Assembly (NCBI GenBank): GCA_001179505.1
Contig: CDMY01000541.1
Span: forward strand, 1 to 55,105
Length of the DNA: 55,105 nt
DNA from: Vitrella brassicaformis CCMP3155
Taxonomy: Eukaryota > Protista > Chromerida
Direction of reading: 5' to 3'
Positions 1 through 55,105 of the stretch are shown one piece after another. Position numbers and translations under genes: made by a program. Every line of letters begins with the position of its first letter. The stretch's first letter is position 1. The notes beneath the pieces were generated by a model. It made no database searches and had not been told where the DNA came from. It worked only from the letters and a program-made list of their open reading frames with translations.

Positions 1-769
1 GTCATATACACACACTCCAAGTCCACACGTGCGTGCGCAGGGGTGCGCACAGAGACATTCATGAGATACACACATTCCAAGTCCACACGTGCATGCGCAG
101 GTGTGCGCACAGAGACATTCATCATATACAAACACACTCCAAGTCGACACGTGCGTGCACAGGTGTGCGCAAAGAGACATTCATGAGATACACACACTCC
201 AAGTGGACATGTGCGTGCGCAGGGATGCGCACACAGGCATTCATTATATACACACACTCCAAGTCGACACGTGCATGCTCGACACGTGCATGCGCAGGGG
301 TGCGCAGGGGTGCGCAAGGGTGAGCACACGTACGTTCGTCATATATAAACATACCAAGTCGACACGTGCATGCGCAGGGCTGCGCACACACATACCAAGT
401 CGACTTGTGCATGCGCAGGGATGCCCATACAGACATTCATTATATACACACACCAAGTCGACACGTGCATGCAGGGGTGCGCACACAGACATTCATCACA
501 AGTCAACACGTGTATGCGCAGGGCTGCGCACACAGACATTCATTATATACAAACAGACCAAGTGGACACGTGCATGCGCAAGGCTGCGCACACAGACATT
601 CATTATATACACACACACACTCCAAGTCCACACGTGCATGCGCAGGGTGCGCACACAGACATTCATTATATACACACACACTGAGTCCAAACGTGCATGC
701 AGGGGTGCGCACACAGAGATTCATTATATATACACACACACACACAGTCAACACGTGAATGCGCAGGGT
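1..769. repeat. Tandem array of a ~60-bp unit (about 13 degenerate copies; runs off the window start)
   Basis: CCAAGT recurs at 17, 77, 139 and onward. Consensus on +: GACATTCATTATATACACACACTCCAAGTCGACACGTGCATGCGCAGGGGTGCGCACACA. Some units carry internal deletions or duplications. Confidence 0.95.
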
Positions 770-842
770 CATGTGTCTGGATGGATTCGCTCTCACTTGT
801 CTATCGCCCTCGCGCGTGCGACTAGCTTCTGTCTGCGTGGGG
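770..842 (+). mobile_element. Possible C-terminal fragment of a CRE-like (RLE-type) non-LTR retrotransposon ORF
   Basis: Translates HVSGWIRSHLSIALARATSFCLRG, resembling the W-x-R-x-x-(L/M)S-x-AL-x-RA-x(4)-C-(L/I)RG ending recalled for CRE-clade ORFs. Only ~24 codons are visible. Confidence 0.3.
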
Positions 843-1243
843 GAGGGAGGGGGGCGGGTTGCGGGACTGGGATGTGCTGATGGGGCGGGGATCGATCCGT
901 CCTCTTCTTGAGCGTTTGACTCTGTGTGCTCATGGGACTGTATTTGTATGAGTGTCACGGACACACAGACGAGTCTTACGGCTAATGCAAGTTGTCTCTG
1001 TCTCTCATGGTAACTCGCAAGTGCACTGCCAACTCACCGCGCATTCGCCCCTTCCCCACGGACGACGTTTGAGGGAGGGGCTCTTTCCTGCCCCACTAGA
1101 TCACTGACTGACGAACTGACTGACTGACCGACGGCCTGCCTGCTCGCCTGCTGGCTCCCCACTTCATGTGTGCTTCGTGTGGCTGCCCTCTTCACGTCTA
1201 TCATCCGCGCCGTGTCTGTCTGGCGCTCGTGTGCGTCTGTATG

Positions 1244-1380
1244 TATGCACGTGTGGACTTGGAATGTGTGTATATAATGAACGTGTGTTTGCGCACCTCT
1301 GCGCATACACGTGTGGACTTGGAGTGTGTGTATATGCGATGAATGTCTGTGTGCGCACACATAAACGCAGGTGTGCACAC
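1244..1380. repeat. Short array of the same 60-bp unit in reverse orientation (~2.3 units)
   Basis: ATGCACGTGTGGACTTGGAATGTGTGTATATAATGAACGTG... is the reverse complement of the 1-769 unit. Confidence 0.9.
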
Positions 1381-1389
1381 AGAGACAGT

Positions 1390-2076
1390 GAGTGAGTCTA
1401 GCAGGCGGCCAGCGGCCACCTTACTTCGTGCGGCATCGTGCGCTTGCATAGCATGTAGCAGCTCAGCACGCAGAGACGTGTGCAGTGGGTCAGTCGCCAA
1501 ATCACTGGCAATCGCATCGATATCACTCTCTGCCCAGCGATACAGGACACGGCTGGGATTATTGCAGGCAGCCTGAATACGAGCACGCAGGTCAGTCACT
1601 GCCGGCGGTTCGGTATCCGCCTGCAGGCCAAATGACAGAACAAGGTGCTGTGTGTTCAGGCTAGTAAGCGTCGGTCGGAAATGTGTGGTCATCGGGTACA
1701 GACATGATGATGCCATCACGTAGTCAATCACAGTGCCCCGCCCCTGTGCATAGGTAGCAGCTGAGGTGACTGTGTGAGGAGACTGGCCGACAGGCCGGCC
1801 ATTGAAACTCAGCAGTCCATTCGAACGACACATATCCAACAGAGAGCTCCCCTTCAGGTCAGGTGCAGAGCTACAAGTAGAGTGGCGGGGTGCGGGGTCA
1901 AGCACCAGGGGGTGGAAAGCGTGGATATCCTCACCCACATCCTCATAATCATCTACACTGAGCGTGTCGGTCACGATAGTGGAATAGTGCCTAGCGGATC
2001 GAAGGAACATGGACATGAGACGATCTTCACCGATGCATGGCAAACACAACATGGTACAATAAAGGTGTCCATCCAC
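1390..2076 (-). pseudogene. Fragment of LINE ORF2 (C-terminal half of the APE endonuclease plus linker), truncated at the 60-bp array
   Basis: LLDMCRSNGLLSFNGR...TVIDYVMAS...LATDPLH...LLDSLT aligns by eye with LLALCKASCLLLFNGR...SVIDYVAAS...LATDPAH...LLDSLT of the LINE ORF2 at 27.6-28.2 kb. Confidence 0.8.
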
Positions 2077-2179
2077 ACGGTCTATGCATCACCGATACAC
2101 CTGCATGCATCACGTCACACACGTGCCATGATGTCCGTGACTCCCAAACCAAGCGCAAACAGCTTGGCTGGCCATCTGT

Positions 2180-3576
2180 CTATCTAGTGGCCTTGGGTTC
2201 AGCCACAAATGTCTTGATCGTCCCAAAACCCATCGTTTCAACACCCAACACCTACACACACACACACACACACAGACACATATGCATCCTTCCGTGTGTA
2301 AGAGTGCCATCCATTCATCCATCCACCCATCCACTTACCGTAAATCCGGCTTTTTCGATCATGTAGCAGAAGTCGTCTTGTTTGGGGAAGGCCTGGATGC
2401 TGTCCAGCAAGTGGCGGTACTCGCGCCGCCTCCCAGACAGCCACACACCTATCAGCGCATTCAACCGGATGAACCAACGCGTCAGACGGGCCAGCAGACC
2501 TGAAGAGGTTCACACACGTGTACGGATGGGCACATCGGTGGGTGTGGCATCGTGTGTGGTGACTGACTGACCGTTTCCCGTGGAATCTGATATCTCTTGT
2601 ATTGCCAGCCTTTTGCCCTGCTCCTTCTTGATGACATGATGGAACTTCTCCAGCGCCGTGATGCGCGACGCCGCCGGCACGTTGCGAATGCCCGAAAGAG
2701 ATGGAGATCTGACAGGCACAGCAAGTCGTGCACACAACACGTTTCTGGATCGTGTCTGTGTGTGTGCGTACCTTGTCGAATGAGCTGTCCTCATATTGCA
2801 GGGCGAGTGTGTCGCCCAGCTCAAGGCGAACAGTGTCGTTCAAGAATGCTCGAGAGACCTGTTCGCACACAGGTCAATACATAGGAGTGAGCGCGTCAGG
2901 CGCATGTGGTCCTCACTTTGTCCCTCCCGACAGCCAGCATGTTTGCTGACGGATCGACACCGACCACACACGGACCTGCAGACACCACACACACATCATG
3001 ATGATACAAGCATACGTACAGATCTGTGTCTGTGTGCGCCTGGTCGCTTACCATCTCGTTTTGTGTCATTTTCCCTGGACTTGATCTGTTGGCCGAGTAT
3101 GCCACGTCAGCCGTGCCCGTGGCGACGTCCAACACACGGTCAGACGGCTCAAACTAAACACAAACAGACAGTGAGACACCGGTGTGTGTGTATGTGCGCA
3201 TGGGTGAGAGTGCGTCCAACCTGCAGAGTGTGCACAAGCCGCCTTCTCCATGCCCTGTCCATGCCCATCGACATGACGCGATTCACAAAGTCATAACGAG
3301 GCGCCACCGCATCAAACATCCCGCATGCACGCCACACAAACACAGGCAGATGCATGAATCACGCGCATCTGCCTGAAAGGCGCAGAAAGAAATGCATGAG
3401 CGCATCGGCTCTGCCCACCTGCCGCTCCCCATTGCAGCCTCGCTCTGCCCTTTGTTGCCGTCGCCATCATTCAGCCGCCTTCTCAACCAGGCCCTCTCGC
3501 CCTTTCCAAGATCAACAGCCTCGCTCATGCGCAGCAGCAGGAGATGCACCACACACGCCAACAGTGATATCACCAT
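2180..3576 (-). CDS. UbiE/COQ5/MenG-family SAM-dependent C-methyltransferase, multi-exon, with a predicted N-terminal signal peptide
   Basis: Exons encode MFDAVAPRYDFVNRVMSMGMDRAWRR, LDVATGTADVA (SAM-binding motif I), GDTLALQYEDSSFD, ISFGIRNV and EYRHLLDSIQAFP...MIEKAGF; TAG stop at 2180-2182. N-terminus is MVISLLACVVHLLLLRMSEA. The splice joining exon 1 to exon 2 is unresolved. Confidence 0.85.
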
Positions 3577-4048
3577 GACGCGCCGAGATCTATGCAGCTC
3601 CTCCTGCACCTGCGAGCTTCTCTCGCCGATCCATTGTGCTGTAAGCATAAACGAATTTAGTCATGCGTGTGATGCGTTCTGCAACACATTGATGCCGCAC
3701 ATGCAGAAGGACATTCATTCATTCATTCAGTGCGCTCCCATGTCACACGCACAGACGAACCACACACCTTGAACAGCTGTAATGTGGTTTCTGCAGGCTT
3801 TGTTTCTGTCTGTGTGTCTGTCGCAGAGGTTGATGAGAAAGGCCCTATCCTCTGTCGGTCAAGTCAGACCCATGTGCATAAACCCCGATACCCGCATACT
3901 GACGCATTCATCACCAAGAGACAGCCAACAGCAGCGTCCTGACGCTGCTTGGTGATGAACCTGTTGGTCAAATCCCCATTCTTACCAGCACCAACGCCAG
4001 ACATACATCGGTACAAATCAGACAGACGCAGCTTGATACTTCTGCTGC

Positions 4049-7000
4049 CTACTCGTAGCCTCTGAGCAACGTGCGCATTTCGTCAGTTTGCGCCAAATCC
4101 AGGGGACTTTTGCCCTGCATGCATGGGATGCACATAAGAGACAGCCATGGAACGTTGTCGGCCGCCATCATGTCATGAGCTTCTCACCTTGTTGACCTTC
4201 TTCAGCTCATCGGCCCCGCCCCACTCGAGCAGCTGCTTGGCGGCGTCCACATGTCCTTGCCAGGCTGCCAGGTGAACCGCATAGTAACCATCCTGTATCT
4301 CATACACAGCAGAGGTGAGCTGTATTTTGAGCCGGGCCTTCCCACTTCTCCGCTAACTTACCGGCCCCCTCTGCTCGAGAAGTCTCATGCCATTCTTCGT
4401 AAACATCGCTCTCATCGCCTTAACATTGTCGCACATCACAGCCAGATGGAATGGGCTGCTGTCGTTCTGAGAGACATGACATGCAGCGGACGGTCCATGC
4501 TTCTCTGCACTTGTTGAACACTTTTTTACATCTGTCCGTTTCCAAAGCTCATCAACACCGCCCCATTGGATGATCTGGTCGATAACGTCGACATCACCGC
4601 TCTCAGCGGCAAAATGGATTGGCTGGAATCCAAACTGTTCAAAGGGGCGGAAGTGCACATAGAGAGCTTAAAGCACCGTCCTGCCTGCCCTTCAGCGTAC
4701 CTGCCCCTTCTTGTCGAGCACCTTCTTCTGCCACGTTGCTTCTGCCTGGTCATAGATCGCTCGCAGCACATCGACACAATCAGAGCCGGCAGCCAGGTGG
4801 AACGGCGTGTTGTCCACCTGATAAGCACAAGAAATGTCTTGAAACAGTGTGAGTCGATGGAAATCCACTTACCTTGTTTGTGAGTGCCAACAAACTCTGC
4901 CCGCATATTCTCAGGATCTCAGACACAACCAACGCATGGCCCTTCTCGACCGCCAAGTGCAACACGGTGTTTTCGTCCTGCGGACAGACAGCACCGACAT
5001 ACAGATGGAGACAGCATTTTCAGCCATTTAGCCTTACCAGTATCTTCAGTCGCTTGCTGACGAGCCCTACTCCCTGGTCAGCTTGCATGAGCAGCAGAAC
5101 CATCACGACATCCACGTGGCCGTTCTGGGCTGCAAATGCTAGCGGAGTGAAACCCTCCTGCATTCATGCAAGCAACCAAGCGTGAACGGTCCATCTACTG
5201 TCAATCGGTGTCTCTCACTTTGTTACTGTCATGAAGGCATTGGGGGCCATATTCTTTCACCATTTTCAAAACTGCCTTTCGATTGCCTTCTGCACATGCC
5301 TCAAAAAGTTTCATCTTCTCCACAGGGTCACGACTTGAATCCTGGGCAATACCCATGCCGTCGCTTCCGAAGCTGTGAGCCTTGGTTTTGGCTTTCGCTG
5401 CCGCTTTCGCCTTGGGCTTCCGTCCTGCCTTCGCCTACATCCGTTCACACGCGCACACACAAACACACACATATACATACAGTGGAGCATAGAGATGAAA
5501 ATCTTCGGCCCGTCAATCGTCCGACTAACCTTTGGCATGGCCCCAGCTTTGGGAGCAGCAAGCGTTGGTTCTGGCCTTTCCTCGGGCTGTGAGCTCGTCG
5601 CCTCATCTATGAAGTCCTGCGCAGAAACACATTGAAACAACCGACAACACAACACCAGCACAAGAGGCGGGTTTTTGCATTCAAGTATGCGTATTGATGC
5701 TTGCTGACCAAGAACGGTTTCCACTCTGTTCCATCCTGTATGACTACAATGCCATCTTTCTCGATGATGCATGCCTCCTGGCCATTGAGGGTGTACAGGG
5801 GTGAATCCAACTTGGCCACCTTCAAGTTCAAATCCTGCCGTCCCTTGACGAAATCGTTGAGAAACACGTCCACGAGATCCTCGGGGTCGCCGTTAGAAAT
5901 GAAGCTGAGCCTTTCCTCCTCTTGCCCCTGGATACATCATAAACATGTGAAAGCAAAGGCTGACATGATATACATAGACATGCGGCTTATCTACTCTGCC
6001 AATCCTCTCACCGGCGCAGGGCTGCCTCTCAGCGGCTCAGGGTTGCCTAAGGATGGTCTCCTGGCTGACATTGTTAGTCTTGGCATCATTATTGGTCGTT
6101 CTGGAATCAGTCCGGAAAACCTTTGTTGTGGTGCCATGCCCATCATTACTGGGGTTGATGGACTGGCAAACATTTGTTGTGGTGGCAGAGTCATGATTGC
6201 TGGTAGCGGTGGCCGGGACAAGACGAACTCATGCTGATCCACCATCCTTTTGAGCGCCGATTGGTTCTGCCTCAGTGCCTCCATCTGGATGTTCATGCCC
6301 TTCATCTGGATGTTCATGCCGCTCAGCAGCATCATGCATTGGTTGAAAAGTTCCTGGGTATGCTGCCATATGAACTCCTGCATGTCCAAGCCGGGGCCCT
6401 GGCAATGCATGCTTGGCTGCATCACCGAAGACGGAGACACGAAAGGCATCAGCATCGGACGGCTCCCCAGCGGCCCAGCGGTTCCGGGAGGGCCGAGTGG
6501 TCGCCGCATGGACCCCAGGGGGGAAGTGCCTGGGGATTCTCCTGTCGACGCGGCCTCCAATGCGGAGAGAGAGGCAGTCGTCCCTTGCCCTGATGTGGCC
6601 TAGTATCCAAAGCACCATGCGCTGAACGAGCAGCGTTCTTTCCTAACAAAGGCAAGGAAGCAGGAGCAAGTATTCGCTGCTCATCGTGTTGACTAGCTTT
6701 TCCTGCTCACCACAGAACTCGGAAAGTATCCACATGTCCTCAGCCTTTGCCGCCGCCACACTTGCATCGATCATCATGGGAAGCTTCACATGCCCCTTCA
6801 AGCTACGTTTCCTTTCTCCGGCAAGGGCGCTGAGCCCCATCACCCGACCCGGCAGGCCCACACATGCCAGTCTTACGGTTTGAGTACTCATATCGTGAGA
6901 CTCACACTTGGAGGTCACACGGGAGGGGAAGAAGGGGCAACGTGGCAGGCAATGACGAGACTGCTTTTCGGTTTTCGGCTCCGAAGAGAGCAGGGTCCAT

Positions 7001-9041
7001 TGCTCATATATGGGATTCGAAGAATCATCGAGCAGGGGTCCAGTCGCAGCGGGAAATGCCCCGAGGCGGTGCTCGCCCGTGGGTGGCGCCAAATAGGGTG
7101 CGACACAGCCATCGTCATCGACCGTATCGGGATGCACTCTAAGAGTCAAATGCGGGCAAGCTTTTGGCACGAGACAGAAGGCGCCCGGAAGACAGTACTG
7201 GTTGGTCTTGATGATCCATAGCTGTCCCGGACTTGGACTCGAGGATACGTTGCTGTATGAGTCGATGGGACAAGTGAGAACCAGCTGTGATTTGGTATTT
7301 TGCAGGCGGATGTCGACGTTTGACTCAATCAGGGCGTTGACCAGGCCGCTAAGATGGTAAGCTTCAAGAACTTTCTCCTTTTCGCCTTCCTCCTTGTTGA
7401 GGTCCTCCTTCTTTTCATTTTTATCTGCATCTTCTTTCTTTCCAGCGTCTTCTTCCTCTTCATCCTCTTGTTCCGCATCATCATCGTCGGCGCCTTGCTG
7501 TCGTAGATCAAGTGCTAGAGACACGTCAAAATTCTGCTTGATCAGGTCGCCTTCCACAGAATCATTTATGATGTCGATGCTTTCCGGCATCAGAAGTTGA
7601 GCTGGCAAACCACAGACAAATAGGCATTAAGCAAGACACACATACATGCAACGACTTCAGCTCTTTCTTGCTGTGCACCAACCTTGCTGTGCGACAATCG
7701 GCTGGCTGCAGTGCCACAGCCCGTCCATCGAGATGCCCTTTTTGCCTGCCCTGACCATCACCGGGCTTTTGCCTTGATCAGAGGTTTTGACGGCCACAAC
7801 GTATTGAGGCATGCCAACACACTTGATCGTCATCATTTGATCATCCAGCTTGCTGGCGATGCGGCCATCCCTCACTCTCTTGAACGCAATGTCCGGGCCG
7901 ATCTCGCTCTTTGATGAGGAGCACCACACAGATGTCCATCCCCTTCCTGCTACTGCTGGCTGCTCGATGTTGTCGGCTGGCGTGATGATCCATTGCTCGT
8001 ACTTGGCCTCATCCTTGCTGTTGTTCCTGTCTTTCTCGATTATCGGCTCCCCCAATGTGAGCTTGTTCTCCATCCGCACGCTGACTTTGAGAGTCTTGCT
8101 TGGTGTCTTGTTGGCGTAAGCTTTCGGCACAAGGCGGAAGACGTCTGTCGGACATAGCTCGTCAGTCTGTCGGACCCACAGCTGTGAAATGTCTGGCTCC
8201 TCGTGCGTCTCCCGTGTTGTCTTCTCCTTCAGCCCCACGGAGACATCATGCACCACGCTTTCTGTTGCGGCAAGAAAGAGCTCAGTGCCGATGTTCTGCA
8301 GACGGAAAGCCGCTTCGCGCGCCTCGATGTTGAGACCGTCGATCACTGCCCGCGTCAAAGCAGCATAGGGAGGATTCCGCTGAACAATCACGGTGGCAAA
8401 ACACAGGGAATTTGCACCTGAATCCTTACGCATCGTGCCTTGGCTGACGCGGATGATGGCAATGCCGTCCGGATAGTCTTCAGGATGGATGAGGTGGTTT
8501 ATCAGCCTGTAGTCTGAGTCCTCGATGAAGATGGTCAGCAATGCCGACTCGAAGCTGGATAGCATTGCCTCGTGGCCGGCATCAAGTGTCGTCCTTCACA
8601 GCCAACGAAAAAAGAAGACAGGACGTGTGTGCACACGGGAAAGCTATTCAATCACCAACAAACCAGTTATTGGAGGCTCTCAGCTTTCCATACTGAACAC
8701 GAACACGAGACTTGTCGTCGGTCTCCTCGCCTGAAAAAATTGAAAATTTGAAGAAATTGAAACTTGCACACAGACACACACGCGTAGCAGCACTCCGTGT
8801 GTGTCTGTGTGCAAGTCTTACTGTTTCCTGTGTCTCTGTTAAGAGCAAATCCCACTTCCAGCCCACCAAACCCAGCAGTGATCTCGCCGCCCATCGCCAC
8901 TCTAACATCCTTCTTCATGACCTTCTTCAGCTCCTGGGCGACGAATTTCCTGTCCCTCGCCGGGATCAGCATCACGTGCACAGGGCTGAGGGAGTTGTTG
9001 AGGCAGACAAGTTTGGTGTGGTCGTCGGCACTCAGTGGCAT
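4049..9041 (-). CDS. Large multi-exon protein: N-terminal unknown domain, two ricin-B/beta-trefoil-like repeats, Pro/Met-rich coiled-coil region, GAR-like domain, ~7 ankyrin repeats
   Basis: Phase-consistent GT-AG exons checked at 9041-8822, 8730-8664, 8593-7683, 7601-6711 and 6589-6012, followed by phase-0 exons. Ankyrin motifs include TPLAFAAQNGH, TVLHLAVEKGH, TPFHLAAG, QPIHFAAESG, SPFHLAVM, AVHLAAWQGH and KSPLDLA; TAG stop at 4049-4051. Ankyrin call is strong; the other domain calls are weaker. Confidence 0.8.
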
Positions 9042-9836
9042 GATTGTGATTTGGGGGTGTCGAAGATGGCTTTACACGCAGCAGTGACGCAGCTGAAAAC
9101 GCAGCAGGAATACAATAGCAGGGATATCGATACGGAGCGCTCGCACTGGTGCGGATTTGGGGCTCGAAGGCGAACTTGAAGGAGGAAGAGGGAGAGCGGT
9201 TGAAGCTCTGCGAGCTTGGCGTGACTAGAGGTAGCCCGCGCTTCGCGCGGGATCCCTGGGTGTGGGATCGCTTCTGGCTGACTGACAGCAGGTACACAGA
9301 GCAGATAGCAATCAAAAACGAGCCAGATCTGTTGTGTGGTTCACAGGCACATCTGTTCTGATGATGGATGCCGATTTCAGCGTCCCTGCGACGGCGTCAG
9401 CCAACTGCACGGCCAGATCCAGCAAGTCGACGATTACGTCCAGCGAGAGATGCAGAAGCACGGCACCTGCCTCTGCCCGATGAGGTGCTGATGCTCAATT
9501 TGACGGCAGCGAGTATCCAGCGGAAGCACATGACTCAAGGAGAGGGCGTGGAGGGCACTCTGCTGAGATCATCCACACGGCCATCTTGAATGCCGAGACG
9601 ATGACGCGGCCAAGCGGGACTACACCGGTAAGGGCTATCATCAACATGGCTTCAGTGCGTGCGTCAAAAGTACAGTTCTAGTTACACATCGTATCAACAT
9701 CGCTGCTCACTGCTCACTGCATCTGTCATGAACGCTGAGACCATCAGCGGCTCTATCTAGACACTATCAACATCAACGCCACTGCGTATAAATACATGGC
9801 TATCAACAACACATGGTCAGCGCTCTCCATCTTCAC

Positions 9837-11355
9837 TCACGCCTCTGCATCAAGCTGAACAACGGCGTGATGTATCTGCCTGCACACAACATTCCGCACA
9901 CGGTCGAGGTCCTTGGCGAGAACTCGCAGACGTGACGGATGGCCGACTCTCGACAAGGCCACGTACAGCTGCCCATGTGAGAAGCACTCCAGCGTGACAT
10001 CAAGGCCCACGCGTTCGAATGTCTGCCCCTGCGCCTTGTTGATTGTCAGTGCAAAGGCGGGCCTGAGAGGGAACTGCTGTCGCTGAAAGACGAAGGGGCT
10101 GTTCTCCTTCTTGCTGTCGAGCATGATGCGGGGGATGAAGGCGATCTCGCCTGTCCTGGGGCCGGTGAGGATCTCCGTCTTGATCACATGTTGCCTGGCG
10201 TCGATCACCTTCAGCCGCGTGCCGTTGCTGAGGCCCGCGCCCAAGTTAAGGTTGCGCAGCAGCATCACTGGCATCTGCTCCTTGAGCACGAGCCGGTGGG
10301 GGGGGAAGTCGGGAGGATTGATGCTGTTGAGCACCTCAAGAGGGCACGAAGTATCCGCATACTCGGGGTCGAGCGAGTCGCGGCTGTATCGGGTGATGGC
10401 CGTCCCGGGAAAGAGTCGGATAGCAATGTCGTTGGCCTCATCCACTTGCACGTTGCGTGGCGCCAGCACGGCCCTGGTGACAAAGTCGGTGGGCCCATCA
10501 AAGTTGTCGTACACTTCACGAACCAGGCCCTCGAGTGACGTTGCAGTCGCGCGTGCCGTGACAGGGATGGACACCTCGTCGGCACATGCCCCTCTCCCAT
10601 GACCGACGTCGAGCAAGAATTGTGCCCATTCCACAAACTCAGCTGTGTCCTGGCCAGCCAACATGAGTCGACGGATGCGTTCGTTGACGTTCAGCTGATA
10701 GCGGCGGACGTGGTTGTTCCAGAAGTTCAGCGTCTGCACAGATGCTGCAAAAGCGTCATCGTCGCTACCATGAGGCACAACCGGCAGACACTGCTTGAAG
10801 TCACCACTGAAAACAACCACTTTCCCACCGAAAGGCACCTGTGATACGGTAGACCACAAGAAGAATGCTGGGGTGTGTGTGTGTGTATGTAGGTGTGGAT
10901 GTCTGGGTGTCTCTTAGCTTGCGTCCTTCTGGTTCATCAGGTCTCTCAAAAACTTGTCCACCGTGTTCACCACATACTTGTGCGCCTGCGTGATTTCGTC
11001 CCAGACGATCACAGCAGCCTCCTTGATGACCTGCGCTCGAGCAGACTCCTTGACGATGTCCGAGATCGACTTCTGCTCGGCCGGCACAGGAACTCCAAAG
11101 CGCGAGTGTGCCGTAGTGCCGCCCTCTAGAAGCAGCGCAGCCACGCCCGTCGTCGCACATGCGATGGCAACCTTGCTCTCCTCCCGCACAGCAGCGATGA
11201 CAGTTTCGAGCAGAAAGGTCTTGCCACCGCCACCCTCGCTATCGATGAAGAAGACTTTCGATCGCGATTCGTCGGCTGCAGTGGCTGTGGTAATTGGCAG
11301 GGCCTCGGCGATGATTGCATCATAAACAGCTCGCTGTGCTTCATTCATAGTGCAC
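9837..11355 (-). mobile_element. Helitron-type PIF1 (SF1B) helicase domain with one intron; no Rep domain recognised upstream
   Basis: Motifs FFIDSEGGGGKTFLL, ATTGVAALLLEGGTTAHSRF, IVWDE, PFGGKVVVFSGDFKQCLPVV, LAPRNVQVDEAN, MLLRNL...LSNGTRL, RQQFPLRPAFALTINKAQGQT and FSHGQLYVALSRV are typical of Helitron helicases. Confidence 0.9.
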
Positions 11356-11469
11356 TGAACATGAGGAACAGACGAAAACGACACACAAGCAAAATTAACA
11401 TTGTGTGTTCCATTGAGGGTGGCAAGCCAAACAAACCCCGTCACCCTCTGTGCGTGTGGTGTGTCTAGG

Positions 11470-13704
11470 TGAGGACAGCAGCCTGACGGCAGATCAGTGC
11501 GGCACAGTGGCTAAACTCGGCAGCGACCCAGGTCTCCGCTGCTGCTTTGGTCGTGGGCGGAGCCATCGAGGCACTGCCAGGCCCATCCACTGCTGAGGTC
11601 AGGAGCACGGACGACACAGCGCACAGGCAGCTATATGCAAGATTCGACTGTCGTGTTGTTTGTGCATGCTGATGATGGTGTCAGGAAACTGTGGCTGATG
11701 GAGGTGCTGCCATAGCAGCCTGCGTTCCGACTGATGTATGTGTCGGGCAAGCAGCCAAGCGACGAGGGACCGGTACAAACGGACAGACAGGCAGACACCC
11801 TATTCTCCATTGCATCCGGCTGGTCTCTTATCTCGGCTTTTGCATCAATCAGGCGTCCCTTTGTCTCTGTCCCGACGAGCTGGCGGCCCTGTTCGGCTAT
11901 CATCAGCCATGACACCTGACACACGCAGCACCAGCGCTCGGCCACACCATCTTCAGCTGGGCGGCCGCCAACTGCACCCACCTCGTCATCGAGGATCGGA
12001 CAAGGGCGGTGTGCGGCACACCTGGGAGAAGATGCCGCTTGCCGTGGCATACAAGTGGTGACAGCGCGAGGCCCTCTTGGAGGGCTGCCTCTGGGCCACG
12101 ACGGCCAGTCGATGCTGTTTGGCGCCTTTCGAGCAGCCGCTGCTTCCACTCTATTTCACGGCGGGCAGTCCGACTGTCCGCTGTTCCCTCTGGACATGCC
12201 TGCCAACCTCGAGGGCGAGTCGCCGCTGTGGAGTTTGCAAGATCCGGAGCAGCCGCGGCCTTTCGGCCTCAACGTGCTCATGCCACTATTCGACACTGAG
12301 GAGCACACGAGCCACTGCAGGTACGTCCTCAGTCGAAAGCGCCCGTCACCGCCGCCCCTTGGCATCATGACACAAGAGACTTGAAGAGGTCCAACGAGCG
12401 GAAGCTGTTATACACTCCTCCGTCTTCACCCCTTCCTGCAGCCGCCGCAAGGCCGAGCGGCATTTCGGAGAGGCAACTGGTCATCGCGTTGCGCTGGTGG
12501 GCTAGGGGGGGCCTCTGGGGGTGGCAGACACTCACACCCTCATGGAGGGCAGCATGGTGGGCGAGTTGCCNNNNNNNNNNNNNNNNNNNNNNNNNNNNNN
12601 NNNNNNNNNNNNNNNNNNNNNNNNNNNNNNNNNNNNNNNNNNNNNNNNNNNNNNNNNNNNNNNNNNNNNNNNNNNNNNNNNNNNNNNNNNNNNNNNNNNN
12701 NNNNNNNNNNNNNNNNNNNNNNNNNNNNNNNNNNNNNNNNNNNNNNNNNNNNNNNNNNNNNNNNNNNNNNNNNNNNNNNNNNNNNNNNNNNNNNNNNNNN
12801 NNNNNNNNNNNNNNNNNNNNNNNNNNNNNNNNNNNNNNNNNNNNNNNNNNNNNNNNNNNNNNNNNNNNNNGGGGCAAGGGTCTGCTGTGCTACGAGGCGC
12901 GAGGCACATATGAGCGGCACACCTGCATGATCACCCCGATTCGCAGATGCGCTGCCTTCCTCGAAACAAGTAAGCAGAGGACAGTTCAGACAAACACTTG
13001 ACAGACACACATTGGATTCCTTACCTGTGTTGTGTGATGTATGTGTAGCGCAGAGGAGCAGACAATTACCGTGAAGGACCCGAGCGATCCTGATTTCCAC
13101 ACCCCCGCCGCCGTGAGAGGACAACTGACTAAGTGAGTGGCATTTGTGGCGGTGCAATACATTCCATGGCATTCGTGCGCCATGGGTCCCTGCCTGTCGG
13201 TCTGCTTGGGGGGTTGTGTGTATTCATGGGTAGCGCTCTGCAGCATTCTCTAATGCGGACCTGCCTGTCTGTCGAGTGCTCTTACAGAGAGATCATGCGT
13301 GTGTGTTTGGGTACTCACTGCCTGTGTTTATGTGGTTGTTGTGTCATGAAGGCAGCGATCGCATGTCTTTTTGTATTGTTGTCTCGTGAGCCCCATGTGG
13401 CGCATTGCCGGCTGGATGGATGGATGTGGGTTTGTGGGCAAGTACCTCAGCCAAAGAGAGAGATAGAGAGAGGTGTACACACGAGTGCACGCCCGGAGGT
13501 ACATACCTGCCTGCCTTGACTGATGCAGACTGCATACATGTAATGGGCAGTACTGTGTTGGACGCCATACGCATCAACTGCTTGTCCCACTTGTGGGTTT
13601 TGGTCCCGTGCGTGTATTTGTACACGTATGTGTACGTCAGCCAGGTACTCTGCTGCTATCGGGATGCATGGATGCGTAGGGATTTTGTTTTGGAGGTCGG
13701 CTGA
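11470..13704 (+). pseudogene. Decayed member of a lineage-specific F-box-like expanded family (spans an N gap)
   Basis: Reads CPDELAALFGYHQP*HLTHAAPALGHTIFSWAAANCTHLVI, then after a frameshift WEKMPLAVAYKW. In-frame TGA at 11910-11912. Several GT-AG-bounded exon-like blocks follow to 13704. The layout resembles the ORF at 46.7-47.7 kb. Confidence 0.45.
12571..12870. other. Assembly gap (300 N); identical-size gaps at 26174-26473, 29116-29415, 30798-31097 and 37267-37566
   Basis: All five runs are exactly 300 N, so they are placeholders and reading frames across them are not meaningful. Confidence 0.98.
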
Positions 13705-14038
13705 CGTTTTTTCGTGCAGAGATTTTATTGAATCGTGCGTGCGAGGACGATGTTGCGGTCGATGTGAGGACAATGATTTGCCGCTCGAATGATCGAGTCT
13801 CTGCACAAAATCTGTACACCACAAAACATCTACAAAACACATGACACCTCACATGTCTATGCCTCGCTGTTCGTCGGCATTCAAAAATAGCAGCACGTGA
13901 CACAGCTACCATCAAAAAATACACTCATCGATGGACCAATGCGGCAACTTAATTGTCTCCCCTTTCATGCGTCCAATGAAGGCAGGCCTCCATTCCCTCC
14001 TCCCGACATAGTGAGGAGGGCGCTTTGCTCTCCCTCCC

Positions 14039-15405
14039 TCACTCAATGCGAACACGGAAGGACGATGGCCTGGGTATCGGCCACTGAGGGAAAACATCTC
14101 TCAGGAAATTGAGACATGCGTTGCGTCGCCCCGAGCTGTTGTGGCTTTTGGTCAACGCATCATTTCCCTGCGGCCCTTCTTTGACCTCGACGTCCTCGAC
14201 AATCACACCTGTACACAGAGAGACATTATGCAGCCGTCAGGCAGACACGTTGGATGGATGGATGGCTGGCTGGATGGTTCGTCATGTTGGCTTACATGCC
14301 TCCTCTTCGTCACCATTCAGGTGCGCCGCGACCCAATTGAAGCATACGTCTTCGCAATTGAGTTCTCCGTTGATGAAGTCGATGACAGGCCTGCACACAA
14401 ATGCACCGTCATGACTTGATGTACATTGCTCGAGCGCTACTCGAGCGTCTTGCCTAGGTATGAGTCTCCTGTACGCATCCATCAGTGACGTAGGCACAAG
14501 AGCAGCACTTGTCAAAGCCATGTTGTCCTCTTGCCTCTCTGTGGGATACAGCAACGTGTCTGAGCCGATGACACATTTATGAATCGATCGCCGCACCTTC
14601 AGAGGGCCGATGATTCGCTGAGGGAAGCGCTGAGCTGCCAAAAGGAGCTTGGGGATCTCGGCTGCATGAATGAAGGCAGCAGCGTGAGAACAATGCAGCG
14701 TTGGATGGATCATTCTGTGGTGACGGTGCCTACCGCAATGCAGGAACTTGTCGTCGTCCAGCACGAGTGTGAAGGGGGTCTGGATGTGCTCAGCAACAAA
14801 GTACCTCTCCCCCAGCCCTCTGTCTCCCGGCAAGATGCGCGCCTTGGTCGTGTTGAATTTCGTGAGATGGTTGTGCAGCTCATTGCGAAAGGCCTCCAGA
14901 GATTTCCCAGGGGGAGTCCATGTATCGAGGACAATCTCTCGGACGAAGCTGCAGTCTTCAAGACGCGGAACGAGAGAACGCAACGCACGGAACGCACGGA
15001 ACGGTCCCATCCGCACAGCCACGCTTACAGACTCCTGCACGGCGGACACAGAGTGCCGTTCTGCGCTGCTTCTGATTTGCTCTTGTACCACACCTGGAGG
15101 TCTTGTATCGCAGTGTCGTTCATCCTCAAAGTCAGCGTACTGGACCCACCGGGTGAGCCTTTCCTTCTTATGTGGGATGCGAACCTACATCGGCCGGGCC
15201 CAGTATAATCGGGGAACCACTGATCCAATGTCACCGTCCTCAATGCAGAGAAGTCGTGATCTCCTCCAGCTGCGGCAGCCTGTCTGAGGCCGTTCCAAGT
15301 CCTCCGCCTCAACATTTGGAGCAGCAGCAGGGCTGTTGTTCCCGAGAGAAGCGCCATGAGCATGATCCGGAACGAAAAGCAAATCTGCTTCGCGTGGGCA
15401 TGCAT
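14039..15405 (-). CDS. Glycosyltransferase family 64 (EXTL2/exostosin C-terminal-like), type II membrane protein
   Basis: N-terminal TM segment IMLMALLSGTTALLLLQML. Motifs HIQTPFTLVLDDD (DxD), RFPQRIIG, MALTSAALV, LNCEDVCFNWVAA and RNACLNFLRDVF; TGA stop at 14039-14041. Confidence 0.85.
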
Positions 15406-15861
15406 GGCCGCATTCGGAAGCCGCCGTGTGTGTGGCACACCGCACTGGGGATCTCCGCGCGCATAGAGGCGATTGCTCAGGGTGGACGGATATAGTGCGG
15501 CGAAAGCCACACTGTATGGCGCCAACGGTTTTTGTAAATTCGGGTGTGCGGTGTGCAGATTTGTAGTTGTGAGGCTTAGGAAAGCAGAAACAAACCCGTC
15601 GCACCACGTGACATGTACACATGTACCATAAATCAACTGCATGAGCACACATGTGTACACTGAGTGGTTGTTGCTACGTACTACGCGCATAGTCTAAATG
15701 TAGCCGCACAATGCGGACCACAGGGCCGAAAAAGGGGAAAAAGCGACTACCACTTTCTGGCGAAGAACAGCGGTGCAAAAAAAAACCGACAACCGCGAAC
15801 TTGCCAAGAATGTCATGTAGAGAACCCAAGGCTACACATACAACCCACCATATCTACACAG

Positions 15862-18340
15862 CTAGCTGGTGTCGACGACAGTGTTGTCCTCTGAAAGGGC
15901 CACGAATGAAGCCACTTGTGAATCGTTTGCAATGTTTTGTGCTCTGATGCCCATCACGCGGTCTGCAGATGCAAGGAAAATGCAGAGAAAAAAGAAGACA
16001 TCCACTGTGGACAATTGCATGTACATACAGAAACCTTACCAAGTGGGCCAAGGTCTCGTTGAGCAGCGTTTGTGCCACTTGTCGGCCACTGCAGCACCTC
16101 AATTGCATGGGCTTCGAACTCCGCCATGGTAACATTGTAGCCCCACCTACAAGCCCACACGATCGTTGACGATGTCCCCTCTTGCCTCATGCATTGTTCC
16201 ATTTGTTTAGTCTCCTTACACAAAGACGGTACACGATGAGAGATCCCGCTTCAGCCCGTCTTCAGCCATGCGATAGCTCCCCAATCCATTCGCCGTAGTA
16301 AGGTTCACGTATGAATGCAGTGGCTCAAGCAGCCCCCACTCTTCCGGCGACAATTCTGACACACCACCAACGCTATCGGCGGCAAACAGCGAGAAATGGC
16401 TGTCATGCGGGCTGCTGATATTATGGGCGATGACAAGCACAGCTGAATGAGCCTCCACGTTATTGTTGAAGTCGTCGAATGTGCGATAGAAGTGTGCGGG
16501 TATTTGCAACTTTCTCAGAGCAGAAGCATTGCCGTCGGAAGATGTAATAGCGCTCGACCAACGGCAACGACGGTTGAGCATGCTGTTGCTGCCTCCATCG
16601 ATGGGATCGATGGGCTGTCGTACAGGCACAGTATCATCGAACCCATCAGGACACTCTATGATCCAAGAAGGGATGCTGCAGTTGGATCGCGTTGTTTGGT
16701 CTTCGACGAGCCCCCAGGTGTCTTGATACAAGATAAACGCCTCAGTGGCCCACTCAGCCGTCACGCGATCGATAAAGTGACCGTCCTCTTCGCCTTTCAT
16801 CTCCTCCCTATGTGGCGCCTCTTCCGTAGTGACGACAAGAGCCGAGGATGCATTAATCATAATCGCGTTTCGAGCCTGAACGGCAGCAGCATTACACGCG
16901 TCTGGTCGGTAGCTGTCTATCTTTTCTTCTTGCCTACCGTGTACGTCGCCACTCCACTGGACGTGTTCCTGAAGACTTCCACCCTGTAGCGAGCCGCCGA
17001 CGCATTGCCACCCTGTGCTGGGCTGGCGTTGCTCATGGGATAGAGGGTGAAATTCATGATGCCAAGAGCAGCGTCTTGTCCCATGAAGGCCCCCCAGCCG
17101 CGACACGGTCCACGTTTGGCGTCATAAATGGGTTCTACAAAGGCGTTTAAATCCGCCGGCGTCCCAGACCATTGCCAATACCTATCATGAGTCTGCAGAA
17201 ACAACGCTCACACCTCCAATTTCCAGTGCTTCTGATCCGTGTGGGGCTCCTTACGATTTCTGCTCCAGGGTATATCGGCTTCGTCAAGCCCTATAACATC
17301 GTCAACATGTGCGATCTGCAGCAACCGATGAGGCTTTCGCTCATGAAGCAGGTCGACATGCACTCCTAGCAGTGACAGCAGCCATACACAGCGACATTTT
17401 TCCTCAATCACTGTCGGTGTGTCGCCTGTGTGTGTGACCAGTGAGTAGAGCGCTGTCTGATCCATTGAAGTAGACGATGCTCTCGTTGTACAGCCGATAA
17501 GCCTCTCTCAAGGTATCCAGCTCCTCCAGAGGCATCAAGCGCTCCACCTCAGCCTCCAAGTGATGCAGCAGATGGCCCATGTCCACTGGATTTGCGAGGA
17601 CTTGACGGAATAGCGATTCTTTGTGAGCGCGCAGGCTGTCGTCAGCCTTCTGGTAGGCCGTGCGAATGCGGTCGACCTCGTATGTCTCAACGCACGTGTT
17701 GAGTCGCTCGGCGAGACTCCTTTGGCTGGCGGCAAACGCCTTGCGGAACTCGCGTTGTTTGTGGAGGTCCACGATAGCGAGGTTCATCACACCTTGCTGC
17801 CCCATGTGGTTGTCCACTGTTGCACGAGCGATGCTCTCGGCGTAGTCCAAAGGCGTGGTCGGCTTGCCGTCACGTGTTGTTGGTCTCAGAGAACGCCAAT
17901 CCCAACCAGCGCCGCTAACGAGGGTCTCGCTGCCTACACGGCAGCACAACGAAAGACGCACGATACGTAAAGAAGCAGAGCGGCTTCGCTCCTGTGCGTG
18001 TCGTCTGTTACCGAGGAAGCAGTGCCCATGTGAGGACAGTGCGGAGATGACCTCGTATGAGCTCATCAGGCACGCATCGAATGAGAGCAAGTCAAAGCGA
18101 AAGCCATCAGGCATGCCCGCATCATTGATTCCTCCCTACAGGAAAAAGACAAGAAATTGAGTGGTCAGGGCCGTTTGATTCGATGTCTTTCTGCTTACCC
18201 TGATGGCCTGCTCGAGAGAGAAGTGAGCCATCAGGGATCCCGATTGACCGCTCTGAGAGTCGCCGCCAAACCTGCCCAGAAACACCATGCAGCCCACCGA
18301 AGGATGACGCTCTGCAACCTCATGTGTGACAATTCATTCA
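15862..18340 (-). CDS. Clostripain-like (peptidase C11) protein with a long C-terminal extension; 5' part not found
   Basis: FGGDSQ...FDLLSFDACLMSSYEVISAL...SETLVSGAGWDW...NLAIVDL matches the C11 region around the catalytic Cys (18064-18081). Downstream exons run to TAG at 15862-15864. One junction near 16.92 kb has no clean phase solution. Confidence 0.7.
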
Positions 18341-18508
18341 TTCGGAATGCGCGTACTCAGTCTGTACATACATAGACCAGCCAGCCCATTTATGGCTTGA
18401 TAATGCATCCATGTGATGTACACCGATGTCAAGCCAATGGTTGAGCGGACACTCGCACACGTACACCACTCATTCCCACCCACCCACATATCATCCATCT
18501 CTCGTCAT

Positions 18509-20928
18509 TCACTTCCCCTTCCTCCCACTCCCCTTGCCCCTCACCGGCGGCCACTCCCTCTCCACCTTGCCCCGCTCACCCGGCCGCACACACGACACAT
18601 ACTCGCTTATGAGGAAGTGCGGCGCACTCGACCACATCGACACCAAAGCGGACCGGCTGCTCACGTTGGCCGCCTGCAGAGCCCTTACCAGCTGCTGCTG
18701 GGGGTGCTGATGGGGGGAGGCACGGTCCTTCCCTCCCCCTTTGCTGCTGCTGACCAGGAACGGGGTCCACTTCCGCATTGACGTTACCACAAGGCCTTCG
18801 AGCAAGGCAGCTGCAAACACCTGCACCAAGACGCAGAGAGAGAGAGAGAGAGAGATTTGGGGGAGGGAAGTCTTGTGTGTGTGTGACGGTCTGTCTCACT
18901 CTCACCTGGTATCTGAGGTCGGATTGTGTGTGCGTCGCGGCCATGTCGGTCTCCATGCCCTCCACCAGCCAATGGTCCAGCAAGGTGTACACGGGGATCA
19001 CAAACACACTATCCGGTCGCTAGAGGGCAGATACCTGCACACACGAACAGACACACACAGACAGTGGTGCGTCCTTGGTCTCCCTGTGTGTGTGTGTGTG
19101 TGTGCTGACTTTTGTTTAGGCATTTTGAGAATGTTGGTCTTGTCGATAGCGGGCGAGTCGATGCGAGCAAGCGCCAGCGGGTCGATAGCTAGACACTCCC
19201 TGCAGACAGACAGACAGACAGACATGGGTGGACTGATGGATGGATGCGAATGGTGTGTGTGCGGCACCTGATGAAGTGTTGGCAGTTCGAGGAAATGATC
19301 TGATTGTATGCTATCAGAGAAGGGCGTGGCCTAAACACACCATATATACACATACACATGTCGGCACACGCACAGAGACAGAGAACGTTTCAGCACGCTT
19401 GCGGATGTCCATTGTGCCTGTGTCACCCACCTGGTGTGGTATAGGTTTGAGTTGACGTGAATGTACGCGCGCTGCGACACCGCCACATCGTCGCCACCAC
19501 CACCGCTGCCGTCATCACTCAGCCGGGAAAGCTCAGCACACCTATACACACATCCATCCACAGACACGGGTGCACCAATGCGTGTGTATGGGTAGCTAGC
19601 TACCTGTAGTAGCTCCTCTTTCCCACACTGGTGACGCTGTCGACGCGCAGGGCGATGTGGTCGACAGGCCCTCCAGTACACAGTCGTGCAGACAAAGCGC
19701 CCGATGTTGACACAGGTCACAAAAAATGTGTTGTGGTGTGTTGTGGTTGTGTTGCGGTTGTGTGCATGTCACCTGCTCTTTGTTTGGCGGCAGTGGGGCG
19801 ATCGGCAGATCTATTTCCACATCCCTGTGTGCGCATTGACACTCATAAATCCCGTCGTTTGCACTCTTTCCCTCCCTCCCTTCCCAGCCCACTCACGTAC
19901 TTGCATTTATCTTTGATGATTCTGGCCAGCTGCTGTGCCAGCGAGTACACCTCTTTCATCGCACGCTCCTTGACCATATGACTGGCACAAAACGACTCCC
20001 TTTTATACGCATGCGTGCACACACACACACACACACACACACAGAGGCATGCATCTATTGCTCTCCCTCTCCCTCTGTCTGTGCGCGTGCACGTGTTGCT
20101 GACTTGTCGTGTGCGTGTGCGTATGCGCCAGTGACCCATATGAGCGCATCGATGTCGGACGGCAGCGTGCGCCAGTGGGGCACATTGACGCTGACACCAC
20201 CACCACCACCATCTGCACGCTTCGACGGCAATAATGGTGGCTCCTCCTCACCCTACACACATACATACCAACACCCACCATTGTGTGACGTGGGTGTATG
20301 TTCTCCCCCTCTTCGTGGGTGTGTGGTGTCAAGCACACCTCTTCAATGTCCATATCCATCATCTCAAGGCCGCCCTCCTGCTCCTGGCCATGGGCGCTCT
20401 CCCTCTTCCTCTTGCCGCTGCTGCCGTCAGGGGCAGTGTGGTGGCGCCTCTCAAATGCGGTCTGGTCGGAACACATTGCCCACAGACAGAGCCGCCACTA
20501 GCATGCAGGCATGGTCAATCACCGGCACTGACAACGACTGAGACCTGCACACACAAAGGGAGAAAAGAGCAGCAGTAACTAATCTCTCTCCTTTTCTCGC
20601 CTCTTTTCTCCATTGGTTGGTTGCTGGCTCACTTCTGCACTGCCGTGAGCATCATCTTGGCGTATCGCGATGGGGAGGCTGGCCATGCGCTCGCCCATCC
20701 TGGTGCAGCGCACACCACCCTCCTTCTCCTTGTTGTTTCTGCCTTTTCCTGTGGTGCTTGAGCCTTGTGTGATGGCAGAGAGCATGATGAGCCGCTCCTT
20801 GGCCGCGTTGGTGGCCGACGGTCTGGGCGGGGTGGGGAAGGGGGAAGATGAGAGATGTGGGATGCCTGAATTGACAACACAGACACGTGCATGCCCATGT
20901 GTGCATCTATCTCTCTCTATCTCTCTCT

Positions 20929-20959
<31 letters not shown>

Positions 20960-23900
20960 CCGAGTGATGCCATGAAGAGGAGCACACTGTCGACAGGTGC
21001 GGCGAGTATGTCGACGGGCGGGTACTGCGTGAAGTGATTCTCATACACGGCAGACGAATACAAACGATAGCAGTGACCCGGACCATCACGACCTACATCA
21101 CATCCACACAAACAGGACACAGTGATGCGCACGGATGGCGTGGCCATGTGTGTGGCCATGTGTGTATGTGTATCTGCTCTTCCAGCCCTCTGGTCGGCAC
21201 TGGCCTTCGAGACCCACTGGACAGAGAAGAAGGACACGCCCATCGACTGCAGGTACCTCCGGCGCTTCTCCTTGCCGCAATCTACCACATACCTGTGTGT
21301 GTGTACACATTCGCACACACCATATACACACACATGTACACACCCACAAAGCGGAGCATACCCACCGGATGTTAGGCAGTGTCACTGACGTCTCAGCCAC
21401 ATTCGTGGCCACCACCACCACACGCTTGTCCGCAGGCGGATCACGAAACGCCCGGATCTGACACCCACACACACAACTAACACAATACAACACAACACCG
21501 ATGCGCCTTTCTCGTCATGTCGGCCCTCCATGCACCGACCTGGTGTTCGGCGCTCATTGATGCATACAGCAGAATGACCTCCATCCGCCCCTCCCCGTCA
21601 CACCCCAGCCACCGCGCTCCGCCGGTCTGCCGTGCGCGTCGGCTGGTGGTGTCCTTTTGGTCGAAGTCGGTGGTCTGCGGGCCGTCGTGCATGGTCTTGA
21701 CGGTCTTGAGGGGATGCTCCTCGTCTGACAGCCGGTAGGTGTCCAGATGGATGGTGTCCGGTTGCTGCGGTGGCTGTGGTGGGTGGGGATGGTCTGCATC
21801 TGCATGGATGTCATCCTGGTCATGGTCACTGCTGGTGCCTGAGTCTTGATCTGACGACTCTTCGGACTCTTCCCCCTCTAGACGGAATGTGTCTTCGTTT
21901 TGCCCATCGCCTTGGGTCTGTGGTGGGTGGCTGGCGCTGCTGGTCGTAGTCGGGGCGGCGTGATGGGGGTGTTGTGTTGCGGAGCATGTTTGCGATGCGG
22001 TGCACCTCCCGCTGACCGGTGGCGAAGACCAACACGCTGCCCGATGGGAGCTTCCTACACGTGAGGATACATACATGTATCGTGTGTTGTGTTGTGGTTT
22101 CCGTGAACGAATACCTGTGTATCTCTCTGACTTTCTTGACGGCGCTCTTGACGTAATCGGTGTGCGTCACGCGGTCGAAATGCACCTGAATTATCAATCG
22201 ACACCCACACATACACACACAGCATGCACCCACGCCCATGCTCGTGTCTGTATCTGTATGGTCCTCACGGTGACGGGATGTGCCTTGGCGTCGATGGAAA
22301 TGACGGGTGGGGGTGTGGGGAACAGACGCTTGTTGTCGGTGAAGTCACACAGGCGCAGCGTCGCTGACATTATCACCAGCCTGTACACACCATCACACAC
22401 AAACACACAGGTCAATGCGGGTGCTGTGTGTTAGTCGGCATTCGGCCATTCATTGCCTGACTTACTTGAGTGGCGGGAGCGTAGCGTCAGGCTTGTCGGC
22501 CATCTCGCGACGCAGACGAAGAGTTCGGGACAGCAAACCTACCCACACAACATGGTACGCAAAAAAGTGCAGCGTGTGGTGTGAGCACGTGCATGGATGT
22601 CTCGGTGTGAGTGTACGTACCGATGAGGATATCGCAGTTGACGGACCGCTTATGCGCCTTTTCCAGCACTATCGCACTGTACCGCCTACAAAAACACACA
22701 CACGCGCACGCAGGTACACGTTGCGGAGACCCTCCCCATGTTCACACCCATACTTACTTGCACAGGAAGTCGTTTTGTATCTCCTTGAGCAGAATGCCGT
22801 CCGTCATGAATTTGGGACGACAAGAAGGACCGCAGTGAGACCGGTCATAACGCACCTGCACGACACACACACACACGTACATATGCACACACAGAGCCTT
22901 TGTGAACGACCACCCACCCACCCACCCACCCACCTGGTAGCCCACGGCTTCTCTCATGTTCATCTCCTCTCCCACCCGCCGGCAGATCGATATCGCCGCC
23001 ACGCGACGCGGCTGAGTGATCCCTATCATGTACCCACCATCACCATCAGTACCACCTGGACCACACAGCCCCGCCTCATAAAGGAACTGAGGCACCTGTG
23101 TGGACTTGCCGCACCCCGTGTCGCCCGACACGATGACCACGTCGTGCTCCCTCACGGCCTCGACGATCTCACGCTCCATCATACACGCAGGCAGCCGCAG
23201 ACGCTGCTCATCGATGTGCGGCGGTCGGTGCAGCAGCACGTGACGAGTGGCGCCCGCCCACCAGACACTGCGGGACGGCTGCTTCTGCTGCTGGGGGGCA
23301 GGGAGAGGGGGAGGGAAGGGGGTTGGTGGCGGCTCGCTCTTGACGGCGGGTTTGTGGTGCTCGGGGTCGCTGTTGTCGTCTGCTGTTGGTCAGCGGTATT
23401 GTGTTGGGGTTTCTTGGGTCGGGTGGTTGGAGGGGGTGGGGAGGGAGAGAGGGCATCCTACAACCAATCACACATTCACACAGACACACAAAGATGCGCA
23501 CGTGCGCATGTGGCACGTGTCCGGGCAAAGTCACTCACCTCGGCCATTCGCTGCTGCATCCGCTTCTCCTTCCTGTGTGGACGGACAGCACACATCTCCC
23601 ATGGGACCGCTTTCCCCTCCTTTCTCAGCTGACCTCTTTCGCTTCTTGTCTACCTCATCCGCAATGCTCCGAGAAATGTCCAAACCTACACATACGTGCA
23701 CATGTATTCAATCAGACAGACAGACAGGCGATTGTCTATAGTATCTGACCGGCTTCGTGCTGTCGTTTGACGAGCTCCACTTTCCGCCTCTTGGTGCGTC
23801 AACGCCGTCGGCTGAAGCAACGATAGATGCTCTGATTGACACACGCAGCAGCAGCAAAGGGGAGGAATGAACATCCATAGTGGGATGTGGTTGTCTGACT

Positions 23901-24252
23901 GGCTGACCAGGTTTGAGTGCGTATTTCCTGAGCTCCTCGAACACCGCCTCACTCTTCTCTGCCGCTTCGTGCTTGCGCTGATTGACACACACACACACAC
24001 ACAATTACACAGACAGACACATGGACATGCATGACATCTACTTGTTCATTCTTACCTTGACTGTTCGATCTTTCTTCTCTTCCTCTTGCTCATTTTCTTC
24101 TCCTCTGGCTTTGGCTCATCGTCCTGCCTGTTGTTCTTGGGATGCTTGGCTCGGTGGATCTGCCGACGCGCCTCCCTCGACGACGGCAAGATCAACTGAT
24201 TCGTGTCATCCGTCACATCCGTGTCCATTGCCAACGACGTCAAGCCATTCAT
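18509..24252 (-). CDS. DHX37: DHX37/Dhr1-like DEAH-box RNA helicase with degenerate motif II (EKAH)
   Basis: Motifs [71 protein letters not shown] and [11 protein letters not shown]-terminal [11 protein letters not shown] and [12 protein letters not shown]...EWPP are typical of DHX37. TGA stop at 18509-18511. Confidence 0.9.
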
Positions 24253-24689
24253 CTTCCCTGTGATCTATACATACTCGGCTAACTTGACAGCTCGCCACCA
24301 GCCCACCAGCCAGAGAACCCTCACCTACCCGGCGGCCTCTCGGGTTAGACGCTGCGGGAAAATCTATACATGCCTGTGCTCCACAGCTGGGGTCCGGGGA
24401 GGTTGGTTGGTTGGTTATTGTGTTTAACGAGACTCGTGTCTGTAACCCCGGAGGGGATCCTGTCCATATCACGCACTAAACTAGCAGCATGCACATGCAT
24501 AGAAGCATGCACACGGCCTATCTCCCCATCCCACCCAACCGCTCGACATGCACGTGCCACCCTATGATGGTCAGAAAAATCGCTGTGGACACCGGCTGCA
24601 CATATACGAGAAGACAGCCAGACATATGCATGACGGGCAGAGGCTACCTATACGAGAAGACAGCCAGACATATGCATGACGGACAGAGG

Positions 24690-27600
24690 CTACTCAGAGA
24701 GCTCGACGTCGAGCGCCCATTGATCGAGTACATGCTGTTCATATGTCAAGTCGTCGTCTGCCTCTGTCTGACTGTCTGGCGAGAACGGATTAAGTGCAAG
24801 CCACTCAGTGCGTGTTGCCTGTGCTGACAGAAGAAAGTCTGCCGCTGCAGAGAGCACCGGCAGTTTGTCCGATTGCAGCACACAACAAGTGAAAACAATT
24901 GGATGTGACCTGCGCCACCGACGATAACTACAGGCATCAGGGGCAGTCACGCCATGCTGGCCGATAACACGGTGGAGCGTGTCACGAAGAGAACGATACA
25001 GTGGACAACATGCCAACACATGAGACTCATCCTCAATGGGAGGGCGGGTGATTGATTGCCCAGTAAGGCTCACGGCAGATACGAGCAAGTCAGTTCTGTG
25101 CGAGCAAAACGGGCATACGCTGCCCTCTCTCGGCCGGCCGAGGATGCGTCCATCCATGATGGCAGAAGGGTAGCAGCCCACCCGAAAAAGAAACAGAGCA
25201 CGACGCTTACGAAACGGCAGCGACAGGTAAGGAGGAAAGCACGGCAATGGCTGAATGATGCGATGGAGCCAATCTTGCCCTTGCTGGAGCACATGCATAT
25301 GCGCAGCAGCAGGGACATATGGCGCCATACACACAATCGAATCCATGTCACAGAGGCAGTCACGTAAGGGAGATGGAAAGGAACGATGTAGGCGAGGAAA
25401 TGCTACAGAAAAAGAATGATTGAACAAAGAAGACGGCACAAACAGCTCTTTGCGTGCCTGAAACAGAGCTCTACGAGAGACAGCTGTCTGGCCACACGCA
25501 TACGTGCGCCAAGGCAGTAAGGATATCGCCTCGGCTGAGAGAGGGGCGGAGGAAGGGAGGGAGCCTTACGCATATCAGGCAAATGAGCACGATTCCATCG
25601 GTCGGTCAAAAGACGAGCAAACTCTGCCTTTGTGTGCGCCATGATCATGTGTTTTATATCGATAGCACTCAGTGGGCCAATCTGACTAATACGGACGCGC
25701 TGGCCCATGAAATCGAATGTGCGTGCAAATAGAGTGAATGTGTTGTGCTTTTGCGTGTAGAAGTAAGCGTCGTTGCCCTGCATGCGCCGGAATGACGGAG
25801 CAGACCGATAAGCATGCTGTGCAACAGCAAAAGCCTTCTCTGCAAGGATGCCAGCTCTGCGATTGCGCAGGCGGACATAGAAGGACAGCTGGCGACAACG
25901 CGCCTCGAAGAGCACCGAAATACGACCAAGCTCACACAGCAAGGCCTCAGTAGAGACACGACGGGTGACCCCCATACAGGACAGCAAGTAGTGCCGATGG
26001 AGACGCTCAAGAGCATCACAGTTAGTGCCCGCCCATAGCTCACTACCGTACAGCTAGATGGGAGCTACCATGGCATCATACAAGTGGAAGCGTGTTTGTA
26101 GGTCAAGGGCAGGAAGCTGCCTAAGGCGACGTCGATATACCGCTAGCGCAGCCACCCCTTTCTTGGCCATCATNNNNNNNNNNNNNNNNNNNNNNNNNNN
26201 NNNNNNNNNNNNNNNNNNNNNNNNNNNNNNNNNNNNNNNNNNNNNNNNNNNNNNNNNNNNNNNNNNNNNNNNNNNNNNNNNNNNNNNNNNNNNNNNNNNN
26301 NNNNNNNNNNNNNNNNNNNNNNNNNNNNNNNNNNNNNNNNNNNNNNNNNNNNNNNNNNNNNNNNNNNNNNNNNNNNNNNNNNNNNNNNNNNNNNNNNNNN
26401 NNNNNNNNNNNNNNNNNNNNNNNNNNNNNNNNNNNNNNNNNNNNNNNNNNNNNNNNNNNNNNNNNNNNNNNNNCGTCGCGAATGAAGCCAGGCAAATCAT
26501 TAACAGAGAGGGAAAACAGCAAGGGGCCCATAACATCGCCTTGCTTGACACCATGCAGCTCATTGAAGACGGTAGAGAAACCCTCATACCCGCCATCCAC
26601 ACAAGCCTCTACATTAGCATACAGGGCCTCGAGAGCTCGAACCAGTCGCTCGCTAATGCCACTAGCACGTAACCTACACCACAGCAGGCTACGGTTGATC
26701 GAGTCGAACGCCTTGCGAAAATCGACAAAACAAACATACAGAGGGGAGTTAGCTCGCCTGGCCCGCTCGATGAGCGATGCCAAGACAAAGCACTGACCGA
26801 TCGTGGAGTGGTTTGTGCGAAAACCTGCCTGCTCAGGGCATATTGTTGACTGACGCAGTAGCTCTGACTGAAGCACATTACCATACAGCTTCATGAAGAC
26901 AGGCAGCAAGTGAATCCCTCTATAGTTGCCAGGGTCATCTAGGGGGGCCTTTCTTATGGATGGGATGAATGAGAATGCGATCAAATGAATATCCCCAGTG
27001 AGACGCCCGAAAGAAAGTGGAGAACACAGCAGCGAGATCATACAGTAGGGGGTCCCCCACTTGACGGACCACAGAGGAAGCAATCCCATCCATGCCTGGT
27101 GCACTCGTCTTAGAGCAGTTAGTCAGGGCACCATGCAGGTTGGCAGAAGTGAAGGGTTGGTGTGCCTGCCAGCTGACTGCCAAAGGCGGGCCACGCACCG
27201 CCTCATTCAGCAGCGACCAGCGCAGGAGACATTGCATTGAAGTACGGTACATTGAGGCCTTGAAAAAGCGCGGCAAACGCACCCGCGAACGCATCAGCTG
27301 ATGGACAGTCAACAGGCAACCGAGATGATGTGCCGGGGGGGGAGAGCAAGCGCCAGAAGTCGCGAGGGCAGTGGCGGCGCGAAAGAGTCACCTCTCGCAA
27401 CAACGCACTGGCCCGAGCGGACTTATGGCTACGACAGACACGATCACGATAGCTGCGGGCACGCAATGACTCATCTAGCGTGTGGGCAGCATCATGTGCA
27501 GACCCATATCGTAGCGCATATATATAAGCACGATATGCATGAGACGCACGCGAGATTGCACGATTGACCTCAGGGGAGCGAGGACATTTAGACACGCCAA

Positions 27601-28830
27601 AATGGCGGCCCTTGCCCTCTAGCTGGTTGAGAAGGGTGTGTGCAGCCCTCGCTCGACAGTCGATAAGACGACCGTGCCGATGCAAGAGACGAGTCAGTGA
27701 GTCAAGCAGTGCTCGCGCGCAGGATGCCGCTCGAACGGCATCCCCACGCCGACATGCATCAGAATGTGCTGAGCGTAGATGTATGTGAGCAGGGTCAGTC
27801 GCCAATGATGCACGAATAGCACCGACAGCCTGCGCACTCCACACGTATCTCACCCTGCCCTGCCTTGGCGCGGCTGCCTGCACCCGGCTACGAAGGCTAG
27901 TCAAAGATGGAGGCATCACAACGGGCATGATAGCCCATGACAGGCATCGGTGCGGCGTGTGAAATGCATGGTCGTCTACAGAAAAATGACTGGCGCGAAG
28001 GAAGATCTGCGGCGAGGCAGCTACGTAGTCAATAACGCTATGCTTCCTCCCTTGTGTACACGTAGGTTGAGCCGTCCTCTTAACAGGGCAGGGGCCTATC
28101 TGGCGACCATTAAAGAGCAGAAGGCAGGATGCCTTGCACAGAGCGAGCAGCCAGACGCCCATCCAGTTACGGGGGTGAGAGCAGTCACTGATACGCGTCG
28201 GTGGATTAAGCAAAAGGGGGTGCAGTGCTGTCGAGTCAATGCCAATATCTGCATAATCCGACGGCGGCAAAGTGTCAGGGTCAGTCGCCGTCTTGGCGTT
28301 AAAACCACCACACAGAAGCACATAACCATCCTCAGCCAATTGCTCACACAGCAGGGTGAAGGCACTCCACCACTGACCACCCTGGCCGTCGTCATCGGGG
28401 CGCATGAAAAGAGGCACGTAGCAGGCAAGCAGAAACACTGGGCGGTCCAGACCGAACAACTGCTGGTCCGCTCTCAGTATGACTGCATTAGCAAGTGGCG
28501 TCTCTCGACGCGTGAGCAGGTGAGTGACACGCGTACTCGTGTACCACGCGACCCCGCCCGACTTGACTTGTTTGTTCGCCGAACTACTGTACAAGGAGGC
28601 ACGTGGCGAAGACCAGCAAGTATAGCCAGTGAGAGCCACAGGCGGGTCATCCTCGTCCTGTTTCGTCTCAATAAAGGCGAGAAAGTCATAACGAACGCGT
28701 TTGCAACCATCCCACATACACAAATCATCCAGCAAATCACCATATGCACGGAACTTCGCCGCTAAGTCCTGGATATTCAAACACAGAAACGTGAAGGCCG
28801 GCAGCGAAGAGCTGGCCGGCGTCATGGCGA
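24690..28830 (-). pseudogene. LINE ORF2: APE endonuclease, reverse transcriptase, C-terminal zinc motif (frameshifted)
   Basis: APE motifs LNIQ, AFIETK, SGGVAWY, GGFNAKT (GDFN Asp lost) and VIDY. RT motifs YRGIHLL, QAGFR, FVDFRKAFDSI and GVKQGDVMGPLLF; the YADD region falls in the 26174-26473 gap. C-terminal CPFC...EDESHVLACCPLY. Frame changes near 27.2, 27.0 and 25.4 kb. Confidence 0.9.
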
Positions 28831-30191
28831 TCGACGCAATGCATCCATGCATGGATGGGCGGGGCCGACGGCTGGGGCAGCCGCGTCCCACGCCAGAGGA
28901 GCGCCGTGCGCCTGCTGGGCCGCTCCTGGTGGGCACTGCCTGTCTATGAATGGGTCTGCCTCTCGCCCGCCCCCTGCCCCTGGCTCTTCCTTTCCCCCCG
29001 CGTGCTGCTAGCCAGTCAGCCATATGCAAAAATACACGGGCACACCACTTGCCCATCCCCCGCCCACCACACAACACCGCACGCAGCAGGAATGGATCAG
29101 ACGCCCCGCCCACATNNNNNNNNNNNNNNNNNNNNNNNNNNNNNNNNNNNNNNNNNNNNNNNNNNNNNNNNNNNNNNNNNNNNNNNNNNNNNNNNNNNNN
29201 NNNNNNNNNNNNNNNNNNNNNNNNNNNNNNNNNNNNNNNNNNNNNNNNNNNNNNNNNNNNNNNNNNNNNNNNNNNNNNNNNNNNNNNNNNNNNNNNNNNN
29301 NNNNNNNNNNNNNNNNNNNNNNNNNNNNNNNNNNNNNNNNNNNNNNNNNNNNNNNNNNNNNNNNNNNNNNNNNNNNNNNNNNNNNNNNNNNNNNNNNNNN
29401 NNNNNNNNNNNNNNNCATGCACACGAAACGCACCCATCCCCGTCCCCTTCGACTGACTGCCCCTCCCATCCCAGCACGCGCCATGCACACGAAACGCTGC
29501 AACCACCCACACCGCGACACAGAATACGAAAACAGAGACCCGCCCACTCAGTAGCATGGATGCTAGACGTACACGCACTGCCACATGATGAAGCTGCCAA
29601 AAGGGCAGCCAGTAGATGCGAGAGCAGTGCATGAGCCATTGAATGGCATGCAACCGATGCAAGTCACTGGGTGGGCGCCATCGCTGCCATCTGCGAGCAG
29701 GGGGGCGGGGAGGAAGGGAGTAGAGGGGATATAAGCGAGGCGGGCAGTAAAGTAGGTACAGGCACGCCCGCATAATGACGAACAGCACGGCAGAGAAAAG
29801 ACTCAGTAAGAAGTATACGAGAAACAGCAGCATGGCGGCCTGTGGTGGAAAGAGGAGGGGAATAAGCAGCCAAAATACAAGGCTGCGAGTAAGCGACCAC
29901 CACGGAAAGCTCGCCGAGGGACACAGCAACCAGCAAGAGCCTGATGCAACATATGCAGACCAAGAGCGCACGGAGACAACAGGGCGGAGGGGGGAGTGTT
30001 GTGTATGACCTAGCTTAAGCGCCGCGAGACAGGCAGCGAATGAGCAGAATCCCATCCAGCCAATAATACAATATAGCAACCACGCGAAAACGACCATTCC
30101 CAGCGGCTGACAATGACGAACAACACAATGAAACCAACGAGTGGATATCTTGCGTGCACCCAGCCCTTCCTGCTCTCCCTTCCCCTTGTCC

Positions 30192-32191
30192 TTAGCGTTG
30201 GTGACGAAAACGGGGGACGCCAGGGGCATTGAGGCCGTCCCACGTTGACATGACGCCCGGCTTGTGGGGTGGGTAGGGGCCCGGCAGGCTGGTAGCTGTC
30301 CGCATGGAGGCCAGCGAGCGGCTGCTGGCGGAGCGGGAGAAGATCTCGCCCTCACGGTTCAGCTCGTCCAGTTGCTCCTCCGTGAGCTCCTCCGTGATCG
30401 GGGCCAACATGGGGTGGGGTGCGTTGGCAGGTTGCGGGGCCGGGGCTGCATTGGAGGGGAAGAGCTGCGGATGGGGTGCATAGGGGCCGGGCTGTGGGGC
30501 AGGGGGTGCGCATGAGGAGAGGGGCTGGATGTACGGTGCGTACGGCACCGGTGCTGGCGGAGGTGCCATGTACCCTCCCGACGGCATGGACGCGGACGCC
30601 GGTGACATGGCGGGCATGGGCGGCGCCCGAGGCCGAGACGGCCTAGTAGGCACCGACGGTGGCCGTGCTTGCATCGACGGGCTTGCTCTCGCTGGTGTCG
30701 ACGGCGCCGGCAGCATCAACGGGACCTGGGGCGCCGGTCGAGGGTGCGTCGACGGTGCCGGGCGTGCGGGTGATGCACGGTGGCGCTTGCGTTGGTTNNN
30801 NNNNNNNNNNNNNNNNNNNNNNNNNNNNNNNNNNNNNNNNNNNNNNNNNNNNNNNNNNNNNNNNNNNNNNNNNNNNNNNNNNNNNNNNNNNNNNNNNNNN
30901 NNNNNNNNNNNNNNNNNNNNNNNNNNNNNNNNNNNNNNNNNNNNNNNNNNNNNNNNNNNNNNNNNNNNNNNNNNNNNNNNNNNNNNNNNNNNNNNNNNNN
31001 NNNNNNNNNNNNNNNNNNNNNNNNNNNNNNNNNNNNNNNNNNNNNNNNNNNNNNNNNNNNNNNNNNNNNNNNNNNNNNNNNNNNNNNNNNNNNNNNNGGG
31101 GGGGGGGGGGTCGACAGCGTCGTTGAGCTGGTGTACGGCCTCCGTGAAGTCGCGCGCAGACACACGTGGGAGGGCGAGCGGGGTGAGCAGGTGCAGGTCA
31201 TATGTGGGGTGGGGGGGCGAGAGCGCCTCCACCGACGGGACAGCCAATGCCGGTCCCACATAGATGTCATCCGCCTTCTGTGTCCGCTCGGCGAGGCGAG
31301 GCGCAGTCCTTGCTTGAGGTGGTCGGCGGCCGCCTTCTCACTCGCCAATTGGAGTCTCACGCCGTTGTGGAGCTGGAGGCCGTAGCCCATTTCCATGCGG
31401 GTGTGCATCTCGGTGGCCAGGTCGCCATTGGAGAAGTGAATGATGACGTCCCGCGAGCGGGACCCCACCGCGAAACACGCGAAGCTGCGCGTGTCGAATG
31501 GGGGGAGGGGGGGGGGGGCAGCAGACGCGAGAACGCCGTAGGTGTACTGCTGGAGCTGATGAGAGTTGAGGGGGGGCATGCCGGGCTGCAGCACGTTCTT
31601 GATGCGAAGCCTTCCTTGGACGGCCTTGCGCTCGACGGCATCCAGGCGGGTGTCCTGGTGGATGGCCACTTTGGTGAGGTTAACGACCGCGTGAGTGACG
31701 CCACCCAACAGCTGCTCATGCTTGTGGCCGAGATGGGTGACGGTGTCATCGAGGCTGCGCATGGAGTCGGCCGTCGTCTCCTGGACGTCTGCCACGGCCT
31801 CGGGGACGATGTCGGCAGTCGCTCGCATGGCCATGTCGTAGCTGAACGCTGCAGCCGCCACGCCGACCTTGATGAAGTCATCGAGGTGTGGAGAAGTGCT
31901 CGAAACTCCAAATTGCATCACCAGCTGCTTGATGGCGGTCTCCATTCCCGCCATCTTCTGCCCGTCAGCTAGAAGGTCTGCAGCCATCTGGTGGGCGAGG
32001 ATGCGCTGCCTCAGTGCTGCTCGACGGGTGGTGGGGTCATCATGAGAGACAGCCATGGGGGAGGCTGCAGGGGGCGAGGTGGAGTCCATGACGGGTGAGG
32101 GGGAGGTGAGTGAGACCGCGATGGGCATCAACCTGGAGGTACGGCGGGATAGCCGAGTGAGGAGGGCAGAGAGGCTCTTTCGGGGGTCCAA
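30192..32191 (-). CDS. LINE ORF1-like protein (coiled coil, RRM-like segment, Pro-rich tail), frameshifted near 31.26 kb
   Basis: A long ORF upstream of ORF2 has a heptad-like region (SMRSLDDTV...TRLDAVERK) followed by RLRIKNV...DVIIHF. Confidence 0.65.
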
Positions 32192-32239
32192 GTCTCACAG
32201 CCGATGGTTTTGCTCAGTGCGGCACCAGAAACAGCCCGA

Positions 32240-32301
32240 GCAGACAGCGAGTATCGGCACACCTGATGCAGACAGCGAGTATCGGCACACCTGGTAGACA
32301 G
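32240..32301. repeat. 28-bp tandem repeat in the LINE 5' region
   Basis: GCAGACAGCGAGTATCGGCACACCTG occurs at 32240 and 32268, with a partial third copy at 32294. Confidence 0.9.
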
Positions 32302-32315
32302 ATCTGAGCTGATTG

Positions 32316-32605
32316 TACGAACAGCATGTCTTGGATCAGTGGGCGCTCGACGTCGAGCTCTCTGACTAGCCTCTGGGTGTCGTGCCTATGTCTGGCTGTC
32401 ATTCTCGTATATCTGCAACCGGTGTCGACAGCGATTTTTCTGACCATCATAGGGTGGCACGTGCGTGTCGAGTGGGTGGGTGGGTGGGATGGGGAGACAG
32501 GCCGTGTGCATGCTTCTGTGCATGTGCATGCTGCTAGTTTAGTGCGCCTGGACAGGATCCCCTCGGGGTTACAGACACGAGTCTCGTTAAACACAATAAC
32601 CAACC
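32316..32605 (+). mobile_element. Short 5'-truncated copy of the same LINE family (last ORF2 codons, 3' UTR, AACC tail), inverted relative to the main element
   Basis: Reverse complement of 24401-24743. Encodes YEQHVLDQWALDVELSD* against YEQHVLDQWALDVELSE* in the main copy. Confidence 0.9.
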
Positions 32606-32664
32606 GCTCGTCCAGCACGCAACACGCAACAGCACGCAACAACACGCAACACGGCAGATCTACA

Positions 32665-33465
32665 ATGGCGCTGCGAGAGGCGCGAACACATGTGGCAGAC
32701 ACGCAACACCGCACGCACGTCACCCGGCAGACGGCCGGTGTGGGGCGGCCACTGGGCTTTTGAAAGGCCCCGGTGACGTGCGCATTGCGCTACGGCTCTA
32801 CACGTACATGGCAGGCGGGCTTGGAGCCTCCCCCCAGGACCCGAAGAGCGGGGTTTTGTGTGGCCCTTCGACCCCACGAAGCGCGGTTTGTTCGTGGAGG
32901 GCGGGGCGCTCTTCAATGACGCCGTAGAGATCCGGGGCTTCCTTCAAGGCGAGCGAAGCTTTCTGGATATCTCCGGCAGCGTGCGGATTATAAGGCTGGG
33001 AGAGCGTTTTGGCAACCTCTTTGTCGACGGTGGCATCCTCAGCAGCTCAGTCGTCACCGACTCGCTGTTTGTATTTCAGGCGGACAACCAGCTTCACCAA
33101 GTGTGTGAGCCAGCGGGGAGCTGCGCCCGATCCGAAGGCTGTCGGCCGAGGAGAATCCAGCGATTGGTGACGAGGAGCAGTCGGCTGTCCTGGAGGCCTT
33201 CAAGCAGCTGCCCATCAAGACCGTCAAGACCACCACAGCCAACAGGAATGCGATAGCGACAGAGCAGCAGCACAGCCCAATGGCCAGCCGTGATCATCAG
33301 CAGCGTCAGGGGCAGCTGCTTTTGGCGGCTGAGGACGTCGAACGGCTCTTCCCGCAGGCCGTCAAGACCATGTCGCGGCCCGCACACGACAAGGGACAAG
33401 AGAAAGAGAGCAACAAGGGCCACAAAGGGAAGAAGGGCGGCGAACAGACAGCACAGGCCAGCAAG
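32665..33465 (+). CDS. Hypothetical protein fragment(s)
   Basis: Coding-like stretches (GLLKGPGDVRIALRLYTY; PFDPTKRGLFVEGGALFNDAVEI; EEQSAVLEAFKQLPIKTVK) in shifting frames; no recognised domain. Confidence 0.3.
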
Positions 33466-33467
33466 AC

Positions 33468-34541
33468 TGGCTATGTGGATGAAGAGGTAGAGAAATAGAA
33501 ACTTCATTTTGTCAGGCACCATCTGCTGCACAGCGCTGTGAATAGACATACCATCAGTTGACACAGTATCTCCCATGAGCGATTCTTCAGTGCACAGTCT
33601 GTGTAATTCGTTACAGCTCACTTACAGGATGAGGGGTCCGATGTGAGGGTTTAGTGTGGCAGATTGCAGCAGCCGCAGGGTGAACATCAGCGCCACCACA
33701 GCCAATATGTCGGACGACCAATCTGAAGACCACTCCGAGAAGTGCACCATCAAGAAGAATACCAGCGCCAACGACGTCGAGAAATACCACAAGTTCGTGT
33801 AGGCAAGAGAATCATCCATGATAAACTTCAAAAGAAGTCATTCCGATGCATTCGCCTCAGTACTGTCCTCTCTGGAAGGCTCTCCGTCTTACCAGGAGTC
33901 GCTGAAGTATGACCACTTCAGCCGAACGATCTGCAGAGGACAAATTGCCTCCGTCTCGCATTCGAATCATCCCAGTAGATGATATCCGTCTCACCTGGTA
34001 GATTTTTTGAAGGATCAGCCCACCTCCCAGAGCGGCAGGGAGCCACAACCACATACCGTTGGAGGGATTCCTGTGCCGTTGGCCTTCGATGCGTCGACAT
34101 GCAGCAAAACGACGATGATCCTAAATAATGGGGATCGAAGAGCTAAGTACAATTAACTAGTCCCGTGCTGCAGGAGGGCTTTGCTTTGTCTGAGCCCAAA
34201 GCGCTTTATCTGAGCTCACAGCAGCAGCGTAGTAATGCTGCGGCTGATAAAGGCAGTGCGAGGCGATACCATACGCCAGGATCATACTTCTTGCAATGCT
34301 TTTCACGGCAGCCAGGCGAGACCAGGCTGTTGGGATAGTCTGAAGAGCGTTGCTGTGAAGATTGACATGCTCCACACTAAAACCAGGCAAGGTTAGACGT
34401 GCCCCAAGGCACTCGAATTTGTCTCACATCTCTTTATTTGCGTCTCGGGAAGGGATCCATTGCAACCGAAGACTTCGATGCGATTGTAGTTGAGGTCTAG
34501 CCATCTGAGTGACGCGAGGGGCTGCAAAGACGGCAGCAAAC
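33468..34541 (-). pseudogene. Truncated gene with leucine-rich repeats and a TRP/polycystin-like transmembrane region
   Basis: LRR motifs QPLASLRWLDLNYNRI and VEHVNLHSNALQTIP. TM segments and an S4-S5-linker-like LRLLQSATLNPHIGPLIL|AVQQMVPDKMKFLFLYLF are joined by a phase-consistent intron. The 5' end is cut by the 60-bp array, and no pore or S6 follows. Confidence 0.6.
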
Positions 34542-34798
34542 ACATTCATCACATACAGGCACTCCACATCGACACGTGCATGCGCAGGGGTGCGCACAGA
34601 AGGATTCATTATATATACACACTCCACGTCCAAACGTGCATGCGCAGGTGTGCGCACAGAGACATTCATCACATACACACACTTCACATCGACACGTGCA
34701 TGCGCAGGGGTGCGCACAGAGACACTCATCACATACACACGCTTCACATCGACACGTGCATGCGCAGGGGTGCGCACAGAGACATTCATCATACACAC
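34542..34798. repeat. Array of the 60-bp unit (~4.3 copies; local variant CACATCGAC instead of CAAGTCGAC)
   Basis: Repeated CACATCGACACGTGCATGCGCAGGGGTGCGCACAGAGACATTCATCACATACACAC; ends directly at the copia LTR. Confidence 0.95.
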
Positions 34799-35005
34799 TG
34801 TCAGATCCAATGTGAGTGAGAGAATATCCGTCACTGAGCCACATACACAATGTCCATGAGTCCCACACATCACAGACCACAGTGCATGCAGTGAAGCGTA
34901 CCTGAGCCACATACACAATGTCCATGAGTCCCACACATCACAGACCACAGTGCATGCAGCTGGTACACTGTACACATAACGGTCATATCCTGGCCAATCC
35001 TGTCA
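34799..35005 (-). repeat. Copia 3' LTR (207 bp, with an internal ~58-bp duplication)
   Basis: Aligns with 40567-40713. CTGAGCCACATACACAATGTCCATGAGTCCCACACATCACAGACCACAGTGCATGCAG occurs twice. Confidence 0.85.
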
Positions 35006-35068
35006 CCCCCTCTCGCCTCAGTGGCACCAAAAAGGACAGATGGGCACTGAGGCGGACCTGCCTTGCAT

Positions 35069-36720
35069 CTATCCACCCATAATAGACGCTCTCAGCAAAA
35101 GAAAACTCCTTCTATCCAGCACCTTAGTGAAAATGTCGGCTACATTCTCCTTGCTCGGCACGTATCTAAGGTCTATCTCACGCGACACCACATAATCACG
35201 TACATAGTGAAGTGTGCGCTCGAAATGCCTCGTGCGCTTCTTCGTACCCTCATCTGAGCCGACATCTAAGGCAGCTGTGTTGTCACCATACAGAGAGAGA
35301 CGGCCACACGAAATGAGCAAACCAACCCATTCCTCCAACACAGACTTCACATACATAAGTGCCTTGCTGCATTGCGCCATGGCATCGTATTCCGACTCAG
35401 ATGTACCCTGTGCAGCAGTGTGCTGGACGCGGCTCCGCCACATGACAGGGCCGCCACCCATGAACACCACATAACCATCAGTCGACTTTGCTCCTGGCTG
35501 GTCAGTCAGTGACGCATCAGCATAGCCATCCAGATTGAAAAGAACCATACGCATGTCATCCACATCCATCGTGTCCCATTCACCGCCAGAAAAAGTGATG
35601 CCTAGCTCCCGTGTCCCCTTGATGTAACGCAACACATGATGACACGCATGTACATGAACAGGTGTGGGTGCATCCAACACACGAGACAACACGAAACACG
35701 CATAGGACAGATCAGGTCTACATGTAGACGCAGCGTACTGCAGGTGGCCGACTACTAATCTATATGGGAAGTCAGCTATTTTCGCTAGCTCCCTCTCTGA
35801 ATACTGATCACTACGCAAATTGAAGTTGGGGCCGATAGGTAAAGGGCAATCGGCTGGCGAACAGTCAGTCATATTGAACTTGGCTGACACAGCATCCATG
35901 TATTTAGCCAGATGAAGTGTGAGCTGACCATTCTGTCTATCTCGACTGACTGACACACCCAAAACGTACTTACATCACCCAGATCCTCGACTACAAATCG
36001 TTCATTCAGTCTGTCTTGCAGCCACGCATATCCCTCACTCGTCGATGCAACTACCATATCATCTACATAGCGTGCGAGCAAAATGCCGAGAGACTCCTGG
36101 TAATACAGACACGTCTCACTGCGAACAGATAGAAAGCCCAGCTCACACAAATACGAATCGATATGTACGTGCCATGCACGAGGTGCACCGGGCAGACCAT
36201 ATAAAGCCCGCTGCAGCTCCATCACACATCCATCCACACGATAGCCATCAGGAAACTCACACCACACAGGCTCATGCAAAGGAGAGTAAAGAAAAGCCGT
36301 CTCGACATCCATGTGCTTCAGGTCAAGGTCCATCGCATTGGCTGTGCTGGCCACAACACGAAATGCATCAAAGTTGAGTGTGGGTGAGAATGTCGGGCCT
36401 CTCTCCTGCCATGGCTGCTCAAAACCACGCACCACAATCCTAGCCTTAAACTTGTGTGCCCGTACAGCAAACACCCATTTGATAGACAGGACCTGACCTC
36501 TGGCTGAGCTACGAGACACTGTCTTGTACACTTCCTTTGCACGCACACTATTCATCTCACGATCCATTGCCTCCTCCCATCTATGTCTCAGTGGACTCTT
36601 CATTGCCTGCGCATATGTCTTGGGCTCGCCCAAAAGCCGGGCGTGCGCCAAGTCACTCCTCAACTCCTCATCAATCACAGCAGGCATGGCAATCAGACAC
36701 ATCAGTGAGTGGATGCACAC
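35069..36720 (-). pseudogene. Copia reverse transcriptase and RNase H (frameshift near 35.92 kb)
   Basis: Motifs EPKTYAQAM, KARIVVRGFEQ, MDVETAFL, RALYGLPGAPRAW, YVDD, YADAS, STDGY, SESEY, GDNTAA and ENVADIFTK. Confidence 0.92.
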
Positions 36721-36764
36721 TCATTCCATGCAGCACACAATACACCACAATACAACACACCACA

Positions 36765-39700
36765 TCACACACACACACATGCACACTCATGCACCGATCC
36801 CTCTGTCTCCCCCTCTATGGCTACGCCCGCTCCCGCACCATCGCCATATCTGTTCTGCGGCTGCTTCCCCAGCCGCATGCGGACGCGGTCGTTGAGCTGC
36901 TCCTGCCACTCACGCTGAGCATGCTGTCTGCGGAGGATGGTGTGGCCGTGCAGCTCTGGGGCCCTCTTGCGGATGTAATCCTCCAAGGTGGGCATCTTGT
37001 CCTCCTCCTCTGTCCTGACGACGTTGACCTGCCGATGGGGGCACTTGCCGAAGTCGTAGCCCTCACTGTCGTCACGCTGGGGAGGCCGCACCTTCTCCCG
37101 CAGTCCCCGCCGTCTGCCCCCTCTGTCCTGCTGTTCGTCCTGCCCGTCTTGTTGCTGTGGGGGCTGCTCTTGTGGTGGTGCCTGCACGACCGCAGGTGGT
37201 GGGGAAGGGGGGGTGAGGGTGGGTGGGGCTGCTGCTGGTCTCCTTGTTGCTGCTGTGTGGGTGGGANNNNNNNNNNNNNNNNNNNNNNNNNNNNNNNNNN
37301 NNNNNNNNNNNNNNNNNNNNNNNNNNNNNNNNNNNNNNNNNNNNNNNNNNNNNNNNNNNNNNNNNNNNNNNNNNNNNNNNNNNNNNNNNNNNNNNNNNNN
37401 NNNNNNNNNNNNNNNNNNNNNNNNNNNNNNNNNNNNNNNNNNNNNNNNNNNNNNNNNNNNNNNNNNNNNNNNNNNNNNNNNNNNNNNNNNNNNNNNNNNN
37501 NNNNNNNNNNNNNNNNNNNNNNNNNNNNNNNNNNNNNNNNNNNNNNNNNNNNNNNNNNNNNNNNNNGGGGGGCTGGCAGACGATGATGGTGTGGGGGAGG
37601 GCGGTGCCGTCGATGACGTCGTCGACGGGAGAGGGACGTTGATCTGCACATCCTTCTCTCGCATACCGTCATGCGCCCCGCCATACCCCCAATACACGTC
37701 CCCCGCCCCTGTCCTCTGACCATTGTGTGCCCACGGGGCTGGTGTTGGGTTCATCATGCGCTCGCGACGCTCCTTGAAGGGGAAGCGGCTCTCGTCGACG
37801 ATCACCTCAGGGGTCTCGTAGACCTTCTTGGTGTCGATGTCGAGGACGCGGTAGGTGTTCTTCATCTGCGGCGCCATGCCCAGCATCACCATCATCTTGC
37901 CCTTGGGCTGCAGTCCTCTCCTGGTCTCCTTCCTCTGGTGCACGAACGCCGCCGAGCCGAAGAGGTAGAGCCCCTTGATGGTCGCCTTCTTGCCGTAGAG
38001 GGCGAAGTGGGGGAAGGTCTGTTTGCCGTCGGGGAGCCGTGCCGCCTTGGTCACGGTGATGTTGTACACCCTGACGGCGTGGTCTAGGGCGTACGGCCAG
38101 TACTCGTCAGGCACCCCTGCGTCCGCCATGATGGACGTCATCAGCCCTATGAGTATGCCGACCTTGTGCTCGACGACGCCTCCCTCGCTCCTGTGGTGTG
38201 GGGCGTTGAACCGCTGGCGGATGCGGTGCTCGATGCAGTACTGCGCCAGTTTGCCGAACCGGAACTCCTTGGCACCGTCGCTCTGCAGCATCTTGACCTT
38301 GCCCATGGCCTGCTCGTAGCGGCCCACGCACTCGGTGATCTTGTTGCGCGACGTGACGGCGAAGGTGGTGATGTGGCGGGTCTTGTCGTCGACCATGACG
38401 AAGAACCCCGTGTGGCCCTTGACCGACGTCACCTTCATCGGCTTGTGGTCGAGGTGGACGAGGTCGAGCGCCTCCTTCGCTCGTGTGCCTGGCTCTCTGC
38501 AGATGTTCTTGAGCCGCATCTTGCCCGCTACGCAGCCCTCGCACACGCACCCATTCTCTGGTGGCTTGATGTTGGGCATGCCGTCGACGAACTCCTGTGA
38601 TTGGGCCAACCGCTTGTGGCCGATATGGCACATCAGCCGATGTGTGCGCGTGGTCGCTGCCACCTCCTCTGTTGTTGCCGTTGCTGCCAGCGGTGGGGTG
38701 GTCTTGGTCTTGGGTGGGGGTGGCGTCTTGGGTGGGGTTGGGGGTGGTGGTGGTGGGGAGTTGGGTGAGGGCATGGTGGACAGATAGTAGAGGTCGTTCT
38801 CTCTGCGAAGGGGAACGGTCATCTGGCCGAACTTGATGCACGAACGGGCCCCTGGAGATGCGTGGTGTAGTTGTACACTCGATCGAGGGCTCCAGCCGAC
38901 AGCAGGTTGACGGACAAGTCGGGCACGTACAACACATCCTTCACTCGCATCTCCACCACACGACCCTCTGCTGTCCGCACGAACAGCTGGACATCACCCA
39001 CCCCCTCTGCCATTGTTGTGTCCCCCGTCACCGATCGGATACGGTACCGTTTGGTGGGTGTGAGGTTGAGGAAGTTGCCCTTGTCGAACATGCAGTGCTT
39101 CTGCGCACCCGAGTCCGCAATGATGCGGTTGTCCTTCTTGTCAGACAGCGTGGCCGCCACTCGCGTCTCGATGATGGCGTCCTCCTCACTGCCGCCTGTC
39201 TCGTCGCTGACCTCCTCCACCCTTGTGTGTGACGCCATGCTGATGCCGTAGCCCTCCTCCGTGATGTACGAGTCCTCGAAGACCGGCGAGGTCTCGTCCT
39301 CGAATGTCGCGTTGGTGTGGTATGAGCGACCCCCGCCCCCTCTGCCGCGGGAGGCACCTCTGCCCCCTCTCGACGGCTGATAGCCGCGGCCACCTCGACT
39401 GCGATATCCTGGGGGCACCCATCCACCTGGCCACTGGACCCTGTTTCGCTCCTCGTCCGACTTGAGCAGCCAGCAGTGCTTCCAGCCGCCCTTGTGCGTC
39501 TTCTGGCAGTAGTCGCAGAGCAGGGGCGTGAGGGGCTTCCTGTTGTCCCCTTGGCCGTTACCACCGGCGAAGCCCCCTCGGCCGTAGCCACCCCTGCCGC
39601 GACTGACGCCCCTGCCGTTGCCTCTGCCGCCTGTGTTGCCGTTGCTCCACGACTTGACGTTGGCCGACATGGAGATGTTGCCGCTCTCCATGTTGTGGTC

Positions 39701-40537
39701 GTCGGCGAAGTCTTGCAGTCGCTGCTGGAACTGCTGCCAGTCGCGGAGTGCAGGTGTGCCGTGGAGGAACATGACGAACTTCTCGAGCGCTGTCTTGCTG
39801 AGGGCCTTCTTCATGACGTTGATCTTGATGATATCGCTCATCTCGTGGTCGAACGCCTTGGCATGCGCGCACAGCTGGTTGAAGCGCGCCAGCTCGAGGG
39901 GCACGTCGATGGTCGTCATCTCGAAGTCCATCACGTTGGTGACCGCCCTGGTCTTCATGGCATCCCGGTCTGGCGCATATGTCGATGCCAGCCGGTAGAA
40001 GAGCTCTGCCCCGTTGCCCGTCTTGTCCTTGTTGCCTCTCCATTCCGTCATAGCTGACTGGATGATCTCCTTTGCCCTGCCCTGGCAGCAGACGATCAGC
40101 AGGCTCCAGAGCTCCTTGAGGGCGTTGTGCTGCTTGGTGGGGCGGCGGGCGATTTCCTCGTCCGAGCTGGCCGGGCTCGAGAGGGCCTCTGCCAGTGTGT
40201 CAGCCTCCCACAGCCCTGGTGCTTTGCTCCTCTCTGCCCCGGTCATGGGCAGGAGCGCCTCCATCGACCTTGCCGTCATCAGGCCGAGCAGATTCATGTA
40301 GAAGTCGTACCACTCTCCCGGTTCGCCGGAGAATTTGGGCATGTCGAGTTTGGCCATCTCGGTCATGGGCTTGGACGAGAAGCCGCTCGTCTGGCCTCCA
40401 TTGCCGAGTGCCGCCGCCAGTGCTTGAGCGACGTCTGCCTGTCGCTCCTGCCGCTCTGCCTGCCGTTCGTTGGCGAGCATCTTGCCCAGCTCGCCGACGA
40501 GCTCCTTGACGTCGACGCTCATCACGTCACTCCTCAC
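36765..40537 (-). pseudogene. Copia gag-protease (38819-40537) and integrase (36765-38822), separated by a frameshift
   Basis: Zinc-knuckle-like CDYCQKTHKGGWKHC, protease IIADSGAQKH, HHCC-like HRLMCHIG...CEGCVAGK, and the DDE core (HLD...QSDGAKEF...VVEHK). Confidence 0.92.
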
Positions 40538-40566
40538 TCACGACTCGCCACCTGTTGCTGCGCCCA

Positions 40567-40713
40567 TGACAGACCCGATGTGAGTGAAGAGAATATCCGT
40601 CACTGAGCCACATACACAGAGGTCATGAGTCCCACACGTCACATACCATAGTGCATGCAGCTGGTACACTGTAGCATCTAAACATAACGGTCATATACTG
40701 GCCAATCCTGTCA
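40567..40713 (-). repeat. Copia 5' LTR (147 bp), followed by a PBS-like TGGGCGCAGC
   Basis: Homologous to 34799-35005 with several substitutions and indels. The primer tRNA could not be identified. Confidence 0.85.
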
Positions 40714-40869
40714 GAAGGAGGGCGTGGTCCTGATTGACATCATTGAGGAGGGAAAGCGGCATCTTGGCGTTTGCGTTCCGTTTCGAGAACTCCGGGCGTT
40801 CCAGGATCAAGCAGTGTGAAAGACAGAGGCAGGGATCACAGCGTCTACAAAGACACACACATATGATTG

Positions 40870-41947
40870 CCTTCAGGTGGTTGGCTCTCGCACCGCAGCC
40901 GGCGTTGGAACTGGCTCAATCGATGGAGCACAACTATACGGTGATCACAACCGGTAGATGCGTGCCCATTCATTTCGACGATGTGTCTGTCTTCACACTG
41001 CAGCAAGCCCTGAAAAACGCCGTTCGACCCACCGTGCCAAAGCTGCAGCTGAGATGCAGACTCAGACGGGTATCGGAATCAGGAGTCCCGCCCCCCATGA
41101 TGTCGTCGCAAAGCCTTGCGGGCGCTGAAGGGGGCGGAGAAGGTGAGACAGCGATGCACGCGCCTTTCTCTGGCTTAGTGAGTACTGTGTGTTTGCTTCA
41201 GATGCCATGTCGGGTCCTTCGGTAAGTCGTGAGCGGAGTGAGGCGCTCAGTCAGGATGTGGCCATCACCACAACACTCGATACCATCAGAAGGCACTTCC
41301 AGGACTTCCAAATAATCAGGGAGAAGGTGATCGAGCCGGAGTTTCTCGTTTGTAAGCTGCTTCTCGTCTGTGTTTCGTTCAGCTATCGCACCATGTAGAG
41401 ACGCTCTCTGAGCCATCTGACCACCTCTCGTCGTCCATCGATGGCGCAGCTCTCCACTCCTCTTCGCTTCCTGCATTGAGGGAGAGCCTCGACCATTTGC
41501 CTGATGCATTGGATAGGCTGCAGGGCATGCTTGACATGTGCCATCAGTCGCTAGGTCCGCAGGCATGTACTCGCATATTTCCCTGCATTTCTCCACCACA
41601 CACATATGCGCACGTATGTGTGCAGGTAGTGTGTCTGGTCCAGTGAGGAAGATGGCCATGTACCTCAGAGACATTCGCAAAGCCACAACGGTGAGCATTC
41701 AGCAGACGGCTCTTTCCTGCAACGATCCTCTCGCATTCAGGGTATCGAAGAGGACATCCCAACACCCACTGCAGAGGAGCCCTCGCCCCTCGCCCTCCCC
41801 CCGCCCACATACTACGACGAAATCCTCTCTCGCGTCATGGAAGACTTCACCATCTCGCCGAGACCAAAAGAAAGAGACTCCACCAAGGCCAAGGGAGCCT
41901 CCCCTGCTACTGGTGTGGTCGATGTTGAGGCTTATCTGGGCGACTGA
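40870..41947 (+). CDS. Hypothetical multi-exon protein
   Basis: GT-AG-bounded coding-like blocks (TLDTIRRHFQDFQIIREKVIEPEFL; GIEEDIPTP...YDEILSRVMEDF...VEAYLGD*); no recognised domain. Confidence 0.35.
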
Positions 41948-43939
41948 GGAGCGAGGGCCTGATGGGTGAAGAACGACGGGAAGAGGGACACCGGGCGGAC
42001 GAGGGGTGGTCCCTCCCCGCACCGAGGGAGGTGGGCGAGGCCGGGCCGACCAGTGAAGCGCGCGCCTCCACTGCCTTGTAAGCCATGAGTGGTTTGCCAT
42101 GTGTCTCACTTTCTAGCGGCCTCTGTGTGCATGTCTCCATTAGCGGCGTTGAAAGAGCACATTGCTCTCTACACATGGGCGGACCAGCTGGATGCATCAA
42201 TGGAGCCAGACCTGTCGCCGTCCATTGCACTCGATGCGACATACAGGGGCAAAGTCGGTCTCAAGGTGCCCTCCCAATCTCCCCAGAGACAGCGTCTCTC
42301 TGTGTTGCAAGAGGAGGATTCACCGCCAGCAGCCTCCCTTGCAAGCGGCCTGCCGGCCCCAAACTATCTCGTATGTCGGACAAACATCAGGGCATCACGC
42401 GAGCTGTGTGCATGGATGTGTTTTCTGTCAGAGTGTGTTTCCGTCGCTATCGTCCAACACATCGGCACTGCCACCGCCCGGCTTTCTGCCCACCCCGTCT
42501 ATCGTCGTGCCTGCTCTGCCGCCGTTGCTATCCTCGCCGAACACGTCGCCCGACTCTGAGCCGATCCGACCTCAGTCGTTCTGTCAGAGCCACACCGCCG
42601 CCAGTGCATCCACCTATAGCAGCAACAGACAGGGAAGGCAGAGGCAGGGCAGGAAGGGAGGCAAGCAGTGATGGGAACACAGGCCACACATACGGGCGTT
42701 GGGTGCATGGTGTCGTTATGTGATGTGATGTGTTTGTTGTGGTGCCATGCCGAGTGCAGATGTATTTCGCCTCTTTACCGCCGATCCACCGACTTGCCGA
42801 CTTTGTCTCGTGACACCGACATGTGCATGGTCTCTGCGCCGCCCTCCGCCGGTGATTTTGTTCGGGATATCCGTGCCTCGCGTTTCGAGCGGCGGGGTGG
42901 TGATGCGAAGTGGACACCTCGCATCGATGTTTGTCTATGTGGATCTGTGTCGCGAGTCCCGTCTATCCCTCCGACAAGGTGCGCAGTAGCTGGAAGGAAG
43001 AGCAGACAGACAGGAGGACGCATACATGGAATGAATGGATGTGTATCGACCGTCTGTCGCACACACAACCGACCTGTATGTGGGTGTTCCCGCACCCCCG
43101 TGACCACCGCCTCCGCGTATGTGTGCAGCCGACGTGTGCGTCCACTGTATATGTGAGCACAAAGTGTTTGTTCTGCTCGTGCCCATGTGTATTTCGATGG
43201 ATGTGTTGCGTGTCCGTCGATGGGTGCGTGCGAGTGCCTGTCTGCCTGTCTGCCTGTCTGCCTGCCTGGATGGATGGATGTGTGTCTGGATGGATACATG
43301 GATGGGAGCCGATGGATGGGTAAGGGAGAGAGAGCGATGTGGATGTGTCTTTGTCCACGGAGGAGAAGCGAGCCCTTACATGACATGAATGATGCTGTCT
43401 GTAGCCGTTCATGGCGTAGCGTGTCAGTGGAGCAGTCGAAGTGATGCAGGCAGCCAGGCATGTGTGCATTGGATGTGTCCATGGAGCCGAGCTGATGAGA
43501 GCTGATAGAGCTGTCCAGAAGTGCATAGAGCAGCGTTTACTCATGTCGTGGTTGAGCAAGTTCGCCAATATAGCCAGCGCTGCTAGCTAAGCCGTTAAAA
43601 GGACACGTCAGCGATCCCCCCCTTGTGGTGCGTCAGCCCTTCGGCTTGTGCTGTGTTGCGTCTTGTGGTGTTGCGTTGCCGTGAGTGTCGTGTTGCGTCG
43701 CCGTGGACTACGTGGAGTGTGTGCACACATCAAGGGTCCTTCTCCTCCCCTCCCCTCGGAGAGAAGACAACGTGAGCCACACACGTCTTGACCCAGTGTT
43801 ACTCGTCTTGAGGGTCCATCACATCATCCACTTCATCATCCCTATTCACCATCACTAGAGCCAGCCATCCCTCTCTCACCCCCCTTGTCCAGCACGCACA
43901 GAGAGCGGTGGCGCGTTAGTGTTTCTCTTCTGTCTGTTT

Positions 43940-46178
43940 GTCTGTCTGCCTCTGTCTTGTCACGCACATCTCACACACCCAGGGAGGCACAGAGGAGGAC
44001 GCCAACGTATCAGGCGGAGACGGGGACGAGGCAATGGATGTCCATGCCGCAGAGCGGGCGTGGCCTACCGACGCGGCCAACTTCGCGGTGGGCGTGATTG
44101 AGCGGCGTGCTGCGAGCACGGAGCGGAGTCATGGGCGTGGCCGGCAGGCGAGGGCGACTTACACGAACTTCACATCGTGGTTCGCTGGCCCTTCGACCCG
44201 TCCCGTTCTCTCGCCAAACATGCTTTTCGCCGCCTGTGGGATGCAGTCGTGGGACGGCGTGTTTCCCGTGCCGTGGCTGCTTGCCCGGCGAGAGGGGGTG
44301 CCGCTGGAGGCGACCCGCTATGCCATGACGTTCCAACAAGATGTCGCGGCCCTGTCGGAGGCTGACCGAGCGGCCTTCGACTGGTCGACTGCTGCGTTTG
44401 CGAACCGTGTTTTTGTGAGGCACCCGGAGGTGCTGATTGTGATGAACTGCAGCCCACCGAGCGAGGACGGCATCGATGCAGGTATGGATGTGTGTGTGAG
44501 AAAAAGAAAAGGTGTCGGGCATGGAGTGGTTGATGTGTATGGATGTGACTGATGGTGCAGGTATGGTGGAGAAGGTCGCTACATCGTTCGACCTGTATGA
44601 CGAGGCGTATGATCTGGTGTGCATCGCGTCGGTGCTCCCGCGCGAGGCGTCGGTGCAGCTTTCGCGACAGCAGCGTCGCTATGCTGCTGGCAGTTACCAG
44701 ACTTGCGCGCTTTTGCGGTGGGCAGCCGATCATCCTGGCTGGTGGTTCGCGTTTGATGGTCATGCACCGCAACGGGCATGGAGTCTGAGGGCCAACGAGG
44801 CAGTCGAGTCGTGCGCAATGCGAGTGCTGACGGGCTGGACGACCATGATGTTCGTGCGACGTGCTGCGAGCATTCGAACGGACGCTCAGGTCCGTCTCCG
44901 CGAGCTGACGAGCGGCCAGTCGATTGTCAGGTGTCGCCAGCACGACAGCCACTATCCGACCATTCTCTCGCCGCTTTCACTGGTGCAAGAGTCGGTGGGG
45001 TGCTGCTATCCACCGTTCGATGCGACTTTGGACAGCGTTGAAGTGCGGCCCGCAACATGTCAGGCGAAGGTGGTCCGCTACTGTTGCCCATTCAAGATAC
45101 ATTGGGGAAGTTCTGTTGGGTGGAGCTGTCCGGTGGGTTTGTGCGCCAAGCATTTTGCCGAGGTCAGCAGGGAGGTCGGTGAGGCCGAGAGCGAGGAGGA
45201 CGTTGGCTATCGGCTGCTGTGCTATCGACCTGGGGCATCGAGGAGACAGGGCGAGAGTGATGATGCCGTTGGTATGGCAACCGGTGCAGCTGCTGATGGT
45301 GACATGAACGCTGACGGTGGCGGCGGCCATCAGGACGGGGCTCATTGTGCGGATGCGAACGCGACTGAAGAAGACAATGGGCATGCCGAGGTCGAGTGGG
45401 ACATGATCAATGAGTGTCTGAGGAGCTGTGCATTTGATGAGTAGCCTGACGATGCACAGGACGCTGCGGACCGGGCGGAGCATGCCGCATGAGAGCAGTT
45501 GGTTGCCGATGCGGTGACGGACGCTGGGCCGGCAGACTTTGGCATGGAGAACGCGACCGATGACCGGCTTCTCGACGTGGACAACAGCCAGCTCCCTCTG
45601 TACAGCATCAGCCCGCATGGCGACCGGATCTGGGCCCACCTGCTGTTCAACCCCTGCTTTCGACTTTGGCGCCGTCTGAAGAAGGGTGACAGCAAGATGA
45701 AGCTGTCGGCACAGCGGTTTCTGCAGAGCTTGACGGCCAAGGACTCGACGCGCAGTGCGTGCATCACTCACCCGGAGGCCGACATGTTCCCCGACATTTT
45801 TTTGTGGACAAGAGGGACCACACTCCCATCGGCGCCCTTCCCGCGTCCATGCTCGCTTCCTCATCGTGGAATGGGAAGCGGAGGATTGCATCTGCAATGA
45901 AGCACTTCAAGCTGCGGATCCGCGATCATTGCCTTCGGACCGCAGCCAACGAGAACTACATTGGGTTCATGTACAACATTCACGTTAACATGGAGCTCAA
46001 CCACACGCACTCGTCACTAGTGCTGAATCGAGGGACCGAGTATATGAAGCAGCGACAGGACAACACCAGGGAAGTCATCGAGACGGCGCTGCCGATGGAT
46101 GCGGGCGAGGCGCGGAAGCGCGTTCGGGAGCTGTCGGCATGGACACAGGTGGGCAGTGGGGTGACCAACGAGCGCATT
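43940..46178 (+). mobile_element. 5' part of a divergent Helitron-like ORF: USP-like (peptidase C19-fold) domain and Rep N-terminal region, truncated at the 60-bp array
   Basis: USP-like RHPEVLIV...SFDLYDEAYDLVCIASV...GSY...GWWFAFDG. Rep-N-like EADMFPDIF...IGALP...KHFKLRI...YIGFMYNIHVN...LVLNRG. One intron (~44481-44560), an in-frame stop at 45444 and a frameshift near 45.8 kb. HUH motifs are not reached. Confidence 0.55.
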
Positions 46179-46680
46179 TATGATGAATGTCTGTATGTGC
46201 ACCCCTGCGTACACATGTCGACTTGGAGTGTGTACATGATGAATGTCTCTATGCTCATGCACGTCTCGACTTGGAGTGTGTGTATAAAATGAACGTCTGT
46301 GTGCGCACCTCTGCGCATGCACGTGTCGACTTGGAGTGTGTGTATGGAGTGTGTGTATATAATGAACGTCTGTGTGCGCACCCCTGCGCATGCATGTGTC
46401 GACTTGGAGTGTGTGTCTATAATGAACACGACACACACTCCAAGTCGACACGTGCATGCGGTTCATTATAGACACACACTCCAAGTCGACACGTGCATGC
46501 GCAGGGGTGCGCACACAGACGTTCGTCAGATACACACACTTCAAGTCGAGACGTGCATGCGCACACAGACATTCATCATGTACACACACTCCAAGTCGAC
46601 CTGTGCACGCAGGGGTACACACATAGACATTCATTAAATACATACACTCCAAGTCAACAAGTGCATGCGCAGAGGTGCGC
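46179..46680. repeat. Head-to-head (palindromic) array of the 60-bp unit
   Basis: Reverse units 46179-46427 and forward units 46428-46680. A perfect 30-bp inverted repeat lies at 46398-46427 / 46461-46490. Confidence 0.95.
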
Positions 46681-47715
46681 CTCCTTGCTGCCCATGCCCA
46701 GCAGCAGCAGGTGCCGGAGGGATGCCCTCCAACACGGTCACCCACTCCTCAGCAAAGAACTTGCCGCTCACACGCTGCAGTGACCCTGCCTCAGACGAGC
46801 CGATGAACTTGCGCAATCCGCCGGCGTCCCACTCCTACTCCTCGTGCCCGTCGCGATCCCAGTGCCCTTGCCGCACGGTGGCGAATCGGGGCATCCGCCA
46901 CCCCCGGTCGGCCAACGCATGATGCTCGCGCCGTAGGCCTTCAATCGTGGTGACTGCGTCGAGGGTCGGCGGTGGGTTCAGACGAGCGGGCAGGGCCGGA
47001 TGGGGCCTCGATACCGCCTGCCTCGCCTCCCTCGTCCCACACGCTCGGATCCTCACCAGATCCCCCTGCTCCAACGTGATCGTCTGCAGGGTCCCTCCAG
47101 ACAGGCCCTCCACCATGGCCACAACCACGTCCAAACACCAGTCTGTGATGGGGAAGGGGATGCGGAGGATGATGGTGGTGACGTGGGTGAGTCGAGCGGC
47201 CAGCTGCGTGGTGACGAAGGGGAGAGGGATGTGCTGCCAGAAGGACAGCTCCCTCGCGGTTGCTGCGCTGATCGTGATGTGCGACAGGTGGGCTGCGGTA
47301 CGCTGCCACATGGACTTGCCCAGCTGCACCATCAGGGGGATGGTGGGCAGGAATGCCATCATGTAACCGAAAAGGCCCTCCTGAAGCGAAGCACACGCAG
47401 CACACGCAGGCAGCCACGCAGCCAGTCAGTCACTGGCAGGCACAGCGGCAGTGGCCTCTCTGGCGTGTGGCTGGCTCACCGAGTCGCTGATCTGCTTGCA
47501 CAAGCCTCTCTCGCTCTCCTCCCGCCGCTGCCGCTCCTCCTCGCTCTCACCACCACGACCACCACCACCGCCAGGTGCAGCAGCACCCGACGAACACGCA
47601 GACGAAGCCGCAGCACCCGCCGCCGCCTTACCGTGACGAGATCTCTTGAACTGCAGCCACAAACCACACACAGCGAGGCAGACAGCCAGCCGACATCCGT
47701 GCGGTGGAGTGCGCC
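46681..47715 (-). pseudogene. Lineage-specific F-box-like family member, with an in-frame stop and truncated at the 60-bp array
   Basis: Ala/Gly/Ser-rich N-terminus, then GLFGYMMAFLP...HITISAA...SFWQHIPLPF...GWRMP...EE*EWDAGGLRKFIGSS...SLQRV...AGHGQQGG, which runs directly into repeat sequence. Confidence 0.55.
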
Positions 47716-47869
47716 GTCGATTGCAAGCGCTCCTGTCATGCGCCTCATCTGTCTACTCACCTGTCTACCGTCCTCTTCCATTGCTGCTGATACAGATGTC
47801 ATTCACCAAGGTTGCCGAGCCGTGCGAGCTTTCTCTGGAGACGGAAAGTCGGTGGTCACACGCAGCTTC

Positions 47870-49467
47870 TTACCGGTCATCAGCAAGTTGCGCTGCCGGC
47901 ATTCTCCGCCTGACTACATTTGCAGCGCGACAGCTTGTGTCTATGTGTGTATGCGTCTGGCTGCGTGAGGCCGTGAGGCCGTGCCACCCCTCTCCGTGAC
48001 ACCCCTCTCTCTGACACTTGGAAGCCGTCTGACTGCTCCGCAAGTCGTCCAGCCGGCACTGCTGGCCTCACTACATTTGCAGCGAGGGTGTAAGGGCCTT
48101 GATAGGTCACCTGATTCAACGCTCAGCTTATTCACGCCCTCCAGGCCAGGTTGCTTGATCAATCGTCAATTCGGCCTCCAGGCGAAGTTCTTCCTGTTGA
48201 TACATTTGCGGGCTCAAAAAATTGGACCAATAGTCCAGACGGAGGCCTGTCACAGCATTGGTACCGAAAAACGACAACATTTGCGATGGCATTGCGCCCC
48301 ATGACAAGGAATAGACGGTCCCAGGGGGAAGAGCCATCGCGCATGCTCCCACATGTCTTCCAATGGGTGTCCTTGCCTGCGGATCTCCTGGAGATGAGCA
48401 AGGTGAAGCTCCGAGCCTGCCTGTGCTGTTTGCTTCTTTTTAACCCCCTGTCGTGGACGCCCCGCCCGCCGAAAGTAAGTTTACCAGGAGAGGCGGCCCG
48501 GATGTTTCCCAATGTGTTCCGATAAACGTGCTTGCCTTCTGATCTCCTGGAGATGAGCAGCGTCAAGCTCCGAGCCTGTCTGTGCTGTTTGCTCCTTTCT
48601 CAACCTCCTATAATAGACGTCCGGTGGTTTTGAAGGTAAGTTTTCCAGGAGCAAATCCCGTGTCCCCCGCAGCTTCTTGCCGCTCATCAGCAAGTTGTGC
48701 TGCCGGCATTTCTCCGCCTGACTACATTTACAGCGCGACAGCTTGTGTGTATCTGTGTATGCGTCTGGCTGCGTGATGCCGTGCCACCGCTCTCTCTGCC
48801 ACTTGCAGGCCGTGTGACTGCTCCGCAAGTCGTGCAGCCCGTACTTTTTTGGCCTCACTACATTTGCAGCGAGGGTGTAAGGCCTTGTTATGTCACCTGA
48901 TTCGACGCTCAGCTTATTCACGCCCTCCACGCCAGGTTCGTTGATCAATCGTCAATTCGGCCTCCAGGCCAAGTTCTTGCTGTTGATACATTTGCGGGCT
49001 GAAAAAAGTGCACCAATAGTCCAGACGGAGGCCTGTCACAGCATTGGTACCGAAAAATGACGACATCTGCGATGATATGGCGCCCTTCAGCAACATCTTT
49101 ACCATCAGGCGCGGCCAGGATGCTCCCAATTATATGTTGTTCCAATGAACCAATCTGTCTGCTGATTTCCCTTGATTGGGGACCATGGAACAACGCACCG
49201 CCGTGTACTGTTTGTTTGTTTTTACACCCCTCATGGTGGTAGCCCTGCGTGTTTGAGCGAGCTCAGATTGAAGCTTGGTACACTGTGCACAGCCATTACG
49301 CCCACCACAACGTAGATATCGTCCCGCCGGTCTGAAACCTGTCAACGCACGTGAGCCTTCCTCACCTCGATCGTGCGAATGTTGCAGCTGCCCCTCGTTC
49401 TCTGTTTGACGCTGATTGTCACGCCACAAGCCATGTCTGGCTCACAGCGTCCCCTTTCCGGCACGAA
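47870..49467. repeat. Hierarchical repeat block: ~800-bp tandem duplication (47870-48330 vs 48670-49100) with ~158-bp internal sub-repeats
   Basis: Near-identical blocks such as GCAGCTTCTT...CATCAGCAAGTTG and CAGCATTGGTACCGAAAAA. GATCTCCTGGAGATGAGCA...GCTCCGAGCCTG occurs at ~48381 and ~48541. Confidence 0.9.
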
Positions 49468-51838
49468 AAGAACCCGCGACACAGCACCCAAGCGTGGGAG
49501 GGATGTCGGGGAGTTTGACGACAGACGTCGCCGTCTGTCCGACGCTGGCCAGTCCGACGCCGATGCAGAGATCTGCAAGCAGGCGTTGAAGGATCCCTCG
49601 AAACTTGGCCTGCAAGACGTGCAACACGAGACGATCCAGTGGCTGGCGAAAGATAGCGGGCAGGGCTTAGTATTTGAGACCATCATCAACGAGATCCGCG
49701 AGTGCAACACGACCTGGACTGACCAAAGACAGCAGCGCAAAGAGGTACACACATGCATACATCACATACATCGGTGGCATGGCCTAGCCCGTCTCCGTGG
49801 CCTGGCCTCTTGTGATAATCTTCTTGGCGTGATTGCGTTCGCGGTGGGTTGGCTGTCTCGTGCACGCATACCTTTCTGCCGACTGCTACGCTGTGACAAC
49901 GATGTGGGGAACCATTTTGAGGGTAAATTTGAGCGTAAATGTGGGTGAGCATCACGCCCCTAACCACTGGCCCCTACTTGTGCGATTCAGCCAAGGGAGC
50001 TAATGCTTAACCAGTCCGTGGCGTTCGCAGCCCTGGCCAACGCAATGGACGAAATTGTCAACAAGCTGAAGAGCGACAACGCCACCGTGCCCGTGTTGGT
50101 GGCCGACATCGAAAACTCCACGATCAGCGCGTGCACGCCGAGGCAGCTGAACGACGGGAGCGGGAGAATGATCCGACCGGTCCATCTTCTGGAGATCCTC
50201 GAGGACCTGTCTTACGGCCTGTTCCCCGGGTTGCTGCATGACTCGCCCGTGCCATGGAAGTCCCTGACCAAGGAAAAGTTTGCCTGGGCATGCCTCGTAC
50301 GGATGTGGATATGGGTGGCACAGTCAGAGGGGGTCACAGAGAGATAAGCGAGTCACAGGGAAATGAGTCTTCACGCCGAGTCCTGTCTTGTCTTGTCATG
50401 TGATGTGATGTGATGTGATGTGTTGTGATGTGATGTGTTCTGATGGGTGTTGCAGGGCTCTCTACTGACCCCCAACCGCGAGAACTCGCAGTCATTCAAC
50501 GCCTTCATGTCGCTGGCCAAGGAAGTGAAGGCTCGCAGAAAAACGGCCGCCAAGGAGGGCAATCATGCGTCGATGCCCAAGAATGATATCGCGGCGTGCA
50601 TCGAAATTGTGGGCTCTACATGAGACACAGTCGATCACAGATTTTGCACACAGCAGACCTTCCCATTTCTTCTTGTTTTTCCCTCTTTTTCACTGCATGG
50701 CACCACGGTCAGGCCGGGCAACAGAACGTGACAGCGGGCTTTTTGCAGTACCTCTTCTCTCCGCCTCAGCAGACAAACAACACGCGTGGCGCAAAAAAAA
50801 TGACCGCCTCCTACAACATCGCCGTCGCCCAGAAAAAGGACGTCACACCCCCGGTCGTCGACATAGTGTGGAACGACGTCAGTCAGCTGGTCGCACAGAA
50901 CAAACCGCTGCCATCCATCGTTCAGCTCCTGAAGACTCTGCCGGGCTGGGGTCTCAAGGTGCCGTCCATGATGGTGCAGGTCAGGTCAGTCAATCTGTGA
51001 TCACACGCGGGTCACTCGAATGAGTCGAGTGGGAGAGACACGAGCGGGAGAGACAGAGACACAGCCAAGACTGTGTGACAGACCGCTCTCTTTCCGTGTC
51101 TGTGTGTGTGTGTATGGCCTGTATGTGCTTGGTGTCTCTCTGTGTCTTTCTGCACAGTTGTTTCTATACTTTCTCGCGTACTTGAAACCCTCTGCAGAAG
51201 AACTTGGAGACGTTCCAGAAGAGGCCATGATCAAGCCACCAGCATGGGTTGACAGAAACCTGCTTAAGATCACGGGGCACCTGACGGGCGATTTCGATAA
51301 CAACGCCGAGCGTGTCTCCAGGAATATGAGCGAGTAAGAAACTAAATGTAGCGCCATCTTCGCTAGCGTTGCCTCTCGCGTCGCCCCTTTATAGTTTTCA
51401 TGTCTCTCTGTCTGTCTTGTCTTGTCTTGTCTGTCTTCGTTTGGGTACGTTTGCGTATTTAGGACTCTGAAGGGTCCGGACGCGAGAGAGACATACGACC
51501 GTTCGACACGCAACGGGACGACCAAGACGTGGATTCGGCAGAACCTCTGCGTCAAAGGCCTGTGCGAGTCTTGTCCGCTGGGCGTGTCCTTCATGTCTTT
51601 CTACCGACTGAATGACGGCCTGTCCGTGACGGACCTCGACAATGTCCATGACCTCGAGGAGGTGTGCAATCCGGTGACGAGAATCTGTGCCAAGCCTGTT
51701 CTCCATCACAAATTCGCCAACAACAAGAAAGGCAGGAAGAAGAAAGCGAAGCGGGGAGATGAGGACGAGGATGAGAACGAGGATGAGGACGGACAAGGAA
51801 AGGAAAAGGAGGAGGCACTCAGACGGCGGGGGACATAG
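49433..51838 (+). CDS. HhH-GPD superfamily DNA glycosylase-like protein (~529 aa, 6 exons)
   Basis: Phase-consistent exons 49433-49744, 49991-50296, 50456-50608, 50713-50979, 51158-51333 and 51463-51838 total 1590 nt with no internal stop. HhH motif LLKTLPGWGLK, downstream PPAWVD, Cys cluster CVKGLCESCPL and a basic/acidic tail. Confidence 0.7.
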
Positions 51839-52629
51839 AGTGAAATGTCCTACCCAACGAAGCGACCGATTTGGGCCGATTCTTCCCTTCTGACCGACCA
51901 TCCTCATGAAAGCCTCCACCGAACCGACACGGCTTATTGCGGTCATCCTCCCCTATAACCGCACCGAAAACCGACACCGAATGGTTGAATGATGTGTTTT
52001 TCTGACTGTTTCAGGCTACCTGCTGGCTGGATTAAAAGAAAAATCCCCATTTCCGCCACGCAGTAATCATAAATGGCGTCTCTTGACTGAAAATGTCTCT
52101 TTTCTGTCTGTTTTCCAAGTAAATCCTCTCAGATCCTACCTGATGAGAGCACCGAAACCGACAGGTTTTCGGAGAGAGGGGGGAGGACAGGTAAAAACCG
52201 ACCGACCGGGAGGGGTTGATAGCGTGTCCTAGGATACCTTGTCGGTTTTCCCTTCATGTCCCCCGCCGTGCACTCAGCTCGCCCCCAGCCCCGAAAAGAA
52301 GGAAAAGGTGACTGTACTTTGCTGGCTGAATTTTGCTTCTGACCGAATTTTACCCCCGAAAGAAGCAAAATTAAGTGATACGCAGGAGGGCGGAACAAAA
52401 ATACGTGAGTCACGTATGTTGTGAACGAATGGACAGATCGACGGATAGGTGAATTTTTGACTGTACCCTTTTAAAACGCCACTGACACGGTCCATGCAAA
52501 CATCGGAATATCTTTCTTCCGAATATCTTTCTCGCTATCAGTCTGACTTTGTCGCCCGTATAAATTTACCAGGCTGACGCCCTGCGGATGAAGAGCGTGA
52601 AGCTGCGCGCCTCCTCTCTATTGCCCTCG

Positions 52630-53620
52630 GCTGACTCCTCCTGTGTCTGCCTGGCAGGTGTGTTGATGATTCGTTGAGCCGCATTGCCGCTCTCCCTGTT
52701 GCCAGGTGAGCCGATGCACGTCATGAACATGTTGACATCGCAGATCTACTCGTCCTCGTGCCGGAAAGGGGACGCTGTGAGCCAGACATGGCTTGTGGCG
52801 TGACAATCAGCGTCAAACAGAGAACGAGGGGCAGCTGCAACATTCGCACGATCGAGGTGAGGAAGGCTCACGTGCGTTGACAGGTTTCAGACCGGCGGGA
52901 CGATATCTACGTTGTGGGGGCGTAACGGCTGTGCACAGTGTACCAAGCTTCAATCTGAGCTCGCTCAAACACGCAGGGCTACCACCATGAAGGTGTAAAA
53001 ACAAACAAACAGCACACGGCGGTGCGTTGTTCCATGGTCCCCAATCAAGGGAAATCTGCAGACAGATTGATTCATTGGAACAACATGTAATTGGGAGCAT
53101 CCTGGCCGCGCCTCATGGTAAAGATGTTGTTGAGGGGCGCCATATCATCGCAGATGTCGTCATTTTTCGGTACCAATGCTGTGACAGGCCTCCGTCTGGA
53201 CTATTGGTGCAGTTTTTTCAGCCCGCAAATGTATCAACAGCAAGAACTTCGCCTGGTGGCCGAATTGACGATTGATCAACGAACCTGGCGTGGAGGGCGT
53301 GAATAAGCTGAGCGTCGAATCAGGTGACATAACAAGGCCCTTACGCCCTCGCTGCAAATGTAGTGAGGCCAAAAGTGCCGTGAGGTGATCGCCGTCAAGT
53401 CACGCAGGATTCCGGCACACAGATCCACTCGTCTGAGTGGATCGTCTGAGTGTCTGCCTCACAGGCGTGCTACTGTTTCGTGTTGCAGCCTTCCCTGCTG
53501 CACGGTGAGCTGATGGTGGCCGTCATGCAGGATTCCGGCACACAGATCTACTCGTCTGAGCGCTCCTGTGTGTGTCTGCCTGGCAGGTGTGTTGGTGTTT
53601 CGTTGAGCCGCATCGCCACG
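52630..53620. repeat. ~120-bp repeat family (copies at ~52630-52755, 53400-53520, 53525-53620) interrupted by the inverted 620-bp module
   Basis: Shared blocks TGTCTGCCTGGCAGGTGTGTTG, CAGATCTACTCGTC and CAGGATTCCGGCACACAGATC. Confidence 0.8.
52756..53374 (-). repeat. ~620-bp inverted copy of 48847-49467 (upstream region and first ~11 codons of the glycosylase-like gene)
   Basis: Reverse-complement match from TTTTGGCCTCACTAC to CCGGCACGA with only scattered substitutions. Confidence 0.95.
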
Positions 53621-53823
53621 CACTCCAAGAACTATGACGATAGATGCACTTGCAGTTCACTCATGTACACGCACAAAGACACAAACGCAAGGACAAGCAC
53701 ATGAAAGTGTTCATGTAGCTTGGCGTGTGATTGATACACACATACAGACAAACAGACAACCGCCAGATAAAAACGTGCTATAGCATATCTCACGTTCCAC
53801 TCATATCATATCTCACATTCCAC

Positions 53824-55105
53824 TCACTCTTCGGACGCCCCCACGTCCACCCGCTTCGGCTCGACACACTCCACACCAGTCAGACTGTGACACCACTCCG
53901 GCTGCTCCTCCCTGAACCTCTCGATCAGCTCGTTCATCCGCAGCAGTATCTCATCAATCCCCGACACCCCTCGCAAAGGGCGCACGCGAGCCATCTTCAC
54001 CCAGTCCCACCTGCGCTCGAAGGCCTCGAACACTCTCCTGACCCGCGGGTCCGTCCCTGGCCCACCAAAATTGGCCACATACCCAATCAGATACTACGGC
54101 CGCAGATGGATTCGCTGCGTAAATGAAGGGCCCCGGCCGCTGTTGTGCTCAGCCAGCCGGTCGCGGAGGCGGGCTGTGGACCCGATATAGAACTCCGACG
54201 GGTCTCGCGTACTGCCCAGAGCGTACGTGTAGCCGACGTTGTCATTGGGGATGTCTATGGTCTTGCGGATGAACGGATAGTGGCTGTAGTCCACTACCGG
54301 GACCCTCGCACTCGTGACCCCTGCCCGGGTCGATGTGCAGTCCAGCCGCCTGACCTTCTCAATGCAGTGCTCCAGCCAGGCCGACCGCTGACGCATCAGC
54401 AGCTCCAGACAGCGCCTCACTTCCTCTCGCGTGTTGCGAAAATAGATGCCGTTGAGCTGGCGGGTGCATGACAGCAGCACCACCAGCATCGCTTTCTCCC
54501 ATACATGATACGCAGAGCCCGCCAGGTCAGCGGGGGACAGGATACGGGTCCCCATGACGTCGAACGTGTCCCCGATGGCCTTGTGGACGGTCAACGCGCT
54601 GTGGTGGACGAGAGGGAATATGTTACGGCGCCTCATGGTCATTCGCGAATCGAGAACGTGCGGAGACGTGTCGATGCGGTCACGCGAATGAGGGGCCACT
54701 GCTGGATGACGGCTGACGTCGCGGCCTGAAGCTGGCCGATGTCAACATCCAGAGGTGCCACTCGCACGGCAATGTACGGGCTCTGCGGATCCGCACAGTG
54801 GGACGCGTCGCCGACAAAGCACAAGCGCCCATTGGAGATGCCTCGGTCGTTGAGGTTGCTGCTGAACCGCATGCACGCGCCGTCCCACACCGTGAGCTGA
54901 TCGGGCTCACTGACCTTCTTCGCAATGCGCTGGACCAACCGTCGATTGCGCGTCGGCTGCCACCTACATAACACCACCATCACACCAACAAAACCATGGT
55001 CACAGACACACAGCGGCATCGACATCATTCAGGCACAAACACAAACACATACCTGCCCGGCATGTTGAATGTCTCATCCACAGCGTGCACGGTGTGCATT
55101 GTGAC
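53824..55105 (-). mobile_element. 3' part of a divergent Helitron-like ORF: PIF1 helicase C-terminus fused to a GIY-YIG endonuclease (defective; runs off the window end)
   Basis: Helicase motifs NLNDRGISNG, IFPL...ALTVHKAIGDT and VVLLSCT. In the same frame GYTYAL...FYIGST...RLAEHNSGRG...LRP*YLIGYVANF...FERRW. One intron (~54963-55052), a frameshift near 54.65 kb and an in-frame TAG at 54094-54096. Confidence 0.8.

Follow-up and report, generated by a model that had tools for sequence, protein, structure and literature searches.

The gene at this locus raises two questions: whether it encodes a DNA glycosylase of the HhH-GPD type, and whether the long inverted repeat that encloses it marks the ends of a mobile element. 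The window that we analysed is a stretch of 55,105 nucleotides from Vitrella brassicaformis CCMP3155 (contig CDMY01000541.1, here C541). The initial annotation, made from the letters of the window, had leaned towards yes on both and proposed a mobile cassette carrying a base-excision enzyme. The features on which our answer is based are collected in Table 1.

Table 1. Features in and around the gene, in positions of the 55,105-nucleotide window.
Feature	Position	Strand	Description
Upstream degenerate tandem copy of the promoter-proximal module	47855–48660	+	~800-bp period; direct repeats D1, D8, D10, D11
Left arm	48846–49466	+	upstream region, presumed 5′ UTR, ATG at 49433, 11 codons
Outer ~140 bp of the left arm	48938–49075	−	decayed copy of a dispersed exon-like repeat
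Six-exon gene	49433–51838	+	open frames without stops; GT-AG at all introns
Exon E1	49433–49744	+	frame and splice sites
Exon E2	49991–50296	+	frame and splice sites
Exon E3	50456–50608	+	frame and splice sites
Exon E4	50749 (more likely 50713)–50979	+	frame and splice sites
Helix and LPGWGLK hairpin, end of E4	50929–50979	+	aligned to the HhH of Nth/MutY; Lys on the Nth catalytic Lys
Exon E5	51158–51333	+	frame and splice sites
Two candidate catalytic-Asp motifs, E5	51239–51331	+	WVD(R/T)N and FDNNAERVSR
Exon E6	51463–51838	+	frame and splice sites
Cys loop C-x4-C-x2-C-P-L, E6	51542–51580	+	aligned to the Nth/MutY iron-sulfur loop; three Cys
Dispersed repeat immediately past the stop codon	51841–52270		copies on C811 (86%), C757 (78%) and C283
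Satellite units, ~122 bp (D6)	52626–52755		abut the inner end of the right arm
Right arm	52756–53375	−	inverted copy of the left arm: promoter, ATG, 11 codons, then a 10-codon dead end
Satellite, ~122 bp, outer side of the right arm	53376–53640		as on the inner side

The clean six-exon reading frame that had been described was recovered, with one probable change. E4 more likely starts at 50713 than at 50749, because the 12 extra codons are kept in the paralogs and are used by the GenBank model of a sister copy on a 4.1-kb contig, C19. The predicted protein would be 529 residues long with this start and 517 residues with the other. GenBank models of the C19 copy also back the E3–E4 and E5–E6 splices. 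Its model begins at a methionine within E2 and not in E1, and E1 is here a predicted coding exon. Both the N- and the C-terminal tail of the protein are basic and resemble nuclear localisation signals.

By searching the genome we found that the window holds the only intact full-length member of the family, all other members being older and decayed, or broken. The description of the gene as standing among pseudogenes is therefore apt: the C19 sister and most of eight older paralog loci are either fragmentary or disrupted by stops or frameshifts, and at the E4/E5 boundary every paralog copy has either a retained intron or a stop. C19 is collinear with the window and, leaving indels aside, ~98% identical to it; in C19, E2 has lost 7 bp, E3 is lengthened by an insertion of 20 bp, and E6 contains a TGA. 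C19 may be an allele that stayed uncollapsed in the assembly, and not a second locus. The eight older loci have the gene body alone in common with the window and lack the arms. Those on C831, C308, C602, C264, C266 and C77 share exons only, and no repeat, flank or partner gene is held in common with the window, the flank comparison having covered the first halves of six paralog neighbourhoods. The dN/dS ratio was 0.31–0.51 against the old paralogs and 0.77 against C19. The former values indicate that this has been a real coding family, and purifying selection acted during its history.

The ~620-bp inverted repeats reported around the gene were confirmed, as two arms of 621 and 619 bp that are 97.4% identical, a likeness beyond anything that chance produces. 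Both arms end on their inner side 34 nt inside the reading frame, that is, with the ATG and 11 codons. The repeat does then contain the start of the gene, as had been noted, this start being that of the predicted E1, and the right arm is indeed an inverted copy of the entire upstream region that points back to the 3′ end of the gene. On one side the left arm passes directly into the gene; on the other it runs into a local tandem (direct) duplication of ~800 bp; within the upstream tandem copy, positions 48063–48299 are a 92%-identical copy of the outer part of the arm. The right arm replaces part of one unit of the ~122-bp satellite, which flanks it on both sides and forms arrays on more than 20 contigs genome-wide. 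C541 and C19 were the only sites in the genome at which the complete arm, or its inner 350 bp, was found. C19 is the sole other copy with the inverted repeat; its right arm is reduced to 190 bp and has the same inner junction as in C541.

We read the inverted repeat as the gene's own promoter and predicted start, copied locally and flipped, and not as the ends of a transposon. The mobile cassette of the initial annotation, whether MULE-like or other, would have a base-excision enzyme as cargo and the arms as terminal inverted repeats (TIRs) with convergent promoters. As in MULE/Mutator-like and foldback transposons, inverted repeats of several hundred base pairs, here nearly identical, enclose a gene; the family has several copies, most of them decayed, as is often true of selfish elements; and on C19 there is another copy in which the inner junction is the same. 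We nonetheless consider a mobile cassette most improbable. No convincing target-site duplication flanks the arms over 288 boundary offsets: the best direct repeat of the flanks, the 4-bp CCGT, fits one placement of the boundaries, but it falls within the extended homology of the arms, and about one such match is expected by chance. No transposase-like open reading frame was found between or beside the arms. Unlike in TIR transposons, moreover, the arms end within other repeats and not at the ends of inserted DNA, since the outer flank of the left arm runs on into the tandem duplicate and is thus not an element end, while the right arm takes the place of satellite sequence. There is also no family of copies with common termini: among the other genomic copies C19 alone has the repeat, and the older paralogs have neither arms, flanks nor partner gene in common. 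A functional role for the repeat, in which the promoter of the right arm drives antisense RNA (dsRNA/siRNA self-regulation) or the arms serve as a flip-flop switch, would seem improbable too. The right arm does carry a 97% copy of the full upstream region directed into the 3′ end of the gene, and the arms appear to have been kept similar through conversion, but the C19 right arm is down to its 190 bp and the older paralogs all do without the repeat. An on/off switch is impossible from the geometry of the arms, because flipping rebuilds an identical gene either way; antisense self-regulation, and any link to breakpoints, are speculation.

Three further proposals for the repeat and its surroundings were rejected. 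A staggered-break inversion does not agree with the junctions, both of those of the left arm looking ancestral and both of those of the right arm new. A CACTA-type end at CACTAC fails as the arm homology extends past it and the 3-bp duplication is absent. Linkage with the neighbouring PIF1/GIY-YIG pseudogene was dismissed, the two flanks being dissimilar and the paralog loci having no common neighbour.

Returning to a flipped copy of the promoter and start, it would seem likely that the 621-bp promoter and 5′ end were copied and inserted in reverse in the satellite array ~0.9 kb downstream, probably during break repair or template switching. This event would be older than the split between C541 and C19, and the arms may since have been kept alike by gene conversion. 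Within each locus the arms agree with one another, with GCCACA in both arms of C541 and GTTACG in both arms of C19. As the two arms of a locus carry a common three-base change, exchange between them through gene conversion is suggested, on the strength of this one clustered change. If the arms recombined, the gene body would be flipped but would still have a promoter and start attached in either state. Inverted duplications that arise from break repair or template switching and whose arms are homogenised by conversion are known, for instance, from the palindromes of sex chromosomes. The Vitrella locus is like these in having two long inverted arms of high similarity that enclose a unique spacer, here of 3.3 kb, no target-site duplications, arms with locus-specific changes, and one ancestral copy with the other inserted in repetitive DNA. 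It differs in that the duplicated piece is just 621 bp and comprises precisely the promoter and the first 34 coding bases, so that the gene would be intact in either orientation of the spacer.

As to whether the protein belongs to the HhH-GPD superfamily, none of the searches reached an accepted significance threshold. The motifs lie on three separate exons, and the model searches were run on exons and fragments. Pfam gave no match for any exon or for the two fragments of the C19 copy recorded in GenBank. A six-frame scan of the genome with PF00730 found nine other places on eight contigs and did not match this gene or its paralogs. Searches of the PDB with phmmer and with profiles (exons, exon-family profiles and P0006, a naturally spliced E5–E6 fragment) returned nothing relevant, the sole matches being spurious, summed matches of the Cys stretch to designer PPR repeats. 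In hmmsearch with an Nth/MutY model the exons did not rise above the background of the window, and the ESM Atlas held no usable match to E4 or E6. AlphaFold gave three helices followed by a hairpin for E4 alone (pLDDT 56.7); this model and that of P0006 (pLDDT 38.9) were too uncertain for a fold search.

A signal did appear when the exon-family profiles were compared, exon by exon, with 27 bacterial Nth/MutY proteins using hhalign. E4, E5 and E6 gave three collinear matches, on template columns 121–130, 140–157 and 206–214 respectively. Column shuffles reached the observed score in 0 of 150 cases for E4, 6 of 150 for E5 and 1 of 150 for E6, and against a control of 380 real ORF pieces the three exons fell within the top ~1.6%, ~4% and ~0.3%; the hhalign probabilities were 2–15% and all scores were weak. 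The E4 hairpin, LKTLPGWGLK, scored 23.7, and 17.9 as a single sequence, a value reached by 6 of the 380 ORF pieces. Its motif is conserved in eight paralog pieces. All of this is evidence at the level of the motif only. The helix and hairpin of E4 also match the HhH of C503, one of Vitrella's own HhH-GPD loci as located by the PF00730 scan, and the best of the weak BLAST matches to these loci fall on strings that resemble the HhH, VDT and CxxCPL.

The details of the motifs are as first described, with LPGWGLK, a VD 39 residues past its Lys, and C-x4-C-x2-C-P-L all present. The catalytic Asp of HhH-GPD enzymes usually lies ~18–20 residues past the hairpin, after a Gly/Pro-rich stretch. Here two candidates were found: WVD(R/T)N, 39 residues past the Lys and kept in four of five paralogs, and FDNNAERVSR, 54 residues past it, which is the choice of hhalign and aligns to VDGNVxRV. 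The distance from Lys to Asp is thus two to three times the usual one, and the position of the Asp is ambiguous. Downstream, C-x4-C-x2-C is conserved in the window, C19 and C308; no fourth Cys, as in the C-x6-C-x2-C-x5-C iron-sulfur loop of Nth/MutY, is conserved. In P0006 the region from the Asp motif through the Cys loop forms a single hhalign block of 67 columns. The glycosylase reading of the initial annotation remains the best guess, in that hairpin, Lys, Asp motif and Cys loop align in the Nth/MutY order, but it reaches significance in no standard test.

The blank standard searches, the HMMER scores at background and hhalign probabilities of at most 15% are what would be expected of a lineage-specific nuclear protein, an orphan whose LPGxGxK, VDxN and CxxCPL would be short motifs that arose by chance. 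A Lys-to-Asp distance of 39 or 54 residues in place of 18–19, a loop of three Cys and the spurious repeated PPR matches of the Cys stretch agree with this also. We take such an orphan to be a possible but rather unlikely identity for the protein. Three independent exons each fall on the template motif predicted for them, in the correct order and each within the top 0.3–4% of the real-ORF controls; the spacing from Asp motif to Cys loop is accommodated in one alignment; and both the Lys and the Asp of WVD are conserved across the paralogs.

No relatives were found outside Vitrella by profile and word searches. The E4 family profile, run against 1.84 billion representative proteins, matched Vitrella fragments only, apart from a repetitive false match, P0003; word searches with P0001 and E6 returned products of C19 only; and the E5 profile found no relatives among viral and JGI metagenome contigs. 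A literature search on Vitrella and glycosylase yielded nothing relevant.

Compared with the Nth/MutY branch (PF00730), the Vitrella protein is similar in having a helix that leads into an LPGxGxK hairpin whose Lys occupies the lyase position of Nth, then D-x-N-x-x-(R/K)-(V/I) and a C-terminal CxxCPL loop, in the same order and with roughly the same spacing. It differs in showing no significant match to any model or structure, in its 20–35 extra residues between hairpin and Asp, and in its C-x4-C-x2-C loop, where the missing fourth Cys makes an iron-sulfur cluster doubtful. In addition, E2 forms an extra N-terminal region that is conserved, the tails are charged, and the family is confined to Vitrella, with most copies dead. 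Membership of the HhH-GPD superfamily is, on these comparisons, plausible but unproven.

Taking gene and repeat together, the account that we favour, with modest confidence, joins a surviving gene, a divergent enzyme and a flipped promoter. The gene in the window would be the single intact copy of an intron-bearing family specific to Vitrella brassicaformis, which probably spread through duplication at the DNA level and then mostly decayed. Its protein of ~520 residues would most likely be a very divergent HhH-GPD offshoot of the Nth/MutY type, which may keep the helix-hairpin-helix with a lyase-type Lys and a downstream Asp motif, with an insert of 20–35 residues between the two and the Cys loop reduced to three Cys. 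We infer for it the activity of a nuclear, DNA-binding base-excision or AP-lyase-like enzyme. It is very doubtful that we are seeing, more boldly, a chromerid-specific, fast-evolving branch of HhH-GPD glycosylases/lyases with a selfish or arms-race-like history of repeated duplication and decay, whose one survivor sits in a cassette that can flip unbroken between its inverted promoter copies and could supply antisense RNA, tying a base-excision enzyme to repeat-rich, rearranging DNA.

As it stands, the locus offers a plausible but unproven annotation and an ordinary structural rearrangement, and no new mobile element. If fold and activity were both confirmed, the gene would encode a glycosylase/lyase that is unusually divergent and restricted to one lineage, in a free-living alga related to the apicomplexan parasites. 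With its long insert and its reduced Cys loop, the enzyme would then be a useful outlier for studying what the HhH-GPD scaffold tolerates and which base is removed. The repeat itself is a clean, datable case of a module of promoter plus start being copied and flipped in the Vitrella genome.

The 621- and 619-bp arms of the inverted repeat that brackets the gene are 97.4% identical, confirming the initial annotation's observation that repeats of ~620 bp include the predicted start of the gene. Each arm contains the upstream region, the ATG (49433 in the left arm) and 11 codons, and both have sharp inner ends 34 nt past the ATG. The left arm continues uninterrupted into the gene; the right arm, beyond its 11 codons, runs into a 10-codon dead end. 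In a search of the 72.7-Mb, 1064-contig assembly, where the window is the entire 55,105-bp contig C541, the inner 350 bp of the arm was found only here and on C19, a contig carrying a broken sister copy of the gene.

Coordinates of the arms, predicted exons (E1-E6) and repeats
Feature	Position	Strand	Basis
Left arm	48846-49466	+	Repeat search and three-way alignment
Right arm	52756-53375	Inverted copy	Repeat search and three-way alignment
E1	49433-49744	+	Open frame alone
E2	49991-50296	+	Frame and splice sites
E3	50456-50608	+	Frame and splice sites
E4	50749-50979 (probable start 50713)	+	Frame and splice sites
E5	51158-51333, phase 2	+	Frame and splice sites
E6	51463-51838	+	Frame and splice sites
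~122-bp satellite	52626-52755, 53376-53640		
Dispersed exon-like piece	48938-49075, 48155-48288, 53145-53261; also L006:1489-1659		

The proposal that these repeats delimit a mobile cassette is not supported. There is no transposase-like ORF between or beside the arms, and a scan for target-site duplications over 288 boundary offsets gave flank repeats of at most 4 bp, equal to chance expectation. The left arm's flank (48662-48845) and the first ~250 bp of the arm are duplicated at 47855-48307 with a period of ~800 bp, and therefore no inserted element ends where this arm does. Both junctions of the right arm are new and lie within the ~122-bp satellite, part of one unit of which the arm has replaced; the satellite to its left differs too much from that to its right for the pair to be a target-site duplication. 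Beyond the gene body, no arms, flanks or partner gene are common to the window and the loci of the paralogs. Together the features of the arms fit an event that copied the promoter and 5′ segment into the satellite in reverse orientation, with break repair or template switching as its probable cause. The inner junction on C19 is identical, so the duplication predates the split between the two copies. A single clustered change, GCCACA in both arms here and GTTACG in both arms on C19, suggests that the two arms of a locus have exchanged sequence by gene conversion. With the arms so arranged, a crossover between them would flip the 3.3-kb spacer, and the gene body would remain joined to a promoter and start.

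Three-frame translation gave a clean six-exon GT-AG model of 1554 nt (517 residues) with E4 taken from 50749. Since the preceding 12 codons, from 50713, are kept in the paralogs and included in the GenBank model of the C19 copy, E4 probably starts there, giving a 529-residue protein. That GenBank model begins in E2. The E5-E6 splice is confirmed by P0006, the GenBank fragment of the C19 copy.

Exon-by-exon searches with the predicted spliced model gave no Pfam match, the PDB and ESM Atlas searches were blank, and plain HMMER did not raise the exons above background. Across the genome, PF00730 was found at nine other places on eight contigs, the gene family not among them. When exon-family profiles were compared by hhalign with an alignment of 27 bacterial Nth and MutY proteins, LKTLPGWGLK of E4 fell on the hairpin (columns 121-130; score 23.7) with its lysine on the Nth lysine, GDFDNNAERVSR of E5 on VDGNVxRV (columns 140-157; 16.8) and KGLCESCPL of E6 on the Cys loop (columns 206-214; 20.8). 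The observed scores were reached by 0, 6 and 1 of 150 column shuffles, respectively, and, scored as single sequences alongside 380 real ORF pieces from the window, the exons came in approximately the top 1.6%, 4% and 0.3%. The three matches are collinear, and the naturally spliced P0006 gives a single alignment of 67 columns that runs from the Asp motif through to the Cys loop. Weak BLAST matches to Vitrella's own PF00730-hit loci involve the same kinds of motif strings. The candidate aspartate is ambiguous, either in WVD(R/T)N at +39, kept in four of five paralogs, or in FDNN at +54; the Cys loop has three cysteines rather than four, and AlphaFold on single pieces was uninformative. The glycosylase-like reading is plausible but unproven, and the hhalign probabilities, at only 2-15%, count against it; on balance we favour true HhH-GPD ancestry, with appreciable doubt.

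Genome searches with DNA and with each exon identified one near copy, on the 4139-bp C19, and older, partial copies on C831, C308, C602 (two), C264 (two), C266 and C77, most with stops or missing exons. The E4/E5 and E5/E6 intron positions, those examined, are retained in the paralogs, which are therefore DNA-level duplicates and not retrocopies. C19 is collinear with 49009-52944 and, indels aside, ~98% identical to it. Its E2 lacks 7 bp, its E3 has an extra 20 bp and its E6 contains a TGA, and its exons are conserved no better than its introns. GenBank lists it as two 'uncharacterized' proteins, CEL91740.1 (240 residues, E2-E4 with out-of-frame stretches) and the 108-residue E5-E6 fragment. 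Nothing in the window matches the initial 146 bp of C19, so the contig terminates at a junction within the right arm. For the window copy, dN/dS is 0.31-0.51 against the old paralogs and 0.77 against C19. Purifying selection acted on the family through most of its history, and the C19 copy is drifting. Database searches found no relatives outside Vitrella. P0004, a genomic-style fragment with intron read-through from a 1013-bp JGI/IMG metagenome contig, shares a 90%-identity cluster with the GenBank protein of the C264 paralog, and so represents Vitrella-like DNA in a public environmental data set.

The satellite forms tandem arrays on >20 contigs (e.g. C647, C430, C761 and C200), its units holding splice-like cag|gtgag strings. 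About 140 bp of the left arm is a decayed, opposite-strand copy of a dispersed exon-like piece encoding a conserved ~57-residue peptide (...TNAFTGLHLDY...SPQLY...). The piece has at least 20 genomic copies, some within long open frames (e.g. 622 residues on C725), and may belong to an uncharacterised transposon or repeated gene. Directly 3′ of the gene's stop codon is a dispersed repeat (51841-52270) with copies on C811 (86%), C757 (78%) and C283 (89%, partial), and at 46180-46680 units of 50-73 bp form a dense palindromic array, in which many inverted repeats (81-96% complementary) are nested. An ORF at 54094-54699 (-) carries a C-terminal GIY-YIG nuclease domain (Pfam E 6e-5). Its frame stops partway through the domain, of which it matches profile positions 2-40 of 78, so that the gene looks broken. 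The right flank here showed no resemblance to other parts of the window.

The locus holds an orphan gene, probably a very divergent HhH-GPD member, and beside it lies an inverted duplicate, of local origin, of the gene's putative promoter.
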